Shown here piece after piece: positions 1 through 64,000 of a stretch of 64,000 bases of DNA; positions within the stretch are counted from its first letter, which is position 1, and each line of letters opens with the position of its first letter. Source of the stretch: Candidatus Omnitrophota bacterium (GTDB lineage Bacteria; Omnitrophota; Gorgyraeia; VGKH01). The notes beneath the pieces were generated by a model that was given only the letters and a program-made list of their open reading frames with translations, was not told the DNA's origin and did no database searches. The DNA is taken from the NCBI GenBank assembly GCA_022703055.1, contig JAKLEP010000003.1, forward strand, positions 214,238 to 278,237. The letters are read 5' to 3'. The position numbers and the translations under genes are program-made.

Positions 1-71
1 GTTACCGGCTTATCAATAACAATAAAATCATTACCGCTTGCCACCATCTTGGTAAAGTTTATTTTCTTCAT
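1..71 (-). CDS. dapF: diaminopimelate epimerase, first 23 codons only (gene runs off the left edge)
   Basis: Not in ORF track. Reverse complement of 1-71 reads MKKINFTKMVASGNDFIVIDKPV; F-x-K-M-x-x-x-GNDF-x-V-x-D is the DapF N-terminal signature. ATG (71-69) overlaps the lysA stop as ATGA. Confidence 0.55.
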   Translation of the reverse strand, partial: MKKINFTKMVASGNDFIVIDKPV

Positions 72-1327
72 TTTATAAAATTAGGTATGGTCTCGCCTTC
101 AACCAGATCTTGATAGGACTGCCTTTTCCTGATTACCGCAAACTTACTCCCCTTAGCCAGAATTTCGCAAGTGCGCTTCCTGCTGTTATAATTTGAAGAC
201 ATACTGAAGCCATAAGCCCCGGCGCTCATAATAGCTAGTAGGTCTCCTTCATTAGGCAGGCACATCTTACGATTTTTAGCAAAAAAATCTCCGCTTTCGC
301 AAATTGGGCCAACAACATCCACCGCCTTTATCGGCCTGGAAGAATATTTATTTAAGGGCAAAATCTCATGATAAGCCTGATAAAGCGAAGGCCTAATCAA
401 ATCATTCATCCCGGCATCAACGATAACAAATGTTTTCTCAACCGACTTCTTAATATAAAGCACCTTGGTGACTAAAATTCCGGCATTTCCCACGATAAAC
501 CTTCCTGGCTCCAGGATAATCTTCAAGCCTGTCTTTTTTAGAAGCGGTAAGACCGCTTGGGCAAACTGATCGGCAGTCTGCGGCTTTTCATCCTTATAAA
601 TTATTCCCAAGCCACCGCCGATATTTAAATATTCTAACCTGATGCCCAAAAACCTAAGATTATCTATAAAACGGATGACTCTTCTGATAGCGTCTAGGAA
701 TGGTGCCCCGTCAATAATCTGCGAACCGATATGCATGTGTATACCATTTATATTTAGATTACCGAATCTTGAACGCTGCTCAAAAATCTTTCGCGCTGTC
801 AAGAAATCCATACCGAACTTGTTGGTGAGCTTCCCTGTAGTTATATATTGATGCGTTCCCGGCTCAACATCAGGATTGATGCGGATTGCAACCTGTGTGA
901 CTTTATTAAGCCTGTGCGATGCCTCATTTATTAAGTCTAATTCGGGCAGCGACTCAACATTAAAGAATAAGATTCCTTTTTTGATTGCCTCAAGGATCTC
1001 TTCTTCGGTCTTTCCTACGCTGGCATAGACAATGCGATTTCCTGGGCAGCCGACTTTTAAGGCCTTAAATAGTTCTCCGCCGGAAACAATATCTAGGCCT
1101 GCGCCGGCATTAACCAAAGCACGGACTAATGCCAGGCTGGAATTTGCCTTCATAGAAAAACAAATCAAAGGATCGATATCCTTAAATGCCCTCTGTATCT
1201 TCCTGAAATGATCGAGAAGCGTCTTATGGCTATAAAGATAAAATGGCGTGCCTACTTTCCTAGCCACGGATTCAACATTTAAAGACTCACAGTAAAACCT
1301 ATTTCCTATATACTTAAAATCGTGCAT
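68..1327 (-). CDS. lysA: diaminopimelate decarboxylase
   Basis: 419 aa; PLP-dependent Orn/DAP/Arg decarboxylase fold blocks (TPFYLY, FSMKAN, HMHIGSQ, GGGLG, ESGD) typical of LysA. Confidence 0.9.
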   Translation of the reverse strand: MHDFKYIGNRFYCESLNVESVARKVGTPFYLYSHKTLLDHFRKIQRAFKDIDPLICFSMKANSSLALVRALVNAGAGLDIVSGGELFKALKVGCPGNRIVYASVGKTEEEILEAIKKGILFFNVESLPELDLINEASHRLNKVTQVAIRINPDVEPGTHQYITTGKLTNKFGMDFLTARKIFEQRSRFGNLNINGIHMHIGSQIIDGAPFLDAIRRVIRFIDNLRFLGIRLEYLNIGGGLGIIYKDEKPQTADQFAQAVLPLLKKTGLKIILEPGRFIVGNAGILVTKVLYIKKSVEKTFVIVDAGMNDLIRPSLYQAYHEILPLNKYSSRPIKAVDVVGPICESGDFFAKNRKMCLPNEGDLLAIMSAGAYGFSMSSNYNSRKRTCEILAKGSKFAVIRKRQSYQDLVEGETIPNFIK

Positions 1328-2696
1328 TTAATCTTTTCTTCCAATTCTCAATTTGTTTTTTTACTAAAACGGGGTTTGTTGAGCCATATGATCTCTTTAA
1401 ACTTACAGAAACTTTGGCATTCAGTAAATTCTTAAAATCCGTACTAAATTTATCTGAATATTTCTTTAACTCTTCTAATCTTAATCCGGAAATACATATT
1501 CCTTTATCTAGGCAGTTTCTGACCATCCTTCCTACGGTGTCATGCGCCTGTCTATAGGAAACTCCTTTTTTAATCAGGTATTCCATTACATCAACGGAAA
1601 AAAGCGACTCATCATCTATCCTTTTGGCGATAGATGTTTTATTCACTTTGATATTCTTAAACAGCTCTGCGAAAATCACCAATATCTCCTTCACAGTATC
1701 GACGGCATTGAATAAAGGAGGCTTGTCCAACTGCATATCCCGGTTATATGATAAAGGCAGGCCCTTCATCATAATTAAAACATTGGATAAATCTCCTTGA
1801 ATTTTCCCCACGCTGCCTCTAATCAATTCCAAGATGTCAGGATTTTTTTTATGTGGCATTATCGAGGAACCGGTGCAAAAACTCCAGTCGATTTCCACAA
1901 AATCGAATTCTTTAGTAGACCATAAAATCAGGTCTTCTGCAAGCCGTGATAAATGTACCGATAAAATCGCCAAGTCCGATAGCGTCTCCATAACAAAATC
2001 TCTATCGGAGATAGAATCAATACTATTGCTAGTCACTTGGCTGAATTTCAATTCTTTGGTCACAAAAACTCTATCGGTCTGCAGGGTCGTTCCGCTCAGG
2101 GCGCAACTGCCTAACGGCATCACATCGGTTCTTTTGTACGTATCATTCAATCTTTCGACATCCCGCTGAAGCATCTCTAAATACGCAAGAAGATGATGCG
2201 CCAAAAGAACAACTTGCGCCGGCTGTAAATGCGTATATGCGGGAATAATTACATCATTATTTTTTTGTGCAAATTTTAAAATCGAAACTTGCAAATCCTT
2301 TGTTAATGTAACAAGGTTTTTTAGCTCTGCCAAAGTATACATTTTCATATCCAGGGCAATCTGGTCATTTCTTGATCGCGCCGTATGAAGTTTATCGGCA
2401 ACTAACCCGATTTTCTTATTTAAGGCATTCTGGATATTTGTATGGATATCTTCTGCCTTTGTATCAAATTTAAATCTTCCGGATAAAATCTCTTCCAGAA
2501 TAGCATTCAAGCCACCAACTATCTTCTGCGATTCTTTTAAGCTTATGATTCCACACTTACCCAGCATTTTCGCGTGAGCAATGCTGCCTTTTACATCATG
2601 TATCGACAATCTTTTATCAAAGGCGATACTAGAAGAGAATTGATCGGCCAGACTGCTTGTATTTTTGGCAAATCTGCTTCCCCAAAGCTTCTTCAT
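1314..2696 (-). CDS. argH: argininosuccinate lyase
   Basis: 460 aa; N-terminus KLWGSRF..., fumarate-lyase signature GSSIMPHKKNP, length typical of ArgH. Confidence 0.9.
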   Translation of the reverse strand: MKKLWGSRFAKNTSSLADQFSSSIAFDKRLSIHDVKGSIAHAKMLGKCGIISLKESQKIVGGLNAILEEILSGRFKFDTKAEDIHTNIQNALNKKIGLVADKLHTARSRNDQIALDMKMYTLAELKNLVTLTKDLQVSILKFAQKNNDVIIPAYTHLQPAQVVLLAHHLLAYLEMLQRDVERLNDTYKRTDVMPLGSCALSGTTLQTDRVFVTKELKFSQVTSNSIDSISDRDFVMETLSDLAILSVHLSRLAEDLILWSTKEFDFVEIDWSFCTGSSIMPHKKNPDILELIRGSVGKIQGDLSNVLIMMKGLPLSYNRDMQLDKPPLFNAVDTVKEILVIFAELFKNIKVNKTSIAKRIDDESLFSVDVMEYLIKKGVSYRQAHDTVGRMVRNCLDKGICISGLRLEELKKYSDKFSTDFKNLLNAKVSVSLKRSYGSTNPVLVKKQIENWKKRLNARF

Positions 2697-3811
2697 TTTA
2701 CTCCTTTAATTGAACTATAAGTTACCAATTTCTTATTATACAAAGAATATTTTGATTTTCTCCCCACCGCAACACAGCTTCCTTTATACAATTTTAACCG
2801 TATGGTTCCGGTGATATTCTTTTGAGTCTGGTTGATAAATTTATCCAAAGCTTTTTTCTCTTTGATAAACCATCTGCCGGCATAAATCAGCTTGGCGTAT
2901 TTTATGGCGATTAATTCCTTATTATGCTGCGTGTCGCCGTCTAAGACCATGCTCTCAAGTTCTTTGTGCGCCAAATGCAAAATTGTTCCTGCCGGCGCTT
3001 CGTAAATCTCTCTGGATTTTAACCCGATTACTCTGTTTTCAATCGAATCTGCTCTGCCGATTCCGTGCTTTGAGCCGATGTCATTAAGCTTCTTAATCAA
3101 ATTTATCAGAGAATAGCTTTTACCGTTAATATTCTTGGGCTCACCTTTTTCAAAATAAATCTCTACATATTCAGGCTTTGATGGCGCATCTTCCGGAGCG
3201 CTCGTCCACTGATATGCGCTCTTGGGCGGCTCGGCCCAAGGATCTTCCAAAGCGCCGCACTCAATACTTACTCCCCAGAGATTTTTGTCGATACTGTAAA
3301 TCTTTTTCTTAGTGACATCTATTGGGATTCTTTTATTTTTGGCGTAATCAATCTCTTCTTCTCGAGATTTCAAATCCCAGATTTTTACTGGCGCGATAGT
3401 TTTTAATTTTGGATCCAGAGTCTTGGTTCCGCCTTCGAATCTGACCTGGTCGTTTCCTTTTCCCGTACAACCGTGAGCCACATATTTTGCCTTTTCTTTA
3501 TGGGCGATATCCACCAAATATTTTACAATCAATGGCCGGCCCAAAGCCGTAGCCAATAAATATTTGCCTTCATAAATCGCATCAGCCTTTAAAGTGGGTA
3601 GTATAAAATCCTTAACAAATTCCTGTCTTAAATCTTTAACGTAGACCTTGGAAGCTCCGGTTTTTATCGCCCGGACTTTAATCTTATTTAAATTCTCTTG
3701 CTGGCCGAGATCAGCGATAAAACAGATGACTTTAAATCCTCTTTCTTTAAGCCAAGTCACGCAACAGGAAGTATCCAGGCCTCCTGAATATGCTAAAAGA
3801 ACTTTCTTCAT
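2693..3811 (-). CDS. argG: argininosuccinate synthase
   Basis: 372 aa; AYSGGLDTS ATP-PPase motif at N-terminus, ArgG blocks (GCTGKGNDQVRF, ENR..G.KSRE). 4-nt overlap with argH. Confidence 0.9.
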   Translation of the reverse strand: MKKVLLAYSGGLDTSCCVTWLKERGFKVICFIADLGQQENLNKIKVRAIKTGASKVYVKDLRQEFVKDFILPTLKADAIYEGKYLLATALGRPLIVKYLVDIAHKEKAKYVAHGCTGKGNDQVRFEGGTKTLDPKLKTIAPVKIWDLKSREEEIDYAKNKRIPIDVTKKKIYSIDKNLWGVSIECGALEDPWAEPPKSAYQWTSAPEDAPSKPEYVEIYFEKGEPKNINGKSYSLINLIKKLNDIGSKHGIGRADSIENRVIGLKSREIYEAPAGTILHLAHKELESMVLDGDTQHNKELIAIKYAKLIYAGRWFIKEKKALDKFINQTQKNITGTIRLKLYKGSCVAVGRKSKYSLYNKKLVTYSSIKGVK

Positions 3812-3826
3812 TATATCATCCCCAAT

Positions 3827-4213
3827 TTAACTTTCTATGCCAGATTCTTTGATAATATCTGAATAGCGTTTCATTATTAGAAAGAAGCTTAAACAAAATA
3901 CACCGCTAGTAAAAAATAACGCTGGGTACAACCTTAAAAACAACCCATTTGAATCAAGCACGTACATATAAAATTTCCTTAAAGAAATCAGAAGCGTATT
4001 TTTTATCCTTAACTCTAATTCTGTATTTGTATTAACGGCACTTATCTTCATTATCGTTTTTACATAGGCCTTACCTACCGAAGTTTCAATTTTACCAACA
4101 AGTACTAGCGGCACAATAATCGAAGCCAAAAAAGAGGCCAAGCCAAATATCAAAAAGAAATACCGTAAGGCCTTTGAGCCCCTTAGAAACTTCTTACTCT
4201 TCTCAGTTATCAT
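3827..4213 (-). CDS. hypothetical membrane protein (2-3 predicted TM helices)
   Basis: ORF-track frame 3827-4288. I prefer the internal ATG at 4213 (MITEKSKKF...) because the longer form overlaps argF. Hydrophobic segments only, no recognisable family. Confidence 0.4.
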   Translation of the reverse strand: MITEKSKKFLRGSKALRYFFLIFGLASFLASIIVPLVLVGKIETSVGKAYVKTIMKISAVNTNTELELRIKNTLLISLRKFYMYVLDSNGLFLRLYPALFFTSGVFCLSFFLIMKRYSDIIKESGIES

Positions 4214-4226
4214 ATTAGCCTCCGTA

Positions 4227-5123
4227 TTATGCCAATAAAAATAATAAAATTGCCTTTTGGACGTGTAATCTATTTTCTGCCTGGTCAAAAACTATGGAGT
4301 TTTTGCTATCCATGACGTCAGATGAGACCTCTTCTCCCCGATGTGCCGGCAGACAATGCATAAATAAATAATTCTTTCTTGCCTTTGAAACTAATTTTCC
4401 ATTTATCTGGAAATCCTTAAAAATCCTTCTTCTTTCCTCAGCCTCTGATTCCTCTCCCATGCTCGCCCAGACATCAGTATAGATAACATCCGCCGACTCA
4501 ACAGCTTCATTAGGATTGTTGGATATATTTTTTAATGAGAACCCTGATTCTCTAACCACCTTTTTGTTCGGCTCATAGTCTTTGGGCGTGGCGACTTTCA
4601 AATCCACACCTAATTTTGCGCAGCCATACATCAAAGAATGACAGACATTATTTCCATCGCCGATATAAGCAAGCTTTATACCTTTGAGCTTCCCTAGCTT
4701 TTCTTTGATGGTAAACAAATCCGCCAAACCTTGGCAAGGATGAGAAAGATCGCTTAAGCCGTTTATCACCGGAATTTTAGAATACTTTGCCAGATCCAAG
4801 ACATCGCTGTGTTTAAAGGTTCTAGCTACGATTGCATCCAGGTATCTTGATAATGTTTTGGCGACATCCTCAACCGTTTCTCTTACCCCTAGATTGATTT
4901 CGCCAGGACCAAGATAAATGCAGTTTCCACCTAGTTGCCAAACTCCCACCTCAAAGGAAACCCGGGTTCTATTCGATGGCTTCTGAAATATCAGGGCAAC
5001 AGATTTGCCTTTAAGTTTATTGGCGTAAGCTGACTTATTCTTTTTGATCTTGGATGCCAGATCAAAAATACCTTCGATCTCTTTTGCTGATAAATCATTA
5101 ATACTAATTAGGTCTTTTTTCAT
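4227..5123 (-). CDS. argF: ornithine carbamoyltransferase
   Basis: 298 aa; carbamoyl-phosphate motif SNRTR, HPCQ and HCLP motifs of OTCase. Confidence 0.9.
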   Translation of the reverse strand: MKKDLISINDLSAKEIEGIFDLASKIKKNKSAYANKLKGKSVALIFQKPSNRTRVSFEVGVWQLGGNCIYLGPGEINLGVRETVEDVAKTLSRYLDAIVARTFKHSDVLDLAKYSKIPVINGLSDLSHPCQGLADLFTIKEKLGKLKGIKLAYIGDGNNVCHSLMYGCAKLGVDLKVATPKDYEPNKKVVRESGFSLKNISNNPNEAVESADVIYTDVWASMGEESEAEERRRIFKDFQINGKLVSKARKNYLFMHCLPAHRGEEVSSDVMDSKNSIVFDQAENRLHVQKAILLFLLA

Positions 5124-5134
5124 ATTTTCCTTTG

Positions 5135-6307
5135 TTAACTTAAAACTTTATCCAGAATATACATCGCTTTATCGATCTGCTTTTTGGTCACATTTAACGC
5201 CGGCATAAGTCTTAAGACCTTTTCATGCGTGCAATTAATCAACATCCCTTGTTCGAGAGCCTTTTCTACAATCGATTTTCCTTCGATGTTCAATTCCACA
5301 CCAAACATAAATCCCATGCCTCGGATATCGACGATAGAATTATGCTTTTTCTTTAATTCTTGCAGTTTATCAAAAATATATCCGCTCATCTTATTGACAT
5401 TGGTAAGCATCTTTTCTTTTTGTATCGCCTTTAATACACCTAAAGCCGCTTTGCAGACTAAAGGACTTCCGCCGAAAGTTGAAGCGTGCGTTCCTGGGCC
5501 AAGCGTATCAGATATTTTTCTTTTTACTACCATTACTCCGATTGGTAGTCCGCCACCGAGAGCTTTAGCTAAAGTCATGATATCCGGCTCAATTCCGTAA
5601 TTCTGGAAAGCAAACATCTTGCCGGTTCTGCCCACGCCAGTCTGGACTTCATCCAAAATCAAAAGCAGGTCTTTTTCATCGCAAAGTTTTCTTAAAGCCA
5701 AAACAAAATTCTTATCGGCGATATTTATTCCGCCTTCGCCCTGAATCAACTCAAGCATAATAGCGATGGTCTTATCGCTAATGGCATTTTTGACTTCATT
5801 GAGATTATTGAATTCAACTATCTTAAAGCCCTCAGGTAAGGGCGCGAAACCTTTTTTGTATTTGTCCTGCCCAGTAGCCGTTAAAGCTGCCAGCGTTCTA
5901 CCATGAAAAGAATTCTTAAAAGTAATGATTTCATATCTTTTTTCTTTGCCATATGCCCGGGCTAATTTTATCGCGCCCTCGTTGGCTTCAGCCCCGGAAT
6001 TACAGAAAAATACTTTGCCGTCAAACGACCAATAAATAATCTCTTTTGCAAGCTTAGCCTGTTGCGGATTAAAAAAATTATTAGGAAAATGAATAAGCTT
6101 GCCCACCTGATCCCGGACTGCCGATAAAACGTCAGGATGGCAGTGGCCGACATTGCTTACGCCCCACCCTGGGAAAAAATCAAGATACTCTTTGCCGTCG
6201 ATATCCCAGATTCGCGAGCCCTTGCCTTTTACAAAGATGATATTAAACCGAGTATAAGTCGGTAGGATATAATCTCTATAAGCGTCAAAAATTTCCTGTT
6301 TTTTCAT
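5135..6307 (-). CDS. argD: acetylornithine aminotransferase
   Basis: 390 aa; class-III aminotransferase blocks (NSGAEANE, DEVQTG.GRTG, TFGG.P), located between argB and argF. Confidence 0.85.
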   Translation of the reverse strand: MKKQEIFDAYRDYILPTYTRFNIIFVKGKGSRIWDIDGKEYLDFFPGWGVSNVGHCHPDVLSAVRDQVGKLIHFPNNFFNPQQAKLAKEIIYWSFDGKVFFCNSGAEANEGAIKLARAYGKEKRYEIITFKNSFHGRTLAALTATGQDKYKKGFAPLPEGFKIVEFNNLNEVKNAISDKTIAIMLELIQGEGGINIADKNFVLALRKLCDEKDLLLILDEVQTGVGRTGKMFAFQNYGIEPDIMTLAKALGGGLPIGVMVVKRKISDTLGPGTHASTFGGSPLVCKAALGVLKAIQKEKMLTNVNKMSGYIFDKLQELKKKHNSIVDIRGMGFMFGVELNIEGKSIVEKALEQGMLINCTHEKVLRLMPALNVTKKQIDKAMYILDKVLS

Positions 6308-7161
6308 GGCGTGATTTCCGTTCCAATACCTTCGTTAGTAAAGATTTCAAGAAGCAAAGCATGCGGAACCTTGGCATCAATAATATGGGTCTTTTTAACC
6401 CCGCCTTCTACAGTATGCAGGCATGCCTTAAGCTTGGGAATCATCCCCTCCTGGATTACCTGTTCTTTAATTAATGACTTTGCTTCCTTGATATTTAAAG
6501 ACGAAATAAATGATTCATGATCTTCGATATTTCTCATGACCCCTTTAACATTGGTCAATAATACGAATTTTTCAGCTCCCAATGCGACTGCGATAGCCGA
6601 AGCTGCTTCGTCGGCATTTACATTATAAAGCTGTCTTTTGGCATCCTTAGCCATTGGGCAAACCACAGGAATATGCACTCCTTTTAATCTTTCCATAATT
6701 TTTGGTTTGTTAATCGCGGATATTTCTCCTACAAAACCTAAATCAACCTTGCCTTTTAGCTCTTTCTTTTTGGCTCTAATTACTTCTCCCGACGCATTGA
6801 GGCTGCCTGCGTCGCCTTTTAAAGCTTTTATTTCCTTGACGATCAAATGATTTAATTTGACCAGCTCCTCTGCCACGACTTTTAGCGTCTCGGCGTCAGT
6901 AACTCTTATGCCGTCGTGAAATTGAGCCGGTTTTCCTATTTGTTTCATGGCCTCGGTTATGCTCGGGCCGCCGCCGTGGACCAATACCGGTTTTATCCCC
7001 ACAAAACTCAAGAAAACTATATCTTCTAAAACGCTTTTGCGGATTTTCTCATCGCCCAAAATGCTTCCGCCGTATTTGATGACAAAAATCTTCTTGCGGA
7101 ATTCATGGATGTACGGAAGCGCCTCAATCAAAACATCGGCTTTTTTAATTATATCTTGCAT
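6304..7161 (-). CDS. argB: acetylglutamate kinase
   Basis: 285 aa; amino-acid-kinase family, VIKYGG and VHGGGP motifs; overlaps argD by 4 nt. Confidence 0.9.
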   Translation of the reverse strand: MQDIIKKADVLIEALPYIHEFRKKIFVIKYGGSILGDEKIRKSVLEDIVFLSFVGIKPVLVHGGGPSITEAMKQIGKPAQFHDGIRVTDAETLKVVAEELVKLNHLIVKEIKALKGDAGSLNASGEVIRAKKKELKGKVDLGFVGEISAINKPKIMERLKGVHIPVVCPMAKDAKRQLYNVNADEAASAIAVALGAEKFVLLTNVKGVMRNIEDHESFISSLNIKEAKSLIKEQVIQEGMIPKLKACLHTVEGGVKKTHIIDAKVPHALLLEIFTNEGIGTEITP

Positions 7162-8275
7162 TAATCCTCACATATTCTTCGGATAAATCTGAAGTATAAA
7201 CCGTGGCTTCAGATTTACCCATTCCTAAATTTATATCAATTTTAATATTTTTCTTCTTCAATGAGCTGCAATTGACTTTAATTTTATCTTCAATAATATT
7301 TATTCCGGTTTGACCCAAGGCTGCAAAAATTCTGCCTAAGTTTCTATTCTCGCCATAAATCGCGGTCTTTAGAAGATTGGAATTGGCAACAGCAAAAGCC
7401 AAAGTTTTAGCGATTTTATCATTTTTTGCGCCGCTGACATTAATCTGAACAAATTTTGTCGCGCCTTCGGCGTCCTTAACAATCTTTTTGGCTAATTCTA
7501 AAAAAACATAGCTCAATGCCTGGGAAAATTCTTTTAAATCGGCACCATCGAGCTTCATATTTCTGGCTTTTCCGTTAGCAAGAACCAAAACCATGTCATT
7601 GGTGCTCATGCAGGCATCAATCGTAATAGAATTAAAGGAGTTATCTACAGATTCCTTGAGAAGCTTTTTTAATGCTTGCGATGGTATAGCCGCATCCGTC
7701 ACAATAAATGAAAGCATAGTTGCCATATTCGGAGCGATCATTCCAGCGCCTTTGGCGATACCGGTTATAGTCAACGATTTTCCGCCTACAGCGACCTTCA
7801 CAGAAACTTTTTTCGGCGCGGTATCAGTAGTCATAATCGCCGCTGCTACGTTATTAAGGCCGTTTTTATTTATTTTTTTAGTCAAATAGCTTATTCCGGT
7901 TTTAATTTTATCAATTGGCATGGGCTTACCGATAATTCCGGTGGAAGCAACTAAAACATCGCTGGTTTTTATATTTAACACCTTGGCAACGCTTGAAGCC
8001 ATGGCTTTAGCATCGTTCAATCCTTTGGCCTTGGTCATGCAATTAGCATTACCGCTATTAGCGATAATCGCCTGAGCCCGTCCATTTTTAATGTGTTGGG
8101 CTGTGATAATTACCGGCGCTGCTTTGATTTTATTAGTTGTAAACACTCCTACTGCCGTAGCCACGGAATCAGAATAAATCAAAGCCAAATCCTTTTTACC
8201 CGATCTTTTTATGCCGCAACTAATTCCTTCTGCTTTAAAACCAATAGGCAGGACTGCCTTACTCAAAATTTTCAT
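7145..8275 (-). CDS. argJ: bifunctional ornithine acetyltransferase / N-acetylglutamate synthase
   Basis: ArgJ blocks incl. autoprocessing site region ATMLSF(IVTDA). Start moved to ATG 8275 (MKILSKAVLPIGF...), which overlaps the argC stop as ATGA. Confidence 0.85.
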   Translation of the reverse strand: MKILSKAVLPIGFKAEGISCGIKRSGKKDLALIYSDSVATAVGVFTTNKIKAAPVIITAQHIKNGRAQAIIANSGNANCMTKAKGLNDAKAMASSVAKVLNIKTSDVLVASTGIIGKPMPIDKIKTGISYLTKKINKNGLNNVAAAIMTTDTAPKKVSVKVAVGGKSLTITGIAKGAGMIAPNMATMLSFIVTDAAIPSQALKKLLKESVDNSFNSITIDACMSTNDMVLVLANGKARNMKLDGADLKEFSQALSYVFLELAKKIVKDAEGATKFVQINVSGAKNDKIAKTLAFAVANSNLLKTAIYGENRNLGRIFAALGQTGINIIEDKIKVNCSSLKKKNIKIDINLGMGKSEATVYTSDLSEEYVRINARYN

Positions 8276-9294
8276 TTTAATCCGGTATCTTCCTTGAAGC
8301 CGCAAACAATATTCATATTCTGTACGGCCTGAGATGCTGCGCCTTTCATCAAGTTATCAATTGCCGCGACGATAATCAGCAATTTCTTATTCTTATCTAC
8401 CTTTATGCCGATATCGCAATAGTTGGCATCAAAAACGTTTCTGGTCTGAGGAACCTGCCCAGCATCATAAACTCTAACAAACTTTTCGGTTTTATAGAAT
8501 CTTTTATAAAGCGCTAAAATATCTTTCTCCGACTTAACTTTATTAAGTTTGACGTAAATCGTCTCCAAAATCCCCCTATTCATGGGAATAAGATGCGGCA
8601 CAAAAACCGCGTTGATCTTCTTTGAAGCCAGAATCGACAAAAACTGGTTTATCTCCGGCATATGCTGGTGCTCGTTGATTTTATAGGCTTTCAGGTTTTC
8701 ATTTATCTCGGAGAAAAAGAAATCCAAAGATGCTTTTCTTCCTGCGCCGGTTACTCCAGATTTTGCATCGATAATAATAGAATTTGTATCAACTATACCG
8801 GCAGTCAAGGCTGGAGCTAATGCTAAAATTGCTGCCGTCGGATAGCATCCGGGGTTAGCGATCAATTTCGCCTTCTTTATCCGTTCCCGATAAAGCTCAG
8901 GCAGTCCGTAAACTGCGATTCCTAAATTCTTTTTATCTTTATGAGCTAATCCATACCAAGTTTTATATTCTTCGGTATTTTTAAGCCGGTAATCAGCGCT
9001 TAAATCGATGACAACTTTATTAGCTTTTAAGAATATTGGCGCTATTTCCATAGAAATCTTATGTGGCACTGCCAAAAATATCAAATCGCATGATTTTATA
9101 GCTTTCTCGACGTCAAGATTATCGCAAACCAAGTCAATTTTCCCCGCAAATCGAGGGAAAATTTCCGATATTTTCTGCGCCTTATCTATCTTTGCACAGA
9201 TATAACTGATTCTTACCTGCGGATGCTTCAACAGAATATCAAGAATCTTCTCGCCGGTATATCCTGTGGCACCAACTACTCCTACATTTAACAT
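8272..9294 (-). CDS. argC: N-acetyl-gamma-glutamyl-phosphate reductase
   Basis: Start moved to ATG 9294 (MLNVGVVGATGYTG Rossmann N-terminus). Active-site block NPGCYPT. The track N-terminal extension has no homology-like features. Confidence 0.9.
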   Translation of the reverse strand: MLNVGVVGATGYTGEKILDILLKHPQVRISYICAKIDKAQKISEIFPRFAGKIDLVCDNLDVEKAIKSCDLIFLAVPHKISMEIAPIFLKANKVVIDLSADYRLKNTEEYKTWYGLAHKDKKNLGIAVYGLPELYRERIKKAKLIANPGCYPTAAILALAPALTAGIVDTNSIIIDAKSGVTGAGRKASLDFFFSEINENLKAYKINEHQHMPEINQFLSILASKKINAVFVPHLIPMNRGILETIYVKLNKVKSEKDILALYKRFYKTEKFVRVYDAGQVPQTRNVFDANYCDIGIKVDKNKKLLIIVAAIDNLMKGAASQAVQNMNIVCGFKEDTGLK

Positions 9295-9340
9295 ATTGCT
9301 ACCTTTCTTTGTCGACCAGAAAAAAATATTTAATATAATA

Positions 9341-9368
9341 ATGATATCATATTTCCTGACGAGGTCAA
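9341..9368 (-). promoter_or_regulatory. candidate sigma-70 promoter of the arg operon
   Basis: Minus strand TTGACC (9368-9363), 16-nt spacer, TATCAT (9346-9341); lies just after the rpsI terminator and 47 nt before the argC ATG. Confidence 0.3.
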
Positions 9369-9390
9369 CATAATTTTTCGTCGAGAAATA

Positions 9391-9422
9391 CAAATAAAAA
9401 CGCCATATTTTCATATGGCGTT
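9391..9422 (-). terminator. rho-independent terminator after rpsI
   Basis: Minus strand AACGCCATAT-GAAA-ATATGGCGTT (10-bp perfect stem, 9399-9422) followed by TTTTTATTT. Confidence 0.6.
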
Positions 9423-9449
9423 AAGGTTTTCGAAATTTTATCTATTTTG

Positions 9450-9854
9450 TTATCTCTTAGTCCACTGGAACCTTTTTCTTGCTCCTTTTTGGCCATATTT
9501 TTTGCGCTCTTTCATACGCGGATCGCGGCGCAGGAGCCCCTCTTTTTTCAATACAGGCCTGTTGGCCTCATTGAAAAATGCAAGAGCCCTAGATATGCCG
9601 AGCCTGAGTGCTCCGGCCTGGCCAGTTTTTCCTCCACCGACTAAATTTGCATTTATATCTATATTGGTTAACATGTTAGTAACCTCTAAGGGTTGTTTGA
9701 TCAAAATTCTGTCTGTTTCTCTGGGGAAATATTTCTCAAGGGTTTCGCCATTAACAACAATACCGCCTTTTCCGGCGGATAGCTTTACCCGTGCTATCGC
9801 GTTCTTGCGTCTTCCTGTTGCCCAAAAATCTGTCTTTGCTGCTGTTTCTACCAT
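9450..9854 (-). CDS. rpsI: 30S ribosomal protein S9
   Basis: 134 aa; ATGRRK.A.ARV start block and C-terminal KKYG..GARK..Q..KR tail typical of S9. Confidence 0.95.
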   Translation of the reverse strand: MVETAAKTDFWATGRRKNAIARVKLSAGKGGIVVNGETLEKYFPRETDRILIKQPLEVTNMLTNIDINANLVGGGKTGQAGALRLGISRALAFFNEANRPVLKKEGLLRRDPRMKERKKYGQKGARKRFQWTKR

Positions 9855-9859
9855 TAGAT

Positions 9860-10291
9860 TTATACCTCCAAAACTGCTGGGTTCTGCGCTTTGTGCGGAT
9901 GCGTTTCGCTGTCGTAAATCTTTAATTTTTTCAAAAGCTTTCTTCCTAAGTTGCTGCTGGGTAACATTCTTTTGACTGCCAATTCCAGGACTCTGCGCGG
10001 GCTTTTTTTGAGCATATTCTCTAAAGAGTATTCTTTCTTTCCGCCGGGATATCCGGAATAATGAAGATAGGTCTTATCCTTCAGTTTCTTTCCAGTCACC
10101 CTGATTTTGGCAGCATTAATCACAATCACGCTGTCGCCGGTGTCCAAGTGCGGGGTATAATAAGCCTTATCCTTCCCCTTTAATACGCTGGCAACCTTAG
10201 AGGCTAAGCGCCCTAAGATTTTATCCTTGGCGTCAACGATATACCAATTGTGTTCAATGTCTTTTTCTGTAGCTATGTAGGTTTTATTCAT
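9860..10291 (-). CDS. rplM: 50S ribosomal protein L13
   Basis: 143 aa; WY.VDA....GRLAS..A..L.GK block; conserved rplM-rpsI pair. Confidence 0.95.
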   Translation of the reverse strand: MNKTYIATEKDIEHNWYIVDAKDKILGRLASKVASVLKGKDKAYYTPHLDTGDSVIVINAAKIRVTGKKLKDKTYLHYSGYPGGKKEYSLENMLKKSPRRVLELAVKRMLPSSNLGRKLLKKLKIYDSETHPHKAQNPAVLEV

Positions 10292-10340
10292 TAATTAGCA
10301 CCTTTTTGTCTTCTGAATTCTATTCGAATATGAGGGTTAA

Positions 10341-10369
10341 AATATAACATTTTTTAATCCAGAAGTCAA
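10341..10369 (-). promoter_or_regulatory. candidate sigma-70 promoter of rplM-rpsI
   Basis: Minus strand TTGACT (10369-10364), 17-nt spacer, TATATT (10346-10341); AAGGTG Shine-Dalgarno before the rplM ATG. Confidence 0.4.
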
Positions 10370-11112
10370 TAGATAACTTTTAAAAGGCATAAACCGCGCG
10401 CAGGAGCGGTTGGGCCGGCCAATTTGCGGTTTTTGGACTCTAAAATCCGTTTCATGCTACCTTTTTTGAATCTTCCTCTGCCAATTTCGATCAAAGTCCC
10501 GACGATATTTCGCACCATCTTAAAAAGAAACCCGTCAGCTTCAATTTCAAATATTATTAAGTCGTTTTTTTTAGATAATTTGATATTTTTTATCGTGCGG
10601 ACTGATTTCTTTTTCTTTTTGTCTGCGGCCTGAAAAGCCTTAAAATCGTGTTTTCCTAGCAGACACCGAATCTCGCGCTTCATTAGATCAAAGTCTAACT
10701 TATAGGTGAATAGATAGCAGTATTTTCCTTCAAAAACCGAGCGATACGGCCGGTTCAATATCAAATAGCGATAGATTTTTGATTTTGCGCTGTAGCGGGA
10801 ATGAAAATCTGCATCCGCTTCTTCTACTTTTGTAACCGAAATGTCTTCGGGAATATTTGCATTAATGGCAACTCTAAACTTATCCAGAGGCATTTTGGAA
10901 TCGGTTTTAAAATTTGCCACTTGAGCCAATGCATGGACTCCGGAATCAGTTCTGCCAGAAGCAACAAGATTGGTTTTACGCTTACAAACCTTTTTTAAAG
11001 CCTCCTCCAAAGTCTCCTGGATCGTAGGCGATTTGTAATCCTTGGTCCTCTGCGTCTGAAAACCAACATAATTCGTTCCATCGTATTCGATGGTTAATTT
11101 GATATTGCGCAT
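10366..11112 (-). CDS. truA: tRNA pseudouridine(38-40) synthase
   Basis: 248 aa; YDGT.Y.GFQ.Q and GRTD.GVHA (catalytic Asp) motifs. Confidence 0.9.
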   Translation of the reverse strand: MRNIKLTIEYDGTNYVGFQTQRTKDYKSPTIQETLEEALKKVCKRKTNLVASGRTDSGVHALAQVANFKTDSKMPLDKFRVAINANIPEDISVTKVEEADADFHSRYSAKSKIYRYLILNRPYRSVFEGKYCYLFTYKLDFDLMKREIRCLLGKHDFKAFQAADKKKKKSVRTIKNIKLSKKNDLIIFEIEADGFLFKMVRNIVGTLIEIGRGRFKKGSMKRILESKNRKLAGPTAPARGLCLLKVIY

Positions 11113-11122
11113 TTTATAACGA

Positions 11123-12136
11123 TTATATTAAATGCTCGGCGATCTGGACAGCGTTGGTTGCCGCGCCTTTACGCAGGTTATCCGCGACGCACCACAGCCA
11201 CAGGCCGTTTTTCACGAAAGGATCCTTGCGGATTCGACCCACAAAAACTTCATCCTTGCCCTCGGCATCCTTAGGCATAGGATAAAGGCTATTTTTGGGA
11301 TCGTCTATCACGACAACTCCTTCGGACTTGGACAAAATATCTCGCGCAACCTCAGGAGTAATCGGCTTAGTAGTTTCAATATAAATCGACTCAGAATGTC
11401 CAGTCCTCACCGGAACCCGAACAGTGGTTGCCGAAATCTTGATTTTATCATCGTGCATAATCTTATGGGTTTCCTTAACCAGCTTCCATTCCTCGCTGGT
11501 ATATTCACAGTCGGCAAAACCGCCGATATGAGGAAATACATTGTAGGCCAATTGCTGTGGCATGGCCTTGCCTTCCACATGCACATGGATATTCTGGTAA
11601 TCTCCGAGGTTGATTTTCTTATTTTCCTCTTTTAACTGCTCAACCGCGCTTTTTCCCGCGCCGGATGAAGCCTGCAAAGTAGTAACGATTATACGCTTTA
11701 TCCCAACTTTCTTATAAATCGGATAAATCGTCACCACCATCTGAATGGTAGAGCAATTCGGATTAGCGATTATTCCCTTATTATTCTTGATATCGCCAGG
11801 ATTCACCTCAGGTATGACCAAAGGAACCTTGGGATCCATGCGGAAATCCGCGCCGTTATCGATGACAACCGCGCCTCTTTTTACAGCTTCAGGGCCATAA
11901 GTTACTGCTGCGCCCTTTTCGCCTTCAGTTCCGGCAAAAAGCGCGATATCTATACCTTCAAAGCTTTCGGGAGAAGTTGCTTTGACAGAAATTTTCTCGC
12001 CATCGACTTCGATATCCCTTGCCGAGCGCGCAAATACGCTTAAATCCGCCACAGGGAACTTACGCTGCCTTAAACTGCGCAGCATCTCGATTCCCACTAC
12101 GCCCACACCTACTACTGCAACATTGTATTTCTTCAT
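11123..12136 (-). CDS. asd: aspartate-semialdehyde dehydrogenase
   Basis: 337 aa; N-terminal VGVVG Rossmann, NPNCSTI active-site Cys block, DNL.KGAA C-terminal block. Confidence 0.9.
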   Translation of the reverse strand: MKKYNVAVVGVGVVGIEMLRSLRQRKFPVADLSVFARSARDIEVDGEKISVKATSPESFEGIDIALFAGTEGEKGAAVTYGPEAVKRGAVVIDNGADFRMDPKVPLVIPEVNPGDIKNNKGIIANPNCSTIQMVVTIYPIYKKVGIKRIIVTTLQASSGAGKSAVEQLKEENKKINLGDYQNIHVHVEGKAMPQQLAYNVFPHIGGFADCEYTSEEWKLVKETHKIMHDDKIKISATTVRVPVRTGHSESIYIETTKPITPEVARDILSKSEGVVVIDDPKNSLYPMPKDAEGKDEVFVGRIRKDPFVKNGLWLWCVADNLRKGAATNAVQIAEHLI

Positions 12137-12157
12137 GTTAACTCCGTTTTATTTTTT

Positions 12158-12249
12158 CTTAACGCAGATTTACGCAAATCAAACGCGGATTCTCGCAGAT
12201 ATTCTGAATCTGCGACCATCTGCGTGCAATCTGCGAATATCTGCGTTAA
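12158..12249. repeat. symmetric array of eight CGCAGAT/ATCTGCG heptamers at 10-11-bp spacing (four direct, four inverted)
   Basis: Left half: aaCGCAGAT, ttaCGCAaAT, caaaCGCgGAT, tctCGCAGAT. Centre: attctga. Right half: ATCTGCGacc, ATCTGCGtgca, ATCTGCGaat, ATCTGCGttaa. Outer arms ttaacgcagat/atctgcgttaa are perfectly complementary. Fills the leuB-asd spacer. Confidence 0.7.
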
Positions 12250-12254
12250 AAAAA

Positions 12255-13310
12255 TTATAAATTCTTAACAACTAAATCCCCTACCTCAGTTGTGGAATAA
12301 CCCATCTTCCCAGCTGCCAGAGATTTCATTTTTGTCTGCACGATTTTGATAACTGCATCTTCCACCATCTTGCCGGCTTTTTCTTCGCCGATTTCATTCA
12401 AAAGCATTGAAACCGCGCAGATTGCCGCCAGTGGATTAATTACATTCTTACCGGTATATTTCGGCGCGCTTCCGCCGATCGGCTCAAACATGGAAACGCC
12501 TTGCGGATTGATATTCCCGCCGGCTGCGATTCCCATTCCGCCCTGTACCATAGCGCCCAAATCAGTAATAATATCTCCGAACATATTATCAGTGACAATC
12601 ACATCAAACCATTCCGGATTCTTCACAAACCACATGGTTGTGGCATCTACGTGGGCATAGTCAGTAGTTATATCCGGATATTCTTTGGCGACTTCATTAA
12701 AGGTGCGCTGCCACAAATCCCAGGCAAAGGTAAGAACATTGGTCTTGCCACAAAGAGTTAATTTCTTTTTGCGATTGCGCTTGCGGCAGAAATCAAAGGC
12801 ATAGCGGATACAGCGCTCCACACCTTTTCTGGTATTATAGGAAATCTGAATCGCGACTTCATCCTTGGTGCCTTTCTTTTGAAACTCGCCCATTCCTTTA
12901 TATAGGCCTTCGGAGTTTTCGCGTACTACCACAAAATCCACATCCTCTGCCTTTTTATCTTTCAGCGGGCAAAATGCCGGATTATATAATCTAATCGGAC
13001 GCAAATTGATATATTGGTCCAAGGAAAATCTTAATTTTAAAAGGATTCCTGTCTCCAGAATCCCGGGTTTTACATCAGGATGTCCGATTGCGCCTAAGAA
13101 AATCGCAGAATATTTCTTAAGTTCTTCAATATCTTTATCTTCCAGGGTCTTTCCAGTCTTCAAATACCTGTCGCCGTCAAAATTGAAATTTACGGCCTCG
13201 TATTTAAAACCAGTCTTTTTAGAAACCGCTTCTAATACTTTCAAGCCCTCACTGACTACTTCCGGGCCTGTCCCGTCGCCGGGGATAACTGCAATTCTGT
13301 AAGATTTCAT
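12255..13310 (-). CDS. leuB: 3-isopropylmalate dehydrogenase (isocitrate/isopropylmalate DH family)
   Basis: 351 aa; beta-decarboxylating dehydrogenase blocks (VREN.EG.Y, NMFGDI.TD, GSAP). leuB assigned from adjacency to leuD/leuC. Confidence 0.8.
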   Translation of the reverse strand: MKSYRIAVIPGDGTGPEVVSEGLKVLEAVSKKTGFKYEAVNFNFDGDRYLKTGKTLEDKDIEELKKYSAIFLGAIGHPDVKPGILETGILLKLRFSLDQYINLRPIRLYNPAFCPLKDKKAEDVDFVVVRENSEGLYKGMGEFQKKGTKDEVAIQISYNTRKGVERCIRYAFDFCRKRNRKKKLTLCGKTNVLTFAWDLWQRTFNEVAKEYPDITTDYAHVDATTMWFVKNPEWFDVIVTDNMFGDIITDLGAMVQGGMGIAAGGNINPQGVSMFEPIGGSAPKYTGKNVINPLAAICAVSMLLNEIGEEKAGKMVEDAVIKIVQTKMKSLAAGKMGYSTTEVGDLVVKNL

Positions 13311-13311
13311 T

Positions 13312-13800
13312 TTACTTTTTCCTCTTTCGTACCCAATTCATCAATCCGCCGGCATTGACTAATTCCTGCATGAAACCAGAAAATGCACTGGAGTGATAAG
13401 TTTTGTTATTGTTTAGATTTTTTATTATACCTTTATCTACGTCGATTTCCAGTAAATCGTTAGATTTTATATCGGATGTATCCTTAATTTCAAATATTGG
13501 CAGCCCAATATTTATCGCGTTTCTGAAGAATATCCGTGCAAAACTCTCGGCAATAACGCAAGAAATCCCGCAGCCTTTTATAGCGCGCGGCGCATGCTCA
13601 CGCGATGAGCCGCATCCGAAATTCTTGCCGGCGACGATGATATCTGATTTTTTGACTTTTTTCACGAAGTCTCTATCCAATGTTTCCATGCAATGCTTGC
13701 CCAAATCTTCTTCTTTAGTCAAATTAAGATACTGCGCGGCGATAATCTCGTCGGTATTGACATCGTCAGCAAATCTATGAACTTTGCCTTTTATAATCAT
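13312..13800 (-). CDS. leuD: 3-isopropylmalate dehydratase small subunit
   Basis: 162 aa; short aconitase swivel-domain type, GKNFGCGSSREHA motif. Confidence 0.85.
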   Translation of the reverse strand: MIIKGKVHRFADDVNTDEIIAAQYLNLTKEEDLGKHCMETLDRDFVKKVKKSDIIVAGKNFGCGSSREHAPRAIKGCGISCVIAESFARIFFRNAINIGLPIFEIKDTSDIKSNDLLEIDVDKGIIKNLNNNKTYHSSAFSGFMQELVNAGGLMNWVRKRKK

Positions 13801-13810
13801 GAAAATGTCC

Positions 13811-14071
13811 TCAAATTTTTATTATTCTAGCTAATAAAATAAGCGCGAATGCCAAGCCAAAAATCAGCAACAGAATTCCTGCCCTTTTATGGACAGAAAC
13901 AAACTTCTTCTCATCGGTAATCTTCCATTCAAAGCCATAGGGGCGCGAGTATTTATTCTGCATTTCAATCCACAAATACGGCTTTAAGATAAGCAGCAGG
14001 CAAAAAAGGATCCAGCAAATCATGAATACTGCCAGAAACGGACCTATGACAATATCAAACTGAAAATCCAT
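13811..14071 (-). CDS. hypothetical small membrane protein (2 TM)
   Basis: Start placed at ATG 14071, preceded by GAGGG. Two long hydrophobic helices; no recognisable family. Confidence 0.4.
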   Translation of the reverse strand: MDFQFDIVIGPFLAVFMICWILFCLLLILKPYLWIEMQNKYSRPYGFEWKITDEKKFVSVHKRAGILLLIFGLAFALILLARIIKI

Positions 14072-14094
14072 TCTACCCTCCTTCAATGAGCGCA

Positions 14095-14453
14095 CAATTT
14101 ACGGAAACAAGAGTGACGTAAATTGTCTGCGCGAATTGAACCCAGCCCTCTAAGCTATTCCGATAGCGAGATACGCAATCTCTGTCTTAGCGCCCGCCAG
14201 GCACTTCCATACATTTTAAGTTTTCGTTCTCTATCCCGAGCTTCTTTCTCGGTTTTATAAGCTTCGTAATAAATAAGTTCGATTTCTTTTGTCGCTTTAT
14301 GCTGTTTTAACCTTTGTTCTAAATTAGCAGTAAAACCAATGTAAGTTTTATTGCTGCCCTTTTCTTTCAGTAAATATACGTAATACATTGCGCGTAGAGG
14401 GCTGGGTCAAATTCAGCCATCAAACTTACGTTCACTATCGTTCCGTAAGTTTG
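14095..14453. mobile_element. GIY-YIG ORF cassette bounded by ~58-bp imperfect terminal inverted repeats, inserted between leuC and leuD
   Basis: Left flank 14095-14152 and reverse complement of right flank 14395-14453 align over their length. Each has an outer hairpin (caatttacg..cgtaaattg / caaacttacg..cgtaagtttg) plus an inner block gaattgaacccagccctcta / tagagggctgggtcaaattc. No transposase or target duplication seen. Confidence 0.4.
14155..14388 (-). CDS. GIY-YIG nuclease-family protein (short, 77 aa)
   Basis: MYYVYLLK...KTYIGFT...RL.QH...YYE.....EA..RE..LK: GIY / YIG / catalytic-Glu spacing of the UPF0213-type GIY-YIG domain. Confidence 0.75.
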   Translation of the reverse strand: MYYVYLLKEKGSNKTYIGFTANLEQRLKQHKATKEIELIYYEAYKTEKEARDRERKLKMYGSAWRALRQRLRISLSE

Positions 14454-14457
14454 GGCT

Positions 14458-15759
14458 TCATTTGACCTCCTCAGGATGAGTAATTCTTCCTTTTATACTG
14501 CTTGCTGCTGCCACCGCCGGATTAGACAAATAGACAAAGCTCTTGGGATCGCCCATACGGCCAAGGAAATTCCTATTAGTTGTTGCCAAGGCAACTTCGC
14601 CTTCGGTTATGATTCCCAAGTGCCCGCCAAGACAAGGGCCGCAGCTAGGTGTCGTAAAAACTCCACCGGCGCGGATAAAAATCTCGGCTAAGCCCTCGTT
14701 AATCGCCTCAAGATAAATTTTCTGAGTCGCCGGCAAAACTATCAAACGTAAGCCTCGCGCGACTTTCTTTCCTCTTAATATATTAGCCGCAATCCTCAAA
14801 TCCGAAATCCGACCATTAGTACAAGAACCGATAACTACTTGATCCAACTTTACATTCTTCAATTGGCTTATTGGTTTTACGTTGCTAGGAAGATGCGGGC
14901 AGGCAATTGCCGGCTCCCATTTTGACACATCATAAGTTTTTACTTGCGAATACCTAGCAGCCTTGTCGCTGGCTAAATCGCTCCAGTTGTTAATTTTCTC
15001 TTTCCAGGCCTTCTCGCTTAATGATTTATATTTGGGCGTATGCCTGACATAGGCAAAAGTTTTTCTATCAGGGGCAATTATGCCGGATTTTCCCCCCGCC
15101 TCAATAGCCATGTTGCATATGGAGAATCTGTCATCCATATCCAAATCTTCAATAGCAACGCCTGAAAATTCCATAGCTTTATAGCTTGCACCATCGACAC
15201 CGATATCGGCGATGGTGTGTAAAATCAGGTCTTTACCGCCGACCCATTTATTAAATCTTCCTCTATAGACGAATTTTATTGATTCGGGAACCTTAAACCA
15301 AGCTTTTCCTAGCGCCCAGCTGGCAGCTAAATCGGTTGAGCCAACACCAGTGGAAAATGCGCCAAGCGCACCGTAAGTGCATGTATGGGAATCTGCGCCA
15401 ATCACCAAATCTCCTGGCGCAACCAATCCCAATTCTGGCAGCAACGCATGTTCTACGCCCATGCAACCGATCTCAAAATAATTTTTTATTTTGTATTTTG
15501 CCGCAAAGTTTTTTAAGGTTTTGGCGGCATTGGCTGCTTTTAAATCCTTGGCCGGCAAGAAATGATCAGGCACTAAAGCGATCTTGTCGCGATCAAATAC
15601 TTTCTTAAGACCAAGCTTCTCAAATTCCTCTATTGCCAAAGGCGCAGTGATATCATTACCCAAAGTCAAATCGACCTTAGCTAAGATAAACTGACCAGGC
15701 TTTAATTGTTTATTGCCTGTATGCGAACTTAAGATTTTTTCCGTAATCGTCATAGACAT
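14458..15759 (-). CDS. leuC: 3-isopropylmalate dehydratase large subunit
   Basis: 433 aa; aconitase-family blocks (DHT., GADSHT, GSCTNGR, Cys ligands CGPCLG). Confidence 0.85.
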
Positions 15760-15818
15760 GATTTACCTAATATTATATCTTTAATTATAAATTCTGCAAT
15801 AAGGATTAGAAAGTTGCC

Positions 15819-17066
15819 TTATTTGAATTTCTTGATAAGTAAACTGGCATTGTGTCCGCCGAAACCTAAAGAGTTGGACATCGCCACGTTTACTTTTGCT
15901 TGGCGGGCTTTGTTAGGTACGTAATCCAGGTCGCATTCCGGATCGGGATTATCGTAATTTATTGTTGGTGGGATAATATCATTTTTAATCGCTAATACCG
16001 AAGCAACAAATTCCACTCCGCCAGCAGCGCCCAAAAGATGACCAGTCACCGATTTAGTGGAGCTAATCGCCACTTTCTTGGCATGCGCGCCAAAACTCCG
16101 CTTGATTGCCAAAGTTTCAATCTTATCGTTTAATAAAGTCGATGTGCCATGCGCATTTATATAGGAAACCTCTTCCGGCTTAATATTGGCGTTAGCCAAT
16201 GCCATGTTCATAGCACGGGATGCACCATCGCCCTCCGGGTCGGGCGCAGTGATATGATAAGCGTCTGCCGACATCCCGTATCCCGTAAACTCAGCATAGA
16301 TATGAGCGCCTCTTTTCTTGGCATGCTCTAAAGTTTCAAGCACTACGATCCCTGCACCTTCAGCCATAACAAAACCATCTCTGTCTCTTTCAAACGGCCT
16401 GCTTGCCTTTTGAGGATCATCATTTCTCGTAGACAAAGCCTTCAAAGCGCAAAAACCGCCGATTCCAAGTACGGTAATACAGCTCTCAGTCCCACCGCAA
16501 ACCATTACATCGGCATCGCCGTGTTGAATAATTCTTGCGGCATCGCCGATTGCGTGCGAACCGGAAGCGCAAGCTGTAGCCACACAGGAATTAGGACCCC
16601 TTAAATTCATATCCATAGAAATATGGCCAGCTGCCTCATTAACAATTAATAGAGGAATCATGAAAGGAGAAAATTTCTTCGGGCCGTGCTTCATGAAATT
16701 TTCGTATTCTTTTTCGACCGTATGCAGGCTGCCGATGCCTGAGCCGACAAAAACTCCGATGCGGTTTCTATCTTCTTTTTCAAAATCCAGGCCGGAATCT
16801 TTAGCTGCTTCTCGTGCCGCCACAACGGCATACTGGACAAATCTATCCATGCGCCGGCATTCCTTACTATTAAAATGGGTAAGCGGATCAAAACCTTTTA
16901 CTTCTCCGGCAATATTAGAATCGAAGCCGCTGGCATCAAATTGGGTAACCTTACCAATGCCGCTTTTGCCTTCCAAAATGGCATTCCAAAAGTCTTTAGT
17001 ATTATTCCCCACAGGAGAAATAATGCCCAAACCCGTAACCACGACTCTGATATCGTTATTCATCAT
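15819..17066 (-). CDS. fabF: beta-ketoacyl-ACP synthase II
   Basis: 415 aa; active-site ACASG, HGTST and GFGGHN motifs. Confidence 0.9.
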   Translation of the reverse strand: MMNNDIRVVVTGLGIISPVGNNTKDFWNAILEGKSGIGKVTQFDASGFDSNIAGEVKGFDPLTHFNSKECRRMDRFVQYAVVAAREAAKDSGLDFEKEDRNRIGVFVGSGIGSLHTVEKEYENFMKHGPKKFSPFMIPLLIVNEAAGHISMDMNLRGPNSCVATACASGSHAIGDAARIIQHGDADVMVCGGTESCITVLGIGGFCALKALSTRNDDPQKASRPFERDRDGFVMAEGAGIVVLETLEHAKKRGAHIYAEFTGYGMSADAYHITAPDPEGDGASRAMNMALANANIKPEEVSYINAHGTSTLLNDKIETLAIKRSFGAHAKKVAISSTKSVTGHLLGAAGGVEFVASVLAIKNDIIPPTINYDNPDPECDLDYVPNKARQAKVNVAMSNSLGFGGHNASLLIKKFK

Positions 17067-17074
17067 AAACAGTT

Positions 17075-17096
17075 GCCCCGACTAAAGAGTCGGGGC
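17075..17096 (-). promoter_or_regulatory. GC-rich hairpin in the acpP-fabF spacer (possible attenuator/processing site)
   Basis: GCCCCGAC-taaaga-GTCGGGGC, 8-bp perfect stem; no clear T-tract after it on the minus strand. Confidence 0.35.
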
Positions 17097-17129
17097 GAAA
17101 TTTATTTAAAAATTTGAGTTAAATTCTTA

Positions 17130-17372
17130 CTATTTTGTTTGCTTAGCTTTTTCTTCAATGTATTTAATTGCATCGCCAACAGTGGTCATTTTTTCGGCGT
17201 CTTCATCAGGAATCTCGATTCCAAACTCTTCTTCGAGCGCCATTACCAATTCCACCGTGTCTAATGAATCTGCACCTAAATCATCGATGAATGAGGCCTC
17301 AGGCGTAACCTCTTCGGGTTTTACCCCTAGCTGTTCTGCGATAATTGCCTTTACTTTTTCTACTACAGCCAT
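17130..17372 (-). CDS. acpP: acyl carrier protein
   Basis: 80 aa; DLGADSLD phosphopantetheine-attachment motif, between fabG and fabF. Confidence 0.9.
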
Positions 17373-17418
17373 GTACTTACCTCCTTTAGTGTTTTCCCGT
17401 CAAGTTGTCCCTACGGGG

Positions 17419-18159
17419 CTACATTGCCATGCCGCCATCTACTACAATAGTCTGACCAGTTATATAATCTGAATCTGGCGAGGCTAAGAATAAACACGCA
17501 TTTGCTACATCTTTAGTAGAGCCCATTCGCTTAAGCGGTATAAGCCCAAGCATCTGGTTCTTGACTTCCTCAGGAAGCTTGTCGGTCATCTCCGTTTTAA
17601 TATAACCCGGAGCAACTGCATTGACCGTTATATTCCTGGAAGCGAATTCCCTTGCCACTGATTTAGTGAATCCAATTATGCCAGCTTTACTAGCTGCGTA
17701 ATTTGCCTGACCGGGATTCCCCATTATACCAATGATCGAAGCAATGTTGATAATCTTGCCTTGCTGCTGCTTAAGCATTACTTTCGATACTGCCTTGGTG
17801 CAATTGAAAACCCCTTTTAGGTTTACGCTTAGGACAGCATCCCAATCGCTCTCTTTCATTCGCAAGAGCAAATTGTCTTTGGTAATGCCTGCGTTGTTTA
17901 CTAATATATCAATCCTTTTAAATTTGTCAAGAATTTTGTTTATCAAGTTTTCTACATCAGCTAAATTAGTAACGTCGACCTTAACTCCAAGCGCCTGAAC
18001 ACCTAGCGACTCTATGTCTTGGGCAGTCTGAACAGCAGACTCTTCGTTTACATCGCAAATGACGATATTTGCGCCTTCTTTAGCCATGGTTTCGGCAATT
18101 TCCCTGCCAATCCCTCGCCCAGAACCTGTGATTAAAGCAACTTTGTCTTTTAGGATCAT
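17419..18159 (-). CDS. fabG: 3-oxoacyl-ACP reductase
   Basis: 246 aa; SDR motifs TGSGRGIG, NNAG, YAASKAG. Confidence 0.9.
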   Translation of the reverse strand: MILKDKVALITGSGRGIGREIAETMAKEGANIVICDVNEESAVQTAQDIESLGVQALGVKVDVTNLADVENLINKILDKFKRIDILVNNAGITKDNLLLRMKESDWDAVLSVNLKGVFNCTKAVSKVMLKQQQGKIINIASIIGIMGNPGQANYAASKAGIIGFTKSVAREFASRNITVNAVAPGYIKTEMTDKLPEEVKNQMLGLIPLKRMGSTKDVANACLFLASPDSDYITGQTIVVDGGMAM

Positions 18160-18213
18160 TTGAATGACTGCTTGGTAAGATCTAGAAATATATTAACAAT
18201 TAAAAATCATATT

Positions 18214-18241
18214 GCAAGAAAAATCTATAGATTTTTCTTGC
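18214..18241 (-). terminator. rho-independent terminator after rpoD
   Basis: Perfect 28-nt palindrome gcaagaaaaatcta/tagatttttcttgc, 26 nt after the rpoD stop, followed on the minus strand by AT-rich sequence (aatatgattttt). Confidence 0.55.
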
Positions 18242-18267
18242 CATTATTCTGATTTTTATTTATCCGG

Positions 18268-19830
18268 CTATATATTTTCGTTTTCTCTGGCCATAGCCAT
18301 ATCGAGAAAACTTCTTAAGCGCCTTGAGCGGGTTGGGTGTCTCAGTTTTCGTAATGCCTTAGCTTCGATCTGGCGCACACGTTCCCTGGTGACCTTGAAG
18401 ATATTACCGACCTCTTCCAGAGTCCTGGGAGAACCGTCGGCTATGCCGAATCTTAAGTCCAGAATTCTCTTCTCTCGGTCGCTCAAAGATTCCAAAACCG
18501 TTCCAATCTCATCTTTAAGCATTGACTGGATTGTGGCATTTGCCGGCGACACAGCTTTTTTATCCTCGATGAAATCGCCGAAGTGCGTATCGCCTTCATC
18601 CCCAATAGGAGTCTGAAGCGAAATCGGCTCCTGGGAAATCTTTAAGATTTCTTTAACCTTATCAACGGGTAGACGCACTGACCTGGCGATTTCCTGAGGA
18701 GTCGGTTCACGCCCATTTTCCTGGACAAAAATACGAGAAACCCTGATTATCTTATTAATAGTCTCGGTCATATGCACAGGAATTCTAATGGTTCTTGCCT
18801 GATCGGCGATGGAACGGGTGATTGCCTGTCTAATCCACCAGGTGGCGTAAGTCGAGAACTTATACCCTCTCTTATATTCAAATTTCTCAACTGCGCGGAT
18901 AAGGCCCATATTTCCTTCCTGGATTAAATCAAGAAATGAAAGTCCGCGGTTGATGTATTTCTTAGCAATACTCACAACCAAACGCAAATTTGCCTCGACT
19001 AAATTCTTCTTAGCGCGATTAAACTTTGCCTGGCGCACTTTGATTACCCTTATCTGCTCCTTGAATTTATCTAAAGATTTATAGCCTAACTGCCTGATAA
19101 GTTTTCTCTTTCTGAATCTCAATTTGGCCACGGTCAAGTTGGCTTTCTTTCTGGCCCTGGAATTTTTTGATTCCCTGTCAATGCGGTCGATATTCTTTAA
19201 GATATCCTCTATCTCCTTAACTAGCATGTAAGCAACCCAAGGGTTTAAATTAAATTCCAGCAGCAAATCCAGGAATTTCTTCGAGTCTTTCCTAGTACGC
19301 TGGGTTTTTTCCCTCAAGTATCTTGTGCGGCGCAGGAGTTTTATCTTACCCTGCGTCTCATCCTTGATGTATTCTTCGATGTTGAACTCGCCGCTTATAA
19401 TACCATCAATTATCTTAAGGACTTCGATCCTTCCAAAATCGGTAGTCAAGACAGTCTCAATAAACTTCTTTTCGGCATCTTCTATTTTCTTGGCCAGTTC
19501 TATTTCATCCTCTCGCGACAAAAGAGAAATTGAACCCATCTGTTTAAGATACATCTTTACAGGATCATCCAGCGGCAGGAATTTATCCGGTACTTCCTCT
19601 TCTTCCTTCATGTCTTTTTGATCCGGCTCTTGTTTGTCGTAACCTAATCTGTCGCTGCTGACAATTCTAATGTCTTTATTGCCAAGGGCGTCAAAAATCT
19701 CGTCGATCTCCTCGGAAGAAACGACATCATCGGAAAGGACATTATTGACTTCGTCGTAAGTCAAGAAACCTTTTTTCTTGCCTAGTGTTATAAGTTTTTC
19801 TAGATCCTTTTTGAGCTCTTTCTTGGTCAT
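18268..19830 (-). CDS. rpoD: RNA polymerase primary sigma factor
   Basis: 520 aa; regions 1.1-4.2 incl. [23 protein letters not shown], and the region 4.2 HTH ([17 protein letters not shown]). Confidence 0.9.
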
Positions 19831-19837
19831 TATTCTT

Positions 19838-21598
19838 TCACCTCTTGATTAAACAATTATATTCTTGGATTAATTGATTAAGCCTGTCTTTATTGCCCTG
19901 TGTTTCTGCTATTTTTATTTCACCGCGAAGCTGATTGCGTTTCTCTTTAATATTTTCCTGTTTTATACGGTTGACACAGTCATCAAATGCTTTTTGTTTA
20001 TCGATTTCGCGGCATTCCTCCGACAAACAAAGGTGCGTAAGAGTATCACATATCTCCTGGTCATCAAAATTATTCATTAGTCTGCTTACTTCGATTTTCT
20101 TGCCTTGTGAATTAAGGTCTAACATCGAACAAACTATCTTTTTAATATGAGGATCCTGAAAATCAGACACTTCCAGTCTTTCCCTGAGCTGAGATATCAA
20201 ATCTTCCTGCTCGAGCATGAGTTTTACCACCATCTTCTCGACCGCTTTAGCATTAAAAGTTTTACTGTCCGATGAAATACTTTCATAATCTATCGAAGAC
20301 ATGCCGTCTTTAACCTTGCTTAATTCTTTTAAAAGTGTATCCTCCCTGACTGAAAGGATGTCGGAAAGTTTCTTTAAATAACTTTCCTTGATAACTTCAT
20401 TCTTGATTCTGCTGATAGTAGAAAGCATCTCCCCGGCAATCTTAGCTTTACCTTGCGCTTTACGCATATCGTATTTATTCTTAAGCAAATTTAATTTATA
20501 ATCGAAAAGATCTACGGATTCATTTATCAATTCCTTTAATTTATCTACGCCTTTTTCGCGTACAAAAGAATCAGGATCAAAACCTTTGGGTAAAGTAACT
20601 AGTTTCACATTCATATCCTGCGACAAAAATAAATCTAAGCTGCGAAGGGTCGCTAGCTCTCCGGCCAAATCGGGATCAAAAAGTATAACTGCGTTTTGTG
20701 TGTATCGTTTTAATATCCTTATCTGTTCGATGGTCAAGGCCGTGCCTAAAGAAGCGACGATATTCCGAATCCCTGCCTGATAAGGAATAATAAAATCCAG
20801 ATAACCTTCGACGACTACAACCGCATCCTGCTTTCTGATTTCATCCTTGGTAAAATTAAGCCCGTATAAATTCTTGCCTTTAACATAAATTGGGGTCTCT
20901 GGAGAATTAATATATTTCGGCAGAGTATCTTTTGTCACTCTTGCCCCAAAAGCAACGATCCTATCCTTTATATCAAAAATCGGAAATATGATTCTATCTC
21001 TAAACCTATCGTAATAACCGCTTGCGTCATCGCGGCTAGATACTAATCCTGATTTATCAATGAGGCTTAAGCTAAAATTCTTGCCCCGCAGATAATTAAG
21101 CAGCGTATCCCATTTATCGGGAGCAAATCCCAACTTAAATTTCTTTGCCGTCTCGGGAGTAATCCCCCGCTTCTCCAGATATACCCTGATGCTGCCTACT
21201 TCTTTAGAATTAAAAAGTATATCGTGGTAAAATTTGCCGGCTAGTTCATTAATAGTAAAAAGCTTCTCGGTTACGCCTGCATTTTTTTCTGGCGCCTCGG
21301 TCTTGGGAATGGCGATGCCGACTTTTTTTGCCAGCATCTCCACTGCTTCGGGGAACTCCATCCTTTCGTATTTCATAAGAAAGCTAAAGACATTTCCTCC
21401 TGCCCCGCAACCAAAACAATGGTATATCTGCCGGTCAGGGCTCACCATAAAGGAAGGCGTCTTCTCATGATGAAAAGGACACAGGGCCCTAAAATTCCTT
21501 CCCGCGCGTTTTAAGGGAATATAACCAGAGATAATCTCAGCAATATCATTGGCATCAAGGATACGATCAATTATCTCTTGAGGGATAAGACCTGGCAT
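19838..21598 (-). CDS. dnaG: DNA primase
   Basis: 586 aa; zinc-finger CPFH.E.TPSF.V......YHCFGCG, TOPRIM block VVVEGY.D; classical dnaG-rpoD pair. Confidence 0.9.
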
Positions 21599-22552
21599 TT
21601 ACCTGGTTAGCCTCCTGAAACCCGAACAGCTTAAAATCTCGAACTTATCTTTCTTCTCTAATTTATCCAAAAGTAAATTTAAACCTATTGTATCCGAAGA
21701 AATATGGCCAGCAATTACGACGTTTATGTGCTCCGGCTTTACTCTTTTAAAATGTTCTTCCGACAGATGCATGCCAACAATGGTATTCACTCCGAGCTGA
21801 GATAATCTGCCAAATATCTCTTTTGAGCCTTCTGTACCGCCGGTCATCTCCAAAGAAACCTTACCGACTTTATCTTCGGGTTTACCGATGATAATTTTCG
21901 GGCCAGCTTTATCTTTTGCAGCTAAACGATATTCAGGAATTTGCCTTAGCACCTTAACTAAATCTTTTAAAGTCTGCGGCTTCCTCCTCTGGATATATTC
22001 ATTTAGATATTTATTAACATGATTATCTGCTACAGTATGAGCGCACATAAAAGCAATATCAAGCATCCTGGCTGCGTCTACCGGTCTATTATGATTAGAG
22101 GCAGAAACATTTCTTTCAACTTCCTGCATACGCTCGCCTAAAAATCCTCGGGCAATTTCAATATCCATGCCGAGTTTGGCCAGCATATCTGCCTGCATGC
22201 CCATTACATCATAGAAACCAGCTAAGGCCACTCCGCGAGGATGATGAGAAATAACTAAATCGATTTTTTTACCTCCGGAAGATAGCCTGTCGGCCAATAA
22301 TATTTCGGGCACATCGATATCGATCCCGATTAAAATCGTTTCTATCTCCCTCTCAGGCTCTCCATAAAGAATTCGCGTATCTGCGTAAGGATTTCCAAGG
22401 TTCTCTAAATCGAAATCATTTCTTTCTTCTTTATTTAAACTATTAAAATATTTTCTTTGTTTTTTAAGGTGCTCTTGTATCGCATTTTTACTGCGAAGAT
22501 CGCTAGCAATGCCCTCTTTGACAAATAATTTATAAATTTCGCCTAATTTCAA
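21599..22552 (-). CDS. NIF3-family (DUF34/YbgI-like) metal-centre protein, tentative
   Basis: 317 aa; DLVISHHP, CAHT.AD and AGHISSD His/Asp-rich blocks resemble the dinuclear-metal ligands of NIF3 proteins. Assignment from motif memory only. Confidence 0.45.
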   Translation of the reverse strand: MKLGEIYKLFVKEGIASDLRSKNAIQEHLKKQRKYFNSLNKEERNDFDLENLGNPYADTRILYGEPEREIETILIGIDIDVPEILLADRLSSGGKKIDLVISHHPRGVALAGFYDVMGMQADMLAKLGMDIEIARGFLGERMQEVERNVSASNHNRPVDAARMLDIAFMCAHTVADNHVNKYLNEYIQRRKPQTLKDLVKVLRQIPEYRLAAKDKAGPKIIIGKPEDKVGKVSLEMTGGTEGSKEIFGRLSQLGVNTIVGMHLSEEHFKRVKPEHINVVIAGHISSDTIGLNLLLDKLEKKDKFEILSCSGFRRLTR

Positions 22553-22595
22553 ATTAACCTCCTCTTAGAAATTAAAATTTGAAGACTAAAGATTA

Positions 22596-23162
22596 CTACT
22601 GTTTCTTCTCTATTGCTTTAAATATTGAAGAGTTAATCTCCTCAGTGGGTGAGAATTTGGAGTAGATGTTATCAAACATAAAAGCGTATGCCTTAGGAGC
22701 TAGATCCAGAAAATATCTACTTGAAAAAGAACGCTGCGCCGATTGCTGAAGATATCCTATAGTCGATATTAAAAGCGCAACTATTATTATGCTTGAAAGA
22801 TATACTGCCCTGATTACCCCTAACACAACACTTCCCCACTTATCCAAAACTGCCAGGGGTTGCATCTTTATCACAAAGAGAAATGCATCTCTACTAAACT
22901 TAAAAAGAACTAAAATCAATGCTATTAGAGCAACAAAGCTTATAAAACTGGTAAAATCGATGGGTATTGGACTGTGGGAGCTCATAAATTGAGCTAGGCT
23001 GCTATAAGAATGAAAAGCAATAAAGATAGAAAATATTGTCCCCAGAAGCTGAAATATTTCAATGACAAAACCATGCTTATAAGAAATAAGGATTACTCTT
23101 ATAAGGACGATAAATACAAAAACATCTACCCAATTTAACTGATTAACCAGCTCTTTTTCCAT
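22596..23162 (-). CDS. cvpA: CvpA-family membrane protein
   Basis: 188 aa; N-terminus NWVDVFVFIVL....SYK.GF..E, four TM helices, as in colicin V production protein CvpA. Confidence 0.55.
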   Translation of the reverse strand: MEKELVNQLNWVDVFVFIVLIRVILISYKHGFVIEIFQLLGTIFSIFIAFHSYSSLAQFMSSHSPIPIDFTSFISFVALIALILVLFKFSRDAFLFVIKMQPLAVLDKWGSVVLGVIRAVYLSSIIIVALLISTIGYLQQSAQRSFSSRYFLDLAPKAYAFMFDNIYSKFSPTEEINSSIFKAIEKKQ

Positions 23163-23183
23163 AAGTCCTTAAAATTTCAATAA

Positions 23184-23212
23184 AGTATAACATACCAATA
23201 TGTATATGTCAA
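23184..23212 (-). promoter_or_regulatory. candidate sigma-70 promoter of cvpA-nif3-dnaG-rpoD
   Basis: Minus strand TTGACA (23212-23207), 17-nt spacer, TATACT (23189-23184), 21 nt before the cvpA ATG. Confidence 0.5.
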
Positions 23213-23316
23213 GAAAGCGCTTCCTTTAAATTTATTTTCCTATTTTATACAACATTATGTATTATAAGAAGTTATGGTAACTTATTTTTGAAGTCATATA
23301 AAATCTTGCCTGAAGC

Positions 23317-23345
23317 TTGACATTTGAACTAAAAGATGCTACATT
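23317..23345 (+). promoter_or_regulatory. candidate sigma-70 promoter of the GAF-GGDEF gene
   Basis: TTGACA (23317-23322), 17-nt spacer, TACATT (23340-23345); AGGTG SD at 23351-23355. Confidence 0.4.
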
Positions 23346-23366
23346 TTTGCATAGGTGTTATCTGAT

Positions 23367-24533
23367 ATGACTGAAATAGACAAAATAAAACAGGAATTGG
23401 ACCGCGCACGGGCAGAAATGTCTATGCTTTATGAAATAAGCAACGCCATGAGGACAACTCTAAAGCTAGATGAAGTCCTCTATATTATCCTGACTGCCGT
23501 TACTGCCCACGCCGGATTAGGTTTTAACCGAGCGATGCTATTTCTTATCAATGAAAAAGAAAATATTATTGAAGGCAAAATGGGAATCGGTCCTGATACC
23601 GGCGAAGAAGCAAATCGTATTTGGAGGAATATCGAAGACCAAAAAATGGACTTCGATGACCTCACCAATGCTTATCGGGCCTCTGGGAAAATGATTGATT
23701 CGGAATTCAACAGAATAGTCCGCAGAATAAAGTTTAATTTAAGCGACACTGAAAACCTGCTTACCATGGCGGCAAAAGATGGGATGCCCCTGCATGTAAA
23801 CCAGGACACTATCGAAAGGTATAACCATGATCCTCTGTTAAAAATATTGAATACAAACGAATTAGCAATTGTCCCTTTGAAAGCAAAAGATAAAATTAAT
23901 GGAGTGATTCTGGCTGATAACAAATTTACCGGCAAACCAATAACTAATGAAGACTTAAGAATCTTTATTATGCTCTCTAACCAGGCGGGGTTGGCAATCG
24001 AAAACTCGCATCTTTACGAACAGACAGTTATTCTAAGCAATACTGATGCTTTGACAGGATTATGGAACCACGGATATTTCCAATTGATGCTGCAAGAGGA
24101 GATTGATAGATCCAAAGCATTAAATATGCCATTGAGTCTTATGTTAATAGATATTGACCATTTCAAAAATTACAACGACCACCTGGGCCACCAAAAAGGT
24201 GACTATATATTGACTGAAATATCAAAACTGCTGCTTGGCTATTCTCGAAAAATGGATTATGTTTGCCGTTACGGTGGGGAAGAATTTGCTGTCATCCTCC
24301 CCCAGACAAATAAGGACGGAGCATATTTAATTGCAGAAAGACTCAGAGAATTAATCGATCAGCATAAGTTTGCTGAGGAACAAATCCAGCCAACTAATAA
24401 ACTAACCGTAAGTATAGGACTATCTTGTTTTCCTACCGATGCAGCAACTAAATCTGAGTTAATATTGGCTGCGGATAAAGCATTATACGAAGCTAAAAAT
24501 TCCGGTAGAAATAAAACCTGTAAAACTCCCTAA
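23367..24533 (+). CDS. GAF domain-containing diguanylate cyclase (GGDEF)
   Basis: Only plus-strand gene. ATG 23367 preferred over the track GTG 23355 (SD spacing). C-terminal GGDEF domain with intact RYGGEEF active site; N-terminal ~200 aa GAF-like. Confidence 0.85.
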   Translation: MTEIDKIKQELDRARAEMSMLYEISNAMRTTLKLDEVLYIILTAVTAHAGLGFNRAMLFLINEKENIIEGKMGIGPDTGEEANRIWRNIEDQKMDFDDLTNAYRASGKMIDSEFNRIVRRIKFNLSDTENLLTMAAKDGMPLHVNQDTIERYNHDPLLKILNTNELAIVPLKAKDKINGVILADNKFTGKPITNEDLRIFIMLSNQAGLAIENSHLYEQTVILSNTDALTGLWNHGYFQLMLQEEIDRSKALNMPLSLMLIDIDHFKNYNDHLGHQKGDYILTEISKLLLGYSRKMDYVCRYGGEEFAVILPQTNKDGAYLIAERLRELIDQHKFAEEQIQPTNKLTVSIGLSCFPTDAATKSELILAADKALYEAKNSGRNKTCKTP

Positions 24534-24535
24534 CT

Positions 24536-27500
24536 TTAGGCAGCTACTGGCACCTGCTCTATTTGTTCTTCTTTATCCTTCGCAAATTTAACCGATACAA
24601 TCCTAGAAACTCCAGTTTCCTGCATGGTTATTCCGTACATAATGTCGGCGTTTACGATTGTCTTTTTGTTATGAGTTACGACGATAAATTGCGAAGTCTT
24701 CGTAAAATCCCTTAGCAATTGAGAAAACCTGCCAACATTCGACTCATCCATCGGCGCATCTATTTCATCAAGGATGCAGAATGGGCTGGGCTTTATCTTA
24801 AATACTCCGAATATAAGTGCGACGGCAGTCAACGCCTTCTCGCCACCGGAAAGAAGGCTGATACTCTGCAGCTTCTTTCCTGGAGGCCTAGCGATAATCT
24901 CAATACCAGATTCAAGCACATTGTGAGGATCAATCAAGATCAATTGCGCATCACCACCGCCAAAAAGCATTCTAAAATAGTTTTTGAATTCTTTGGTCAC
25001 GCTTTCAAAGGTCTCGGTAAAAAGATTACGGGCGGTTCGGTTAATCTTATTAATCGTCTCGCTCAAATCCTCTTTTGAGGCCAATAAATCATTTTGCTGC
25101 TTGGTCAAGAATTCAAATCTCTGCTTTAATTCTTCGTACTCTTCGATAGCTACCAAGTTTACTGTTCCAAATCTATCAAGCCTTGCCTTGGATTCGTTAA
25201 TCTGCCTATTGATCTCATCGAGATTTCCATCATGCGGCAATTCCACATCGACCTCGTCCATATTGACTTTATGGGCCTGCATCAATCTTTCCTTTATACT
25301 GTTCCTCTTAAACGATGTCTCCTGCTCCTTCATGAGAAAATCATGGAACTGCTGTCTTTCCTTTTCTAGATCCTGGCTGAATTTCTTTAAATCATTTTCC
25401 TGATTTTCAATTGTCGCTATAAGGTCCTTGCTCCCCTTTTTGATTTCCAGGAGTTCTTTTTCGATATCTTCTTTCTGGGTTACTGCCGTCTGGATTTCCT
25501 TCTCTAAACTGATTATCTGGTTATTCAGCTCTTCGGATTTTTTGGTTGAGCTCTGCTTTTCCTGTTCCACTGAAGAAAGATCTTCCTCGCTTTTACGAAA
25601 GGCCTCGTTCATCATCTTTAAGGTATCGTTCTGTGTCCTCTCTTTATCGGACAATGAGGCAAGCTCCGTTTCCAGCTGAGCAATTTCAACCGAAACCGAT
25701 TCCCGTTCTTTGGTTTTATTAGCGATTAAATGCTGACTTGCTTCGATTGAGCTCTCTAGAGAACGCCTATCGTCTTCGATTTTGGTGGTTTGCTGAGCTA
25801 AATTTTCCTCTTTAGCTTTAACCTGCTGCAGATCCGAGCTGGTCTCGTTAAGTTCGCTTGCGACCAAATCGAGCTCTTCCTGTAGTTTATTAACTTCGCT
25901 AGTAACCGAATCTTTTTGCGTCTGTACTCTGGATAAAATAATCTCTTCTTTTCGAAACTCTTCCTCGAGTTCCTCGACGAAGGCTTCCTTATTCTGGACA
26001 TCGCTTGTAATAACTTTCTCATGCTCCTCTTTAACCTTGATCTGATGCGCAAGTTCATTTATCTTATCGTCAATCTGCTGAAGGTCTAAAGAGATAAACT
26101 TTGTCTCGCACTGGATACGGTAAAAATCAGCCATCTCGCTGTCTTTAAAGTGTTCTTTGATAATATTTTTTGTTTTGTCATCGAGTTCACAGATCCCTTT
26201 GATTTTCCCTAAGAACGCACCAGTTGAATCGCTGGGCTTGTGTTCGCTTAAAACAATCGATTTTCCCGCGCTAGGCATATCTTCATATTTTAACCTTAGC
26301 TTCTCAATAAATTCTCTCTGCGAAGAAAGGGCAAGCTTTTCATTGCTTAATTTAACGATATCATTCTTTGTTTGCTCAATCTCCTTCTTCAGAGCCTCCC
26401 TCTCGGTTTCCGCTTCTTCCCTACGCGATTTTATATGCTGTAATTTAAGATACACCCCATTATACTGTTCGCTGAGACTGTTTAACTTATCATCCACTAT
26501 CTGTTTTTCACCAGTAACTTTTTCTCTTTCTAAATCCAGCCTCTTTTTCCTGGCCAATAAACCATGCAGCTGCGAAGTCACTTCGTTTAGCTCATTTTTG
26601 AGAGTTGCCTGCATGTGGCTCAATTCCAAGATGTCCATCTTAGCTCTAGCTATTGCCTCCTGCGCTTCCTTGATAATCTCAGCCAGCTTGTGAAGATATT
26701 CCTTCTTTTGCTTTATCTGCGAAGTATTATTCTGCTCAATATCTTTTAAGGCCAGAATTTCTCTTTCTATTTTGGCAATCTTTTCTTTCTCTTGAGCTAT
26801 AATGCGATTAAGGTATTCTTTCTGCTGATTTAATCTATTCTTTCTCTGGCCTTCCTCTTGAATACGCTCGCGGTTCAATTCTATAAGTTCATTATTGCGT
26901 GATATGTTATTATTCAAATTCAGCGTATTCTCATTTAATTTATTAATTTTCTCCTGAGAGTCCTTAAAACCGGCTTTGGTATCTTCCAATATTTTTGTAG
27001 CCTCGTCTATTTTATTGGCGATATGAGATTGCTGGTCTTTCGAATATTCTATCTTGGCGTCTAGCTCTTCTTTTTCTTTTTCAACCTGCCCGATCTGAAA
27101 CTTGGCCATTTTAATCTCAAGATCGCGGAGCTTTTCCGATTCTTCCTTATATTGCTGTGCTTTTTTTGCCTGGCGCTCAATCGAGCCTATCTGGCGTTTT
27201 ACTTCAGTTATAATGTCATTTAGGCGAAGAAGATTATTCTCGGTATCCTCAAGCTTGTTCATCGCCTCTTTTTTCTTGGCCTTATATTTTGTGATGCCTG
27301 CTGCCTCGTCAAAAATCAATCTTCGATCTTCCGGCTTGGAGCTGATAATTAAATCAATCTTACCCTGCTCTACCATCGAATATGATTCCGCGGTAATGCC
27401 CGTCCCCATAAATAGCTCATTGATATCTTTTAGACGCACAGCTGATTTGTTAATTAAATACTCGCTCTCTCCAGAGCGAAACAATCTACGGGTTATCACT

Positions 27501-27793
27501 ACTTCATCTTCTTCTATGGGGAGAAATTTTTCTTTATTAGAAAATGTAAGCGATGCTTCGGCAAAACCGAGGGCGGTTTTGGTATCTGTCCCGTTAAATA
27601 TCACATCCTCCATCTTTGAGCCGCGCAGGCTCTTTATGCTCTGCTCGCCCAGTGTCCAACGGATAGCATCAAATATATTGCTTTTCCCGCATCCGTTAGG
27701 ACCCACAACCGCAGTGATGCCCGGCTCAAAATGCAGAGTTGTTTTATCAGCGAAAGATTTAAACCCTACCATATCTAACTTTTTTAGATACAT
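24536..27793 (-). CDS. smc: chromosome partition protein SMC
   Basis: 1085 aa; Walker A GPNGCGKSN, long coiled coils, signature LSGGEK and Walker B ILDEIDAPMD. Confidence 0.9.
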   Translation of the reverse strand: MYLKKLDMVGFKSFADKTTLHFEPGITAVVGPNGCGKSNIFDAIRWTLGEQSIKSLRGSKMEDVIFNGTDTKTALGFAEASLTFSNKEKFLPIEEDEVVITRRLFRSGESEYLINKSAVRLKDINELFMGTGITAESYSMVEQGKIDLIISSKPEDRRLIFDEAAGITKYKAKKKEAMNKLEDTENNLLRLNDIITEVKRQIGSIERQAKKAQQYKEESEKLRDLEIKMAKFQIGQVEKEKEELDAKIEYSKDQQSHIANKIDEATKILEDTKAGFKDSQEKINKLNENTLNLNNNISRNNELIELNRERIQEEGQRKNRLNQQKEYLNRIIAQEKEKIAKIEREILALKDIEQNNTSQIKQKKEYLHKLAEIIKEAQEAIARAKMDILELSHMQATLKNELNEVTSQLHGLLARKKRLDLEREKVTGEKQIVDDKLNSLSEQYNGVYLKLQHIKSRREEAETEREALKKEIEQTKNDIVKLSNEKLALSSQREFIEKLRLKYEDMPSAGKSIVLSEHKPSDSTGAFLGKIKGICELDDKTKNIIKEHFKDSEMADFYRIQCETKFISLDLQQIDDKINELAHQIKVKEEHEKVITSDVQNKEAFVEELEEEFRKEEIILSRVQTQKDSVTSEVNKLQEELDLVASELNETSSDLQQVKAKEENLAQQTTKIEDDRRSLESSIEASQHLIANKTKERESVSVEIAQLETELASLSDKERTQNDTLKMMNEAFRKSEEDLSSVEQEKQSSTKKSEELNNQIISLEKEIQTAVTQKEDIEKELLEIKKGSKDLIATIENQENDLKKFSQDLEKERQQFHDFLMKEQETSFKRNSIKERLMQAHKVNMDEVDVELPHDGNLDEINRQINESKARLDRFGTVNLVAIEEYEELKQRFEFLTKQQNDLLASKEDLSETINKINRTARNLFTETFESVTKEFKNYFRMLFGGGDAQLILIDPHNVLESGIEIIARPPGKKLQSISLLSGGEKALTAVALIFGVFKIKPSPFCILDEIDAPMDESNVGRFSQLLRDFTKTSQFIVVTHNKKTIVNADIMYGITMQETGVSRIVSVKFAKDKEEQIEQVPVAA

Positions 27794-27835
27794 GCAGCCT
27801 CCCCCTTTGTAGTTTTATAATTTATCATAATGACT

Positions 27836-28093
27836 TTATTTCTTAGAAACGATTTCTTTTATTAACGAGACGGTTTGATCCAATGTTGTAAACTTAGGCA
27901 ACATATCTTCCGGGATGGCGATACGGTATTTCTTCTCTATTGCTGCCATAATCTCAAGCGCCATCATCGAATCCATGCCCAAGTCTTCAACAAACTTGGC
28001 ATCTGATGCAATTTTCTCCGGTTCGGTCTCCAATATCTCTGCTACGATTTTCTTTATCTCTGTTTCAATTTTATCAACTGCTATCTTAGCCAT
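27836..28093 (-). CDS. acyl carrier protein-like (second, orphan ACP)
   Basis: 85 aa; DLGMDSMMALE phosphopantetheine-attachment-type motif; four-helix-length protein; not next to any fab/PKS/NRPS gene. Confidence 0.7.
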   Translation of the reverse strand: MAKIAVDKIETEIKKIVAEILETEPEKIASDAKFVEDLGMDSMMALEIMAAIEKKYRIAIPEDMLPKFTTLDQTVSLIKEIVSKK

Positions 28094-28117
28094 TTCTCCT
28101 CCGTATATTTTTAGCGA

Positions 28118-28294
28118 TCAATGCGATATATCGCTATCAAGCCAAGTATCAATTTTCGTGCGCCTGAATCTCCATTGTCCCACAATCTTAAATGCCGGTA
28201 CCTTACCTTTCTTAAGCCAATCATAAATAGTTCGTTTCTTGACTTTAAGATACTTCGCCAAATCTTCTATGGTCATTAAGTCTTCGCGATACAT
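28118..28294 (-). CDS. helix-turn-helix DNA-binding protein, excisionase/MerR-superfamily (HTH_17-like), 58 aa
   Basis: Below the 60-aa cut-off of the ORF track. Minus-strand translation: MYREDLMTIEDLAKYLKVKKRTIYDWLKKGKVPAFKIVGQWRFRRTKIDTWLDSDISH*. The pattern L..YL.V...TIY.W...G..PA.KIG..WRF....ID.WL is the excisionase-family HTH. Confidence 0.65.
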   Translation of the reverse strand: MYREDLMTIEDLAKYLKVKKRTIYDWLKKGKVPAFKIVGQWRFRRTKIDTWLDSDISH

Positions 28295-28304
28295 GATAGA
28301 TTAC

Positions 28305-28333
28305 ACTTTATTACATTTTTTGACATATGTCAA
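28305..28333 (-). promoter_or_regulatory. candidate promoter plus palindromic operator upstream of the HTH ORF
   Basis: Perfect 14-bp palindrome TTGACATATGTCAA (28320-28333) supplies TTGACA; 17-nt spacer; TAAAGT (28310-28305). The -10 ends 10 nt before the ATG and no SD is present. Confidence 0.35.
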
Positions 28334-28435
28334 CAGTTTTTTTGCAAAATTTTCCAAATTTCTACATATTGTGGCTTATTTGTGCAGAAAATACAAGATA
28401 TTGAATTGGATTTGTGAGGCGATTCGGGTAAGGAA

Positions 28436-29629
28436 TTATTTCTTGAGGACTTCTTTGAACTTTTTAGTTAAAGCGGGGACAACTTCAAAAAGGTCTCCTA
28501 CTATTCCATAGGTTGCTACTTGAAAAATCGGAGCGTGGGGATCGTTGTTTATGGCGACTATAATTTCCGATGATTGCATTCCTACTAAATGCTGAATCTG
28601 ACCTGAGATGCCAATAGCAAAATATATCTTAGGACAAACCGTTCTGCCTGTCTGTCCAACTTGATGCGAATAAGGCATCCAACCTGCATCAACCGCCGCG
28701 CGCGACGAACCGACAGCAGCGCCTAAAGTTTTCGCCAAGTCTTGAACTAAGGAGAAATTCTTGGGCTCGCGCAAGCCTCTTCCGCCTGAAACAATAATAT
28801 CTGCCTCAGCAAGATTTACCGTTGATTCAATTTCCTCGACGATGTCCAACAATTTTGTGCGAGATACCAAAAGACTAGGCTCAACATCTTCCTTTATAAC
28901 TTTTCCTTTGCGGTTTTTATCCGGGGTCAATTCCTTCATAACTTTATGACGGACAGTTGACATCTGCGGACGATGATTAGGCGTGATAATCGTTGCCATA
29001 ATATTTCCTCCGAAAGCCGGGCGGGTCTGCAAAAGAATCTTTTTTTCCAGATCGATATCAAGACCGGTGCAATCGGCGGTTAAGCCGGCATTAATCTTTA
29101 CTGCTACACGGGAAATTAATGACCTGCCAATCGTTGTTGCTCCACATAAGAAAATCTCAGGTTTATATTTTCTGATCAATTTTACCAGGACTTCCGTATA
29201 GGGTTCGCTCTGGTAATTAGCCAACTCCTCTTTATCCACTAAATAAACTATATCTGCTCCGCGGGCAATCAATTCCTTCGCCTGATGTTCCATGTTGTGT
29301 CCCAGCAAAACAGCAGCGACTTCGGTGCCTAATTTTTTGGCCAGTTCTTGGGCCTTACCAAGCAATTCAAACCCAACTGTTTGCAGTTTTCCTTTTTTCT
29401 GCTCGGCGAATACCCATACGCCTTTTGAATCAAAGGAGGTCTTTTTAACCTCTTTCTTCTCAAGTAGAATTGCTTTGAACTTGCAGGCATCAACGCAGGC
29501 TCCGCAAAGATTACATTTATGAAAATCAATTACGGCTTTTTTATCGACAACCTTAATCGCGCCAAAAGGACAGGCCTTAACGCATAAACTGCAACCCGTG
29601 CATTTTTCTATTATTATCGCTATCGACAT
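28436..29629 (-). CDS. etfA: electron transfer flavoprotein alpha subunit with N-terminal 2x[4Fe-4S] ferredoxin domain
   Basis: 397 aa; CTGCSLCVKACP and CNLCGACVDAC cluster motifs in the first 60 aa, then EtfA/FixB body with FAD block (AVGSSRAAVDAGW, GQTG..V.P..Y.A.GISG). Confidence 0.85.
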   Translation of the reverse strand: MSIAIIIEKCTGCSLCVKACPFGAIKVVDKKAVIDFHKCNLCGACVDACKFKAILLEKKEVKKTSFDSKGVWVFAEQKKGKLQTVGFELLGKAQELAKKLGTEVAAVLLGHNMEHQAKELIARGADIVYLVDKEELANYQSEPYTEVLVKLIRKYKPEIFLCGATTIGRSLISRVAVKINAGLTADCTGLDIDLEKKILLQTRPAFGGNIMATIITPNHRPQMSTVRHKVMKELTPDKNRKGKVIKEDVEPSLLVSRTKLLDIVEEIESTVNLAEADIIVSGGRGLREPKNFSLVQDLAKTLGAAVGSSRAAVDAGWMPYSHQVGQTGRTVCPKIYFAIGISGQIQHLVGMQSSEIIVAINNDPHAPIFQVATYGIVGDLFEVVPALTKKFKEVLKK

Positions 29630-29630
29630 C

Positions 29631-30410
29631 CTAAACCACGTCCTTTATGGCATTGACTAGCTTTTCAACTGCTTCCGGAGTTTCGCCCTGGAAAATCTGG
29701 CCGCCCGCACGCTTTGGAGGAGTAAAAATCTTTACCACTTGCGTAGGCGAACCTTTGAGCCCGATCTTATCGTTATCAACATCTAGCTCGTTTTTGGTCC
29801 AGGTGATGATTTCTGCTTTTTTGGCGCGCATCATTCCTTTTAACGACGGAAGCCTAGGAGTATTAATTTCCTTGACGACGGTAAACAATGCAGGAAGCGG
29901 AGTCTCGATTATATCATAACCTTCTTCGGTCATGCTTTCGACTATGGCTTTATTATCCTTTATATCCTCGACCTTTTTAACGTAGGCAACTTGAGGGATA
30001 TTTAGCCAAACGGCAATCCCCGGGCCAACCTGAGCTGTGTCGCCATCAGAAGCCTGTTTGCCGCAGATAACCAAATCGTATTGCCCTATTTTTTTGATGG
30101 CTGACGCCAGGGTATAACTAGTTGCCCAAGTATCCGAACCGGCAAATGCTCTATCGGACAATAAGATTGCCTCATCGACACCTAAAGATATGGCTTCTCG
30201 CAATGCCTCCTGCGCCTGAGGAGGCCCCATTGTAATAACGGTTGTTTTGCCGCCAAACTTTTCCTTAAGAAGCACTGCCTCTTCAATGGCATACATATCA
30301 AAAGGATTGATGATAGACTTTACCCCTTCCCGGATAAGGGTGTTGGTTTCGGGGTTAATCTTAACATCCGTAGTTTCAGGAACCTGTTTTATGCAAACTA
30401 TAATATTCAT
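29631..30410 (-). CDS. etfB: electron transfer flavoprotein beta subunit
   Basis: 259 aa; MNIIVCIKQVPE start, EtfB/FixA family blocks (NP.D..A.EEA, GKQA.DGDTAQVG). Confidence 0.85.
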   Translation of the reverse strand: MNIIVCIKQVPETTDVKINPETNTLIREGVKSIINPFDMYAIEEAVLLKEKFGGKTTVITMGPPQAQEALREAISLGVDEAILLSDRAFAGSDTWATSYTLASAIKKIGQYDLVICGKQASDGDTAQVGPGIAVWLNIPQVAYVKKVEDIKDNKAIVESMTEEGYDIIETPLPALFTVVKEINTPRLPSLKGMMRAKKAEIITWTKNELDVDNDKIGLKGSPTQVVKIFTPPKRAGGQIFQGETPEAVEKLVNAIKDVV

Positions 30411-30420
30411 AATAGGGGAT

Positions 30421-30449
30421 ATTTTAACTGAAGAATGTTTTCAAGTCAA
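30421..30449 (-). promoter_or_regulatory. candidate promoter of etfBA
   Basis: Minus strand TTGACT (30449-30444), 17-nt spacer, TAAAAT (30426-30421); only 10 nt to the etfB ATG, no SD. Confidence 0.35.
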
Positions 30450-30461
30450 GGCAAAATAAAT

Positions 30462-30488
30462 GGCGCCCCGACAGCATGTCGGGGCGCC
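30462..30488 (-). terminator. rho-independent terminator after the Met-rich protein gene
   Basis: GGCGCCCCGAC-agcat-GTCGGGGCGCC, 11-bp GC-rich stem, followed on the minus strand by ATTTATTTT. Confidence 0.55.
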
Positions 30489-30518
30489 TCAAAACATCTT
30501 AAGAAAATCTCTATAACT

Positions 30519-30977
30519 CTACTTACCCATTCTTCCCATACCAGACATTGACTTTTGCATTCCTTCACCAGAGCTCTGCATCATCTTACTAGATTTAGTC
30601 TTTTGCATCATCTGCATTTCTTGGGCCTGCTGCATTTCCTGGGTCTCTATCTGTTCTCTTTCCCTGTTTCTTATTCTGCTTACTTCCTGAGACTGGTTTT
30701 CGCTATTCTGCTTTATACCTTCCACCTGTTTTTCCGATTGCTTGCGGATGCGCTCGGCTTCTCTTTTGGCCTTGCGTTCAGCGATAATCTTTTCTTTTTC
30801 TTCTTTATTTTTCCCTAATGTAGCAAACCAATCCCCAACGCGATTAAATACTGCCTGATCGCTTGCATGTTTATAAGCCTGTTCGCTTGCACCCTTTTCT
30901 GTGCCTTTCGCCGCAAAAGAAACCGAAGGAATCAAAACCAAAGAAAGCATAATTAAAATAAGAATTATTTTCTTCAA
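30519..30977 (-). CDS. secreted hypothetical protein with Lys/Glu-rich centre and Met/Gln-rich C-terminus
   Basis: 152 aa; signal peptide MKKIILILIMLSLVLIPSVSFA|A; tail EMQQAQEMQMMQKTKSSKMMQSSGEGMQKSMSGMGRMGK. Confidence 0.5.
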   Translation of the reverse strand: MKKIILILIMLSLVLIPSVSFAAKGTEKGASEQAYKHASDQAVFNRVGDWFATLGKNKEEKEKIIAERKAKREAERIRKQSEKQVEGIKQNSENQSQEVSRIRNREREQIETQEMQQAQEMQMMQKTKSSKMMQSSGEGMQKSMSGMGRMGK

Positions 30978-30994
30978 GAAAACCTCCTTTTAAC

Positions 30995-31339
30995 TTATTG
31001 GATAACCTTAATACTATTTTTTACCCTGTCTACCGCCTTTTGCGCCTCAGCAGCCAAAGCCTCTTTAGCTTTAGTGATTAAATTTTTTGCTGTCATTGAT
31101 TCTTTATCTAGATTTCTCAAAACATATTGTGCTGCATCGATAGCATTCTGAAAATCCTTGGAGTTATAGAAAGCTTGCGCCTGGGCGAGCAAATAATCGG
31201 TCTTCTCTTTTACTGTTTTCATTGCTTCAGCTACCTTAATCGCATCTAGGCTCGAAGCCTCTTTTTTGGGGCCGCAGCCGACAACCGCTACGCTAAACAA
31301 AAAAACTAAAGAAATTACTATTGCCGTAAACCTGTTCAT
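30995..31339 (-). CDS. hypothetical lipoprotein
   Basis: Start taken at ATG 31339 (MNRFTAIVISLVFLFSVAVVG|C lipobox); helical, Ala/Lys-rich mature part. Confidence 0.5.
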   Translation of the reverse strand: MNRFTAIVISLVFLFSVAVVGCGPKKEASSLDAIKVAEAMKTVKEKTDYLLAQAQAFYNSKDFQNAIDAAQYVLRNLDKESMTAKNLITKAKEALAAEAQKAVDRVKNSIKVIQ

Positions 31340-31360
31340 GCTATCACCTCCCGACATTTA

Positions 31361-32146
31361 TTAAACAATCAGACAAACTAATGATGTACCCTCAATATAT
31401 CTTAACCCCTTAAAATCCAAAGTCAACAAAAACAACTCATTCAATGCCTCTGTCACTCCCGGCCATCCCGGAGACTCATAGTCATGCCACAAAATTATAC
31501 CTTTACCGTGTTTTAGCAATTTAATAGCTGTTTTAGAATCATTCAATACATATTCGTAAGAATGCGAACCATCTATAAACACTAAATCAATACTATTATA
31601 ATAAGAGGAAAAATCGAAAGTCGCTGAATCTCCGTATAGCTGAATAATCTTTCTTTGACAATCAGCTCCAAGGAATTTTGAGCCGATGGCATCTTTGTCT
31701 ATAAACTTTTTGTCTCCCGATGTCAAAGGCAGCTTTGTAGACTCAATCTTTTCTCTTGGTAAATCCAAAGTGTAAACTTTTGCATCATCAAGACTGTTAG
31801 CGGCTATATTTAAAGTAGTTCTACCATTAAAAGTCCCTATCTCAAAAATCACTTTAGGGCTGTATCGCTTAACTATTTTGGCTACAAACGCAAGCTCACC
31901 GGTAGATACATTGCCATCGGTTACGGTAAGTTCCCGCAACTGAATATATTCCTGCTCAGATACTAACTCAGACTGTTTTATTTTGGGGATAGCTACCATA
32001 ACTTTCTGCCCAAAACCAAAATAATCGCAAATATAAGATAAAAGAACTCGGCACTTATTGGAAAAAATTCCAATTGTAAATACATATACGCAACTAATCA
32101 AAGCGATAATGTATCGTCTTAAAAATCCGATTATTCTTTTTACCAT
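31361..32146 (-). CDS. class I SAM-dependent methyltransferase (Methyltransf_24 / O-methyltransferase-like)
   Basis: 261 aa; FEIGTFNGRTT (motif I), VFIDGSHSYEYV and ILWHDY blocks; hydrophobic N-terminus; start uncertain. Confidence 0.6.
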   Translation of the reverse strand: MVKRIIGFLRRYIIALISCVYVFTIGIFSNKCRVLLSYICDYFGFGQKVMVAIPKIKQSELVSEQEYIQLRELTVTDGNVSTGELAFVAKIVKRYSPKVIFEIGTFNGRTTLNIAANSLDDAKVYTLDLPREKIESTKLPLTSGDKKFIDKDAIGSKFLGADCQRKIIQLYGDSATFDFSSYYNSIDLVFIDGSHSYEYVLNDSKTAIKLLKHGKGIILWHDYESPGWPGVTEALNELFLLTLDFKGLRYIEGTSLVCLIV

Positions 32147-32148
32147 AT

Positions 32149-33810
32149 CTACACGCTATTCTTGTCTTGCAATAAAAACTTATCCTTATTCTGATACAGA
32201 TACTGCAAAACCTCAAGTTCCTGTTTATCAAACCAAATGCCGCTGCAGGAAGGACAACGATCAATTTCTACCGGATAGGAATAAACAAAGAACTGTCGAT
32301 GCATTTTCTTGCGGCACTTAGGACAATCAAGTATCCAATCGTCCGATGTGCCAGGTTTTGAAAAACTGTTGTATCTTAATTTTGTTTTATATACGCTGCT
32401 GGCCAAATCGACTATTTCTTGCGAGAACTCTTTGTCTTCCCTGATAAAGATACGGGAAATTCCGGAATAATCAACAAAAGAGCCTGCACAAAAATCGCAT
32501 TTTAATATAGGAACTCCCTCGTAATTAAGCTCATTTAAATTCGTATGGCAATGCGGACAGGGATAGCTATCTTCCTTGTCCTCTATGGTCGCGCCGAAGA
32601 CTTTATTAACCTCATCGTCATTAAAAGCTTCAAACACCGAATCCTGGCCTTCTATCTTTATCCAATCGGTAGGCGAAAAACCCTTTAGCACTCTTAATTC
32701 ATCAAGCAAAAAAGGACCCTGCCACTCGTCTTGCTTGAATACGAACCAGCGTTTTTTATCCGAAGACACGCCTTCTTTAAATTCGGCTTTGGCGATCGGA
32801 GAAACTCTAATCATATTTTTTATATTCTCATCTAGCGTTTTTTCATCAAGATGGGCCATATCCAAAAGTATGTTTACACGCTTATCTATGGGAGGATGCG
32901 TAGCAAATAAATCTGCCGCCAACCCCTCTTGTTCTTCTATCGACCGAACATTAGGGCTAACTATAAATATCGACTCGATATTCTCACCATTTATTCCTGA
33001 GCCGTGCCATTTCTGAGAAATTAATCTAAGCGCCTCCGCCAATGCAAGAGGATTCCGGGTAAGCCTAACAGAAACTGCATCAGCGCGATATTCACGCTGC
33101 CGGGAAATAAATGTATTCAATAATTGATTAAGAAAATTCATGATAGTTAAAACAATAAAGATCAACAAAATTAGAACTCCACCTTTCCCGCGCAATCTAA
33201 ATTCTCTTGTCCCTTGCCCCAGCCTTGAGACCGTCTCTTTATAAATTTCTGACAAAGAACATATTACGGTCGCGTTAAAACTATCGCCGCTTACAATATG
33301 TCCTGCTTCATGACCGACAACCGCTTCGATCTGAGAACGGTTTAAGCGCGCCAATAGTCCTTCAGTAACACCGATAACAGCATTGTCTTGAAAATCTACC
33401 AAGGAATACGCGTTTAGCGCCGAAGTAGGTATAACATAAGGTTCGATATGCCTTCCTCCGATAGCGATTGAAACCTCATCGACAATATTTTTCAAATATT
33501 GGTGGTAGTTATCTTTGGGGTCTACAGGGCTGGCATCAATTGACGCAGAAATCTTATCTATAAGATTACTTGTGGAAACGCTCCAATGCAACAAACCAAT
33601 AAGAAAAGCTACGGCAAGTGCGATCAAAGTGTGGCTTAATGGCGGGAAGGTAAAAATAAATTCGTTTCCGAAGGCGGAAGCAAAAAAGAAATTACGGACA
33701 ATTAACAGCAACAACCAAACGGTCAAAAAATAGAAGAAAATCAGAAACAAGAAAACAAATAAGATTAAACGACTCTTTTTCTGCTCAATTTCAATAAAAG
33801 AAAAAGGCAT
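32149..33810 (-). CDS. M48-family (HtpX-like) zinc metalloprotease fused to GYF_2 and two zinc-ribbon domains
   Basis: 553 aa; TM pairs flank the HEAGH zinc motif (VVGHEAGHIVSGD) and ATHPPIDKRV. Then RWFVFKQDEWQGPF.LDEL (GYF_2-like). Then CPHC..(16 aa)..CDFC and CPKC...(18 aa)..CPSCSGIWFDKQELE (zf-TFIIB-type ribbon). Confidence 0.8.
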   Translation of the reverse strand: MPFSFIEIEQKKSRLILFVFLFLIFFYFLTVWLLLLIVRNFFFASAFGNEFIFTFPPLSHTLIALAVAFLIGLLHWSVSTSNLIDKISASIDASPVDPKDNYHQYLKNIVDEVSIAIGGRHIEPYVIPTSALNAYSLVDFQDNAVIGVTEGLLARLNRSQIEAVVGHEAGHIVSGDSFNATVICSLSEIYKETVSRLGQGTREFRLRGKGGVLILLIFIVLTIMNFLNQLLNTFISRQREYRADAVSVRLTRNPLALAEALRLISQKWHGSGINGENIESIFIVSPNVRSIEEQEGLAADLFATHPPIDKRVNILLDMAHLDEKTLDENIKNMIRVSPIAKAEFKEGVSSDKKRWFVFKQDEWQGPFLLDELRVLKGFSPTDWIKIEGQDSVFEAFNDDEVNKVFGATIEDKEDSYPCPHCHTNLNELNYEGVPILKCDFCAGSFVDYSGISRIFIREDKEFSQEIVDLASSVYKTKLRYNSFSKPGTSDDWILDCPKCRKKMHRQFFVYSYPVEIDRCPSCSGIWFDKQELEVLQYLYQNKDKFLLQDKNSV

Positions 33811-33834
33811 TTTTAGGCCAGCTTTTGTTAACGG

Positions 33835-34395
33835 TTAGAATTTAACCTGGGGCGATTGTCTCTCTGCTTTATCTTCGATTTCGAAAAAATCCTGAGTAGA
33901 GAATTTAAACATCTTAGCCACTATATTATCAGGAGCGACCTGAATACGAGTGTTAAAACGCATTACTTCATCATTATAGTACTGCCTGGAGAAGGCAATC
34001 TTATTCTCAGTGGAAGTAAGCTCATCTTGCAATTTCAACATGGTCTGATTGGCCTTAAGATCGGGATATCTTTCTACTACAGCAAACAGAGAACGGAGGG
34101 TTTGAGTAAGAAAATTCTCGGCTTGGGCTTTATCCTTTATGCTTGAGGCATCTATGGCTTGAGTCCTAGCCTTGATCACGCGTTCTAAGGTATCCTTCTC
34201 ATAATTCATATAGCCTTTGACTGTCTCCACTAAATTGGGGATTAAATCGTGCCTTCTCTTCAATTGGACGTCTATCTGGGACCAAGCATTCTTTACCCTT
34301 ACGCTTAACTGAATCAAAGAATTATAAACCATAAATACCCAACCCACGATAAAAACCAAAACAACCAAAAGAATCAATCCGATAATCATAAACAC
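33835..34395 (-). CDS. lemA: LemA family protein
   Basis: 186 aa; single N-terminal TM then LemA blocks (YN.L......V.NAWSQIDVQLKRR.DLIPNLVETVKGY, ERYP.LKAN, YYN). Confidence 0.85.
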   Translation of the reverse strand: MFMIIGLILLVVLVFIVGWVFMVYNSLIQLSVRVKNAWSQIDVQLKRRHDLIPNLVETVKGYMNYEKDTLERVIKARTQAIDASSIKDKAQAENFLTQTLRSLFAVVERYPDLKANQTMLKLQDELTSTENKIAFSRQYYNDEVMRFNTRIQVAPDNIVAKMFKFSTQDFFEIEDKAERQSPQVKF

Positions 34396-34412
34396 CCCCT
34401 TATATCAAAAGC

Positions 34413-35567
34413 TTATTTTGCAATCTGCTCTTTTAATACGTGATTGGCAATAATATTGCGCTGAATCTGATTTGTCCCTTCGTAAATCTGGGTGATCTTG
34501 GCATCGCGCATGTATTTTTCGACCGGATAATCCTTCATATAACCATAGCCGCCGAGTATCTGAACGGCGTCAGTGGTAACTCTCATCGCCACATCCGAAG
34601 CAAATAACTTGGCCATGGCTGATTCCTTACCCACTTTAGTATTACCACTGTCAACCATACGGGCAACTGAATAAACCAAAGCTCTGGCAGCTTCAACCTG
34701 AGTAGCCATGTCTGCAATCATCCACTGAATCCCCTGGAATGTAGAAATAGACTTTTCGAATTGCTCGCGCTCTTTGGAATATTTTACAGCATGATCTAAC
34801 GCGCCCTGGGCGATTCCTACTGCCTGGGCAGCGACTCCCGGACGAGACATATCAAAGGTTTTCATCGTGACGATAAAACCCATGCCTTCTTTGGCCAATA
34901 AATTCTCTTTGGGGATTTTACAATCAGTAAAGACTAATTCACGGGTAGATGATGCCCTGATGCCCATCTTGTCTTCCTTTTTTCCAAAAGTAAAACCCGG
35001 CGTGCCTTTCTCTACGATAAAGGCCGATGCGCCGCGGGCGCCTTTGGTTTTATCAGTCATGGCGATGACTGTATATACCTCAGCATCTCCACCGTTAGTG
35101 ATAAAATGCTTAGTTCCATTTAATACATAATGGTCGCCGACTTTTTTAGCAGTGGTTTGAATCGCACTGGCATCGGAACCGGCTGCCGGTTCTGTTAATC
35201 CAAAAGCAGCAATCTTCTTGCCTTTTGCCAAATCAGGTAAGTATTTTTTCTTCTGTTCTTCAGTACCGAATAACAATATAGGAAATGTACCCAAAGCGCT
35301 GGCTGCATAGCAAACTGCAATACCTCCGCAGGCCTTCGACAACTCTTCAGTGGCAATGCATAGGCTTAACACCGAAGTGCCCATACCGCCGTATTCTTCG
35401 GGCACAAAGATACCGAAAAGATCAGATTTCGCCAACTCCTTGATTATATCTGCGGGAAACTCATCCAGCTTGTCATACTCGGCAGCCTTGGGACGTATTT
35501 TTTCGTCGGCAATCTGACGGCTTAAATCCCGTATCATCTTTTGCTCTTCAGTCAGTAAATAATCCAT
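34413..35567 (-). CDS. acyl-CoA dehydrogenase (short-chain/butyryl-CoA type)
   Basis: 384 aa; ACAD blocks (GLTEP.AGSD, QILGGYGY, catalytic YEGT.QIQ). Confidence 0.85.
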   Translation of the reverse strand: MDYLLTEEQKMIRDLSRQIADEKIRPKAAEYDKLDEFPADIIKELAKSDLFGIFVPEEYGGMGTSVLSLCIATEELSKACGGIAVCYAASALGTFPILLFGTEEQKKKYLPDLAKGKKIAAFGLTEPAAGSDASAIQTTAKKVGDHYVLNGTKHFITNGGDAEVYTVIAMTDKTKGARGASAFIVEKGTPGFTFGKKEDKMGIRASSTRELVFTDCKIPKENLLAKEGMGFIVTMKTFDMSRPGVAAQAVGIAQGALDHAVKYSKEREQFEKSISTFQGIQWMIADMATQVEAARALVYSVARMVDSGNTKVGKESAMAKLFASDVAMRVTTDAVQILGGYGYMKDYPVEKYMRDAKITQIYEGTNQIQRNIIANHVLKEQIAK

Positions 35568-35595
35568 TCATCCTCCTCATGTTGGTTAAATCAAT

Positions 35596-36069
35596 TTATT
35601 CAATATTCTTTGCAAGCGCGACTTCTTCGCAGTTGGGAAACTTAGGGCAATTGCAACATTCAGCCCAAATCTTATGCGGGAATTCTTTTTTATCCACAAC
35701 TTTAAATCCAAGCTTCTTAAAAAAATCGGGAACAAATGATAGCGCGAACACTTTCTTTATCCCAAGTTTTTTTGCCTCTTCAATGCATGAATCAACCAAC
35801 TTCCTTCCGATTCCCTTTTTGTGGTTTGCGGCTTCAACGGCCAGAGATTTTATCTCGCCCAAATCATCCCAGCCGACCACATGTAATGCTACCGCACCTA
35901 TCACCCTGCTATTATCAAGGTAAACCCAAAAATCGCGGATATTTTCATAAATCTCATTTAATGAACGAGGCAGCATCATATCTTTTTCCGCGTATAAATT
36001 TATAAGCTTGTGTATTTCCTTAGCGTTATCTAATTTTGCCTTAACAATCATACCTATCTCCGTGTTCAT
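35596..36069 (-). CDS. GNAT N-acetyltransferase with Cys-rich C-terminal tail
   Basis: 157 aa; acetyl-CoA motif A (HKKGIGRKLV); C-terminus WAECCNCPKFPNCEE. Resembles short ArgA-like GNATs, substrate unknown. Confidence 0.65.
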   Translation of the reverse strand: MNTEIGMIVKAKLDNAKEIHKLINLYAEKDMMLPRSLNEIYENIRDFWVYLDNSRVIGAVALHVVGWDDLGEIKSLAVEAANHKKGIGRKLVDSCIEEAKKLGIKKVFALSFVPDFFKKLGFKVVDKKEFPHKIWAECCNCPKFPNCEEVALAKNIE

Positions 36070-36099
36070 TAATTATTATAAAAAGGATGACGGAAAGAT

Positions 36100-36128
36100 A
36101 TATTACCATAAATAGCAATGATTGGCAA
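36100..36128 (-). promoter_or_regulatory. candidate promoter upstream of the GNAT gene
   Basis: Minus strand TTGCCA (36128-36123), 17-nt spacer, TAATAT (36105-36100) with upstream TGg. Confidence 0.3.
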
Positions 36129-36174
36129 GAAAACTCTGGCGATTTAGAAGATATTAATGTAGGTTTAGAGAGGA

Positions 36175-39100
36175 TTAGGAAAGCGCCAAGAACACATCGA
36201 CTATTTTGGGATCGAATTGGGTGCCGGCTCCGGCTTTAATCAATTTTGTTGCCTGCGCTTTGCTAAAAGCTGGCCGATACGGACGGTCGGAAATCAACGC
36301 ATGATATACATCTGAGATGGCGACAATGCGGGCGCCTATAGGTATCTCCTCGCCCTTCAGGCCAAAAGGATACCCTTTCCCGTCCCAGCGTTCGTGGTGG
36401 TAAAGAATTGAAGGGATAATATCCTGAAGGAACTGGATTGGCCTCAAGATATCAGCAGCAATCATAGGGTGTTTCTTAATTTCTTCAAATTCGGACTTGG
36501 AAAGCTTGGTTTTCTTAAGCAGAATTTTATCGCTTACTCCGATTTTACCTAAATCATGGAGTTGGGCGGCCTGCTTCACCTGCTCAATCTTGTTTTCAGG
36601 CAGGCCTAATTTTTTAGCTAATTCGCCGGCAAAATAAACAGTATTTTCTACATGTTCACCGGTATAATTATCCTTCAATTTGATGGTTTTTGCGAAAGCA
36701 AAGATAGATTCTATCAAACTCTGGTTAGCCCTCTTGGTCAGCTTATCGAGTTTTTCTTGGAGGAACTGAATATTGTTATGACCATTAGTGGTTTGCATAA
36801 GCTCCATCTTACTCTTTTTAGTATCTTCAAAACAATAAACCCTGTCTCCTCCATCCTCTTTGGCCTTATTTAAGACCTTATCGGCCATATTCACTAAATC
36901 CATCCCGCTATTTACATTATCTTCCGGAAAAGATGATACGGCTATGCTAAGCTTTAGTTTGACGCTGTGCTCGTCATTACCGAAGCTCTTGAGATATACG
37001 CTATTCAATATCCTCTGTGATAAAACCAAGGCCGTTTCTCTATCTATGCCAGGAGAAATAATGACGAACTCCTCTCCTCCGAATCTAACTAAGATATCAT
37101 ACTGACGCACGATCTGCTTAAGATGCCTGGCAAATTGTTTAAGGATCAAATCTCCGAATTGATGGCCATAAACATCATTAACCGATTTAAAATAATCTAA
37201 ATCAAGCATGATGTACGATAAAGAAAAACCGTATCTTTTGGCGCGGTTGAATTCCGACTCAATTATCTCAACGAGGTAACGATGATTAAAAAGGCCTGTG
37301 TGTGAATCTCTAAGCGAGAGCTGTTTAAATCTTCGGCTCGTCTGCAAAAGGCGCTTATTTACGACTTCCAATTTCTGCTCGGCGCGTTTTCGCTCGATAA
37401 CGTTACCGATTAACGAACAAAATACCGCTAGAGTGTCTTGCTTCATGGGATCAAGCACAGAACCGCTAATAGCGGAATCATTTACAAAGACTCCGATTGG
37501 CCTATGAGCTGACTGGATAGGAGTTACTGCTATCCAGCCTTCCCCTATCTTAACCGAACTTCTTCCGTCCCATTCTAACTGAGGCTCTCTTACAACAAAC
37601 CAGTTGGGATCGCGGGCATCAAGCATCTTGAGGCGTCTTTTCCAAACCTCATTCTTCTCAAATTTAAGCGAGCGCTCATCGGTGGTACGCCCGTACCTAT
37701 CGGTTCCGTAGATACCGCGCACTGACCCATTTTCTTCAATGAATATGGCGCAGCGCTCTAAACCAAATCTCTCTCTGGCAAATTCAATGGCTCGCTTAAA
37801 AACCGTATCAATATCCGGACAGGCTATTAGCTTGTCTGCGGCTTCCAATACCGCCCGCAATCCCGTAGTAACTGAACTCTGCTGTCTTTCAACCCTTTTT
37901 CTCTCTGTGATGTCAACACCGGTAAAAAGAACACCTTCGGCTTCTCCTGTCTCTGAAAAAATAAATTGCTGTCCTTGAGAAAATAATATAGCGTGTACTG
38001 ATTTATCTTTAGCGTAAATGTTAATCTCTACTTCCGGAGATTCCTCGCCAGCCATAATATTAGTAATATTCTCAATGACCTTCTTCCTATCCTCCGGCAC
38101 AACAAAATCTAAACAATTCCTACCGAGAATTTCCTCTCCGGAATACCCTAACACTTCTAGCGAGCATTCATTAATATCTTTCAATTTATAGTCTTTATCC
38201 ATCACTATTGCAAAAATCCTGCTTTTTTCAAAAATGAACCTGTATTTCTCCTCAGATATTTTTAATTCTTTACTTTTTTGCTTTTGATCAGTAATGTTTG
38301 TATGGACAGAAACCGCTACTTTGCCATATTTAGGATGCTCAAATACTGAAACGCTGGCAAACCCCCAAAAAGAGGTACCATCCTTTTTAATATTACATAT
38401 CTCACCTTTCCATAAGCCATCCTTCTCTAAAGCAACAGTTATCTCCTTTGCAAAGTCTCCAGCATTCTTACCATAAGAAGCATTTAAAATAGAAGCGTGC
38501 TTGCCAATCAATTCTCCTTGAACATACCCAAACATTTCATCAAATTTATTGTTTGTATAAAGAATTGAGCCATCTTTCAAACTAATCAAATTAACACCTT
38601 CCGACATATTTCTCGCTATCTCACTAAGAAATCTTAATTCTTGATCGATCTGTTTGCGGCTGGTGATATCCCGTATTGCAGTGAGAACCTGGATTACCTC
38701 ATCACCCTCAAATACAGGAATTTTTCTGGTTTCAGTTGTTATCTCTTCATCCCCTATTTTTGTAGTTTCTTCTGTTTGGAGGATTTGACCAGTTTCGATA
38801 ACCTTCTTATATTCCTCGCGAACTTTTTCATCTAGGAATGGAAATACTTCAAACACGTTTTTGCCGATAACATCTATCTGAAGACCTAGGCCTTTATTCC
38901 ATTTACGAAAAACAGGATTAAAAACTACAAGACGCAAGTCTTTATCTACCACATGGATAGCGTCTGACATAGAATCAATAATATTGCGGTATTGTTGCTC
39001 GGATTTACCAAGAGCTTCTTGTAGTTGTTTCTGTCCGGTAATATCGCGCGCAGTTGCAATAAGCCCCAATGGATTATCTTTTTCATCCTTAAGCAACGTT

Positions 39101-39498
39101 ACCGTCATCCAAGAATCAAAAACAGTGCTATTTTTTCTTACATGCCCCATTTCCGCCTTGTGGTATCCCCTCTTCTTCACAATTTCGTTAAATGGCACCA
39201 CCTCTTTTTCTAATTGTTCTTTAGTATGAAAAATGCTTAAATGTTTGCCGATAACTTCTGAAACGCAATAACCATGCATTTCTGCCCAGGCATCATTACA
39301 AAACCGGATAATCCCTTCCATATTAGCAACAGCGATGCCATCGATGGATTGTTCGACTGCGCGTTCCAAAATACGAAATGTCTCGGCAACGAATTTTTGT
39401 TCAGAGATTTCTTCGGGAAGTTGTATTTCTTTAGGTAAGAAACTGCCTAGGGAAGAAAAAGAATTTAAAAACTGGTCATTATTCGTGACCTTAGACAT
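36175..39498 (-). CDS. multidomain c-di-GMP signalling protein: PAS x~4 - GAF-like - GGDEF - HD-GYP
   Basis: Start at ATG 39498 (GGAG SD 5 nt upstream). Repeated PAS-type blocks up to ~aa 530; GGDEF domain with RFGGEEF; C-terminal HD-GYP (HDLGKIGV ... HHERWDGKGYP). Confidence 0.85.
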   Translation of the reverse strand: MSKVTNNDQFLNSFSSLGSFLPKEIQLPEEISEQKFVAETFRILERAVEQSIDGIAVANMEGIIRFCNDAWAEMHGYCVSEVIGKHLSIFHTKEQLEKEVVPFNEIVKKRGYHKAEMGHVRKNSTVFDSWMTVTLLKDEKDNPLGLIATARDITGQKQLQEALGKSEQQYRNIIDSMSDAIHVVDKDLRLVVFNPVFRKWNKGLGLQIDVIGKNVFEVFPFLDEKVREEYKKVIETGQILQTEETTKIGDEEITTETRKIPVFEGDEVIQVLTAIRDITSRKQIDQELRFLSEIARNMSEGVNLISLKDGSILYTNNKFDEMFGYVQGELIGKHASILNASYGKNAGDFAKEITVALEKDGLWKGEICNIKKDGTSFWGFASVSVFEHPKYGKVAVSVHTNITDQKQKSKELKISEEKYRFIFEKSRIFAIVMDKDYKLKDINECSLEVLGYSGEEILGRNCLDFVVPEDRKKVIENITNIMAGEESPEVEINIYAKDKSVHAILFSQGQQFIFSETGEAEGVLFTGVDITERKRVERQQSSVTTGLRAVLEAADKLIACPDIDTVFKRAIEFARERFGLERCAIFIEENGSVRGIYGTDRYGRTTDERSLKFEKNEVWKRRLKMLDARDPNWFVVREPQLEWDGRSSVKIGEGWIAVTPIQSAHRPIGVFVNDSAISGSVLDPMKQDTLAVFCSLIGNVIERKRAEQKLEVVNKRLLQTSRRFKQLSLRDSHTGLFNHRYLVEIIESEFNRAKRYGFSLSYIMLDLDYFKSVNDVYGHQFGDLILKQFARHLKQIVRQYDILVRFGGEEFVIISPGIDRETALVLSQRILNSVYLKSFGNDEHSVKLKLSIAVSSFPEDNVNSGMDLVNMADKVLNKAKEDGGDRVYCFEDTKKSKMELMQTTNGHNNIQFLQEKLDKLTKRANQSLIESIFAFAKTIKLKDNYTGEHVENTVYFAGELAKKLGLPENKIEQVKQAAQLHDLGKIGVSDKILLKKTKLSKSEFEEIKKHPMIAADILRPIQFLQDIIPSILYHHERWDGKGYPFGLKGEEIPIGARIVAISDVYHALISDRPYRPAFSKAQATKLIKAGAGTQFDPKIVDVFLALS

Positions 39499-39574
39499 AC
39501 ACTCCTCTCTGTACAATCGATTTAAGTATATGTCCGTGGCTTATTTTGTTACAGGAAAGCGTTTTCTTTCTTAA

Positions 39575-39603
39575 AGTATAGACTGGAATTTGTTAATTTT
39601 CAA
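39575..39603 (-). promoter_or_regulatory. candidate promoter of the PAS-GGDEF-HD-GYP gene
   Basis: Minus strand TTGAAA (39603-39598), 17-nt spacer, TATACT (39580-39575). Confidence 0.35.
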
Positions 39604-39649
39604 GTGGGTAATGATGATACACAACTTTATGTCCTTAAAATGCAACGAG

Positions 39650-40441
39650 TTATGGCTTTTTATTTTTTTGGGATTTAAATATTTCGTATGCTTTAGCTGC
39701 AGGGACCTTGTCGTGGACTATCGCCCTTACGGCTTTAATCATACCGACAGGATTTGTTGATTGGAATATATTCCTGCCCATATCTACGCCGACGGCACCC
39801 TCGGATATGGCATTGTGCGCAAGCTTAAGCGCTTCCATCTCGGAAACTTTCTTCCCTCCGGCGATAACCACAGGTACGGGGCAAGACTCTACTACGGTCT
39901 TAAAATCTTCGCAATAATAAGTCTTCACGAAATGCGCGCCTAGTTCCGCAGCAATCCGGCAAGCCAAAGATAAATATCGCGCATCTCGCGCCATTTCTTT
40001 TCCAACAGCAGTCACAGCCAAAACCGGAATTCCGTAATCCTCTGCTTGGTCAACTAAATCGGCAAGGTTTTTCAAAGTCTGGTGCTCATATTTTGAGCCC
40101 ACATAAATAGAAAGCGCGACAGCTGCCGCATTTAGACGAATGGCATCCTTCATTGATACGGTTATAGCTTCGTTTGATAAATCTTCTCCTACTATACTAT
40201 TAGCGCCAGATACCCTAAGCACTATAGGTACATCTGCGCTTGCATCAACAGAATTCCTTAACACGCCTCTGGTTAACATCAATGAATCGGCATAAGGCAA
40301 AAGTGGCTCAATAGTTTTAGAAGGATTCTCTAAACCTGTGGTCGGCCCCAAAAAATACCCGTGGTCAACTGCCAGCATAACTGTTTTTCCGGTTTTCGGA
40401 TTAATTATCCTTGATAAACGATTCTTCATGCCCCAATCCAT
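39650..40441 (-). CDS. LsrF/DhnA-family class I aldolase-fold enzyme (DeoC/LacD superfamily)
   Basis: 263 aa; N-terminal [37 protein letters not shown] and the Schiff-base-lysine block FVKTYY. From memory, close to E. coli LsrF (3-hydroxy-5-phosphonooxypentane-2,4-dione thiolase). Confidence 0.65.
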
Positions 40442-40453
40442 AACAAAACCTCC

Positions 40454-41482
40454 TTATTTCTGCGGATGAATTACTACCTTAATAGAATTCTTTGCCTCAG
40501 CCACCAGCTTAAAACCTTTTTGCGTATCAGCCAGGCCGAATCGATGCGTAATCATATCCTTAACATTAATTTTACCAGATGAAATCAATTTTAACGCTTC
40601 AATATGTTCTTCAGGGCTGGCTGCGTAAGATGACATTAGCGTTACTTCGTTTCGCCAAAAGATTTTATTTACATCTAATGATATCTTAACGCCTTCGTCG
40701 GTTGCGGCAAAAAACAATATCGCCCCTCCCCGATCGACTGATTCCAGAGCCTGCTCTATCGCGCTTTTTGCTCCGGTGCATAAAATAATCAAATCGGCAA
40801 GGCGAGAATTATTGGCTTTTAATAAGCGCTCAACAGAAAAATCTTTGGCGTTAATTATTTCATCGGCACCAAATTGTTTTGCGGATTTGAGCCGGAAATC
40901 ATTAATATCAGTAGCAATAACCTTACTGGCTTTGTTCAATTTTGCCATTTGAATATGCAAAAGACCAGAGATTCCGCTACCCATCACCAAAACGCTTTTG
41001 CCTTGGCTCATCTTGACTAATCTCTGAGCTCTTAAAACACAAGCCAATGGCTCAGTGAAAGTTGCGTCGTCATAAGAAACATTGTCAGTAATTATATAAA
41101 CCCCTTTCTCTACATTGATAGCCGGCAATCTCACGAATTCGGCAAATCCTCCAGGATAAAAATTCGTCTTCCTTAATGTATCACAAACGCTGGTATGACC
41201 ATTTAGACAATAATGACACTTACCGCAAGGGACATGATGCGAAGCACAAATGCGCTGGCCAACCTTATATTCTTTTACATCTTTGCCCACTCCGACAATC
41301 TCCCCGGCAATTTCATGACCCAAAACCAAAGGCACCTTATGCTTTCTATACCAAAACATAACATCTGAGCCGCAAATGCCGCTTGCCTCTACTTTGATCA
41401 AAATTTCATCTGACGAGATCTCTGGCTTCGGCGTCTCTTCCAGACGGACATCATCATTGTTATAATACATTGCAACTTTCAT
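40454..41482 (-). CDS. zinc-dependent alcohol/polyol dehydrogenase (MDR family)
   Basis: 342 aa; catalytic-zinc GHE, structural-zinc Cys cluster (C..C..C.......C), GSGISG Rossmann. Confidence 0.8.
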   Translation of the reverse strand: MKVAMYYNNDDVRLEETPKPEISSDEILIKVEASGICGSDVMFWYRKHKVPLVLGHEIAGEIVGVGKDVKEYKVGQRICASHHVPCGKCHYCLNGHTSVCDTLRKTNFYPGGFAEFVRLPAINVEKGVYIITDNVSYDDATFTEPLACVLRAQRLVKMSQGKSVLVMGSGISGLLHIQMAKLNKASKVIATDINDFRLKSAKQFGADEIINAKDFSVERLLKANNSRLADLIILCTGAKSAIEQALESVDRGGAILFFAATDEGVKISLDVNKIFWRNEVTLMSSYAASPEEHIEALKLISSGKINVKDMITHRFGLADTQKGFKLVAEAKNSIKVVIHPQK

Positions 41483-41494
41483 AAGATTAGACTT

Positions 41495-42091
41495 TTAAAG
41501 TTCCCTTCGGGATTCCAAGGAAAGCGAAAGTGTAGTTGAATCGATATATTCTAAATTGCTACCGACGGGAACCCCCAAGCCTATGCGCGTCACTTTGACG
41601 CCCAGCGGCTTTATAAGTTTATTAAGATAGATTGCCGTGGTTTCCCCTTCGGTATCAGAATCTGTAGCGATGATAATTTCTTTTATGTTTTTATTCTTGA
41701 TTCTATCGATCAATTCTTTGATTTTTATGTCTTCCGGGCCCCTTCCGTCTAGAGGAGAAATCGAACCCATCAAAACATGATACAAGCCTTGAAATTTTGC
41801 CGTCTTTTCAAAAGCGATGACATCCTTCGGCTCCTCGACTACGCAGATGGTAGAATTATCCCGCGCCGGATTCTGGCAGATCTGGCAAACTTCGCCCTCA
41901 GTCAAAATATTGCAAATCTTACAAAGCCTGATATTCTGTTTTGCCCTGATTATCGCGCTGGTCAAATTTTTTACATCCGCATCGGAAGACTGCAGCAGAA
42001 ACATGGCGATTCTTTCAGCGCTGCGCCTGCCGATTCCAGGCAACTTTACTAATTTTGCGATAAGTTCTTCTAATGATTTTGTATAAGCCAT
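41495..42091 (-). CDS. recR: recombination protein RecR
   Basis: 198 aa; HhH LPGIG.RSAER, C4 zinc finger C..C....E...C.IC, Toprim domain. Confidence 0.9.
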   Translation of the reverse strand: MAYTKSLEELIAKLVKLPGIGRRSAERIAMFLLQSSDADVKNLTSAIIRAKQNIRLCKICNILTEGEVCQICQNPARDNSTICVVEEPKDVIAFEKTAKFQGLYHVLMGSISPLDGRGPEDIKIKELIDRIKNKNIKEIIIATDSDTEGETTAIYLNKLIKPLGVKVTRIGLGVPVGSNLEYIDSTTLSLSLESRREL

Positions 42092-42097
42092 ATAAAA

Positions 42098-43705
42098 TTA
42101 TTCCTGTTCTTCCTTATGATGCCAGCGGTTGATTACCCTGCCTTTGAAGGTATCCATGGCGGATTTAATCAGCGGTCCATGTTCCGAACTATCGCGATCA
42201 GGAGAATCCTGAACGGTCTCAAACTTAACCTTAATATCCTTATCAGTCAATTGCTTAAGATGCGACTCGATTAATTTCTTGTTATTATCCTGTTCCAGAA
42301 GTTCCTTATGCAGGTTCGCTTCTTTAAGCAGGCCGACAATCAAGGTATCAGAATCAATCCTTAAAAGGCTTCCCTCCTGCAAGAATGTAGCCACAGACAT
42401 TTTAATCTTGCCTATATTTTCAATGAGGTTTGCCCAAATACTCTTGACTTCTTCTAAAGTTATGTTTAAAACCGTACGTTCCTGTGCTGGATTTTCTTTT
42501 TTTTCCGGAGCCTCAGGCTTTATAGCAGAGCTACTATCCTTTGGATTGTTTATCTTGGGATTTTTATCAATTGGCTTTTTGACCTCCACTCTCTTCTCGG
42601 AATATTCAACAGCCGATTCCCTAGTTGCCAGTTTTGCAATGGCCATCTCCAAAGGTATATGTAAAGAATCTATCTTACGGGCTATTTCCTGAGTAGTGAC
42701 AAAAGTCTCGATAATATTAATTATCTGGGCTACGGAAAACTGCTGCGATTGTTTCAAGACTTTATCTTTTAACTCCGGCGGCAAATCCAGAAGCGACTCT
42801 AGACTTTTTCCGCCAACCCTAGCAATAAGCAAATTGCGAAAATGCTCAATGAGGCTGGAAATAAAAGTACCTGTGTTTTTGCCTTCGTTGATTAATCTAT
42901 CAATCAATTTTATCGCGGACACAGCATCTTTCTGGGATATCAAATCGGTGATTTCAAAAAGATAATCCTCTTCGACTATGCCTAAGACGTCTGAAACATC
43001 AGAAAACTTGATTTTCTTATTGGAAAACGCGCTTATCTGATCCAATATGGATTCTGCGTCGCGCATGCTCCCCGATGCCGCCTTGGCAATGGCGAAAAAT
43101 GCGTCTTTATCCACATTTAATTTCTCTTCCTGGGCGATTTTTTCCAACTTCTCAATAATCTTTACGATTGAGATCTTGCGAAACTCGAATTTCTGGCAAC
43201 GGGAAAGTATCGTAGGAGGAACTTTGTTGACCTGAGTCGTAGCAAAGATAAACTTAACATGCGATGGCGGTTCTTCCAAAGTCTTAAGCAGCGCATTGAA
43301 TGCCTCTGTCGTCAACATGTGGACTTCATCGATGATGTATATCTTGAATTTGCCCGAAGTCGGAGAGAATTTTACGTTTTCTCTCAAAGCGCGGATTTCA
43401 TCGATACCGCGATTGGATGCACCGTCGATTTCTATGACGTCGAAGCTTCGGGATTCATTAATTTCTTTACAGCTATCACATTTTTCGCAAGGGCTAATCG
43501 TGGGGCCGGTTTTGCAGTTTAGAGATTTGGCTAAGATTCTAGCGCAGGAAGTCTTTCCAATGCCGCGTGGTCCGGAAAAGATATAGGCGTGCGCGACCTT
43601 TCCCTGCTTGATGGCATTCTTTAAGGTGCTAGTGATGTGTTCCTGGCCGATAACTTCATCGAAGTTTCTCGGCCTAAATTTTCTCGCTAAGACAATATAT
43701 GACAT
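42098..43705 (-). CDS. dnaX: DNA polymerase III subunit gamma/tau
   Basis: 535 aa; YRP..F.EV.GQ, Walker A GPRGIGKTS, zinc module C..C..C, SRC motif. Confidence 0.9.
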   Translation of the reverse strand: MSYIVLARKFRPRNFDEVIGQEHITSTLKNAIKQGKVAHAYIFSGPRGIGKTSCARILAKSLNCKTGPTISPCEKCDSCKEINESRSFDVIEIDGASNRGIDEIRALRENVKFSPTSGKFKIYIIDEVHMLTTEAFNALLKTLEEPPSHVKFIFATTQVNKVPPTILSRCQKFEFRKISIVKIIEKLEKIAQEEKLNVDKDAFFAIAKAASGSMRDAESILDQISAFSNKKIKFSDVSDVLGIVEEDYLFEITDLISQKDAVSAIKLIDRLINEGKNTGTFISSLIEHFRNLLIARVGGKSLESLLDLPPELKDKVLKQSQQFSVAQIINIIETFVTTQEIARKIDSLHIPLEMAIAKLATRESAVEYSEKRVEVKKPIDKNPKINNPKDSSSAIKPEAPEKKENPAQERTVLNITLEEVKSIWANLIENIGKIKMSVATFLQEGSLLRIDSDTLIVGLLKEANLHKELLEQDNNKKLIESHLKQLTDKDIKVKFETVQDSPDRDSSEHGPLIKSAMDTFKGRVINRWHHKEEQE

Positions 43706-43729
43706 AATTTATATAATACAAAAATAGTT

Positions 43730-44104
43730 TTATGTTTCTACAAGATTTTGAAATGCTTTAATATGCGACTCATGCGAATCAAGCTTACCTTCTTCAGCCC
43801 ATTTTTTAATAGTTTCTTTAGTATATTTTTTCTCAAATCGCTTAATCATTTTTATTGAGTTAAACGTCAATTCATTGGCATGGGCCTCGGCTTTGGCAAT
43901 TAGAGCGACGGCTTCCTTATCACCAATGTTCATTTTTTCCAATTTTTGATAAGCGGCTAAAACGGCGGTTGATTGTCTGTATATTTCCCAAGCCTGTTCA
44001 CGATTATAATTTACCAATTTTGAATGTTTCTTATTGGCGTAAATTGCATAGCCGAAGCTAACAAATGTTATCAATGTTCCAATTATTGTAAATATAATCT
44101 CCAT
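43730..44104 (-). CDS. hypothetical protein with one N-terminal TM helix
   Basis: 124 aa; MEIIFTIIGTLITFVSFGYAIY then helical soluble part; ATG 2 nt after the GIY-YIG stop. Confidence 0.4.
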   Translation of the reverse strand: MEIIFTIIGTLITFVSFGYAIYANKKHSKLVNYNREQAWEIYRQSTAVLAAYQKLEKMNIGDKEAVALIAKAEAHANELTFNSIKMIKRFEKKYTKETIKKWAEEGKLDSHESHIKAFQNLVET

Positions 44105-44106
44105 AT

Positions 44107-44367
44107 TTAATCCTCCAAATTAACAATGGGGCTAATAATCTTACACAATTTTCTGCGCCCCGTTGTAGATTTGTAAAACTTTTCCTTCTGTCGGGCCTCG
44201 CTTAATGTTTCAAATGACTCGGTATAAATTAATTTGTAAGGACGATACGGACGCGACGATTTAACCTTACCAGCATTGTGCTCAGTTAAGCGTTTACCAA
44301 CATCTTCAGCCACGCCAGTATAAGTCTTTGTTTTTGCTTTGCTTAAAAGAACATAAACATGATGCAT
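44107..44367 (-). CDS. GIY-YIG nuclease-family protein (UPF0213-type, 86 aa)
   Basis: HHVYVLLS...KTYTGVA.D...RL.EHN.GK......YRPYKLIY.E.F....EA...E...K: full-length small GIY-YIG domain. Confidence 0.8.
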   Translation of the reverse strand: MHHVYVLLSKAKTKTYTGVAEDVGKRLTEHNAGKVKSSRPYRPYKLIYTESFETLSEARQKEKFYKSTTGRRKLCKIISPIVNLED

Positions 44368-44428
44368 AACTTCCTAACTTGTTGTTGGCGGACCCGCCTC
44401 GCCAGATTCTCTGGCGGGCGAGGTCTCG

Positions 44429-44464
44429 CCATTTTTGCCTGAGTTTAACTTGAGGCAAAAATGG
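44429..44464 (-). terminator. hairpin that base-pairs the 3' CCA of tRNA-Ser(GCT) with downstream sequence
   Basis: Plus-strand ccatttttgcct (44429-44440) / aggcaaaaatgg (44453-44464), 12-bp stem. On the minus strand it starts with the tRNA CCA. Confidence 0.4.
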
Positions 44465-44554
44465 CGGAGAGGCTGGGATTTGAACCCAGGGGCCCACTTT
44501 TGGCAGGCCAATCGCTTAGCAGGCGACTCCGTTCGGCCGCTCCGGCACCTCTCC
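44462..44554 (-). tRNA. tRNA-Ser(GCT), CCA encoded
   Basis: Hand fold: acceptor GGAGAGG/CCTCTCC, anticodon arm GTCGC-CTGCTAA-GCGAT, long variable arm, T arm CTGGG-TTCAAAT-CCCAG. Confidence 0.9.
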
Positions 44555-44585
44555 AAATTTCCCTTGCTTACTTGTATGAAATTTC

Positions 44586-44629
44586 GGATCCCGAGCCCGC
44601 CTTGAATTTTAATTCAGCGGCGAGGGATC
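44586..44629. repeat. structured repeat, copy A (GGATCCCGAG...CGAGGGATC)
   Basis: ggatcccgag-cccgccttgaattttaattcagcgg-cgagggatc; preceded by gaaatttc as in copy B; lies between the tadA stop and tRNA-Ser(GCT). Confidence 0.6.
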
Positions 44630-44638
44630 TCTATTTTG

Positions 44639-45115
44639 TCAATTGTTCTTGGCTGCTTCTATTTTCCGTTTCCTTTTAAAGAACTCGGTCAAGAGCTTGC
44701 CGCATTCTTCTTCTTGGATCCCTTTTTTAACGGCTATGCGATGATTAAGTTTTTTGTTGTTGGCGATTTCGATTACCGAACCGCAGGCTCCTGTCTTGGG
44801 ATCTTTGGCGCCAAAATAAATTTTCTTTACCCTGGATAAAACAAGCGCCCCCGCGCACATGCTGCAGGGCTCAATTGTCACATATAAAGAACAGTCGCTA
44901 AGCCACTTGGACCCGAGATAGTTTGTCGCTTCAGTGATGGCAATCATCTCTGCATGGGCAGTGGGATCTTTCAGTAGCTCGACTTGATTATGCGCCCTGG
45001 CAATGATCTTACCATTATAAACTACAACTGCTCCGACGGGAACTTCGTCATTCTTAAAAGCCTCTTTTGCTTCCTTTAAGGCTTCATTCATAAACAAAAT
45101 ATCAGTCTTAGACAT
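44639..45115 (-). CDS. tadA: tRNA-specific adenosine deaminase
   Basis: 158 aa; CDA zinc motifs HAEM and PCSMCAGAL; length and N-terminus typical of TadA. Confidence 0.9.
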   Translation of the reverse strand: MSKTDILFMNEALKEAKEAFKNDEVPVGAVVVYNGKIIARAHNQVELLKDPTAHAEMIAITEATNYLGSKWLSDCSLYVTIEPCSMCAGALVLSRVKKIYFGAKDPKTGACGSVIEIANNKKLNHRIAVKKGIQEEECGKLLTEFFKRKRKIEAAKNN

Positions 45116-45128
45116 AGATATTAAACAA

Positions 45129-45202
45129 TGCGCCTGACTGGATTTGAACCAGTAACGCCCAGCTCCGTAGGCTGGTGCTCTATCCAGTTGAGCTACAGGC
45201 GC
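45129..45202 (-). tRNA. tRNA-Arg(ACG), CCA not encoded
   Basis: Hand fold: acceptor GCGCCTG/CAGGCGC, D arm GCTC/GAGC, anticodon arm CCAGC-CTACGGA-GCTGG, T arm ACTGG-TTCAAAT-CCAGT. Confidence 0.9.
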
Positions 45203-45242
45203 AATATATTTTAAGAGACCTAAACTTCTGTTTTGTTAGAAC

Positions 45243-45364
45243 AACACCCAGCTCCGTCCCTCGCTCTTGCTCTTGACGGAATCCCGAGTTTCGCTCGGGA
45301 CGAAGTCCAACATGAAACGAGGGACTCCGTAGGCTGATGCTCTATCCAATTGAGCTATGGGCGC
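45243..45364 (-). pseudogene. decayed tRNA-Arg(ACG) copy (positions ~1-48 only) interrupted in the anticodon loop/stem by a 73-nt insert
   Basis: Minus strand GCGCCCATAGCTCAATTGGATAGAGCATCAGCCTACGGAG[insert]CTGGGTGTT matches the intact tRNA-Arg with ~6 substitutions. No T arm or 3' acceptor strand follows. Insert is flanked by direct repeat ACGGAG (plus-strand ctccgt at 45252-45257 and 45325-45330). Confidence 0.6.
45278..45326. repeat. structured repeat, copy C (diverged; inside the pseudo-tRNA insert)
   Basis: ggaatcccgag-tttcgctcgggacgaagtccaacatgaaa-cgagggactc; same end motifs as copies A and B with one inserted/changed base each. Confidence 0.4.
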
Positions 45365-45379
45365 AAAAAGAATTGATTT

Positions 45380-46741
45380 TTATGATTGTAAAATTTCCTC
45401 TCGCTTTAAGCCTAATTTGCTTAACGTTAGGGCTGGATCTTTGCTGTAGGCGCGACAAAATAAAGTAAGCTCTTTCATCGACCTGATGCCTCTTTCCTGC
45501 AAAGTACTTAGCACCTTAGAGCGCACCTTAACTTCTTCAATTATTTCTTTAGGGGACAGGCCTGAAGTCTTGGAAATCTTATCCCTGAATATGGTACTCG
45601 GAGACACCTGGTTGAACTTGTTTTGCTTATGATCGAAATTCCATATCTGAGAAAGCAGCACGGTCTTCTGCTCCATACCGCCTGTCTCGACTACTTCTTC
45701 TGCCACTCTATAGACTTTATCTTTGAAATTAAACCTTTTCATGACTATGAATACATCAACGAGGTTTACCAAAATCTCAGGTACGTTCATGGGTTCGTTT
45801 TGCAGACGGATTATTGCCTCCCTTGCCGAACTGGCATGTATCGTTCCGATGCAATGCTTTCCGATATTGACAACCGTCATTAGATCTTTTGCCTCAGCGC
45901 CTCTAACTTCTCCTACAATTACTCGGTCCGGACGCATTCTGAGGCTATTTTTTACCAAGGTTGTCATATCCATATTCTCGTCGCTTTCAAGACGAGAGCA
46001 ACTCTCTTCAAACTGGGTATTAAGCTCCAGCGTATCTTCAATGATAACCATTCTTTCGTTTTCTGGCACAAAACTAAAAAGCGCGTTAAGAAGGGTTGTC
46101 TTCCCGCAACCAGGGCCACCAGAAATTATGATATTTGCAGGCCTCACCGTTAAACCTTCAACGTAAAGCCAAAGCTGGGCTGCTAAATCGGTAGTAACAG
46201 TGCCTTTTTCAACAAGATCTATCATGCTCAGCGGCTCTGTTTTTGCTTTAGTGATGGTCAATTGCGGCCCTAGAGGAGAAACAATAATATTAACGCGGCC
46301 TTGTATATTCGGAAGCTCCATGTTATTAATCTTCTTTAATTCTGTTCTGCCGCAGAAAATAACTAATTTCTTTATAAAAATGTCTAGCTGCCTCTGAGTT
46401 TCAAAGCGATATTTTGTCTTCACCAAACCTTTTTGACAATGGTGGACATAAATCGGGTTTAAACTATTAATAATAATATCTTCTATATCCGGATCGCTCA
46501 AAAAATCCTGTATAACGTCATAACTTAAGAAATCTTTAACGAACTTTTTTCTCTCTTCTTCCGTCTCGAGCGCCTTTACTTCCTCTAAAATTAATTTTCT
46601 TTCCAGATGTCCACACACCTCATCCAACGCATCAGTAACAACCTGCTGCTTCTCTTTATCGGTCTGAAGAAGATTGAATCTGCCGATTAATTTTTCTATA
46701 ACCTTACTCTCTAAATCTTGAATGAATTCTTTTTCCTGCAT
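45380..46741 (-). CDS. type II/IV secretion-family ATPase (FlaI / CpaF / VirB11-like), orphan
   Basis: 453 aa; Walker A GGPGCGKTT, Asp box, Walker B RPDRVIVGEVRG, His box GTIHA; no cognate membrane platform gene nearby. Confidence 0.8.
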   Translation of the reverse strand: MQEKEFIQDLESKVIEKLIGRFNLLQTDKEKQQVVTDALDEVCGHLERKLILEEVKALETEEERKKFVKDFLSYDVIQDFLSDPDIEDIIINSLNPIYVHHCQKGLVKTKYRFETQRQLDIFIKKLVIFCGRTELKKINNMELPNIQGRVNIIVSPLGPQLTITKAKTEPLSMIDLVEKGTVTTDLAAQLWLYVEGLTVRPANIIISGGPGCGKTTLLNALFSFVPENERMVIIEDTLELNTQFEESCSRLESDENMDMTTLVKNSLRMRPDRVIVGEVRGAEAKDLMTVVNIGKHCIGTIHASSAREAIIRLQNEPMNVPEILVNLVDVFIVMKRFNFKDKVYRVAEEVVETGGMEQKTVLLSQIWNFDHKQNKFNQVSPSTIFRDKISKTSGLSPKEIIEEVKVRSKVLSTLQERGIRSMKELTLFCRAYSKDPALTLSKLGLKREEILQS

Positions 46742-46806
46742 ATTCTTAAATTCCTTTTATTTAACAAATAACGCTAAAGCGGATAAAATCCCCCGAAGAA
46801 ATTTAA

Positions 46807-46896
46807 TGGCGGAGAGGGAGAGATTCGAACTCTCGAGCCCCTTGCGAAGCCACATGTTCTCCAGACATGCCGATTCAGCCGCTCTCGCACCTCTCC
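46807..46896 (-). tRNA. tRNA-Ser(GGA), CCA encoded
   Basis: Hand fold: acceptor GGAGAGG/CCTCTCC, anticodon arm CATGT-CTGGAGA-ACATG, long variable arm, T arm GAGAG-TTCGAAT-CTCTC. Confidence 0.9.
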
Positions 46897-46912
46897 AAGT
46901 TCTCGCTGGAAA

Positions 46913-47182
46913 TTAGTATAGCGTTAAAAGAACAAATGAAAGCAATAGAAACATGGCACCAAATACCCTACGGTTCTTAAGGATATAATCTTCCAGTGTG
47001 CTTTTGACGTTTTCTAGCATGGGGATTATTCTTTTAGTCAGTCCGTATTCTCTCATCAAAAATTGATTCAACTTCCTGTAGGCCTCTACATCGACCACGA
47101 CAAACAGACTACCCGCGAATGAAAATGTCAAAAGTATCCTCATCAAAACCTTTATAGCTGTTAAGCTACCCGCTGTTTCCAT
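46913..47182 (-). CDS. hypothetical small membrane protein
   Basis: 89 aa; two hydrophobic helices at the N- and C-termini; sits between two tRNA-Ser genes. Confidence 0.4.
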   Translation of the reverse strand: METAGSLTAIKVLMRILLTFSFAGSLFVVVDVEAYRKLNQFLMREYGLTKRIIPMLENVKSTLEDYILKNRRVFGAMFLLLSFVLLTLY

Positions 47183-47280
47183 AACACTTCACCTCCTATT
47201 TTCTTAAGCTAAAGTATAACAAAATTCTATACAAAAAGCAATTACTTATAATCCGATTTCAAACAAATTACTAATATAGC

Positions 47281-47371
47281 TGGCGGAGAGGCTGGGATTC
47301 GAACCCAGGAGGCCAAAAATGACCTACCGATTTTCGAGACCGGCCGATTCAACCAGCTCTCGCACCTCTCC
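47281..47371 (-). tRNA. tRNA-Ser(CGA), CCA encoded
   Basis: Hand fold: acceptor GGAGAGG/CCTCTCC, anticodon arm CCGGT-CTCGAAA-ATCGG, long variable arm, T arm CTGGG-TTCGAAT-CCCAG. Confidence 0.9.
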
Positions 47372-47404
47372 GAAATTTCAATTTATCTTATTCTAGGAAA
47401 TTTC

Positions 47405-47445
47405 GGATCCCGAGTCCATCGAATTTCTATAATGGACGAGGGATC
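47405..47445. repeat. structured repeat, copy B (GGATCCCGAG...CGAGGGATC)
   Basis: ggatcccgag-tccatcgaatttctataatgga-cgagggatc; inner stem GTCCAT/ATGGAC differs from copy A but stays complementary. Confidence 0.6.
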
Positions 47446-47479
47446 TTTATTACGGCGCCGAAACACATTGTTTCGGCAT

Positions 47480-47513
47480 CCGCCACGTTTTTCAATAATT
47501 AAAAACGTGGCGG
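47480..47513 (-). terminator. hairpin that base-pairs the 3' end (CCGCCA) of tRNA-Ser(TGA) with downstream sequence
   Basis: ccgccacgttttt (47480-47492) / aaaaacgtggcgg (47501-47513), 13-bp perfect stem. A second hairpin gccgaaaca/tgtttcggc lies at 47457-47477. Confidence 0.4.
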
Positions 47514-47599
47514 AGGCGGAAGGATTCGAACCCTCGAGCAGCCTTACGGCCGCTAACGGTTTTCAAGACCGCCGCTTTCAACCACTCAGCCACGCCTCC
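47508..47599 (-). tRNA. tRNA-Ser(TGA), CCA encoded
   Basis: Hand fold: acceptor GGAGGCG/CGCCTCC, anticodon arm GCGGT-CTTGAAA-ACCGT, long variable arm, T arm GAGGG-TTCGAAT-CCTTC. Confidence 0.9.
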
Positions 47600-47603
47600 G
47601 AAT

Positions 47604-48212
47604 TTAAGTCTTATTTATAAATAATTGAGAAAAAACAATATTGTAAATATTTACCGCTTCGCTAAAAGTATTATTATAAAAATCGATAAATGAGAACCCG
47701 TTTAAAAAATAACTCAAGCTAAATGCTACAATGAATAAATTAACGATATAAATCAACTGCATAGAGAAAAAGTAGTTGGCTTTGAGTACATCATCAGTTT
47801 TAGACTTCAAGGCCTTTGCACAAAAAACCATATGCAAAGTTAAAGTGAAACTAACGAGAAAAATAAATTGCTTAGCGATATTTAAATCCTTAAAAAACAA
47901 TTTGATTATGGAAAATGCAATTAATAGAAATATCGTATAAATAGGCAGCACAAACGATGCGACATTGACTAAAGGCGCGAAGAAACGGAATACCACAGAA
48001 ACCATATCCTGGCCCTTCTTAAACATTATATCAGGCTCATATATAAATAAATGCAAAATTAGATAGGAGAATATTCCCCAGACAAAAAGCTCGTAAATTT
48101 CTCGATCGACTGAATGTATCTGCTTGAAGAAACTGATTGAACAAAATACGACAATGGGGACAAAAATGATCGCAAAAATTAACTTAATAATGCCTATTAT
48201 ATTCTTACTCAA
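47604..48212 (-). CDS. hypothetical polytopic membrane protein (~6 TM)
   Basis: 202 aa, almost entirely hydrophobic helices. Overlaps the serS stop by 8 nt, and its own stop is 4 nt from the tRNA-Ser(TGA) 5' end. Confidence 0.5.
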
Positions 48213-49473
48213 TTCTCTGCCTCCCGTCCATATAGGGCCTTAAAGCTTGCGGGATCATAATCGTGCCATCTTTTTGTTGGCATGTTTCAAGCAGCGCGAT
48301 TACAGTTCTGGCTAGAGCCACGCCCGAGCCATTTAAGGTGTGGACAAAATTAGTTTTCTTGGTTTTATTGTCTCGATAGCGGATATTTGCCCGGCGAGCC
48401 TGAAAATCCTCGAAATTACTGCAGCTTGAACATTCAAGCCAGGTATTTATGCCCGGAGCGTAAACTTCGATATCGTAGCATTTGCTAGCGGAAAAACTTA
48501 AGTCTTCCGTGGGGAGCATGACAATACGATATTGCAGTCCCAATAATTGAAAAACTTCCTCGGCATTAGAAACTAGTTTCTCCAATTCGTCATAGGAAGT
48601 TTCTGGCTTTACGAATTTAACCAATTCAACTTTGTCAAATTGGTGCACGCGCATAAGTCCCTTAGTATCTTTTCCGTAGGAACCGGCCTCGCGCCTAAAA
48701 CAGGCGGTATAAGCAGTATAATAAATCGGCAAATCTCCATCATCTAAGACCTCATCACGAAAAATATTTGTTACGGGGACTTCCGCGGTAGGGATTAAAA
48801 ATAAATCATCATCTTTTAGACGATACATATCTTCTTCCATCTTTGGTAGTTGCCCCGTTCCGGTCATCGAGGCGCGATTGACCAAAAACGGAGGAAAAAT
48901 TTCTTTGTATCCGTGTTTCTGTGTATGCAAATCAAGCATGAAATTAAATAATGCTCTTTCCAACCTTGCTCCGAGGCCTTTGTAGAGGATAAAATTTGAG
49001 CCGGTGATTTTGGTCGCGCGCTTAAAATCGATGATATCTAAATTTTCAGCCAATTCGATATGGGTCTGGGGCGTAAAATCGAATTTTGGTTTATTTCCTC
49101 CTTCGCGCACAGTTTTCTTTTTATCAGCCGGCCCTAAAGGAAGCGAAGAATGGCAGATATTCGGTAAGGATATCAATAATTCCTTCAATTCCGCTTCTAA
49201 TTTCTTAGCTTCGGCTTCGTTTTGGTCAATTCTATCCGAGATCTCTTTCATGGATTTAATCTTGGGTTGGGCATCTTTCTTTTCCTTAAGGAGCTTGCTA
49301 ATCTCGTCATTGGCCAAATTTTTCTGGCGATTCAAATCCTCCAATTCAGCCGTAACTTTCCGAAGGGCTTCATCGATTTTAACAAACTTATCAATATCCC
49401 ATTTTACGTTACGATTTTTGTTTGAATTCTTAACTAGTTCTAAATTCTCTCTGATAAATTTTCTGTCTAACAT
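48205..49473 (-). CDS. serS: seryl-tRNA synthetase
   Basis: 422 aa; N-terminal coiled-coil arm, class II motifs (FRRE.GS.GKDT.G..R.HQF.KVE, GSG.A..R). Confidence 0.9.
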
Positions 49474-49488
49474 TTCTTCCCTTCTAGT

Positions 49489-50118
49489 TTAATTCTTCCT
49501 CCAAGGCCTTCTTGCTTTTTGCGGTTTCCACAGGCCTCTTTCATTTTCCTTGGCTTCCTGATATAACTTCAAGAATAAAGCATCATATTTGGTGTTAGGA
49601 GGCACGCTCTCCGGCAACGCATATCCCCATTGAACTACAAATGCATTTATAAATAAATACACCTTATCGCCTTCTATCTTATAGATATCCATTGCCTCCG
49701 GCTCAAGATTAACTTTACATTTAGAGCAGTACAGTTTATAGGCATAGGCTAAAAGTGTTTTGCCATCTTTATCTTTTGCCTGCGTATCAAATTGAAGTTT
49801 TACTTTTTGTTTATTTATAAGCCCCTTAAGAAAATTCCTTGCCACTCTCCCCTGCCTTCTAACTTCCATAAGATTCTTGCCCTGCTTCACTAATTCTCTT
49901 TGTGTCTTTTCATCGGGCATAACTGGAGCATCAATACCGATGAGATGGACTTTTTGCCTTCCATCCAGAAAGAAGGTATCGCCGTCAAGTACCGAGACTA
50001 CTTTAACCTCATCATATTTACCCGACTTATTCTTGGAAGCAACATTTTTACATGCGCCAAGAAAGAAAATAGTCAGAAATGATAATAATAAAATTGAAAT
50101 TATTGTTATCTTCTTCAT
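49489..50118 (-). CDS. thermonuclease (SNase)-like lipoprotein, diverged
   Basis: 209 aa; lipobox FLGAC; V.DGDTF......KVHLIGIDAP and DKDGKTLLAYAY blocks align with SNase. The canonical Glu after IDAP and the Arg of DKYGR are substituted (V, K). Confidence 0.6.
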   Translation of the reverse strand: MKKITIISILLLSFLTIFFLGACKNVASKNKSGKYDEVKVVSVLDGDTFFLDGRQKVHLIGIDAPVMPDEKTQRELVKQGKNLMEVRRQGRVARNFLKGLINKQKVKLQFDTQAKDKDGKTLLAYAYKLYCSKCKVNLEPEAMDIYKIEGDKVYLFINAFVVQWGYALPESVPPNTKYDALFLKLYQEAKENERGLWKPQKARRPWRKN

Positions 50119-50125
50119 ATAAATC

Positions 50126-51586
50126 CTATCCCTTTATGACACCAAGCGGCCGCATCCGACAGACGCGTTTGGAAATGCCGGCATTATGCACTACATCAAC
50201 AACATCATTTACATCTTTGTATGCCTGAGGAGCCTCTTCAGCTATTGTACCATGACCTGAGGCTTTGACAAAAATTCCTTTTGATTCTAAATCTTTTAAA
50301 AGCGCTCCTACATTGATGGTCTTGGTTGCTTCTGTACGGGATTTTAGCCTTCCTGCGCCATGGCAGGTGGAATAAAATGTCTCAGATGCTTTCTCGGTCC
50401 CAACGAGAAGATAAGAATTTCTCCCCATATCCCCGGGAATAATCACAGGCTGGCCGGTTTTCTGGAATCTTACCGGTAAATCCGGATGTCCCGGCGGAAA
50501 GGCGCGGGTTGCGCCTTTTCTGTGGACACAAAGAGTTTTCTCTTTGCCTTCGACTTTATGTTTTTCAAGTTTAGCGATATTATGAGCGACATCATAAATC
50601 AAATCCATGCCCATATCCTGCCAGCTTCTTTTAAATACCTTCTCGAAAGCCTTACGCGTAAGATACATCAGGCACTGACGATTTGCCCAGGCATAATTTG
50701 CCGCGCATCTCATGGCTGCAATATAACTCTGAGCTTCCGGAGAATTCACCGGCGCGCAGCCAAGCTGCCTATCAGGCACATTGATATTATATTTGGCCAA
50801 ACAATGAATCATGCTTTTTACATATTCATCGCAGACTTGATAACCCAGTCCACGAGAACCAGAGTGAATCATCACTGTGACCTGACCAAGAGTTAATCCG
50901 AAATAATCGCAGAGCTCAGCATCGTAGAGCTGGTCGATTACTTGAATCTCTAAAAAATGATTCCCTGAACCCAGTGTACCTGATTGCGCCTTGCCGCGTT
51001 CGTAGGCCCGCGGTGATACTGCCGAGGGATCAGCACCTGCAATTACCCCGTAATCTTCAGTAGCGTCCAGGTCATCTTTTACGCCGTAGCCTTTTTCCAC
51101 CGCCCACTTGGCACCTTTCGCCAGAATTTCTCTTTCTTCTCTTTCGCTTACGCGGATATCGCCTTTTGAACCGACTCCAGAAGGAACATCATTAAATAAA
51201 ACATAAACCAAATCCTTTATTTTATCTTTAATTTCATCAAGCTGAAAATTAGTTTTTAAGAGTCTGACTCCGCAATTGATATCGTATCCGACACCCGCTG
51301 GAGAAATCACTCCGTTATTTTCCGGATCGGTAGCCGCGACTCCTCCAATACAAAATCCGTAGCCCCAGTGAATATCCGGCATAGCCAAAGAATATCCAAC
51401 TATCCCGGGCAGGAATGCAACATTGGCAACTTGCTCAGCTGCTTTATCTTCACGGATATCTTTAAGCAGTTTCTCGTCGGCGTAAATAAGCCCAGGAACC
51501 CTCATACCTGCTTTGTAGGCTTTAGGAATACGAAAGCGGAACTCATCAACTTTTTCTAAAGGCCCCTGCCATGTATCAGACATCAA
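50126..51586 (-). CDS. rtcB: RNA 3'-phosphate ligase RtcB
   Basis: 486 aa; PD.H.GYG, GYDINCG, GSGNH, HSGSRG.G, and the catalytic His block in CHGAGR. Confidence 0.9.
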   Translation of the reverse strand: MMSDTWQGPLEKVDEFRFRIPKAYKAGMRVPGLIYADEKLLKDIREDKAAEQVANVAFLPGIVGYSLAMPDIHWGYGFCIGGVAATDPENNGVISPAGVGYDINCGVRLLKTNFQLDEIKDKIKDLVYVLFNDVPSGVGSKGDIRVSEREEREILAKGAKWAVEKGYGVKDDLDATEDYGVIAGADPSAVSPRAYERGKAQSGTLGSGNHFLEIQVIDQLYDAELCDYFGLTLGQVTVMIHSGSRGLGYQVCDEYVKSMIHCLAKYNINVPDRQLGCAPVNSPEAQSYIAAMRCAANYAWANRQCLMYLTRKAFEKVFKRSWQDMGMDLIYDVAHNIAKLEKHKVEGKEKTLCVHRKGATRAFPPGHPDLPVRFQKTGQPVIIPGDMGRNSYLLVGTEKASETFYSTCHGAGRLKSRTEATKTINVGALLKDLESKGIFVKASGHGTIAEEAPQAYKDVNDVVDVVHNAGISKRVCRMRPLGVIKG

Positions 51587-51995
51587 AAATCACCTGCGCC
51601 ACAAAACCATTATCTATTTTCTCTATCTTTAATTCGTGGTAGGTTGCGGCTTTTATCTCTGCTTTAATCTTGCAATTTTCTCGCGGACAACCAAAAATAA
51701 TAGCAACCAATCCAGTCTCGCTTAAAGTATCTATCTTAAATTCTTTAAAAAGCACCTCTTTGGCATCAAATAAAGAAAGCAGCTCATTCAGCCAATTAAC
51801 TAGAAGTTCTTCGCGATCTTGACCTTCTATTTTTATATCGAATTTATTTAATTTTATTGAATCGCAAGACTTGCATGGTTCGGCGATAATATCAAACATG
51901 GCTAAGGCAGCTTTGACAAAAATCTGCTTTAAATCGCTGCCAGAAACCCTTACGCCGATATCAGCGGTGTGCTCAATTAACTCGTAGTCTTTCAT
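51576..51995 (-). CDS. archease (RtcB activator)
   Basis: Start moved to ATG 51995 (MKDYELIEHTADIGVRV, the archease N-terminal signature). The track N-terminal extension is read through tRNA-Lys. Overlaps the rtcB start. Confidence 0.85.
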   Translation of the reverse strand: MKDYELIEHTADIGVRVSGSDLKQIFVKAALAMFDIIAEPCKSCDSIKLNKFDIKIEGQDREELLVNWLNELLSLFDAKEVLFKEFKIDTLSETGLVAIIFGCPRENCKIKAEIKAATYHELKIEKIDNGFVAQVIFDV

Positions 51996-52000
51996 AAAAA

Positions 52001-52076
52001 TGGTGAGCCGCGAAGGAATCGAACCTTCAACCCCCAGATTAAGAGTCTGATGCTCTACCAATTGAGCTAGCGGCCC
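52001..52076 (-). tRNA. tRNA-Lys(CTT), CCA encoded
   Basis: Hand fold: acceptor GGGCCGC/GCGGCTC, D arm GCTC/GAGC, anticodon arm TCAGA-CTCTTAA-TCTGG, T arm GAAGG-TTCGATT-CCTTC. Confidence 0.9.
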
Positions 52077-52103
52077 GTTATTTTTTTGATATTATCGGAA
52101 AAT

Positions 52104-52131
52104 ATTATACCATTAAAAAACAATAAGACAA
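52104..52131 (-). promoter_or_regulatory. candidate extended -10 promoter driving tRNA-Lys and downstream genes
   Basis: Minus strand TTGTCT (52131-52126), 16-nt spacer ending TGg, TATAAT (52109-52104); 27 nt before the tRNA 5' end. Confidence 0.5.
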
Positions 52132-52201
52132 GATTAAAATTGCTAACTATTGAAGAATACTTTAGTTATGGAGATTTTCTGGCGGGAAAATCTACAAAAC
52201 G

Positions 52202-52654
52202 CTATTTAATCAAACTCTCTAACTTTAATTCAAAAACATTCGAACCATCGGTTAGAACTACGCTATATTGCCTTATCTCAACAACCGTATAGCTACCGAT
52301 GCTGTTACCTGCGCCGACAACTTCATTATTAATTATGGCTTGAGGTTTTTCCTTGTCCCACAGTATCCCAGCCAGCTTTAAATCAGCGGCATCGCCCTTG
52401 TGGCCGGTATAAAACTTGCCCGAGAAAGGACAACGCAACCATTCCAAATTTGTTTCTTTGGGATATTCAGGCTGTTTAATAATTTGGGCTGGTTTGGGTG
52501 ATTCTTTTTGTGCCTCGGCCACAACTGTCTTTGGCAAAACTCGTTTCTTAGAGGCCCTTTTCTTAATTACGATAAGAGCATTTATCCAAACGATAAGCAA
52601 AACCAGAACTAAACCTGCAGTAATTATTAATTGTTTTTGTTGCTTATCCATCAT
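52202..52654 (-). CDS. PilP/GspC-like pilus assembly protein (tentative)
   Basis: 150 aa; N-terminal TM, Pro/Lys-rich linker, C-terminal beta domain with L.L.GI.W......AIIN...V..G..IG.Y.V..I pattern; last gene of the pilus cluster. Confidence 0.4.
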   Translation of the reverse strand: MMDKQQKQLIITAGLVLVLLIVWINALIVIKKRASKKRVLPKTVVAEAQKESPKPAQIIKQPEYPKETNLEWLRCPFSGKFYTGHKGDAADLKLAGILWDKEKPQAIINNEVVGAGNSIGSYTVVEIRQYSVVLTDGSNVFELKLESLIK

Positions 52655-53214
52655 CTAGCTTCCTTTGACAAAAAAGCTGAAAGTTTTAAATCGACATCTA
52701 GTTCCGAGGCCCCCTCGCCGGCACCTTTTATCTCAAGTTGTGAAACCTTAATCAGAATTGGAAAATTATTTATCAGAACATTAAGATAATCGCCCAATTG
52801 CCGGTATTCACACGACAAATTCATGGAGATAAATAGCTCCTCGATATTGCGGCCTCCTATTTCTTCGTCGATAGTTTTTACCCCGGAAGAAGTTATATTC
52901 TTAACCTTTATTTTTAGACGGCTGGCCTCATCCGATAAGCGTCGGATTACTTTTTCTTCGCCCTGTGGAAATTGACTGTAAGCTTTATCCAGATCAGTCT
53001 TGAGCTTCTTAACCGCAACCGTCAACTCATTTCCTTTAGCAAGGCTTAAGATGTCTGCAATCTGATTTTCGGTCCCAGCTAAGTCTCTTCTTATTTCGAG
53101 AAGCCTACTACCTTGCGGCCGATGGATCAAAATTACGTACAAAACAAAAGACACCAGCACTATAACGCTGACATATAAAATCTTCTTTTGTTCTTTTGTG
53201 ATTTTTATCTGCAT
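52651..53214 (-). CDS. pilO: PilO-like pilus assembly protein
   Basis: 187 aa; TM helix, coiled coil, C-terminal ferredoxin-like part; position after the PilM-PilN fusion. Confidence 0.55.
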   Translation of the reverse strand: MQIKITKEQKKILYVSVIVLVSFVLYVILIHRPQGSRLLEIRRDLAGTENQIADILSLAKGNELTVAVKKLKTDLDKAYSQFPQGEEKVIRRLSDEASRLKIKVKNITSSGVKTIDEEIGGRNIEELFISMNLSCEYRQLGDYLNVLINNFPILIKVSQLEIKGAGEGASELDVDLKLSAFLSKEAR

Positions 53215-53216
53215 AT

Positions 53217-54869
53217 CTATTTTAATTTGAAATTTATGTTAAAAACTGCTATATCGCCTGTCTCTTTCTTCTCTTTGCTGACATTAGCAATGCTTGCATT
53301 ACTAAAATAACCGGAATTCTTCATGGAAGAAATAAATTCTGTCAAAACAGCATCGGGATTCTGATCCAAAGTCTTGACAAACCCTCTGATAAAACCGTCC
53401 TTACTTTCGCAATTTACCGATAGCTGGTAGAAAAATATTTCTTTGCCTGCAATATTGCTTAGCTTCTTTAATATCGCTCCCAATGGAGGCTGGGATTTTT
53501 TAATATTGTTTGTAAAATTACTTATAGCGGCAAGGTTCTGCGTAAATTCTTTCACCGGCATCAGATTACTCAGTTGGAATTTAGCATTATTAAGGTTCCT
53601 ATTCAGGATACCGATTCTAACTTTAGTAAAAAGAAAAGACATCGTAAGAAATAAAACCGCAATAAATACTACCCATCTAAGCGATACCTTTTCCACGTTC
53701 TCAATCTGTTGGGTGCGAAACTCAAAAGGCAATAAATTTATCTGTTTTTCATAATCAAGAACTAAGCCTAAGCTGCTAAGGCACTCAGACAATTCTGACT
53801 GGTTAACCGCAGAAGAAATTACGAATTTATCCGGCAAGGCAATATTCTCAACATCCAGTCTTAATTCCTTAGCTAAAAACTTTTCAAAATTCGGAATTTT
53901 TACCCCACCGCCAGCAATCATTATTTTTTTAACTAAACCTGCTCCATATTCAGTATCATAATAAGAAAGAGATCTTTTTACCTCAATTATTAGACGCTCT
54001 AAAACCGGCCGCATCAAAGATAAAAGTTGAATATAGTTTATTTTATTTTTATAGCTGGACTCTTCAAGCGGTATGCCTATGCTTGATATGATTTCATCTA
54101 TCTCCGACGAAGATAATTCAATTTTTCCTGATTGCGTAGCCAGAACGCCTTTTAATGAATCTTTTAGCCTATCGATGGATATTGGAATTTCTCTAAAGAA
54201 CTCAAATTTGTTATCTTTATAAATGGCCAAGTAACTACTGGAATCATCGATATTGAGAGCTGCCAAAGGCAGGGCTGGTTGCAGCGTAAAATTTTGCTCA
54301 ATAATCTTGAGGTATCCGAAGGGAGAAATATTCACTGCTATGCTATCTAGGCCGGCTTGCTTAAGCAATAAAACTTGTTGTTTTATCTTTTCTTCTCTGA
54401 CTGCAATAGCAATAATATCAAGGATCTTGGATCCGTCTTCTTTGGTTGTCTTTTTTATAACCGAATAGTCTATAACGGCATTGGCGACATCAAAAGAAAT
54501 ATCATCTTTAATTTGCCATTTTACCGCATCGAAAAGCTCTGAATCTGGAACGGCGGGAATCTGTATCCTTTTTATTAGCGTGGATTCCAAAGAAGGATTA
54601 AGCACGGTATTTTTATAATCAACATTATTTTCTTTAATAAAATCTTTTATGCATGAAGATACCGCTTCGTCTCTCTTATCTTTGGGTATAGGGAAGCTCT
54701 TAAAAGCATTGACCTTAAGACCGTTCCTGTTAGAGATGCTTAAAATTGATAGCTTTGTGCTTATTTCAATAATAAGGAAACTGTCAATCTTCTTAGAGAA
54801 TAATTTAGCCAGAGTTGATGTTTTAGATTGTAAACCAAATAAAATATTTTTTAAATCTAACTTTTCCAT
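53217..54869 (-). CDS. pilM: PilM-PilN fusion (actin-like ATPase domain plus TM/periplasmic PilN part)
   Basis: 550 aa; PilM-type ASKHA fold over ~380 aa (..MIAGGG.KIP.F..FLA.EL), then LLPFEFR-(14 aa)-TM (LRWVVFIAVLFLTMSFLF) typical of the PilN N-terminus. Confidence 0.75.
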   Translation of the reverse strand: MEKLDLKNILFGLQSKTSTLAKLFSKKIDSFLIIEISTKLSILSISNRNGLKVNAFKSFPIPKDKRDEAVSSCIKDFIKENNVDYKNTVLNPSLESTLIKRIQIPAVPDSELFDAVKWQIKDDISFDVANAVIDYSVIKKTTKEDGSKILDIIAIAVREEKIKQQVLLLKQAGLDSIAVNISPFGYLKIIEQNFTLQPALPLAALNIDDSSSYLAIYKDNKFEFFREIPISIDRLKDSLKGVLATQSGKIELSSSEIDEIISSIGIPLEESSYKNKINYIQLLSLMRPVLERLIIEVKRSLSYYDTEYGAGLVKKIMIAGGGVKIPNFEKFLAKELRLDVENIALPDKFVISSAVNQSELSECLSSLGLVLDYEKQINLLPFEFRTQQIENVEKVSLRWVVFIAVLFLTMSFLFTKVRIGILNRNLNNAKFQLSNLMPVKEFTQNLAAISNFTNNIKKSQPPLGAILKKLSNIAGKEIFFYQLSVNCESKDGFIRGFVKTLDQNPDAVLTEFISSMKNSGYFSNASIANVSKEKKETGDIAVFNINFKLK

Positions 54870-54903
54870 TTGATTTATTATACCACAAATAAAAACGAAC
54901 TAA

Positions 54904-55515
54904 TTAAAAACCTTTAATTTCGACGCCTGTAGTAGTATCTAAAGAACCTTCTTGCGCCCCGAAAGCCCCTGTTCCGGTTTTAACATTGATGCTCATTATA
55001 ACTCTACGTATCTCGGTAACCGGATCGGTACCAGAAACCCAATCTGTGCCATCAGCTTTTTTATAAGAGAAAATTACTGCCGAGGCATTTCTTCCGTCGA
55101 CTGTCACGGAAGGAGAAATATAATAAGGTATAGCTGTTTCTGCCGACCAGCTTACACCGCCGTTAGTGCTGGTGCTGCGATAGATATGTTTATCTAGGGC
55201 ATTCCAGCGAAACCTAACCGACAGCTGTTCAGCCGAAGTAGGATAACCGTAGGTATAGGAAAACTGCATAGCCGAGGCGTCGATGACTTTCCTCGTGTAC
55301 CTTATGCCCCTGGTATCCTTGTTGCCTTCCATGATAGTAAATACCATTTCGTTTGCGATCTTCTGTGTATCTAGTTGCCGCGGGCTGTAGACAAACATTT
55401 GAACGAAAAAAATGATACTCCCAACAATAGTTGCGCCCAAAATAGCGACTACCAAAACTAAAATAATTAATTCTATTAAAGTAAAGCCTTTGTTTTTGCA
55501 AGAAGAATCAATCAT
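54904..55515 (-). CDS. minor pilin / pseudopilin (PilW/GspJ-like)
   Basis: 203 aa; prepilin signal KNKG|FTLIELIILVLVVAILG with Glu+5. Confidence 0.7.
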   Translation of the reverse strand: MIDSSCKNKGFTLIELIILVLVVAILGATIVGSIIFFVQMFVYSPRQLDTQKIANEMVFTIMEGNKDTRGIRYTRKVIDASAMQFSYTYGYPTSAEQLSVRFRWNALDKHIYRSTSTNGGVSWSAETAIPYYISPSVTVDGRNASAVIFSYKKADGTDWVSGTDPVTEIRRVIMSINVKTGTGAFGAQEGSLDTTTGVEIKGF

Positions 55516-55543
55516 ATTAAGCTAATACAACCCTTTCTCTATA

Positions 55544-56413
55544 TTACGGAACCGGATCCATTTCATATGGTGTCACTGGATACGGTATAGTCTTATTATG
55601 AACCAAAAATCCGCCTGCAACATAAGTATGGTAAGGATTAACCTCTAAATTGTATACTGTGACTTTTTGCGCGATTTCTTTAATATCATTAATCGTTTCT
55701 TCCTTGCCGTTGGAATCAAAAAGCTTATCGCCAACCTTCAAGCTACCTATCTTTTCCCAGCGGCCATTAGAATAAACAAGGTGATTCGAGGTGACTTTTA
55801 GATTTCCGTTGACAATAAGGTATCTATCAGCGGCGTGCTGAGAAACTTCCTTGACTTTATCATTCTTAAAAACAGCTGTTTTCTCATCGAAGGCAACAAG
55901 CTGGTCTCCTACCTTTACCTGTTCTATAGGTTTGAGGCTGCCGTCGGCCATAAGTATGGGTGTGCCGGCAAGAAAACAAGAATGCACGATATCCACTAAT
56001 TCTCCTCCGCTTCCTGCTCCAAAAGTGGCGTTAACTATGAAAGTAGTAACACTGACTAATTGCCTACTTAAATCTCCCGCAGGATAAACTCTTACCTGCA
56101 CCTGTTTTAAGGCATTATTATTGTTAACAATATTAACAGTCCGACGCAGGTCAAACGGATAGCCTTCGTAATTACTGGCTGTATTATCGTAGCCGTCAGC
56201 CAGTGTCGGATCGTTAAAATCGAGGCTGTTGACTTTGGCTAATTCAGATTTTGCCAGCCCTTCCGCAATCCCTAAATCCCGGGAATAAAACGTACCGCGT
56301 ACATACTCAATGGACATAATCCCTAAAGGCACTAATACCAAACCAACCAGTACTATCGTAATAATTATTTCTACAAGCGTAAATCCATATTGAAATTTTC
56401 CCATCTTAATCAC
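55544..56413 (-). CDS. minor pilin fused to a C-terminal Hint (intein-like/BIL) autoprocessing domain
   Basis: 289 aa; prepilin signal FQYG|FTLVEIIITIVLVGL. aa 146-273 hold the Hint blocks CFLAGTPILMADG (A), VTSNH (B, TxxH) and VYNLEVNPYHTYVAGGFLVHN (F/G). Followed by Lys and a 16-aa tail. Confidence 0.8.
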   Translation of the reverse strand: MIKMGKFQYGFTLVEIIITIVLVGLVLVPLGIMSIEYVRGTFYSRDLGIAEGLAKSELAKVNSLDFNDPTLADGYDNTASNYEGYPFDLRRTVNIVNNNNALKQVQVRVYPAGDLSRQLVSVTTFIVNATFGAGSGGELVDIVHSCFLAGTPILMADGSLKPIEQVKVGDQLVAFDEKTAVFKNDKVKEVSQHAADRYLIVNGNLKVTSNHLVYSNGRWEKIGSLKVGDKLFDSNGKEETINDIKEIAQKVTVYNLEVNPYHTYVAGGFLVHNKTIPYPVTPYEMDPVP

Positions 56414-56440
56414 AGCCAGCCTCCTTTTTAATAACTTCAG

Positions 56441-57214
56441 CTAGGGTATTATATGATCCTGCGTTTCCTCCCACGAAGTAATGGTACTCGTGTTCGTATC
56501 ATAAGTGGCTATGAGCGTCCTTCTTGCCTCAACTTTAGATCCGCTTCTTACTTCGCCGGTTGCCTTGATTGAGAACTCTTTATTTCCTGCGCGTTGATTT
56601 TGCGCCAATACAACCTTGCGGCTTGTTCCATCGCTAAAAATAAAAGTAACAGTAATGGAGAGACCCGCTGGAATTTGTTTGGAAAAAGCCCAGTCTTGAT
56701 GAGAATAAGAGGCGTATTCCGTACCTGCAGGAATAGTAAAATCCATAATATCAAGGTTGGCTGGCGAAGCAACGGGGATATTCCAAACCCAGGAACCGCC
56801 TAACCTAACTTTTAAGATATTGCCTCCAAAATTCCAGATAACTATCATATTTGTTATGGTAATAGCAGAATTTAAGCTAATATTCTTGATAGGAACGGCG
56901 TAAAATTCCTTGTTCACGGCTATAGGACCTGAAGCATCGACTAAAAGAAAATCTGCGCTACCTCCTCCGACATGGTAATATAGCCCCTCTGCTACATTTA
57001 CATTGCGCATGGCAGACCAACTTCCGGTATTTATGTAAGTCGCAACTGCCTGCATAATACCAGCCTGGGCTAAATATAACGCCTTATCCTGATTTATATT
57101 GGAAATATTATACCTTAAACCTTCGCTAACATAAGTAGCGATACCCAAGGCCACAATCGCCAACGCTATAATTATTATTATTACTTCGATTAAAACTATA
57201 GCCCTATTTTGCAT
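56441..57214 (-). CDS. PilX-like minor pilin (atypical prepilin signal)
   Basis: 257 aa; MQNRA|IVLIEVIIIIIALAIV (Ala at -1, Glu+5), then ALYLAQAGI resembling the PilX N-terminal block. Confidence 0.5.
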   Translation of the reverse strand: MQNRAIVLIEVIIIIIALAIVALGIATYVSEGLRYNISNINQDKALYLAQAGIMQAVATYINTGSWSAMRNVNVAEGLYYHVGGGSADFLLVDASGPIAVNKEFYAVPIKNISLNSAITITNMIVIWNFGGNILKVRLGGSWVWNIPVASPANLDIMDFTIPAGTEYASYSHQDWAFSKQIPAGLSITVTFIFSDGTSRKVVLAQNQRAGNKEFSIKATGEVRSGSKVEARRTLIATYDTNTSTITSWEETQDHIIP

Positions 57215-58685
57215 TCTTCAAATCCTCCAAAACCCTAGCTGCTGGAATATAATTCTTGTCGACTATAAGCGCATTTATGAAGCAATCCTCAGCCTGTTTT
57301 AATTCGCCGATTTCTTTGTAGACTTTGCCTAGATTGTACCAGACATGCGGCTGAGCCGGATCAACCATCAAAGTAATCCAGCAATAAGCAATGGCATTAC
57401 CTTTATCGCCCATGGCGTAAAAGGTCCCAGCAAGATTATTATACACTATATAGCCTTCTTTGAAATTATTTATGTTAGACTGCCAATAAATCATTATGTC
57501 ATGATAATCGTAGTTTCTTTTCATGGTCAATGAGGCGTAAGAGCCAACGAATAAAACAATAACCGCAATAGCCAAGGCTCGCAAGATATATCTATGTTTT
57601 ACTTCTTTGTTAATAATCTCCCAAATTTTCAAGAATAAACAAGCCAAAATAATTGAGAATCCAAAAGAGGCAAGATAAATATACCTCTCCGATATAATAT
57701 TGCAGATAGGAATGATGTTGGAATACTGAATATATGTTACATAGAACCACATAATACCGAAAGCAAGCGGCTTTGAACTCTTGCGAAACCTAAAAAAAGC
57801 GGCTATTGAAACAACAAAAATTATAATCGCAAGTAAGAAAGCTGGAGTAATCTTCTGAATTTTGAATGTATCAAAGGCGAAAGGATGATACAATCCTCGT
57901 TGCAGCGGCATATACAAAATCTTTAAATAATAAACAAATGCTTTGGCCGCAACAATGAGAAATCTAAACCCTCTAAAATAGAAAATCAGATGCACAAATT
58001 TATTCCTCTCCCAATAAAGCCTCAAGACAAAAATTATTGCTATCAAGAATACAAAACAAAGCAATAGAATTCTTAATTTTGCTAGTTTATCGCCTTCTCT
58101 CTTCTCTCTAAAGAATATATCGTAGAGTAAAAACATAACGGGAAGAACTGCGGCAGCATATCCGGCGAGAAAACAGAGGCAAAAGAATATTATTGCCAGA
58201 GAAAGATTAACCAATGACTTATCGGATTTTATATAAAAGATTAACGAGGCAATAAAAAACAAGCTGCTTAAAGCATAGTGTCCTCCGGCAATCCAGCTGA
58301 CCGCTTCGGTATGAATGGGATGAACCGCAAAGATAAGGCTAGTTAAAAAGGATAGTTCTCTTTTGCCAAAAAGGATATTGCAAAGGATGAAAAACAATAT
58401 TACGCAACAAAGATGAACCAGCACATTAAATAAATGGAAATAAAACGGGTTGGCCCCGAAAATACTCCAAATAAATAAGTGTTCTACGTCGGCAAGAATC
58501 CCTACTTTTACGCTAAAATTATTAGAAAAATAATTTTTAATATTATGGACATTATCGTTGATTACTATTGCAGAATAGTCATCTATGATAAAATCTCCCC
58601 ATAAAGAATTATAGTAAACTCCCAGCGTAATAACAGCAAGGACTGCAATCAAAAGCCAGTCGCTTTTAAATTTTATTAGATTCAT
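57204..58685 (-). CDS. GT-C-fold membrane glycosyltransferase (PMT_2/TMTC-like) with C-terminal TPR repeats
   Basis: 493 aa; ~11 TM helices, first-loop acidic motif GDFIIDDYSAIVIN (TMTC/PMT-type DD/DE motif), C-terminal TPR-like repeats (AIAYCWITLMVDPAQPHVWYNLGKVYKEIGELKQAEDCFINAL). Stop overlaps the PilX-like start. Confidence 0.55.
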   Translation of the reverse strand: MNLIKFKSDWLLIAVLAVITLGVYYNSLWGDFIIDDYSAIVINDNVHNIKNYFSNNFSVKVGILADVEHLFIWSIFGANPFYFHLFNVLVHLCCVILFFILCNILFGKRELSFLTSLIFAVHPIHTEAVSWIAGGHYALSSLFFIASLIFYIKSDKSLVNLSLAIIFFCLCFLAGYAAAVLPVMFLLYDIFFREKREGDKLAKLRILLLCFVFLIAIIFVLRLYWERNKFVHLIFYFRGFRFLIVAAKAFVYYLKILYMPLQRGLYHPFAFDTFKIQKITPAFLLAIIIFVVSIAAFFRFRKSSKPLAFGIMWFYVTYIQYSNIIPICNIISERYIYLASFGFSIILACLFLKIWEIINKEVKHRYILRALAIAVIVLFVGSYASLTMKRNYDYHDIMIYWQSNINNFKEGYIVYNNLAGTFYAMGDKGNAIAYCWITLMVDPAQPHVWYNLGKVYKEIGELKQAEDCFINALIVDKNYIPAARVLEDLKNAK

Positions 58686-58708
58686 AGAAATATAATTTAC
58701 TTAAAATT

Positions 58709-58756
58709 ATGGCTGACTTTTCACAAAATACTAAAATTCAATGAAAAGTCAGCCAT
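58709..58756 (-). terminator. strong hairpin terminator/attenuator after the major pilin gene
   Basis: atggctgacttttca (58709-58723) / tgaaaagtcagccat (58742-58756), 15-bp perfect stem; AT-rich tail on the minus strand. Confidence 0.6.
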
Positions 58757-58798
58757 ATTAAATAATAAAAACAATATTATTTCAATATCAAATCTTAA

Positions 58799-59200
58799 TT
58801 ACCAACCAGAACCTTGAGTTTCGGTTGCTGAACTCCAAATTCTTCCGGTGGCAACATCATAAATCCAACCGGCAGCGGTATTGGCTGCCTCGGAAGTACC
58901 GGCGACTATAGATTTGCTTCCGGTATAGGGATTATCAGGGATACTGCCCGATGCCATGACACCGGCGGTTGTCGCCGTCAACTGGCCTAGTGTCGGCCAA
59001 GTAGCTCTTCCTGAAGCCGCTTCCTTTGCATACCAGATAGAAATTCCGCTACGTAGACCACCCAGCGCACCCTTTGTCGCTGCGACTTTAGCCTGGTCCT
59101 GTAAATTAAAGAATGTGGGGATTGCAATAGCCGCCAGGATACCCAAAATAACTATAACCATAACCAACTCAACCAACGTAAAGCCTCTTTTGTTTAACAC
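58799..59200 (-). CDS. pilA: type IV major pilin (PilA-like)
   Basis: 133 aa; MLNKRG|FTLVELVMVIVILGILAAIAIP; small size and following terminator fit the major subunit. Confidence 0.8.
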   Translation of the reverse strand: MLNKRGFTLVELVMVIVILGILAAIAIPTFFNLQDQAKVAATKGALGGLRSGISIWYAKEAASGRATWPTLGQLTATTAGVMASGSIPDNPYTGSKSIVAGTSEAANTAAGWIYDVATGRIWSSATETQGSGW

Positions 59201-59224
59201 CTTATCCTCCTTCTCTATCAGTTT

Positions 59225-59626
59225 CTACCAATTTTCATGCCCTTGGGTGCTAGATAGAATTTTACCCGTGCGGGCATTATATAAATATCTATTCATAAAA
59301 GGATCTAACAAATATCCTTGTTTATCAATGCGAAACGGCTTAAGGTAACTCTTTTTTAATATTATACCACCGGGAGTTTTAAATTCAAACTCTTGATTAA
59401 TAAGACTCACCAAATCATCCGGCATCTTGCCTCTGATAATCTTGTAAAGCTCAACAGACATACGGATATTATAAAGTTCATTGCGCAGGGCTGTTTCTCT
59501 GGCAGCCTTCAAATTAATCTTAGCGAATATTGCAAAAACTCCCATGCAAACAAAAATCACACATAGGACAACCAATAACTCAACCAATGTCAAAGAACGT
59601 TTCTTTTTGATGAATACCATTGTCAA
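59225..59626 (-). CDS. GspG-like pseudopilin (atypical cleavage site)
   Basis: 133 aa; KKKRS|LTLVELLVVL; A....LRNEL.NIRM.VELYK...GK.PD.L..L pattern of GspG; C-terminus SSTQGHENW parallels the PilA SATETQGSGW. Confidence 0.6.
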   Translation of the reverse strand: MTMVFIKKKRSLTLVELLVVLCVIFVCMGVFAIFAKINLKAARETALRNELYNIRMSVELYKIIRGKMPDDLVSLINQEFEFKTPGGIILKKSYLKPFRIDKQGYLLDPFMNRYLYNARTGKILSSTQGHENW

Positions 59627-60837
59627 ACAGGCTTAAATACCTTTATCAAGTTCCACATCGGCATGAATATGCCTAAAGCCATTATCAAAACCATAAAAGC
59701 CAAAACAAAAATAAGTATTGGCTCAATGTACGTAGTCAAATTCTTAATCATATAGCCCGATTCCCGGTCGTAATAATCTGCGACGCTAAGAAGCAATTCA
59801 TCCACCTTGCCCGATTGTTCGCCTATATAGACCATCTGAACAACTATCGGAGAAAAAAGATTACTGACTCTCATTGGCTCAGACATGCCTTTTCCTTGAG
59901 CGACGCTTTTTTTGATATTCTCTATCGCGCGGGAAATTATGATGTTGCCGCTTGAACCCGAAACCAAACTTAAAACCTCTAGGATAGGCACGCCGCTTTT
60001 TAATAACACCGCTGTAACCCTGGCAAACCGCGACATAACCAGCATCTCTACGAGCGGGCCGATAACTGGAACCTTTAATTTAAAGTTATCCCAAATTGGC
60101 TTGCCGAATTTAGAATTAATAAATTTGAAAAAACCGAATATCGAGCCAGCGATAACAAAAATAAAAATATACCAGAATTTCTGAACCGCAAGGTTTATGC
60201 CGATTAAAATTCTCGTCGGAAGGGGCAAGGTTGCATTAAATTGATTATATACTGAGGCGAAGCGCGGGATAACAAATGTAACCACTATTAAAAATCCTAG
60301 GCACAACACGCAGAAGGCAATCATGGGATACCTTGTTGCGCTCTTTATTCTAGCCCGGGTATCGATTTCCTGCTCAATCAATTCTGTCAGGCGGGATAAA
60401 ATTTCAACCATCAGACCGCCGGTTTCCGCGGCTTTAATCATATTGACATAGACTTCATTAAAAACCCGAGGATGTTTTTTTAATGCCGCAGAAAAACTTA
60501 CGCCTCCTCTTACATCGCGAGATATCTCATCAATCACTATCTTAAAATATTGATTTTTTAGCTGCACTGAAATGGCTTCAAGGCTGGAAAGCAGCGGCAC
60601 CCCCGCTTTCTGCAAAGAATAAAGCTGACGGGTAAATGTGTTTATCTCCTCAAGCCCCACTGTTTTAAACTGCTTTAGAATATTATCGGCGCCCACGTCG
60701 CGGACTTCGGAAATTGAAACTGGCAGATAGCCCATCTCAGTAAGTTTCCTAGCGGCGTCTTCCTGGCTATCGGCAGTGGTCGTACCGATAACTAGCTTTG
60801 AGAATTTATCTCTTGCCTTATATCTAAAATTAGGCAT
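59623..60837 (-). CDS. pilC: type IV pilus / T2SS platform protein PilC/GspF
   Basis: 404 aa; duplicated GspF domain, three TM segments, conserved blocks (L.AGV.L..SL, E.SG.L). Confidence 0.9.
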   Translation of the reverse strand: MPNFRYKARDKFSKLVIGTTTADSQEDAARKLTEMGYLPVSISEVRDVGADNILKQFKTVGLEEINTFTRQLYSLQKAGVPLLSSLEAISVQLKNQYFKIVIDEISRDVRGGVSFSAALKKHPRVFNEVYVNMIKAAETGGLMVEILSRLTELIEQEIDTRARIKSATRYPMIAFCVLCLGFLIVVTFVIPRFASVYNQFNATLPLPTRILIGINLAVQKFWYIFIFVIAGSIFGFFKFINSKFGKPIWDNFKLKVPVIGPLVEMLVMSRFARVTAVLLKSGVPILEVLSLVSGSSGNIIISRAIENIKKSVAQGKGMSEPMRVSNLFSPIVVQMVYIGEQSGKVDELLLSVADYYDRESGYMIKNLTTYIEPILIFVLAFMVLIMALGIFMPMWNLIKVFKPV

Positions 60838-60840
60838 CTA

Positions 60841-62508
60841 TTAAGCCTCCTCCGTCACCTTTAAGACTTCTTCCACGGTTGTAATTCCTTTCTGAACCTT
60901 TTCCAGGCCATCATCCAGCAAAATACGCATGCCAGAATCTACAGCAGCTTTTTTGATTTCATTGGCCGACTTTTTAGCGGCAATCATATTCTTAATTGTG
61001 TCATTAATTAACAGCAGCTCAAAAATCCCTATCCTACCGATAAAACCAGTTTCCTTGCATCTCATGCAACCTTTTCCACGATAAAATTCTACCTTTTTAG
61101 CTAAATCTAAATTCTTTAGCATCTCTTGCGAAGGCGAATATTTCTCTTTACATTTTGGACAGATTACCCGAACTAACCTCTGGGCAAGTATGGCAATTAC
61201 TGAACTCGACACCAAAAACGGTTCGACGCCCATATCTAAGAGTCTAGTTAAAGCGCTTGCGGCATCGTTTGTATGTAGCGTTGAGAAAACTAAGTGTCCG
61301 GTCAAAGATGCGCGTATTGCGATATCAGCTGTCTCCCGATCGCGGATTTCTCCCACCATTACTATATCGGGATCCTGCCTCAATATGCTTCTTAGTCCGC
61401 TGGCAAAAGTCAGGCCAGCCTTAGGATTAACCTGTGTCTGGCGGATTAACGGCAACTCATATTCCACAGGATCCTCAATGGTAATGATATTTTTCTCCAT
61501 CGTATTTATCGTAGACAAAGCAGCGTAAAGGGTCGTGGTTTTTCCTGAACCGGTAGGCCCGGTTACTAAAATTATCCCGTTAGGATGGCGTATGACTTTA
61601 TCGAAATCTTTAAGGTCATTATCTGAAAAACCTAATTCTGCTAATCCTAAGATTACGGAAGATTTATCCAGAATCCTCAAAACAATATTCTCTCCGTGCA
61701 CAGTCGGAAACGTAGAAACCCTTAAATCAATATTTTTATTTTCCATCTTAAGCTGAATCCTGCCATCCTGGGGGTTACGGGTTTCCGCGATGTCGATCTG
61801 CGCCATTACTTTTATTCGGGAAGCCAAAGCGCTTTGCAAATGTTTGGGTAAATCCTTAATCTCATGTAAAATCCCGTCTATCCTGTAGCGGATTCTCACC
61901 TTGTCTTCTTCCGGCTCAACGTGAATGTCGCTTGCCCTGTCTTTTACCGCCTGCATGATAAACATATTCACCAGCTTTATCACCGGGGCCTCCTCGGCAA
62001 CTTCGGCCAGGCCTTTAGCATTTTTGGCTTCCAGCTTATCTTTTGTCAGGCCTTTAATCAATTCGTCGGTATCGCCGAGGGCGCCATAGTACTGATCTAT
62101 AGCTTTCTGTATCATGTCTTCCGTAGATAATACCGGTTCTATAGAATCCATTTTGCTTTTTAATCTGATTTCATCTATTGCTTCGATATCCTGTGGATTT
62201 TCCATAGCTACGGTAAGGCTATCCCCTACTTTAAACAAAGGCATGGCTTTATATTTTCTGGCGACCGCCTCAGGTATTAGCTTAACAACCTCGGAATCAA
62301 TCAGATAATCTGTCAAATCCATAAAAGGAACGCCCATGGAATCAGCGATAACTTGGGCGATATCAACCTCGGAAATAAAACCTAGCTTTTCCAAAGCTCT
62401 CTCGACAGGAATCCCGGTTTTCTCCGCCTCGGTTCTAGCTTTAATTAATTGATCCTGAGTAATGATACCTTTTTTAATGAGTAAATCTATCCTATTTTCT
62501 TTTATCAT
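60841..62508 (-). CDS. pilB: type IV pilus assembly ATPase PilB/GspE
   Basis: 555 aa; N-terminal MshEN/T2SSE_N domain, Walker A GPTGSGKTT, Asp/His boxes, tetracysteine CPKC...CMRC. Confidence 0.9.
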   Translation of the reverse strand: MIKENRIDLLIKKGIITQDQLIKARTEAEKTGIPVERALEKLGFISEVDIAQVIADSMGVPFMDLTDYLIDSEVVKLIPEAVARKYKAMPLFKVGDSLTVAMENPQDIEAIDEIRLKSKMDSIEPVLSTEDMIQKAIDQYYGALGDTDELIKGLTKDKLEAKNAKGLAEVAEEAPVIKLVNMFIMQAVKDRASDIHVEPEEDKVRIRYRIDGILHEIKDLPKHLQSALASRIKVMAQIDIAETRNPQDGRIQLKMENKNIDLRVSTFPTVHGENIVLRILDKSSVILGLAELGFSDNDLKDFDKVIRHPNGIILVTGPTGSGKTTTLYAALSTINTMEKNIITIEDPVEYELPLIRQTQVNPKAGLTFASGLRSILRQDPDIVMVGEIRDRETADIAIRASLTGHLVFSTLHTNDAASALTRLLDMGVEPFLVSSSVIAILAQRLVRVICPKCKEKYSPSQEMLKNLDLAKKVEFYRGKGCMRCKETGFIGRIGIFELLLINDTIKNMIAAKKSANEIKKAAVDSGMRILLDDGLEKVQKGITTVEEVLKVTEEA

Positions 62509-62881
62509 AAGTGAATCCTTTGGAAAATAATTTTAGTCTTATTGGCCGCCTTTTTTCGTGCTCTTTGATGAAATCTTTAATCAATTTGGATTCTCTTTTG
62601 TTCAGTTTTACGAATTTAATCCCTAATCTACTCATGCCTTCGCCTACACAAATTGCAGAGCGAATTTCGCCTTTTAATTTTATAACTCTGTGTTTAATCC
62701 TCAGCTGCAAATCTACGATTACGCCCTGGGGCAGGAATATCTCCGAGAGCATTCCGATACCAGAATTGCTGATGTCCAAAGCCCGCGCCTCAAGGCTTTC
62801 GATAAAAATATTAAAACGCCCCCTAAGCGAAGAATCAATTTTGAGTTCAACTTTTAACGGAATTTTTGGTTTCTTTTTCAT
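62492..62881 (-). CDS. PilZ domain protein (degenerate N-terminal RxxxR motif)
   Basis: Start placed at ATG 62881 (MKKKPKIPLKV) to avoid a 92-nt overlap. DISNSGIG (DxSxxG) is present, but Lys replaces Arg in the RxxxR position. Confidence 0.65.
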   Translation of the reverse strand: MKKKPKIPLKVELKIDSSLRGRFNIFIESLEARALDISNSGIGMLSEIFLPQGVIVDLQLRIKHRVIKLKGEIRSAICVGEGMSRLGIKFVKLNKRESKLIKDFIKEHEKRRPIRLKLFSKGFTYDKRK

Positions 62882-62885
62882 ATTT

Positions 62886-63257
62886 TTAGGATAATTCGAG
62901 CCGCGGCTCGCTTCTTCTTTCGTTATCTTTAATAAAATTCTCGATGATCTCGGCTTGGGCCTTATCGATATCCACAAATTGGACGCCTAATCTGGTTAAG
63001 CCCCTGCCTCCGGAAACTGCGGACTTTATCTGCCCCCTTAATTCAACAACCTTCTTATTGATTTCAAACTTCAAATCAATAATAACGCCCTTGGGGATAA
63101 AATTCTTGGATAATAATCCTAGCCCGAGAATGCTGATATCCAATGCCTCGGCTTCAATCTCTTCCTTCCTGATATTAAAGCGCTCAGTTGAAGAAGGGTC
63201 TACCTTTATTTTAACCTTAAACGAAACAGAGAATCTTTTTGCTTTCCTGGTTTCCAT
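62886..63257 (-). CDS. PilZ domain protein (canonical c-di-GMP motifs)
   Basis: 123 aa; RKAKR (RxxxR) and DISILGLG (DxSxxG). Confidence 0.75.
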   Translation of the reverse strand: METRKAKRFSVSFKVKIKVDPSSTERFNIRKEEIEAEALDISILGLGLLSKNFIPKGVIIDLKFEINKKVVELRGQIKSAVSGGRGLTRLGVQFVDIDKAQAEIIENFIKDNERRSEPRLELS

Positions 63258-63259
63258 TA

Positions 63260-63637
63260 TTACTCTCTTGTCTCCGACAAAAGATCTTTTATTTTTCCCA
63301 ATAAAACCTGAGGCTCAAACGGTTTAATCAAATATTCATCTGCCCCGACATCGTATCCTACCTTCTTATCAAGGTCCTGGCCGCGGGCGGTGAACATTAT
63401 GATAGGAATATGCCTGTATTTCTCGTCGAATTTAAGCATCCGGCAAACTTTATAACCGTCCATTTTAGGTAGCATTAAATCCAAAATAATCAAATCTGGC
63501 TTTTCTTTTCTTGCCTTCTCCAGGGCTTCCTGTCCGTCAACGGCTACCAAAACTTCATAGCCGCTTTCTTCCAGCCTGAATTTGACTACCTTGACTACAT
63601 CTGGCTCATCATCGACTAACAATATCCGTTTTCTCAT
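63260..63637 (-). CDS. single-domain response regulator (CheY-like REC)
   Basis: 125 aa; ILLVDDE, phospho-acceptor LDLMLP, T and K (IIMFTA, YLIKPF) positions intact. Confidence 0.85.
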   Translation of the reverse strand: MRKRILLVDDEPDVVKVVKFRLEESGYEVLVAVDGQEALEKARKEKPDLIILDLMLPKMDGYKVCRMLKFDEKYRHIPIIMFTARGQDLDKKVGYDVGADEYLIKPFEPQVLLGKIKDLLSETRE

Positions 63638-64000
63638 TCTTTCCCTTTGGCTGAATCTCTTACGATCAAATCTAGCGCTGCCTTTAGATTATTGGAAGCA
63701 TCGGAATAAGTGCTGAGCTTGGGAACAAAGGCCTTAACCCCTAACTTCTCGGTGCCGGCCATAGCTTTTGGCTCGGGATAAGCCGTAAACATTATAACCG
63801 CAATCTGCTTATTGTTCTCCCTGATTTTCTTAAGGAGGCTGACCCCATCCATTTCCGGCATCATATAATCCAGGATAGCTATCTGGGGATTTTGGTTATT
63901 CAGATTTTCCACCGCCTCGCTGGGATTGGAAGCCGTGATTAAATCGTAACCCCAGCTTTTAATACGTTCTCCCATAAGCTTAAGAATATCCGGTTCATCA
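63634..64000 (-). CDS. response regulator receiver domain protein (5' end beyond the window)
   Basis: The frame stays open to the window edge (..DEPDILKLMGERIKS..). The acceptor block ILDYMMPEMDG shows the true start is upstream of 64000. Confidence 0.75.
   Translation of the reverse strand, partial: DEPDILKLMGERIKSWGYDLITASNPSEAVENLNNQNPQIAILDYMMPEMDGVSLLKKIRENNKQIAVIMFTAYPEPKAMAGTEKLGVKAFVPKLSTYSDASNNLKAALDLIVRDSAKGKE

Follow-up and report, generated by a model that had tools for sequence, protein, structure and literature searches.

The locus analyzed here raises a simple question: why does a gene for a 77-aa GIY-YIG nuclease, bracketed by hairpin-containing inverted repeats, sit inside the leu operon of an Omnitrophota bacterium, and is the whole arrangement a mobile element? 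In what follows, the window is the entire 64,000-nucleotide (64-kb) stretch of DNA that was analyzed. The initial annotation had read the arrangement as an insertion between leuC and leuD, which is indeed borne out by three relatives (L064, L066 and L067), in which leuC directly adjoins leuD. The boundaries of the element were set by comparing filled and empty sites in relatives. The span first proposed, 14095-14453, does contain the element but falls 12 nt short of it on each side; the termini are TCAAATGA and TCATTGA. All feature positions are collected in Table 1.

Table 1. Coordinates of the element, its parts and the adjoining host features in the window.
Feature	Position	Strand	Description
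Whole element	14083..14465	-	383 bp; along the minus strand, the left end is followed by the GIY-YIG ORF and then by the right end
Left end module	14395..14465	-	Basis: sequence, fold, covariation across 47 ends
Left end, outer part		-	TCAAAT (14465-14460), GA, AGCC
Left end, inner stem and loop		-	Stem CAAACTTACG (14453-14444), loop GAACGATAGTGAA (14443-14431), stem partner CGTAAGTTTG (14430-14421)
Left end, after the stem		-	AT, GGCT, GA, ATTTGA (14412-14407), tail CCCAGCCCTCTA (14406-14395)
GIY-YIG nuclease gene	14155..14388	-	77 aa, single domain
Right end module	14083..14152	+ (outer to inner)	Basis: sequence, fold, covariance model, covariation
Right end, outer part		+	TCAAT (14083-14087), GA, GCGC
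Right end, inner stem and loop		+	Stem ACAATTTACG (14094-14103), loop (14104-14116), stem partner CGTAAATTGT (14117-14126)
Right end, after the stem		+	CT, GCGC, GA, ATTGA (14135-14139), tail ACCCAGCCCTCTA (14140-14152)
leuC stop codon TGA	14458..14460	-	Inside the element; supplied by left terminus TCAAATGA
Host junction next to right end	14069..14082	-	Outside the element; the family's preferred position
Shine-Dalgarno and start codon of the 86-aa membrane ORF		-	AGGAGGG (14082-14076); ATG (14071-14069)
86-aa membrane ORF (mem86)	13811-14071		Between leuC and leuD, outside the element

The reverse complementarity of the two flanks, estimated by eye at roughly 75-80%, was upheld by formal alignment. 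The full ends (14083-14154 against the reverse complement of 14393-14464) were identical at 56/75 positions (75%) over 72 nt, with a score of z = 9.7 that none of 2000 shuffles reached, and the narrower bounds of the initial annotation gave 47/61 (77%); the flanks are thus significant terminal inverted repeats. An inner block, GAATTGAACCCAGCCCTCTA, was found at 14133-14152 (+) and, with two mismatches, at 14395-14414 (-), i.e., two matches where 0.01 was expected. The blocks had been thought to abut the stop and start codons of the ORF; they are present, but gaps of 2 nt at the stop codon and 6 nt at the start codon separate them from it. The resemblance of the inner block to the T-arm and acceptor end of the tRNA-Ser beside the second GIY-YIG gene of the window suggested a tRNA remnant, which was rejected, as neither ARAGORN nor Rfam found a tRNA or an RNA family at the flanks. 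When a covariance model of the ends was run on the 64-kb window, it placed the left end at 14395-14464 (-) with 89.4 bits and the right end at 14083-14152 (+) with 78.4 bits, and returned no other credible match. One further candidate at 6377-6410 (E = 0.01) had no hairpin and lay inside a 285-aa ORF, and was attributed to chance. Chance also accounted for about half of the 45 contig matches to the 20-nt pattern, which were high-GC coding sequence for EFDPALY; such matches had neither the hairpin nor the terminus and scored low in the model, by which they were told apart.

The hairpins noticed earlier in both flanks, with stems that differ in sequence and yet remain self-complementary, are real: each flank contains a perfect 10-bp stem with a 13-nt loop. 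This stem is part of a larger structure, as each end is a 65-70-nt interrupted hairpin on its own strand, built of a 5-6-bp foot, a GA/GA internal loop, a 4-bp stem and the 10-bp stem, and followed by a 12-17-nt tail that pairs with the tail of the opposite end. Covariation was examined across 47 ends from 26 loci, in which 95.5% of the cells were paired and 17 of the 19 pairs had changed on both sides; none of 500 shuffles scored as high, and when the partner was slid by 1-3 columns, only 20-37% remained paired. Mispairs of the G.T and A.C types were equally rare at left/right ends (6/7 and 10/8 cells). Since wobble is thus as rare at the left ends as at the right ends, the constraint on the hairpins points to DNA rather than to a transcript. 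The conserved loop and tail sequences of the two ends, moreover, read identically on opposite strands. Where both tails could be extracted (about 18/25 elements), they match inside each element, yet vary between elements, and a C/A position in the tail was concordant in all 14 elements that carry it on both ends. Because each end folds on itself and the tails pair between ends, a single-stranded element would, according to the folding model, collapse into three stacked helices in which the termini meet. Indeed, the predicted ssDNA fold of 14083-14464 consists of three contiguous helices (z = -7.4), and that of a copy that lacks the ORF (L009b) consists of three abutting helices (z = -9.5).

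Placement relative to host genes was examined in 26 elements. The right-end junction has the consensus CTCATTRA|AGGAGG; an SD-like motif lies at most 14 nt from the right end in 22 of the elements, and a co-oriented ORF starts at most 32 nt past it in 25. On the other side, a co-oriented upstream ORF ends at the left end in 24/26, and in 14 of the 26 the upstream stop falls at offset 0 to +5 of the left end, i.e., within the terminal octamer, the left terminus carrying an overlapping ATGA stop/start motif. Often, then, the upstream gene takes its stop codon from the left terminus, and at the right terminus the host SD is left intact, so that the operon keeps working. Insertion occurs directly 5' of AGGAG without a regular target-site duplication: comparison of the flanks of 26 copies by eye gave no consistent fixed-length duplication, only direct repeats of 0-7 nt of SD-like sequence, and an empty/filled pair permits at most 2-3 nt (AG/AAG).

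The GIY-YIG gene is the sole ORF in the element. Its assignment was confirmed by HMM search (PF01541, E = 6.9e-12), the domain covering residues 1-58; the Pfam search of this ORF gave GIY-YIG-type families only, and neither an HUH Y1 nor a DDE transposase. The initial annotation had suspected that the protein, being short, was decaying, which was contradicted on several counts. First of all, the short length is a family trait, as most homologues are 71-90 aa long among the 120 matches listed of 170. The dN/dS of 0.09-0.16 shows that the protein is under purifying selection, and residues Y5, Y16, G18, R26, H30, E42, R53, E54 and K58, the catalytic ones included, are invariant. Lastly, the AlphaFold model (pLDDT 93.4) predicts with confidence a GIY-YIG core of three strands and a helix, then C-terminal helices, and nothing else. 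Its best matches among solved structures were UPF0213 BH0048 and Slx1; by sequence, the best solved relatives are UPF0213 proteins (E = 8.5e-8), none of them a demonstrated Ssn nuclease. The protein matches 1135 representative clusters at E <= 1e-10, and the JGI annotations of homologues are generic ('predicted GIY-YIG superfamily endonuclease', 'putative endonuclease'). As neither an SD of its own nor a promoter-like site was found for the ORF, the gene is probably co-transcribed with the leu operon.

The reading of the arrangement as a mobile cassette was then weighed against the other copies of the family, whose members occur in Omnitrophota and a few other uncultured bacteria. Three homologues of the protein (P0002, P0003 and P0011) have the same ends in three further contexts. 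The copies L009a and L010 are identical over 337/337 nt in unrelated flanks. Furthermore, the site hyp139|EamA exists in three states, being empty in L155, which belongs to the window's own species, occupied by an ORF-less copy in L149 and by an ORF-containing copy in L009. Together with the significant flank similarity, these comparisons show that the family is mobile, as first proposed. Copies without the ORF (n = 20; 155-225 bp, MITE-like) outnumber those with it; three are clustered within 8 kb of L053, two MAGs have copies on at least four contigs each, and several genomes gave solely ORF-less copies in the stretches examined. No remnant of the ORF was detected in ORF-less copies by tblastn, and their interiors are unrelated to it, so neither form arose from the other by a simple insertion or deletion. 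The relative L063 carries an ORF-less copy at leuC|mem86. Identity to the window is 82-83% in the flanks of this copy but only 67-72% in its ends, and its right end has 90% identity with that of L011. The L149 copy is a mosaic, its left end resembling that of L011 and its right end that of L009a, while the interior is different. Within the window's species, the identical ORF element was present on 11/11 contigs from different samples, next to an identical membrane ORF; the copy is single and fixed in this species. A precise empty site for leuC|mem86 was not found among relatives, the more distant of which lack the membrane ORF as well. Likewise, the empty queF|fumarase site of L044 did not reveal the point of insertion, the sequences having diverged too far (about 60% aa identity). 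Viral contigs gave no match to the end pattern, and plasmids gave a single weak protein match, which led to the Azospirillum Ssn reference.

The initial annotation knew of no described class of GIY-YIG cassettes bounded by inverted repeats; one has, however, been described. The accessible part of Chenal et al. (2025, PMC11893778) presents the Ssn family as the first site-specific ssDNA nucleases, which are single-domain GIY-YIG proteins with genes flanked on both sides by hairpin repeats; it notes the architecture as insertion-sequence-like and leaves the reason for it open. According to the same text, SsnA of Neisseria meningitidis cuts only ssDNA, just 5' of the hairpin repeat that flanks its own gene, and the hairpin loop is dispensable and can be extended. 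Our search of the literature on GIY-YIG nucleases with transposon-like or inverted-repeat ends gave nothing closer. In CDD, the Ssn nucleases are cd10448, GIY-YIG_unchar_3.

The likeness to Ssn cassettes is considerable. In both, a single-domain GIY-YIG protein of <100 aa is encoded between inverted, hairpin-forming repeats that flank the gene on both sides, and the repeats are dispersed in genomes, which here was seen in relatives, the window itself having the two flanking ends only. An Azospirillum GIY-YIG gene flanked by four SRM motif matches encodes a protein with the same C-terminal motif, RE+KLK..W, as our family; an hhalign comparison of the family profile with this protein gave 98% probability, E = 1.3e-13 and 32% identity over 66 columns, while the window's other GIY-YIG protein matched more weakly (E = 1.5e-9). 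Like the element here, cassettes with SRMs lie co-oriented inside operons, at sufB|sufC in Azospirillum and at leuC|leuD in L130. The differences are nonetheless clear. The protein here has 77 aa as against 94-97 aa, lacking about 8-10 residues after the His as well as the C-terminal 'NP.W.DL' tail, and its identity to the SRM-flanked Azospirillum protein is only 29-32%. The ends are 65-70-nt interrupted hairpins with a tail that pairs between ends, as opposed to the 28-nt NTS. The SRM search motif HGTCWYN(0-2)YYVSBRHN(0-5)WNVSBRGN(0-2)RNCYNB, which as a regular expression recovered the SRMs in two controls, Azospirillum L158 and L130, had no match in the 64-kb window and one unrelated chance match in the 26 element loci. 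ORF-less two-ended copies, the stop/SD position and empty/filled pairs are documented here; for Ssn cassettes, the accessible part of PMC11893778 contains no report of movement, ORF-less derivatives or a target site. Judging by these sequence comparisons, the closest known relatives of the family appear to be the Ssn cassettes, of which it would be a variant with a shorter protein, different hairpins and direct evidence of movement.

Several other systems share part of this architecture. REP/REPIN sequences with their RAYT (TnpA-REP) likewise combine one small nuclease gene flanked by inverted hairpin repeats with non-autonomous doublets of the same hairpins scattered between genes, and ssDNA hairpin recognition is proposed for both; RAYT, however, is an HUH/Y1 enzyme, hence no covalent tyrosine intermediate is expected of the GIY-YIG protein, and the copies here lie at stop/SD junctions in a fixed orientation. 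The IS200/IS605 elements, which move by 'peel and paste' ssDNA transposition, are also very small, have ends set by subterminal DNA hairpins rather than sequence-conserved TIRs, and insert by a short specific motif with strand or orientation specificity and no regular target duplication. Their two hairpins, however, are on the same strand and unlike each other, in contrast to the inverted copies on opposite strands in our family, and their HUH Y1 transposase (TnpA) is missing from the element. Free-standing GIY-YIG homing endonucleases (T4 SegA-G, I-TevI-type) share the catalytic core and are selfish genes inserted between conserved genes, but they cleave dsDNA and possess a DNA-binding domain of >100 aa, while a 77-aa protein has no room for a second domain; they also lack terminal hairpins and ORF-less derivatives, and spread only to the allelic site. 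Bacterial MITEs (Correia elements of Neisseria, ERIC, RUP) resemble the ORF-less 155-225-bp copies in being structured, intergenic and co-transcribed, with inverted ends. Classical MITEs, in contrast, go back to DDE insertion sequences, have a fixed TSD (e.g., TA) and fold by pairing between their two TIRs, whereas here each end folds on itself, as the covariation within ends shows, there is no fixed TSD, and a GIY-YIG gene is linked. Finally, integron cassettes also have a promoterless co-oriented ORF bounded by an imperfect palindrome (attC) that acts as a folded single strand, but there is neither an integrase nor an attI here, each unit has two hairpins instead of one attC, and the copies are scattered in operons and not arrayed.

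Overall, we consider it probable that the window element is the ORF-carrying, presumably autonomous copy of a very small mobile element family, moving by a mechanism that we infer from the Ssn parallel. By analogy with SsnA, the nuclease is proposed to act at the hairpin foot. Wherever DNA is single-stranded, e.g., at replication forks, within transcription bubbles or when ssDNA enters the cell, it would recognize the foot and nick just 5' of it, precisely at the boundary of the element; the strand cut would be the top one at the left end and the bottom one at the right end. Excision, insertion or copy-to-copy transfer would then be completed by the repair or recombination of the host. To our knowledge, no GIY-YIG nuclease has strand-transfer activity, and the nuclease alone would thus be no complete transposase. 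It is also to be noted that the irregular repeats of 0-7 nt fit no known cut-and-paste chemistry, which counts against this explanation. The lack of an SRM match in the ends, the UPF0213 proteins as best solved relatives, and the single copy in the window's species, with no further ends in the 64 kb, likewise weigh against it. We put forward only tentatively, as a possibility short of an expectation, that this is a true transposon family with the 77-aa GIY-YIG nuclease as its sole encoded protein, the ends being recognized as folded ssDNA with self-folding termini that meet, and the element being placed precisely between stop codon and SD.

Considering the majority of ORF-less copies and the genomes that yielded no others, the ORF could also be a passenger or a secondary invader. 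A specific form of this idea, which we regard as unlikely, holds that the ORF-less double hairpin is the primary mobile unit, moved by another enzyme, and that the GIY-YIG gene encodes a homing endonuclease: cleavage of ORF-less copies would lead to repair that places the gene in their centre, so that it spreads among existing copies and not to new sites. Besides the copy numbers, it would account for the ORF lying always exactly between the two inner blocks in a single orientation, for the finding that one site may hold either form, and for the mosaic L149 copy, which suggests conversion between copies. No other transposase gene, however, was seen beside any copy; the ORF-less interiors are unrelated and free of ORF remnants; and the Ssn parallel suggests a nuclease that acts on the hairpins themselves. 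Another alternative, that the nuclease and its two hairpins are a domesticated, no longer active system with a fixed host function, like SsnA/NTS in modulating transformation or RAYT/REP, seems quite doubtful to us. The single copy, identical on 11 contigs of different samples, the strong purifying selection and the lack of further ends within the 64 kb are consistent with it, and domestication was proposed for NTS-ssnA-NTS in the accessible part of PMC11893778. Nonetheless, a host function would have few targets in just two hairpins, as counted over the part of the genome that was sampled, close relatives differ in sites and states, and an active selfish nuclease is equally expected to show purifying selection. 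Least favored, and very improbable in our estimate, is an operon element acting in mRNA (in processing, stability or translational coupling of leuC to the next gene) with incidental inverted symmetry: although the copies are transcribed within operons, have no terminator or promoter of their own, and lie exactly at stop/SD junctions with an ATGA overlap at the left terminus, G.T wobbles are no commoner than A.C mispairs and show no bias towards either of the oppositely transcribed ends, loop and tail read alike on opposite strands, an Rfam match is absent, and the linked nuclease gene is left unexplained.

Returning to the preferred reading of a mobile element, the Omnitrophota family bears on why Ssn cassettes look like insertion sequences, as it offers comparative evidence in the form of identical copies at unrelated loci, a three-state site, abundant non-autonomous copies and a precise, operon-sparing position. 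If the nuclease drives movement, this would be a route of transposition or homing that makes do with about 230 bp of coding DNA and dispenses with a recombinase, and it would explain some orphan hairpin repeat families in bacteria. If the transposon reading is true, there would be a prokaryotic transposon class built on a GIY-YIG nuclease, and Ssn cassettes in general would be, or have been, transposons. A 77-aa nuclease that recognizes a defined DNA fold, as proposed, would also be attractive as a minimal scaffold on which to build ssDNA tools. As regards annotation, elements of this kind split normally contiguous operons and change the C-termini of upstream proteins. In the window, it is LeuC that is changed: its last residues (VK) are partly encoded by the element, and the protein ends in ...HPEEVK* here, as opposed to ...HPEEIS* or ...HPDEMS* in relatives.

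The small element in the leu operon of the window, which comes from a Candidatus Omnitrophota MAG, is one member of a family in which the nuclease is conserved and the DNA ends are under selection to fold on themselves; its copies have moved between sites, include non-autonomous ones, and are targeted to the stop codon/SD junction. On the minus strand, the gene order is fabF, leuC, GIY-YIG, an 86-aa membrane ORF, leuD, leuB, asd, and the initial annotation had described the GIY-YIG ORF as a cassette bracketed by hairpin-containing inverted repeats. The Pfam search indeed assigned the 77-aa ORF to GIY-YIG (E = 6.9e-12), and a repeat search confirmed the hairpins as two perfect 10-bp stems with 13-nt loops, along with a 40-nt inverted repeat shared by the flanks. 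Global alignment of the two flanks gave 77% identity within the originally proposed bounds, in agreement with the estimate by eye; one full flank against the reverse complement of the other gave 75% identity over 72 nt (z = 9.7), and none of 2000 shuffles was as good. The 20-nt inner block had exactly two matches in the 64 kb, inverted to each other, against 0.01 expected. While the region was as described, its bounds had been drawn too small: the repeat reaches 12 nt further outward on each side, and the element therefore spans 383 bp. Homologous loci place its termini, in gene orientation, at TCAAATGA (left) and TCATTGA (right). No promoter-like site or sense-strand terminator was found in the element, and the nuclease gene has no SD. 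It is to be noted that the left termini of all copies contain the overlapping start/stop motif ATGA, which in the window could, as read from the sequence, open an 8-codon mini-ORF (MKPKLTER, then stop) ending in the hairpin loop.

Positions of the element, its parts and related loci
Sequence	Position (strand)	Feature
Window	14083-14465 (-)	element
Window	14155-14388 (-)	GIY-YIG ORF
Window	14083-14154; 14393-14464	full flanks as aligned
Window	14094-14103/14117-14126; 14421-14430/14444-14453	hairpin stems
Window	14458-14465	left terminus
Window	14458-14460	leuC stop codon
Window	13811-14071 (-)	membrane ORF
Window	44107-44554	region of second GIY-YIG gene
Window	44462-44554 (-)	tRNA-Ser(gct)
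Window	~44385-44425; ~44424-44461	apparent hairpins (by eye)
L023; L027; L057	7157-7232; 3807-3880; 5694-5768	ORF-less interiors, examples
L023; L046; L048; L033	7233-7284; 972-1023; 4194-4238; 68-113	right ends with GC-rich hairpin, foot and tail kept
L158 (Azospirillum lipoferum 4B plasmid AZO_p3, NC_016623.1, 255.4-255.9 kb)	1379-1887	Ssn-type reference gene
L130 (metagenome contig SDBV01003423.1)	3900-4330	Ssn-type gene at leuC-leuD
L159 (Candidatus Falkowbacteria, JACRNW010000009.1)	1390-1900	CPR homologue

The protein has 170 homologues, mostly 71-90 aa long among the 120 listed, and a profile search of 1.84 billion representatives returned 1135 clusters at E <= 1e-10. Residues Y5, Y16, G18, R26, H30, E42, R53, E54 and K58 were invariant in 65 sequences, the ORFs of the window and two relatives (L009, L011) differed by 14-16% in nucleotides with a dN/dS of 0.09-0.16, and the AlphaFold model of the 77-aa protein had a pLDDT of 93.4. 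Its top solved matches were UPF0213 BH0048, Slx1 (rmsd 1.9 A over 67 columns) and the I-TevI catalytic domain, and by sequence the nearest solved proteins were UPF0213. Because the homologues are similarly short, dN/dS is low, the residues are invariant and the model is confident, the gap of ~8-10 residues after the His is a clade trait, and not the decay that had been suspected. The second GIY-YIG gene of the window encodes an 86-aa, UPF0213-like protein with 37% identity to the first over 63 aa, and lies 94 nt downstream of a tRNA gene, with apparently two strong hairpins in between; no inverted flanks were found around it.

Since the exact protein of the window was found at the leu site only (11 contigs, several samples), and every contig with the identical neighbouring membrane ORF has the GIY-YIG element, the element is fixed and single-copy in the window's species. 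In relatives, copies were found in other contexts. A homologue with 87% identity (P0002) sits, in L009, between genes for a hypothetical protein and an EamA transporter, and follows cdhD in L010; the available 337 nt of these two elements are identical, whereas their flanks are unrelated. Two other homologues lie at the cdhD site (P0003) and between queF and fumarase (P0011). When a 20-nt pattern was run against a single genome for each species, about 20 true ends came up, hosted by Omnitrophota MAGs, one SAG, a 'Planctomycetia' MAG and unclassified MAGs, several with copies on at least four contigs. The copies are mostly ORF-less: 20 elements, 155-225 bp long, combine the two ends with an interior of roughly 30-90 nt, in which no trace of the nuclease gene was found, and three of them lie within 8 kb of L053. 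On a rival reading, which we consider rather unlikely, the double hairpin is mobile on its own and the ORF is a homing gene that resides in it. By eye, the ORF-less interiors seem conserved within one genome (L023, L046), and a G-rich motif (GGTTGGAG, GGGTGGAGG, GGGCGGGAG) ~20-40 nt from the left tail is apparently common to several.

The junction of the hypothetical and EamA genes was found in three states: empty (GATAAGGAGTAATATG; L155, of the window's own species), ORF-less (L149), and ORF-containing (L009; GATAAG/TCAAATGA...CTCATTAA/AGGAGTAGATATG). The window's own site carries an ORF-less copy in L063, a relative with 91% identical LeuC, and in more distant relatives leuD directly follows leuC, which bears out the earlier reading of an insertion between the two. 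Ends of L063 and the window are only 67-72% identical, against 82-83% for the flanking genes; the L063 right end shares 90% identity with the one in L011, which is from the same lake, and in L149 an L011-like and an L009-like end are combined as a mosaic. Judging from this mismatch and mosaic, copies have evidently been replaced or converted, beyond mere inheritance. The membrane ORF between the element and leuD has no family match and occurs only in the window lineage and L063/L125; L064, L066 and L067 lack it and have leuC adjoining leuD, and L065 has an unrelated 202-aa ORF in its place. Small inserted genes accumulate at this junction.

Insertion positions were compared in 26 elements, oriented left to right. 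A co-oriented ORF starts within 32 nt after the element in 25 of them, and an SD-like motif lies directly at the right terminus in 22 (consensus CTCATTRA/AGGAGG). Upstream, 24 of the 26 have a co-oriented ORF with its stop at -12 to +53 of the left terminus, 14 of these at offset 0 to +5, inside the terminal octamer. The empty/filled site pair identified the downstream SD as the host's own, and the family thus inserts immediately 5' of AGGAG. No target duplication of fixed length was found among the element copies. The leuC gene of the window takes its stop codon from the element, and LeuC there ends in ...HPEEVK as against ...HPEEIS; judged against L063, a 16-nt deletion appears to have joined leuC to the element.

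Each element end is a single long interrupted hairpin. Above a foot of 5-6 bp (left TCAAAT/ATTTGA; right TCAAT/ATTGA or TTAAT/ATTAA) come a conserved GA/GA internal loop, a 4-bp stem, a small bulge, a 10-bp stem and a loop of consensus GAACG.AGTGAA, and the hairpin is followed by an unpaired tail (ACCCNGCCCTCTA). Left and right tails match within each element where both could be extracted, and differ between elements, with variants CCCAGCCCTCTA and CCCCGCCCTCTA and quite different self-complementary blocks in L009b, L023b, L063, L149 and a CPR locus. A covariance model built from 19 ends recovered 47 ends in 26 loci. In the 47-end alignment, the fitting of which to part of the hairpin structure somewhat favours these figures, standard pairs occupied 95.5% of 864 cells and 17 of 19 hairpin pairs had changes on both sides; 0 of 500 shuffles scored as high, and with the partner shifted by 1-3 columns only 20-37% remained paired. 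The outer foot, absent from the model, covaries equally well. Since G.T and A.C mispairs are equally rare at left (6 and 7 cells) and right ends (10 and 8 cells), which are transcribed in opposite senses, the constraint is Watson-Crick pairing in DNA and not RNA folding, making a purely RNA-level role of the hairpins highly improbable. Folded as single-stranded DNA, an ORF-less copy formed three abutting helices with 0 unpaired nt between them (z = -9.5), and the window element had the same three-helix fold around its ORF (z = -7.4). Some right ends have a short GC-rich hairpin (e.g. CCCGCCATTGAAACAGTGGCGGG) instead of the 10-bp A/T-rich stem and conserved loop; as foot and tail are kept there, the inner stem-loop seems dispensable, like the loop for SsnA.

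In literature searches on GIY-YIG elements, a single close precedent emerged (Chenal et al. 2025, PMC11893778). The finding is genuine, and of more interest than an isolated oddity would be, although the initial annotation's view that this was not a described class does not hold, its kind being described in that 2025 paper. There, SsnA is a single-domain GIY-YIG nuclease (94 aa, cd10448) whose cleavage is confined to ssDNA and falls a few nt 5' of the hairpin repeat NTS/SRM. The loop of this repeat can be replaced or extended, and the base that directly follows the palindrome is critical; the repeat lies on both sides of the gene in 42% of homologues and is also dispersed in the genome, and NTS-ssnA-NTS resembles an insertion sequence, for which the authors suggest domestication (PMC11893778). 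Our Ssn-type reference, the sole plasmid match, is the gene of a 97-aa Azospirillum protein, flanked by four SRM matches between sufB and sufC; Ssn cassettes of Proteobacteria are also found inside operons. This gene is co-oriented with sufB and sufC and has two SRM copies in inverted orientation on each side. The family profile aligned to its protein at 98% probability with 32% identity, and the alignment takes in the C-terminal RE+KLK..W motif; missing from the present family are an internal segment and the C-terminal tail. A motif search found SRM neither in the window nor in element ends elsewhere; because of this, and as the nearest solved proteins are UPF0213, the Omnitrophota element is classed apart from demonstrated Ssn, as a variant that would, by analogy, work like an Ssn cassette. 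By the same analogy with SsnA, the nuclease would bind single-stranded DNA at the hairpin foot, 3' of which lies the conserved tail, and would nick 5' of the foot. Such a nick would fall exactly on the element boundary, in the top strand for the left end and in the bottom strand for the right one. To our knowledge, GIY-YIG enzymes have no DNA-joining activity, and host repair, or conversion between copies, would therefore have to complete the event after the nicks.

Two further loci are of note. The leuC-leuD junction of an unrelated organism, with a LeuC 59% identical, carries a canonical Ssn-type gene for a protein of ~96 aa (…FVYLLSTKKNGTLYIGVTNDL…NPSWKDLYDDLG). The SRM/NTS match TGTCATTCCCGCGAAGGCGGGAATCCAG precedes this gene and a variant repeat follows it; the known Ssn clade has thus invaded the same junction independently. 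A CPR homologue (86 aa, 53% identical) stands between CCCCCCACTTA and TAAGTGGGGGG, followed by a further long hairpin on the same block, and the architecture of an ORF between complementary blocks thus reaches beyond Omnitrophota, with different sequences.

Follow-up and report, generated by a model that had tools for sequence, protein, structure and literature searches.

Palindromic mini-elements that insert into genes include the MITEs, the REP/REPIN sequences and the Rickettsia palindromic elements. In E. coli operons, stable extragenic hairpins (REP stabilisers) shield the upstream mRNA from 3′ exonucleases. Further, mobile elements are known to leave partial tRNA copies next to complete ones when they integrate (PMC9897764). 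Protein-spliced archaeal and eukaryal tRNA introns, and split or permuted tRNAs, are marked by a bulge-helix-bulge (BHB) motif, EndA and RtcB (PMC4090602, PMC3978253).

Here, we compare with these systems a locus in a 64-kb window of Candidatus Omnitrophota DNA (the window being the whole stretch that was analysed), where a broken tRNA-Arg(ACG) gene, interrupted by a hairpin, lies just upstream of an intact one. The searchable literature holds no report of nested tRNA genes, of the HP1 motif described below, or of tRNA introns tied to Omnitrophota. With a probability of roughly 0.55, we read the broken copy, hereafter the relic, as what is left, the 5′ two-thirds, of a formerly complete tRNA-Arg(ACG) that was disabled by a hairpin, replaced by way of a cassette, and now acts as a structured RNA leader.

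A tRNA-Arg relic split by a hairpin

The relic, the working tRNA-Arg, tadA and all other genes around them are on the minus strand (Table 1), within the gene order archease-rtcB-...-serS-202aa-tRNA-Ser x2-89aa-tRNA-Ser-ATPase-[tRNA-Arg region]-tadA-tRNA-Ser-...-dnaX-recR. The ATPase is a 453 aa protein whose homologues are named CpaF/FlaI-type ATPases of Candidatus Omnitrophota, and tadA, which starts 12 nt downstream of the working tRNA, encodes a tRNA adenosine deaminase, the enzyme responsible for editing A34 in tRNA-Arg(ACG). No sigma-70-like promoter and no terminator was predicted in 45204-45380. Eleven related loci (L006, L008 to L010 and L053 to L059), fetched through the ATPase protein next to tRNA-Arg, were examined beside the locus of the window species (W); a metagenome scan for ATPase relatives returned three loci. 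Nine of these related lineages (L006, L008, L009, L010 and L053 to L057) share the core order between serS and recR, and the most distant pair, L058 and L059, retains only ATPase-tRNA-Arg-...-tadA. The locus of W is base-for-base identical in four independent assemblies (a 486-kb JGI contig, a second JGI metagenome and two NCBI MAGs) and is therefore no assembly artefact.

Read as 45364→45242, the relic copies positions 1-49 of the neighbouring tRNA-Arg(ACG) and is split by a hairpin insert. Its first 40 positions, GCGCCCATAGCTCAATTGGATAGAGCATCAGCCTACGGAG, differ from the intact gene at 4 positions and comprise the 5′ acceptor strand GCGCCCA, the D arm, the 5′ strand of the anticodon stem, and the anticodon loop CUACGGA with the following G. 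Beyond the insert, positions 40-49 read CTGGGTGTTG versus CTGGGCGTTA in the intact gene, with two differences. Past position 49, the similarity to the intact gene stops, and the T arm and 3′ acceptor strand are absent. A repeat search recovers the same pair of copies at a spacing of 162; relic and intact gene are separated by 40 nt, and the copies of the repeated segment lie 113 nt apart. A partial copy that lacks these parts just upstream of an intact tRNA-Arg had been described from the letters, and both the sequence and the repeat search agree with it. The relic is not called as a tRNA by ARAGORN (standard settings, intron mode or relaxed threshold) or by the Rfam tRNA model at E<=10. With the insert removed in silico, the relic still lacks a T loop and ARAGORN still calls nothing. 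A working tRNA cannot be made from it.

The 67-nt insert and one copy of ACGGAG together form a 73-nt unit in the anticodon loop, the two ACGGAG copies lying 73 nt apart from start to start, as had been noted. Because ACGGAG is repeated, the insertion point is ambiguous, anywhere from 33/34 to 39/40. The insert has an outer stem, GUCCCUCGUUU/GAGCGAGGGAC, and an inner hairpin, GUCCCGAG-CGAAA-CUCGGGAU; the 7-nt inverted ends (TCCCTCG/CGAGGGA) and the inner TCCCGAG-CGAAA-CTCGGGA that had been pointed out are both present, and the terminal inverted repeats can be extended to an 11-bp stem with G·U pairs. A 163-nt stretch folds at -56.3 kcal/mol (z = -3.6), and the insert with short flanks adopts a rod fold of about -43 kcal/mol.

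Table 1. Features of the tRNA-Arg region and of the related hairpins in the window, with reading direction in brackets where given.
Feature	Position	Strand	Basis
HP1, tRNA-Ser(GCT) leader, HP2 next	44585..44631	-	R1 54.8 bits
tadA	44639..45115	-	Pfam MafB19-deam, dCMP_cyt_deam_1
Working tRNA-Arg(ACG), acceptor GCGCCUG/CAGGCGC	45128..45203 (45203→45128)	-	ARAGORN; Rfam tRNA 65.8 bits
Spacer and leader of working tRNA	45204..45241	-	Alignment with L006, L010
Relic positions 40-49 (3′ anticodon-stem strand, variable loop, G49)	45242..45251 (45251→45242)	-	Alignment to intact gene, L006, L010
Second ACGGAG (tRNA positions 34-39)	45252..45257 (45257→45252)	-	Sequence
Hairpin insert, 67 nt, TCCCTCG...CGAGGG	45258..45324 (45324→45258)	-	Sequence and fold
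HP1-like part of insert, GAG-UCCC/UC/GUUUC...GAAAC/UC/GGGAuUC	45277..45327	-	R1 20.8 bits, full model length
Relic tRNA-Arg(ACG) positions 1-40	45325..45364 (45364→45325)	-	42-nt direct repeat, 90% identical to intact gene; 93-97% to L006/L010 relics
CpaF/FlaI-like T2SSE ATPase	45380..46741	-	Pfam T2SSE; Omnitrophota homologues
HP1, tRNA-Ser(CGA) leader	47404..47447	-	R1 57.5 bits

Nesting of the intact gene and patchy distribution

Two relatives carry the same insert in a more complete arrangement. In L010 and L006, the order is the outer 5′ part, the insert, GTTG, TCCCGAC(AAAC), a leader, a complete inner tRNA-Arg with the acceptor GCGCCUG/CAGGCGC, a trailer, (GTTTG)TCGGGA, and C-TGGGCGCA. 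The last of these fits the outer GCGCCYA exactly, being its complementary 3′ acceptor strand with the discriminator; in both relatives it lies downstream of the intact gene, which therefore sits nested within the broken one and takes the place of the outer gene's T arm. A perfect inverted repeat of up to 11 bp, TCCCGACAAAC...GTTTGTCGGGA, surrounds the inner gene in L006 and L010. The working tRNA-Arg of W is the inner gene of this arrangement, and W lacks the trailer of about 50 nt and the 3′ relic (…GTTTGTCGGGACTGGGCGCA) that L006 and L010 carry before tadA. The left arm of the inverted repeat, TCCCGA, is intact where its partner exists (L006 and L010); in W, where the partner is gone, it reads TTCTAA with half its bases changed, and the 5′ end of the spacer, TTCTAAC, is accordingly the decayed form of TCCCGAC. 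This arm is a small natural experiment of its own, kept with its partner and changed without it, and points in the same direction as the sequence conservation described below.

The plain relatives suggest which copy is the older. Both L008 and L009 have a single plain tRNA-Arg(ACG) with the acceptor GCGCCCA/TGGGCGC, which is of the relic's type and unlike that of the working gene of W; the plain gene and the broken copy thus have the acceptor stem in common, and the broken copy was probably there first, with the intact copy as its replacement. We infer this assignment, and the order of events proposed below, from four acceptor-stem positions and the two nested relatives. The relic is probably not a decayed duplicate that lost its 3′ half, as the sequence-only reading had it: its acceptor matches that of the plain gene, and in L006 and L010 its 3′ strand sits beyond the intact gene.

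The five-gene tree groups W with L006 and L010 with L009 (both at 100% bootstrap) and L008 with L053 (86-88%), with L054 to L056 and L057 on the other side. The relic and its hairpin are present in W, L006 and L010 and absent from L008 and L009. In L057, which the deepest split of the sampled lineages separates from these, a truncated form retains this junction, CAGCCTACGGAG followed by TCCCTC...CGTCCCGAGC, and L053 has a reduced form, GCGCCTA followed by TCCCT...CGGGATTGCCGCA. In L054 to L056 and L058, one to three GC-rich hairpins lie between acceptor-like strands (GCGCCTG...CTGGCGCA) beside tRNA-Arg. L009 and L010 make a clean pair: the two are close (their serS proteins are 93% identical) and their flanks are homologous up to both tRNA ends, with L010 a filled site and its sister L009 the uninterrupted, empty site. 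The allele is therefore patchy, and at least one lateral move or replacement, whose end points fall inside the tRNA gene, has taken place. The two also differ at tRNA-Ser(CGA), which is nested in L010 and plain in L009, and the stem that brackets the nested tRNA-Ser(CGA) shows a compensatory change between L010 and L054 (CCCCACACCAAAA/TTTTGGTGTGGGG versus CCCCGCACCAAAA/TTTTGGTGCGGGG). Other small elements with inverted ends occur in or beside tRNA genes of the relatives.

The layout itself could be produced by tandem triplication followed by deletions. More broadly, local tandem duplication or triplication with deletions, with the hairpins grown in place and no foreign or mobile DNA, would accommodate the tandem arrays of partial units in the relatives (three 42-nt units in L056, and several acceptor-bracketed hairpins at the tRNA-Arg locus in L055 and L058), as well as L057, whose relic and working gene are of a single acceptor type. 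However, such a history requires four compensating substitutions in the acceptor stem of the working gene while the relics stayed ancestral, and it explains neither why a perfect inverted repeat of 11 bp encloses the inner gene nor the empty site of L009, whose flanks match those of its sister to the tRNA ends. We consider a purely local origin unlikely.

Conservation, the HP1 family and copy number

Although the partial copy had been called decayed, its sequence is conserved like that of a working tRNA. Across W, L006 and L010, four-fold synonymous sites of the ATPase and tadA genes are 32-51% identical, and thus essentially saturated, whereas identities are 88-92% for the 73-nt insert, 93-97% for the 5′ part of the relic and 91-95% for the working tRNA. 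The 40-nt spacer is 65-77% identical, close to the baseline for unrelated AT-rich sequence (56-60% for unrelated upstream DNA aligned alike). The insert differs from the synonymous sites with Fisher p values of 4e-10 to 1e-16, and from the spacer with 8e-4 and 3e-3 in the two distant pairs. Relic and insert are therefore not decaying. Lateral spread of the allele could explain part of the low divergence; however, conservation varies from one part of the module to another, which speaks for selection in addition to any recent transfer.

The insert is also related to a hairpin family found on tRNA-Ser transcripts. The window has 3 loci with the motif TCCCTCG-N15-45-CTCGGGA, versus 0.02 expected. 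The family, HP1, has the form GAUCYC-UCG-[variable GC stem]-CUC-GRGAUC, with a 6-bp basal stem (GAUCYC/GRGAUC), tandem U·C/C·U mismatches, a G-C pair and an inner stem. It lies upstream of several tRNA-Ser genes in W, L006, L009, L054 and L057, 30-40 nt from the tRNA and followed by a second stem, HP2, which pairs with the first bases (G1G2) of the tRNA-Ser. In an alignment of eight copies, 97.7% of cells are paired, 5/11 pairs show compensatory changes, and the covariation score is reached by 0/500 shuffles; the pairs that are not Watson-Crick are G·U, and are so only in the tRNA-sense orientation. At the gathering score, and at E<=10 over 44400-46000, Rfam 15 has no match for the relic, the insert or HP1.

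A covariance model trained on the eight tRNA-Ser leader hairpins only (R1) was searched on both strands of 187 kb, made up of the window and the relatives' sequences, for which E-values are rough. Its best matches outside the training set are the three orthologous inserts, each aligned along the entire model (20.8-24.3 bits, E about 1e-3 to 1e-4), which confirms the kinship with the repeats upstream of tRNA-Ser genes that the sequence-only reading had proposed; for the insert of W, E is 1e-3 in the 187 kb and 1.9e-5 in 3.4 kb. The match covers the 5′ two-thirds of the hairpin and overlaps nucleotides 37-39 of the relic's anticodon loop, so that loop nucleotides form part of the basal stem. The rod fold is 9-17 kcal/mol more stable than this HP1-like fold. 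The insert lacks the usual setting of the family: its host is a tRNA-Arg relic, the working tRNA is about 75 nt away, and HP2 is missing. Within the 73-nt insert there is no covariation: the stems are invariant in the three copies and changes fall in loops and bulges only, so the argument for a function at the RNA level is one of conservation.

Copy number bears on whether the insert is a mobile element. A covariance model of the whole 73-nt unit (R2) finds the three orthologous copies in 187 kb; neither the rest of the window nor the relatives' sequence, about 120 kb, yields another. An exact scan for the inner hairpin in 185,579 species genomes gave 39 matches, one of which is the L006 contig at the orthologous site. 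At least 33 of the remaining matches lie in an A/T-rich frame (about 26 are labelled Flavobacterium or relatives) and resemble bidirectional terminators, AAAAAA-TCCCGAGCAAAACTCGGGA-TTTTT; the few others have unrelated flanks. In the window, the relatives' sequence and these species genomes, no copy is thus found beyond the orthologous site. Two other identities of the sequence were considered and rejected. As a hidden small gene, the insert is a 25-codon ORF in tRNA sense in W, and in L010 there is no start codon and the frame differs. As for a viral origin, scans of IMG/VR were negative for any link: the HP1 pattern has 18 matches, about chance level and none near a tRNA; the junction 15-mer has 13, with an unrelated tRNA gene at four loci and no tRNA-Arg(ACG); and the 3′ end of the working tRNA has two, both phage tRNA-Met.

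These counts weigh on the explanation first put forward from the letters, in which a tandem tRNA-Arg duplicate was hit by a MITE (with ACGGAG as target-site duplication and TCCCTCG/CGAGGGA as ends), lost its 3′ half and has been drifting as a pseudogene. The part of it that stands is real: the terminal inverted repeats, the 6-nt direct repeat, and the filled and empty sites of L010 and its sister; the inverted-end elements at other tRNA genes of the relatives would also be in keeping with it. The direct repeat could equally be structural, since the left ACGGAG is also within the basal stem of the HP1-like fold. The part that fails is dispersal. With no second copy in the 64-kb window, the relatives' sequence or the species genomes, the insert is unlike a typical multi-copy MITE. 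Moreover, an insert that is conserved like a working tRNA across saturated lineages is not drifting, and a 3′ strand that in L006 and L010 follows the intact gene means nesting, not the remains of a simple duplicate. Overall, the MITE and pseudogene explanation appears quite unlikely to us.

Proposed history and comparison with known systems

Two further explanations are essentially excluded for W. The outer gene might be a functional disrupted tRNA, with its inserts removed from the RNA and its exons joined by the RtcB-archease ligase encoded 5 kb upstream. The archease-rtcB pair is indeed upstream of the cluster in most relatives whose fetched flank extends there, all four insertions in outer genes fall in cloverleaf loops (the L006 relic having two further insertions, in the D loop and the anticodon loop), and the ambiguous insertion range includes the canonical 37/38 intron position. 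However, W lacks the T arm and 3′ acceptor strand that splicing would have to join, and no T loop can be reconstituted in L006 or L010, where ARAGORN rejects every in-silico spliced form of the outer gene and accepts the plain gene of L009. No BHB was found by hand, the junction being an internal loop of 7 x 3 nt with no 4-bp central helix, and of the proteins of such a splicing system RtcB and archease are the ones seen among the genes called around the locus. There is likewise no Rfam match to a group I intron or ribozyme at E<=10, and at 67 nt the insert is far from a core of ~200 nt or longer. Splicing is very improbable. Least credible of all is an att-type scar, in which the partial tRNA is an attL or attR remnant of an integrated element with the ATPase among its cargo: a partial beside a complete tRNA is the classic signature of integration (PMC9897764), but the copies are 113 nt apart with only the hairpin and spacer between them, no integrase is among the called genes within about 10 kb on each side, and the 5′ acceptor strand of the relic mismatches the 3′ strand of the working gene at two positions, while the supposedly orphan ATPase precedes both copies and keeps its place in 11/11 related loci, relic present or absent and including those with a single plain tRNA, and is therefore a resident gene and not element cargo, which refutes that version outright.

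For the observed anatomy, nesting, family relation, conservation and patchy distribution, we favour the reading of a disabled and replaced tRNA gene. A 73-nt HP1-related hairpin module would have disabled the resident tRNA-Arg from within its anticodon loop, and a segment bounded by inverted repeats, carrying a complete second tRNA-Arg(ACG), would have replaced the T arm of the outer gene. The second tRNA-Arg would be the one now in use, 40 nt downstream of the relic. In the window species, the 3′ relic would later have been deleted, after which the orphaned left arm of the repeat would have decayed. The relic and its hairpin are under purifying selection, and may persist as a stable structured leader in an ATPase-tRNA-Arg-tadA transcript. 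In particular, the rod might act as a barrier to 3′ exonucleases or as the signal for a processing site ahead of the working tRNA, and a factor that reads HP1 in tRNA-Ser leaders may read the HP1-like hairpin here too. Judged from conservation, the present role is probably that of a structured leader or processing element. Any function of the relic is dispensable, because L009 lives without the relic and L006 tolerates further insertions in its loops. A role as a TadA decoy, with CCUACGGAG kept just upstream of tadA, was considered and rejected, because the anticodon loop is not a conserved requirement: it is interrupted by an 80-nt insertion after CCUAC in L006, and L053 to L056 and L058 keep acceptor-like strands only.

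A wider generalisation is doubtful but can be stated. In Omnitrophota, cassettes may exist in which a tRNA gene bracketed by inverted repeats enters the same resident tRNA gene, disables it and substitutes its own copy, with the host relic and HP1-type hairpins kept as a selected RNA scaffold or processing signal, and with spread between lineages. Such a cassette may be a self-compensating tRNA-gene parasite that uses tRNA sequence as its landing site; its instances would be the tRNA-Arg locus of W, L006 and L010 and the tRNA-Ser(CGA) loci of L010 and L054. For a phylum as little known as this one, the locus raises the prospect that small cassettes carrying their own copy may replace tRNA genes from within. 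HP1 is itself an undescribed, covariation-supported hairpin motif on tRNA transcripts that is absent from Rfam 15. Either cassette replacement or the motif would bear on the processing of tRNA operons in Omnitrophota and on the annotation of tRNA fragments; if the relic is merely tolerated, it is an instructive but ordinary pseudogene.

Among the known systems, the disrupted tRNAs of Archaea are similar in having inserts in cloverleaf loops, including a position compatible with 37/38, and an RtcB-archease pair is encoded nearby. The resemblance is only superficial: the host here is bacterial, there is no BHB, and neither a T loop nor, in W, a 3′ acceptor strand can be recovered.

The palindromic mini-elements share with the insert a short hairpin unit with inverted ends and a short direct repeat, a location inside an RNA gene, and presence/absence polymorphism. 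Unlike them, the relic insert is a single orthologous copy with no transposase or RAYT identified, and its HP1 kin are confined to tRNA-Ser leaders and covary in the manner of RNA. The REP stabilisers offer a functional analogy only, in that a GC-rich rod lies within AT-rich intergenic DNA, with a protein gene on one side and a would-be RNase P site on the other. The relic hairpin differs from them in being embedded in a tRNA relic and in carrying the conserved HP1 motif instead of a generic palindrome.

A further comparison is with integration scars (PMC9897764), where the fragment likewise shares a direct repeat of ~42-48 nt with a nearby complete isoacceptor and is likewise missed by gene finders. 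Partial tRNA genes are usually dismissed as such scars of prophages or islands. Here, in contrast, no element, integrase or island lies between the copies, and the 3′ end of the relic is found beyond the complete gene in relatives, so that the scar does not flank the working gene but surrounds it, and the relic is conserved like a tRNA, as if functional.

Hairpin leaders and trailers of the tRNA-Ser genes

In the window, and in L006, L009, L054 and L057 among the related Omnitrophota loci fetched through the CpaF/FlaI-like ATPase next to tRNA-Arg (L006, L009, L010 and L053-L058), tRNA-Ser genes are preceded by a conserved leader of two successive hairpins, here named HP1 and HP2. HP1 has the form GAUCYC-UCG-[variable stem]-CUC-GRGAUC and shows compensatory changes. 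HP2 has the form CCGAAAUUUC...GAAAUUUCGG, whose final bases are G1G2 of the tRNA, and keeps its complementarity though its length and sequence differ from locus to locus. Both leader copies of L009 have an identical inner stem and both copies of L006 are near-identical; in contrast, the two copies in the window differ from each other. The sister genomes L009 and L010 are not alike in which of their orthologous tRNAs carry the leader. It has no entry in Rfam.

Downstream, in the tRNA-Ser trailers, the tRNA 3′ end recurs in inverted orientation, CCA included (...UCUCCGCCA-loop-UGGCGAGA...), and the tRNA 3′ end therefore sits inside a long hairpin. Most of these trailers carry a second direct UCCGCCA copy after the inverted one.

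Positions of the features in the window and in the L-numbered loci
Feature	Locus	Positions	Strand or remark
Two-hairpin tRNA-Ser leader	window	44555-44631	(-)
Two-hairpin tRNA-Ser leader	window	47372-47447	(-)
Two-hairpin tRNA-Ser leader	L006	3729-3793 and 7250-7320	
Two-hairpin tRNA-Ser leader	L009	4129-4196 and 6940-7019	
Two-hairpin tRNA-Ser leader	L054	3876-3946	
Two-hairpin tRNA-Ser leader	L057	3952-4035	
tRNA-Ser trailer with inverted 3′-end copy	window	44380-44461	(-)
tRNA-Ser trailer with inverted 3′-end copy	window	47480-47507	(-)
tRNA-Ser trailer with inverted 3′-end copy	L006	4073-4146 and 4880-4945	
tRNA-Ser trailer with inverted 3′-end copy	L009	4421-4467	
Nested tRNA-Ser(CGA)	L010	4149-4530	
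Nested tRNA-Ser(CGA)	L054	about 4395-4560	
Broken tRNA-Ser(TGA) 5′ part upstream of complete gene	L006	3794-4072	
Broken tRNA-Ser(TGA) 5′ part upstream of complete gene	L057	4027-4285	
tRNA-Lys(CTT), archease, rtcB	window	50126-52076	(-)
tRNA-Arg(ACG)-tadA gap	window	45116-45127	(-); equivalent point in L009, L010, L053
GIY-YIG nuclease ORF	window	44107-44367	(-)
GIY-YIG nuclease ORF	window	about 14150-14330	(-)
GIY-YIG nuclease ORF	L006	1-142	
GIY-YIG nuclease ORF	L058	8647-8916	
ATPase region	L003	3989-5348	two ORFs, 133 + 315 aa
ATPase region	L004	9-950	single 313-aa ORF; locus start falls within gene
tRNA-3′-end element	L006	4249-4385	
tRNA-3′-end element	L054	after 4699 and after 7180	
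tRNA-3′-end element	L055	after 4076	
tRNA-3′-end element	L058	after 197 and 6632-6830	
Acceptor-bracketed GC-rich hairpins	L056	6392-6517	
Acceptor-bracketed GC-rich hairpins	L055	6370-6545	
Acceptor-bracketed GC-rich hairpins	L054	6364-6480	
Acceptor-bracketed GC-rich hairpins	L058	6382-6525 and 6632-6830	

Protein genes around the tRNA cluster

The tRNA-Arg(ACG) gene encodes the substrate of the adjoining tadA product, and its 3′ end lies 7-12 nt from the tadA start in four loci (the window, L009, L010 and L053), where no Shine-Dalgarno sequence is visible before tadA. If the transcript were cut at the tRNA 3′ end, the tadA mRNA would be almost leaderless. In the window, the gene for archease, the cofactor of the RNA 3′-phosphate ligase RtcB, begins at most 5 nt past tRNA-Lys(CTT) and is followed by rtcB; in most relatives, rtcB lies upstream of the serS/tRNA cluster, accompanied by archease wherever the fetched flank extends that far. 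The RtcB-archease pair has no evident substrate.

Of the four assemblies of the window's species, two have the ATPase gene as a single 453-aa ORF; in the other two (L003 and L004) it is not called in one piece, owing to a frameshift polymorphism or else to an error in assembly. Stand-alone ORFs for small GIY-YIG nucleases (about 86-89 aa) are found repeatedly in the vicinity of the tRNA clusters; their position varies from genome to genome, and no consistent link was found with the tRNA loci that hold a relic or hairpin insert.

tRNA remains and small elements at tRNA ends

The relatives hold further tRNA genes that are nested in, or preceded by, tRNA remains. In L010 and L054, the remains of another tRNA-Ser enclose a complete tRNA-Ser(CGA), bracketed by a 13-bp inverted repeat that shows a compensatory change between the two genomes. 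A broken tRNA-Ser(TGA) 5′ part, which carries hairpin inserts, lies directly upstream of the complete gene in L006 and L057.

A second family of small elements, with no member in the window, occurs at tRNAs without an encoded CCA and begins precisely at the nucleotide that follows the discriminator base. The element opens with TTCTNCTNCGC-[hairpin]-CTTCGNAGNAAC... and, in the copies followed through to their end (L006, L055 and L058), closes by repeating the tRNA 3′ end, as in ...GAAGGAGA-CCCAGCCTCTCCGCCA. The family resembles elements that target the 3′ ends of tRNAs, or else scars left by integration.

Finally, in L054-L056 and L058, tRNA-Arg(ACG) is adjoined by one to three tandem GC-rich hairpins between tRNA-Arg acceptor-like strands (GCGCCTG...CTGGCGCA), in which 6:67 is a U·U mismatch in every case. 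In shape, these bracketed hairpins are similar to acceptor/T-arm minihelices.

Follow-up and report, generated by a model that had tools for sequence, protein, structure and literature searches.

A tRNA-Lys gene precedes archease-rtcB across Omnitrophota and probably heads a mixed tRNA-mRNA operon

In Omnitrophota, the genes for archease and the RNA ligase RtcB are located directly behind a tRNA-Lys gene, and archease starts without a Shine-Dalgarno (SD) motif. We consider it probable that this arrangement is a mixed tRNA-mRNA operon conserved across the phylum, in which tRNA processing sets the ends of the mRNA and yields a near-leaderless archease message. Production of a leaderless archease mRNA through tRNA 3' processing had been proposed, among other possibilities, by a sequence-only reading of the window (the whole stretch of 64,000 nt analyzed here). 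It has become the best-supported reading, based on the 5-nt geometry of the junction, its phylum-wide recurrence and the lack of an SD motif.

Anatomy of the locus

The features of the locus, in order of transcription, are as follows.

52104..52131, minus strand: promoter-like site TTGTCT-16-TATAAT with TG extension (promoter-motif scan)
52001..52076, minus strand: tRNA-Lys(CTT), canonical cloverleaf, encoded CCA (ARAGORN; Rfam RF00005 tRNA, 69.5 bits)
51996..52000, minus strand: 5-nt spacer TTTTT between CCA and archease ATG (sequence)
51576..51995, minus strand: archease, 139 aa, ATG at 51995 (Pfam PF01951, E 2.9e-37)
50126..51583, minus strand: rtcB, archaeal/eukaryal-type RNA ligase, 485 aa (Pfam RtcB, E 6e-174)
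49489..50118, minus strand: SNase-like lipoprotein, 209 aa (Pfam SNase, 39.6 bits; lipobox LGAC)
48205..49473, minus strand: serS, seryl-tRNA synthetase (conserved downstream of rtcB in Omnitrophota)
47604..48212, minus strand: membrane protein, 202 aa, overlapping the serS stop (conserved after serS)
47508..47599, minus strand: tRNA-Ser(TGA), 4 nt past the membrane-protein stop (ARAGORN)
47281..47371, minus strand: tRNA-Ser(CGA), with promoter-like TGGACT-17-TAGAAT ahead (ARAGORN; motif scan)
46807..46896, minus strand: tRNA-Ser(GGA), between orf89 (stop 16 nt upstream) and a T2SSE-family ATPase gene (65 nt downstream) (ARAGORN)

The extended -10 promoter candidate noted earlier ahead of tRNA-Lys(CTT) is present, with 27 nt between the end of its -10 box and the tRNA 5' end. 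Taken singly, this site is weak evidence for a promoter, because 39 promoter-like matches were observed in the region compared to 28.5 expected from shuffles. Comparable sites were found within 90 nt upstream of tRNA-Lys in 44/67 orthologous loci. In the alignment of the orthologous tRNA-Lys genes, variable positions occur on both arms of the stems.

As had been read from the sequence, the encoded CCA is followed by TTTTT and then by the archease ATG. Neither the 5-nt spacer nor the 3' end of tRNA-Lys accommodates an SD-like motif, and the spacer cannot hold a promoter or terminator either. Since 5 nt are too short for a promoter or terminator, the geometry would force co-transcription, with archease transcribed as the trailer of the tRNA, as suggested before. 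On the minus strand from 52076 to 47600 no terminator-like sites were detected except for one weak match inside the membrane-protein gene. The tRNA gene and the open reading frame behind it share a strand, and the junction offers neither space nor evidence for a terminator or promoter, as in a mixed operon of the tufB type. An internal archease promoter within tRNA-Lys was dismissed by eye, as the six bases at -12 to -7 relative to the ATG, CTCACC, do not form a -10 box.

The archease protein matches Pfam PF01951 with 128.5 bits (cutoff 25) over profile positions 1-136 of 136, and PDB archease 4n2p with an E value of 5e-19. Both family motifs, the N-terminal HTAD and the C-terminal KAATYH...D, are present, and residues H9, T10, A11, D12, K115-H120 and D138 are invariant in a 20-sequence alignment that includes the window protein. 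The HTAD and the C-terminal acidic and His residues form a metal-binding tip (Desai 2014, PMC3973293). The N-terminus MKDYELIEHTAD lines up with the first residues of 19 orthologues, which identifies the ATG at 51995 as the real start. A TTG start at 52061, corresponding to a 161-aa reading frame through the tRNA, was ruled out, since every orthologue starts at MK(D/N)Y.

The rtcB gene extends from its ATG at 51583 to the stop at 50126 and shares 8 nt with the end of archease (ATGTCTGA). An SD-like AGGTGA for rtcB is located within the archease 3' end. This overlap, as well as the start of the SNase-like lipoprotein gene 7 nt past the rtcB stop, agrees with the earlier description. Likewise, RtcB and archease proved to be the archaeal/eukaryal-type pair that had been recognized in the sequence. 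Compared to Pyrococcus horikoshii RtcB and human RTCB, the window RtcB reached 568 and 470 bits, respectively. Among the NCBIfam models, the extein part of an intein-containing archaeal-type family fits it best, whereas the E. coli-type model PRK09588 gave only 173 bits (cutoff 407). All active-site motifs are readable in the translation (YDINCG, GSGNHFLE, IHSGSRGLG, VAHNIAK and STCHGAGR); we take their cores DINCG, GSGNHF, HSGSRG, AHN and CHGAGR to represent the metal ligands and the guanylylated His. The earlier statement that this is not an rtcBA-rtcR arrangement was correct, too. Neither RtcA nor RtcR is encoded adjacent to archease-rtcB, the neighbours being archease, the SNase-like gene and serS, and the locus is not an E. 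coli-type rtcBA-rtcR repair operon. Operons of archease and rtcB in bacteria are already known and are not unusual in themselves (Desai 2014, PMC3973293). We read the pair as a constitutively expressed housekeeping ligase set amid tRNA and translation genes rather than as a repair operon of the stress-induced rtcBA type.

The sequence-only reading had also considered a damage/repair module consisting of tRNA-Lys, ligase and nuclease. This idea had to be abandoned. With 39.6 bits against Pfam SNase (PF00565, cutoff 21) the SNase-like protein passes the family profile, and it remains below the cutoffs of the NCBIfam models NucI and EcnA. Staphylococcal nuclease uses the catalytic residues Arg35, Glu43 and Arg87 and the calcium ligands Asp21 and Asp40 (S. 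aureus numbering). In a weak pairwise BLASTP alignment (E 0.011) with an S. aureus nuclease sequence, D21 and D40 correspond to Asp, R35 is replaced by His and R87 by Lys, and E43 falls at the insertion IDAPVMPDE. A PDB sequence search returned a spurious repeat-protein match alone, and PADLOC a weak SNc+LTD match only. By tblastn, the gene was matched only in loci of the same genome (L001, L003) and was absent from 80 other species loci (L005-L084), including one with a 93%-identical RtcB. It is a lineage-specific insertion between rtcB and serS, outside the conserved unit, and its lipoprotein signal predicts that the protein is exported. The restriction to one genome and the lipoprotein signal ruled out the gene as part of a repair module. 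A tRNA-cleaving nuclease together with a ligase, as in a PrrC-type module, was not found at the locus, where the sole nuclease-like gene encodes this predicted exported lipoprotein.

The conserved unit is bigger than first noted and comprises tRNA-Lys, archease-rtcB-serS-membrane protein and tRNA-Ser(TGA). The membrane protein has no Pfam or NCBIfam match. Across 34 loci, the median distance from its stop to tRNA-Ser is 12 nt, and 19 of these loci have a gap of ≤20 nt. In the window, gaps of 5 nt on the 5' side and 4 nt on the 3' side, together with an archease gene lacking an SD motif, correspond to the geometry of tRNA punctuation.

A parallel arrangement spans 44462..45202, about 7 kb downstream in the same block.

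45202..45129, minus strand: tRNA-Arg(ACG) (ARAGORN)
45115..44639, minus strand: tadA, after a 13-nt SD-less spacer behind tRNA-Arg(ACG)
44554..44462, minus strand: tRNA-Ser(GCT), after tadA (ARAGORN)

The tRNA-Arg(ACG)-tadA order is kept in 5/5 other Omnitrophota loci with gaps of 7-119 nt. In this block, tRNA-Arg(ACG) is found together with the gene for TadA, the enzyme that modifies it, and tRNA-Ser genes together with serS. An MBL-fold gene in locus L174 had prompted a search for an RNase Z gene beside recR; none was found in the window, where recR is followed by genes for a dehydrogenase and an aldolase-type enzyme. No RNase genes were identified among the scanned window ORFs.

Conservation of the tRNA-Lys-archease junction

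A lack of recurrence of the tRNA-archease adjacency in other genomes had been named beforehand as refuting the idea, and the adjacency decisively passed this test. In 70 of 73 informative Omnitrophota species loci, or 70/80 species-representative loci overall, archease is immediately preceded by a tRNA-Lys gene in the same orientation. The 70 measured gaps (the window's own genome and 69 species loci) are ≤45 nt in 42 and ≤20 nt in 25 cases. Both CCA-encoding and CCA-less tRNA-Lys genes occur at this position. A deep sister clade (L067, L132, L142) has a co-oriented tRNA-Lys(TTT) with gaps of 22, 53 and 4 nt, respectively.

An SD-like motif precedes the archease start in 8/80 loci (10%), compared to 14% of random 15-mers. 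For rtcB and serS, such motifs were found in 47/61 (77%) and 40/65 loci, respectively. The lack of an SD motif at archease is therefore systematic throughout the phylum.

Long gaps occur in about a third of the species, some with clear terminator-plus-promoter cassettes. Five of these loci (L009, L036, L068, L075, L079) contain a terminator hairpin inside the gap and a TATAAT 6-7 nt ahead of the archease ATG; in L075, a -35-like TTGGTA was noticed by eye 18 nt upstream of the TATAAT. At this distance from the ATG the predicted transcript is leaderless, so archease would be SD-less by either route. A search of 15 loci with long gaps at the Rfam gathering threshold revealed no known RNA family in the gaps and returned only tRNAs and one unrelated c-di-GMP riboswitch.

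Outside Omnitrophota, most archease-rtcB loci have no upstream tRNA. One clade, which was placed in Dehalococcoidia/Chloroflexota by a homologue search with RtcB, carries a divergently oriented tRNA-Lys(CTT) in 5 metagenome loci and 8/8 extra loci. The left flanks differ among the four proteins of this clade that were looked up.

Proposed mechanism and alternative explanations

In the proposed model, the transcription unit would comprise the promoter, tRNA-Lys(CTT), archease-rtcB, in this genome the SNase-like insert, serS, the membrane-protein gene and tRNA-Ser(TGA). RNA polymerase would start about 20 nt upstream of tRNA-Lys and read through into the protein genes. RNase P would cut the 5' end of each tRNA, and the tRNA-Lys 3' end would be released by an endonucleolytic cut of RNase Z or RNase E type inside the U-rich spacer. 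The cuts that release the tRNAs would at the same time set both ends of the polycistronic mRNA, with tRNA-Ser(TGA) as the 3' boundary. The archease cistron would be left with a leader of 0-5 nt and no SD motif and may be translated by leaderless or short-leader initiation, while rtcB and serS would use ordinary internal SD sites. The sequences show the anatomy, its conservation, the regular lack of an SD motif at archease and the want of space for separate signals, whereas a shared transcript, the enzymes that process it, the sites at which they cut and the way in which translation begins are inferred.

Some observations sit less easily with this model. A leader of five U residues is not strictly leaderless, and in E. 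coli even short 5' extensions lower leaderless initiation. In model bacteria, CCA-encoding tRNAs mature at their 3' ends mostly by exonuclease trimming that follows a cut farther downstream. Unless it fell within the 5 nt, a cut of this kind would cost archease its 5' end. Tight coupling does not seem to be obligatory, since about a third of the species have long gaps, some with terminator-plus-promoter cassettes. The model also gives no reason why the tRNA is always Lys.

The conserved gene order could in part be inherited synteny. As a full explanation, inheritance combined with accidental loss of the spacer seems unlikely. Here, ancestral separate units (tRNA, terminator hairpins, leaderless promoter and archease) would have been fused by repeated deletions, and archease would be expressed by read-through only, with no selected mechanism. 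Such a history is suggested by the very similar terminator-plus-promoter cassettes of long-gap loci from several subclades, by the wide variation in gap length even between neighbouring branches of the archease tree, and by the TTTTT after the CCA, which resembles the first arm of AT-rich hairpins behind other window tRNAs. However, most subclades have short gaps, and the fused form is clearly functional and stable, because short-gap loci keep an intact archease frame, the conserved N-terminus and the start codon. Furthermore, SD avoidance is systematic rather than random, and junctions just as tight at tadA and at the 3' boundary speak for a design that is tolerated and used repeatedly. We regard it as more doubtful still that the arrangement reflects substrate coupling, with tRNA-Lys as client or sensor of archease-RtcB, for example resealed after anticodon-loop cleavage, and with the linkage tying ligase level to tRNA synthesis. 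Indeed, tRNA-Lys is a classic target of anticodon nucleases, and the Lys identity is kept despite changed arrangements (CTT co-oriented, TTT co-oriented, CTT divergent). The lack of an upstream tRNA at most other non-Omnitrophota loci and the pairing of tRNA-Arg(ACG) with TadA and of serS with tRNA-Ser genes point in the same direction, and Salmonella rtcB operons respond to broken tRNAs (PMC7790460). On the other hand, the neighbourhood contains no anticodon nuclease or other toxin, and PADLOC gave no match for archease or RtcB, by which a defence-system context was rejected as well. The known tRNA-Lys nucleases act, to our knowledge, on the UUU and not the CUU isoacceptor. Moreover, two or three lineages are very few independent events. 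Since tRNA 3' ends are hot spots for integration, the left flanks in Dehalococcoidia would be expected to vary in any case, and the constitutive housekeeping site beside serS makes it less likely that the pair is dedicated to defence or repair. Hints at a specific link to tRNA-Lys repair come from the divergent tRNA-Lys(CTT) of Dehalococcoidia and from tRNA-Arg(ACG)-tadA. Equally doubtful is the extended claim that tRNA-Lys is a specific client maintained or matured by RtcB, in Omnitrophota and independently in a Dehalococcoidia clade, under a wider rule that places a tRNA gene 5' of the gene for an enzyme acting on it. If true, it would provide a defined housekeeping substrate for a bacterial archaeal-type RtcB.

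A further possibility is gating of translation by processing. An A-rich pre-tRNA leader would pair with the UUUUU-AUG trailer and mask the archease start until RNase P removes the leader, thereby coupling archease/RtcB synthesis to the capacity for tRNA maturation. When 52100..51960 is folded, the minimum-free-energy structure does pair the leader AAAAAU/UCA with the trailer AUUUUU/UGA, so that the acceptor stem is prolonged across the start codon. This helix is short and consists of A-U pairs throughout, though, the whole fold has a z-score of only -1.75 (8/200 shuffles fold as well), the leader of the closest relative (L005) lacks the same complementarity, and A-runs and T-runs are common in this AT-rich genome. 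We consider this gating very improbable. The tRNA-punctuated mixed operon is the reading that we prefer.

Comparison with known systems

Mixed tRNA-mRNA operons and archease-rtcB operons are each already known. Our literature searches (Omnitrophota and RtcB; bacterial tRNA punctuation leading to leaderless mRNA) did not find a prior description of a phylum-wide arrangement in which a predicted polycistronic mRNA for RNA-handling enzymes is bracketed within a few nt by tRNA genes and has an SD-less first cistron. The finding places archaeal-type RtcB and archease in a constitutive translation-gene setting of an uncultured phylum and sharpens the question of the role of bacterial RtcB without protein-spliced tRNA introns. 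The recurring tie to tRNA-Lys, together with the tRNA-Arg(ACG)-tadA fusion, offers a concrete, testable candidate substrate.

In tufB, a spacer of about 100 nt and a normal ribosome-binding site precede the protein gene. The E. coli/Salmonella operon (thrU-tyrU-glyT-thrT-tufB) resembles the present one in that 5' tRNA genes are followed by a translation-related protein gene under one promoter and the tRNAs are released by processing (PMC6134099). The Omnitrophota spacer differs in having only 5 nt and no SD motif, and a tRNA also abuts the mRNA 3' end.

The 'tRNA splicing operon' of archaea and diverse bacteria shares the two genes archease and rtcB, their order, their translational coupling and an archaeal-type RtcB that depends on archease as activator (Desai 2014, PMC3973293). 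No tRNA gene is described there (PMC3973293), whereas the Omnitrophota unit has tRNA-Lys at its head and serS, the membrane-protein gene and tRNA-Ser genes behind. In Salmonella rsr-yrlBA-rtcBA and E. coli rtcBA-rtcR, tRNA-like RNAs (the YrlA Y RNAs) are likewise encoded in the operon of the RtcB gene, and the system has a link to broken tRNAs (PMC7790460, PMC4201824). These stress-induced repair operons encode an E. coli-type RtcB, RtcA, Ro60 and the sigma-54 activator RtcR. The Omnitrophota locus, in contrast, encodes a genuine tRNA, has archease in place of RtcA, lacks a regulator and appears to be expressed constitutively. Phage T4 PrrC and Pnkp-Rnl1, by which tRNA-Lys is broken and religated, are a conceptual parallel only. 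The T4 system has an anticodon nuclease, which the Omnitrophota locus lacks, uses another ligase chemistry than the 3'-P/5'-OH sealing of RtcB, and concerns the UUU instead of the CUU isoacceptor.

The geometry resembles that of mitochondrial tRNA punctuation. In the model of Ojala, Montoya and Attardi, tRNAs lie 0 to a few nt from both ends of SD-less mRNAs, and the mRNA ends are made by RNase P and RNase Z. The Omnitrophota mRNA would similarly be flanked by tRNAs within a few nt and have an SD-less first cistron. Mitochondria are organelle genomes with genome-length transcripts and specialised ribosomes, whereas the present unit belongs to a bacterium that has ordinary promoters and uses SD motifs at neighbouring genes, and only some of the junctions are tight. 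That punctuation by tRNAs leads to leaderless mRNAs in mitochondria is documented in references given in PMC4633059. If transcript mapping confirms the proposed unit, it would represent a counterpart in bacteria to the tRNA punctuation of mitochondria and a natural case of tRNA 3' processing that creates a leaderless or near-leaderless mRNA, which bears on leaderless translation outside the Actinobacteria and Deinococcus models.

The tRNA-Lys, archease and rtcB junction

The stretch was read on the minus strand from 52400 to 49300. The anatomy described in the sequence-only reading for tRNA-Lys, archease, rtcB and the SNase-like gene was borne out, with the following features:

52131..52104, minus: promoter-like site TTGTCT-16-TATAAT with TG at the extended -10 (motif search)
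52076..52001, minus: tRNA-Lys(CTT) (ARAGORN; Rfam tRNA model, 69.5 bits)
ATG at 51995, minus: archease, 139 aa (Pfam PF01951, E 2.9e-37, full length)
ATG at 51583, minus: rtcB, with an 8-nt overlap with the archease stop (ATGTCTGA)
From 7 nt past the rtcB stop, minus: SNase-like ORF, 209 aa (lipobox LGAC and Pfam SNase match)

The Rfam score of tRNA-Lys(CTT) was the highest among the window tRNAs. Its 3' end consists of the encoded CCA, followed by TTTTT and then the archease ATG. Judged by alignment, this ATG is the true archease start, because 19 orthologues share the start position MK(D/N)YE...HTAD; the sole in-frame start further upstream is a TTG within the tRNA. The promoter-like site had been put forward as a strong extended -10 promoter candidate. 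The site and its TG are present and comparable sites were found upstream of tRNA-Lys in 44/67 orthologous loci, but AT-rich DNA of this kind yields many such matches (39 found versus 28.5 expected), so that it was taken as supporting evidence only.

An identical archease is annotated in metagenome-assembled genomes of Candidatus Omnitrophota. RtcB is of the archaeal/eukaryal type, judged by scores of 568 bits to Pyrococcus horikoshii RtcB, 538 to Thermus TTHA1785 and 470 to human RTCB. It fell below the cutoff of the E. coli-type RtcB equivalog model (173 bits versus 407) and likewise of the PrfH-linked type, and neither RtcA nor RtcR was found near the window rtcB. The pair had indeed been recognized as archaeal/eukaryal in style and distinct from rtcBA-rtcR. 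An archease-rtcB operon in a bacterium is not new (Desai et al. 2014, PMC3973293). In many Omnitrophota loci (L006, L008, L014, L018, L022, L023, L028, L036, L049, L056, L068, L072, L074, L080 and L081) the main RtcB match begins at least 1.4-1.9 kb past archease. A 996-aa ORF in L008 (4481-7471) exceeds the cutoff of the NCBIfam 'intein-containing RtcB' model (1226 versus 1150 bits); the window RtcB has no intein. Separately, the type IV pilus-like cluster upstream of tRNA-Lys holds a 286-aa gene (~55544-56404, minus; 1592-2452 in L001, a locus of the same genome), whose product has precomputed matches to the N-terminal methylation (pilin) motif and to HINT/intein-type domains.

The SNase-like gene gave tblastn matches confined to contigs of the window's own genome and none in the locus of the closest relative (L005, RtcB 93% identical). 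By its predicted signal and distribution it is an exported, lineage-specific insertion. The lipoprotein signal and the restriction to one genome rule out a place in a cytoplasmic tRNA repair module, and the proposal that tRNA-Lys, ligase and nuclease form such a module was rejected. Its catalytic residues are placed only tentatively: in a weak pairwise alignment with an S. aureus nuclease sequence, R35 corresponds to His and R87 to Lys, and E43 falls at an insertion. A further promoter-like site, TTGTCA-16-TACAAT with TG extension (50244-50271, minus), lies within the rtcB 3' end, ~126 nt ahead of the SNase-like gene, and may be either the promoter of that insertion or a chance match.

Recurrence and boundaries of the unit

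An archease-alignment scan with one genome per GTDB species yielded 80 loci. In 70 of them a co-oriented tRNA-Lys immediately precedes archease; its anticodon is CTT in 69, whereas L067 has TTT. Three of the remaining loci run out near a contig edge; in one of these, L028, a tRNA 3' end lies 9 nt ahead of the archease ATG. Four others are of non-Omnitrophota type (RtcB 57-59% identical, without serS downstream, labelled Actinomycetota or Dehalococcoidia), and tRNA-Lys is genuinely missing in three Omnitrophota-type loci. With contig-edge and non-Omnitrophota-type loci set aside, the informative total is 70/73, and the adjacency pointed out in the window clearly recurs in other genomes. Gaps were measured in 69 species loci and in the window's own genome (70 in all); they were 0-10 nt in 8, 11-20 nt in 17, 21-45 nt in 17 and up to 3.2 kb in the others. 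Short gaps were seen with CCA-encoding and CCA-less tRNA-Lys genes alike. The gaps of L017, L027 and L049 hold a partial tRNA-Lys 3'-half copy (T-arm and acceptor strand) 100-250 nt past the complete tRNA, which looks like the scar of an element integrated at the tRNA 3' end.

Searches with the window proteins (tblastn) revealed the order archease, rtcB, serS and 202-aa membrane protein across almost all Omnitrophota loci, where tRNA-Ser(TGA), (CGA) and (GGA) come after the membrane-protein gene. The membrane-protein stop is 4 nt from the start of tRNA-Ser(TGA) in the window; across 34 loci the median is 12 nt, with 20 nt or less in 19. As the gaps are short at the 3' side too, tRNAs bracket the predicted polycistronic mRNA.

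The tadA parallel and the wider tRNA block

A similar arrangement was observed on the same strand:

45202..45129, minus: tRNA-Arg(ACG), 7 kb downstream of the junction, ahead of tadA
44462-45202, minus: tRNA-Arg(ACG), tadA and, downstream of tadA, tRNA-Ser(GCT)

The spacer between tRNA-Arg(ACG) and tadA has 13 bases without SD, or 37 nt with the second ATG, as used in one NCBI annotation. The tadA product passes the NCBIfam TadA equivalog (164 bits, cutoff 150), and tRNA-Arg(ACG) is the sole known bacterial substrate of TadA. All five other Omnitrophota TadA loci sampled (L173-L177) had tRNA-Arg(ACG) directly upstream, with gaps of 8, 119, 52, 20 and 7 nt, and tRNA-Ser(GCT) downstream. Between 52.1 kb and 42 kb, one strand of the window carries tRNA genes interspersed with genes related to translation or replication, ending in dnaX-recR. 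The order serS, tRNA-Ser, tadA, dnaX, recR is similar to the origin-proximal order of Bacillus subtilis, and this likeness points to an old synteny onto which tRNA-Lys-archease-rtcB was added.

Several further elements adjoin these tRNA genes. At 45225-45372 (minus) there is an incomplete copy of tRNA-Arg(ACG), which covers its 5' 40 nt with 3 mismatches and is split at the anticodon-loop region by a ~71-nt insert; the insert contains a hairpin and has a CGGAG direct repeat at its borders. Its location would fit the canonical 37/38 intron site; since the T-arm is missing, the copy is probably a degenerated duplicate. The 18-nt sequence CTCGGGATCCGAAATTTC is repeated exactly at 47397-47414 and 44578-44595 (minus; 2 copies versus 0.08 expected), upstream of tRNA-Ser(CGA) and of tRNA-Ser(GCT). 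It makes up the 3' arm of a hairpin, GATCCCTCG...CTCGGGATC, and may be promoter-associated. A two-hairpin element follows many tRNA genes (47470-47510, 44395-44465 and the gaps of L014, L015, L017, L018, L020, L063 and L068): an AT-rich hairpin starting at or in the CCA, then a GC-rich hairpin, often with CCCGAGC...GCGAGGG arms. It matched no Rfam family. Just past tRNA-Ser(GCT) lies an 86-aa GIY-YIG gene (44107-44367, minus; Pfam E 1.9e-15), and in L038 and L083 the gap separating tRNA-Lys from archease holds coding sequence that looks GIY-YIG-like on visual inspection, which suggests that mobile GIY-YIG genes land beside tRNA genes.

Origin of the archease 5' end

SD-like motifs precede 47/61 rtcB and 40/65 serS starts. 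At archease starts they were found in 8/80, at or under the random level (14% of random 15-mers). The host uses SD pairing, as orf89 of the window carries a textbook AGGAGGTGA. Long-gap loci (L009, L036, L068, L075 and L079) have a strong terminator hairpin in the gap and then TATAAT 6-7 nt before the ATG; in L075 a -35-like TTGGTA was noticed by eye 18 nt upstream of TATAAT. Because TATAAT lies so close to the ATG, a leaderless archease transcript is predicted in these lineages. From these signals, leaderless translation appears to be the rule for archease across the phylum, the mRNA 5' end apparently being promoter-made or, in most species including that of the window, made by cutting the tRNA 3' trailer. 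Several short spacers (L011, L019, L033, L037, L068 and L075) have a C-rich, anti-SD-like run directly 5' of the archease start; such runs include CCCTCCC, GCCTCCC and TATCCCT before ATG, CTCTCCC before TTG and CCGCCC before GTG.

The best explanation, which we consider somewhat probable, is that archease mRNA arises as a tRNA trailer and is read leaderless. Transcription would initiate ~20 nt upstream of tRNA-Lys, RNase P would take off the pre-tRNA leader and an endonuclease would cut the U-rich spacer. In CCA-less species the cut would be made by RNase Z, past the discriminator; in the window it would fall past the CCA and be the work of a Thermotoga-like RNase Z or an RNase E/G-type enzyme. 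The resulting mRNA would carry a 5'-monophosphate and a 0-5 nt leader, and its 3' end would be fixed by RNase P at tRNA-Ser(TGA). The trailer option of the sequence-only reading is retained and its nuclease-containing alternative is not.

A specific relationship in which tRNA-Lys is a client of RtcB would also couple the genes. Of 80 loci from a further scan, which covered metagenome contigs carrying non-Omnitrophota archeases, the majority had no upstream tRNA. In the archease tree, tRNA-Lys neighbours archease in three groups: the main Omnitrophota clade (CTT, co-oriented), L067, L132 and L142 as a deep sister clade (TTT, co-oriented; gaps 22, 53 and 4 nt), and L090, L094, L109, L114 and L123, nested among tRNA-less lineages, where tRNA-Lys(CTT) has the opposite orientation and lies 107-475 nt upstream of archease (about 80-490 nt with L165-L172 included). 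Homologue searches placed the third group in Dehalococcoidia/Chloroflexota. Four further RtcB proteins of this clade returned 8 places, all with the divergent tRNA-Lys(CTT); the order, including L165-L172, is divergent tRNA-Lys(CTT), then archease-rtcB-nitroreductase-thiolase. That the tRNA is kept while the gene beyond it varies (phosphorylase, esterases, YaaC-like) hints that the link between tRNA-Lys and archease-rtcB is not random. However, only two or three independent events are involved, and integration at a tRNA 3' end is expected to yield variable flanks anyway, so that client status is an interesting but unlikely possibility. A minor rival is that pairing of the pre-tRNA leader with the archease-start trailer gates translation until processing. 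The minimum-free-energy fold of the precursor does pair the A-rich leader with the UUUUU-AUG trailer, but this helix is weak (fold z-score only -1.75) and the pairing is not kept in L005.

No prior description of the arrangement was found in the searchable literature. The tRNA-Lys-led unit touches mixed tRNA-mRNA operons, tRNA punctuation and archease-rtcB operons, and is a new variation on these known kinds. Its closest precedents are mitochondrial tRNA punctuation and the tufB operon, in which four tRNAs stand ahead of the protein gene tufB (PMC6134099).
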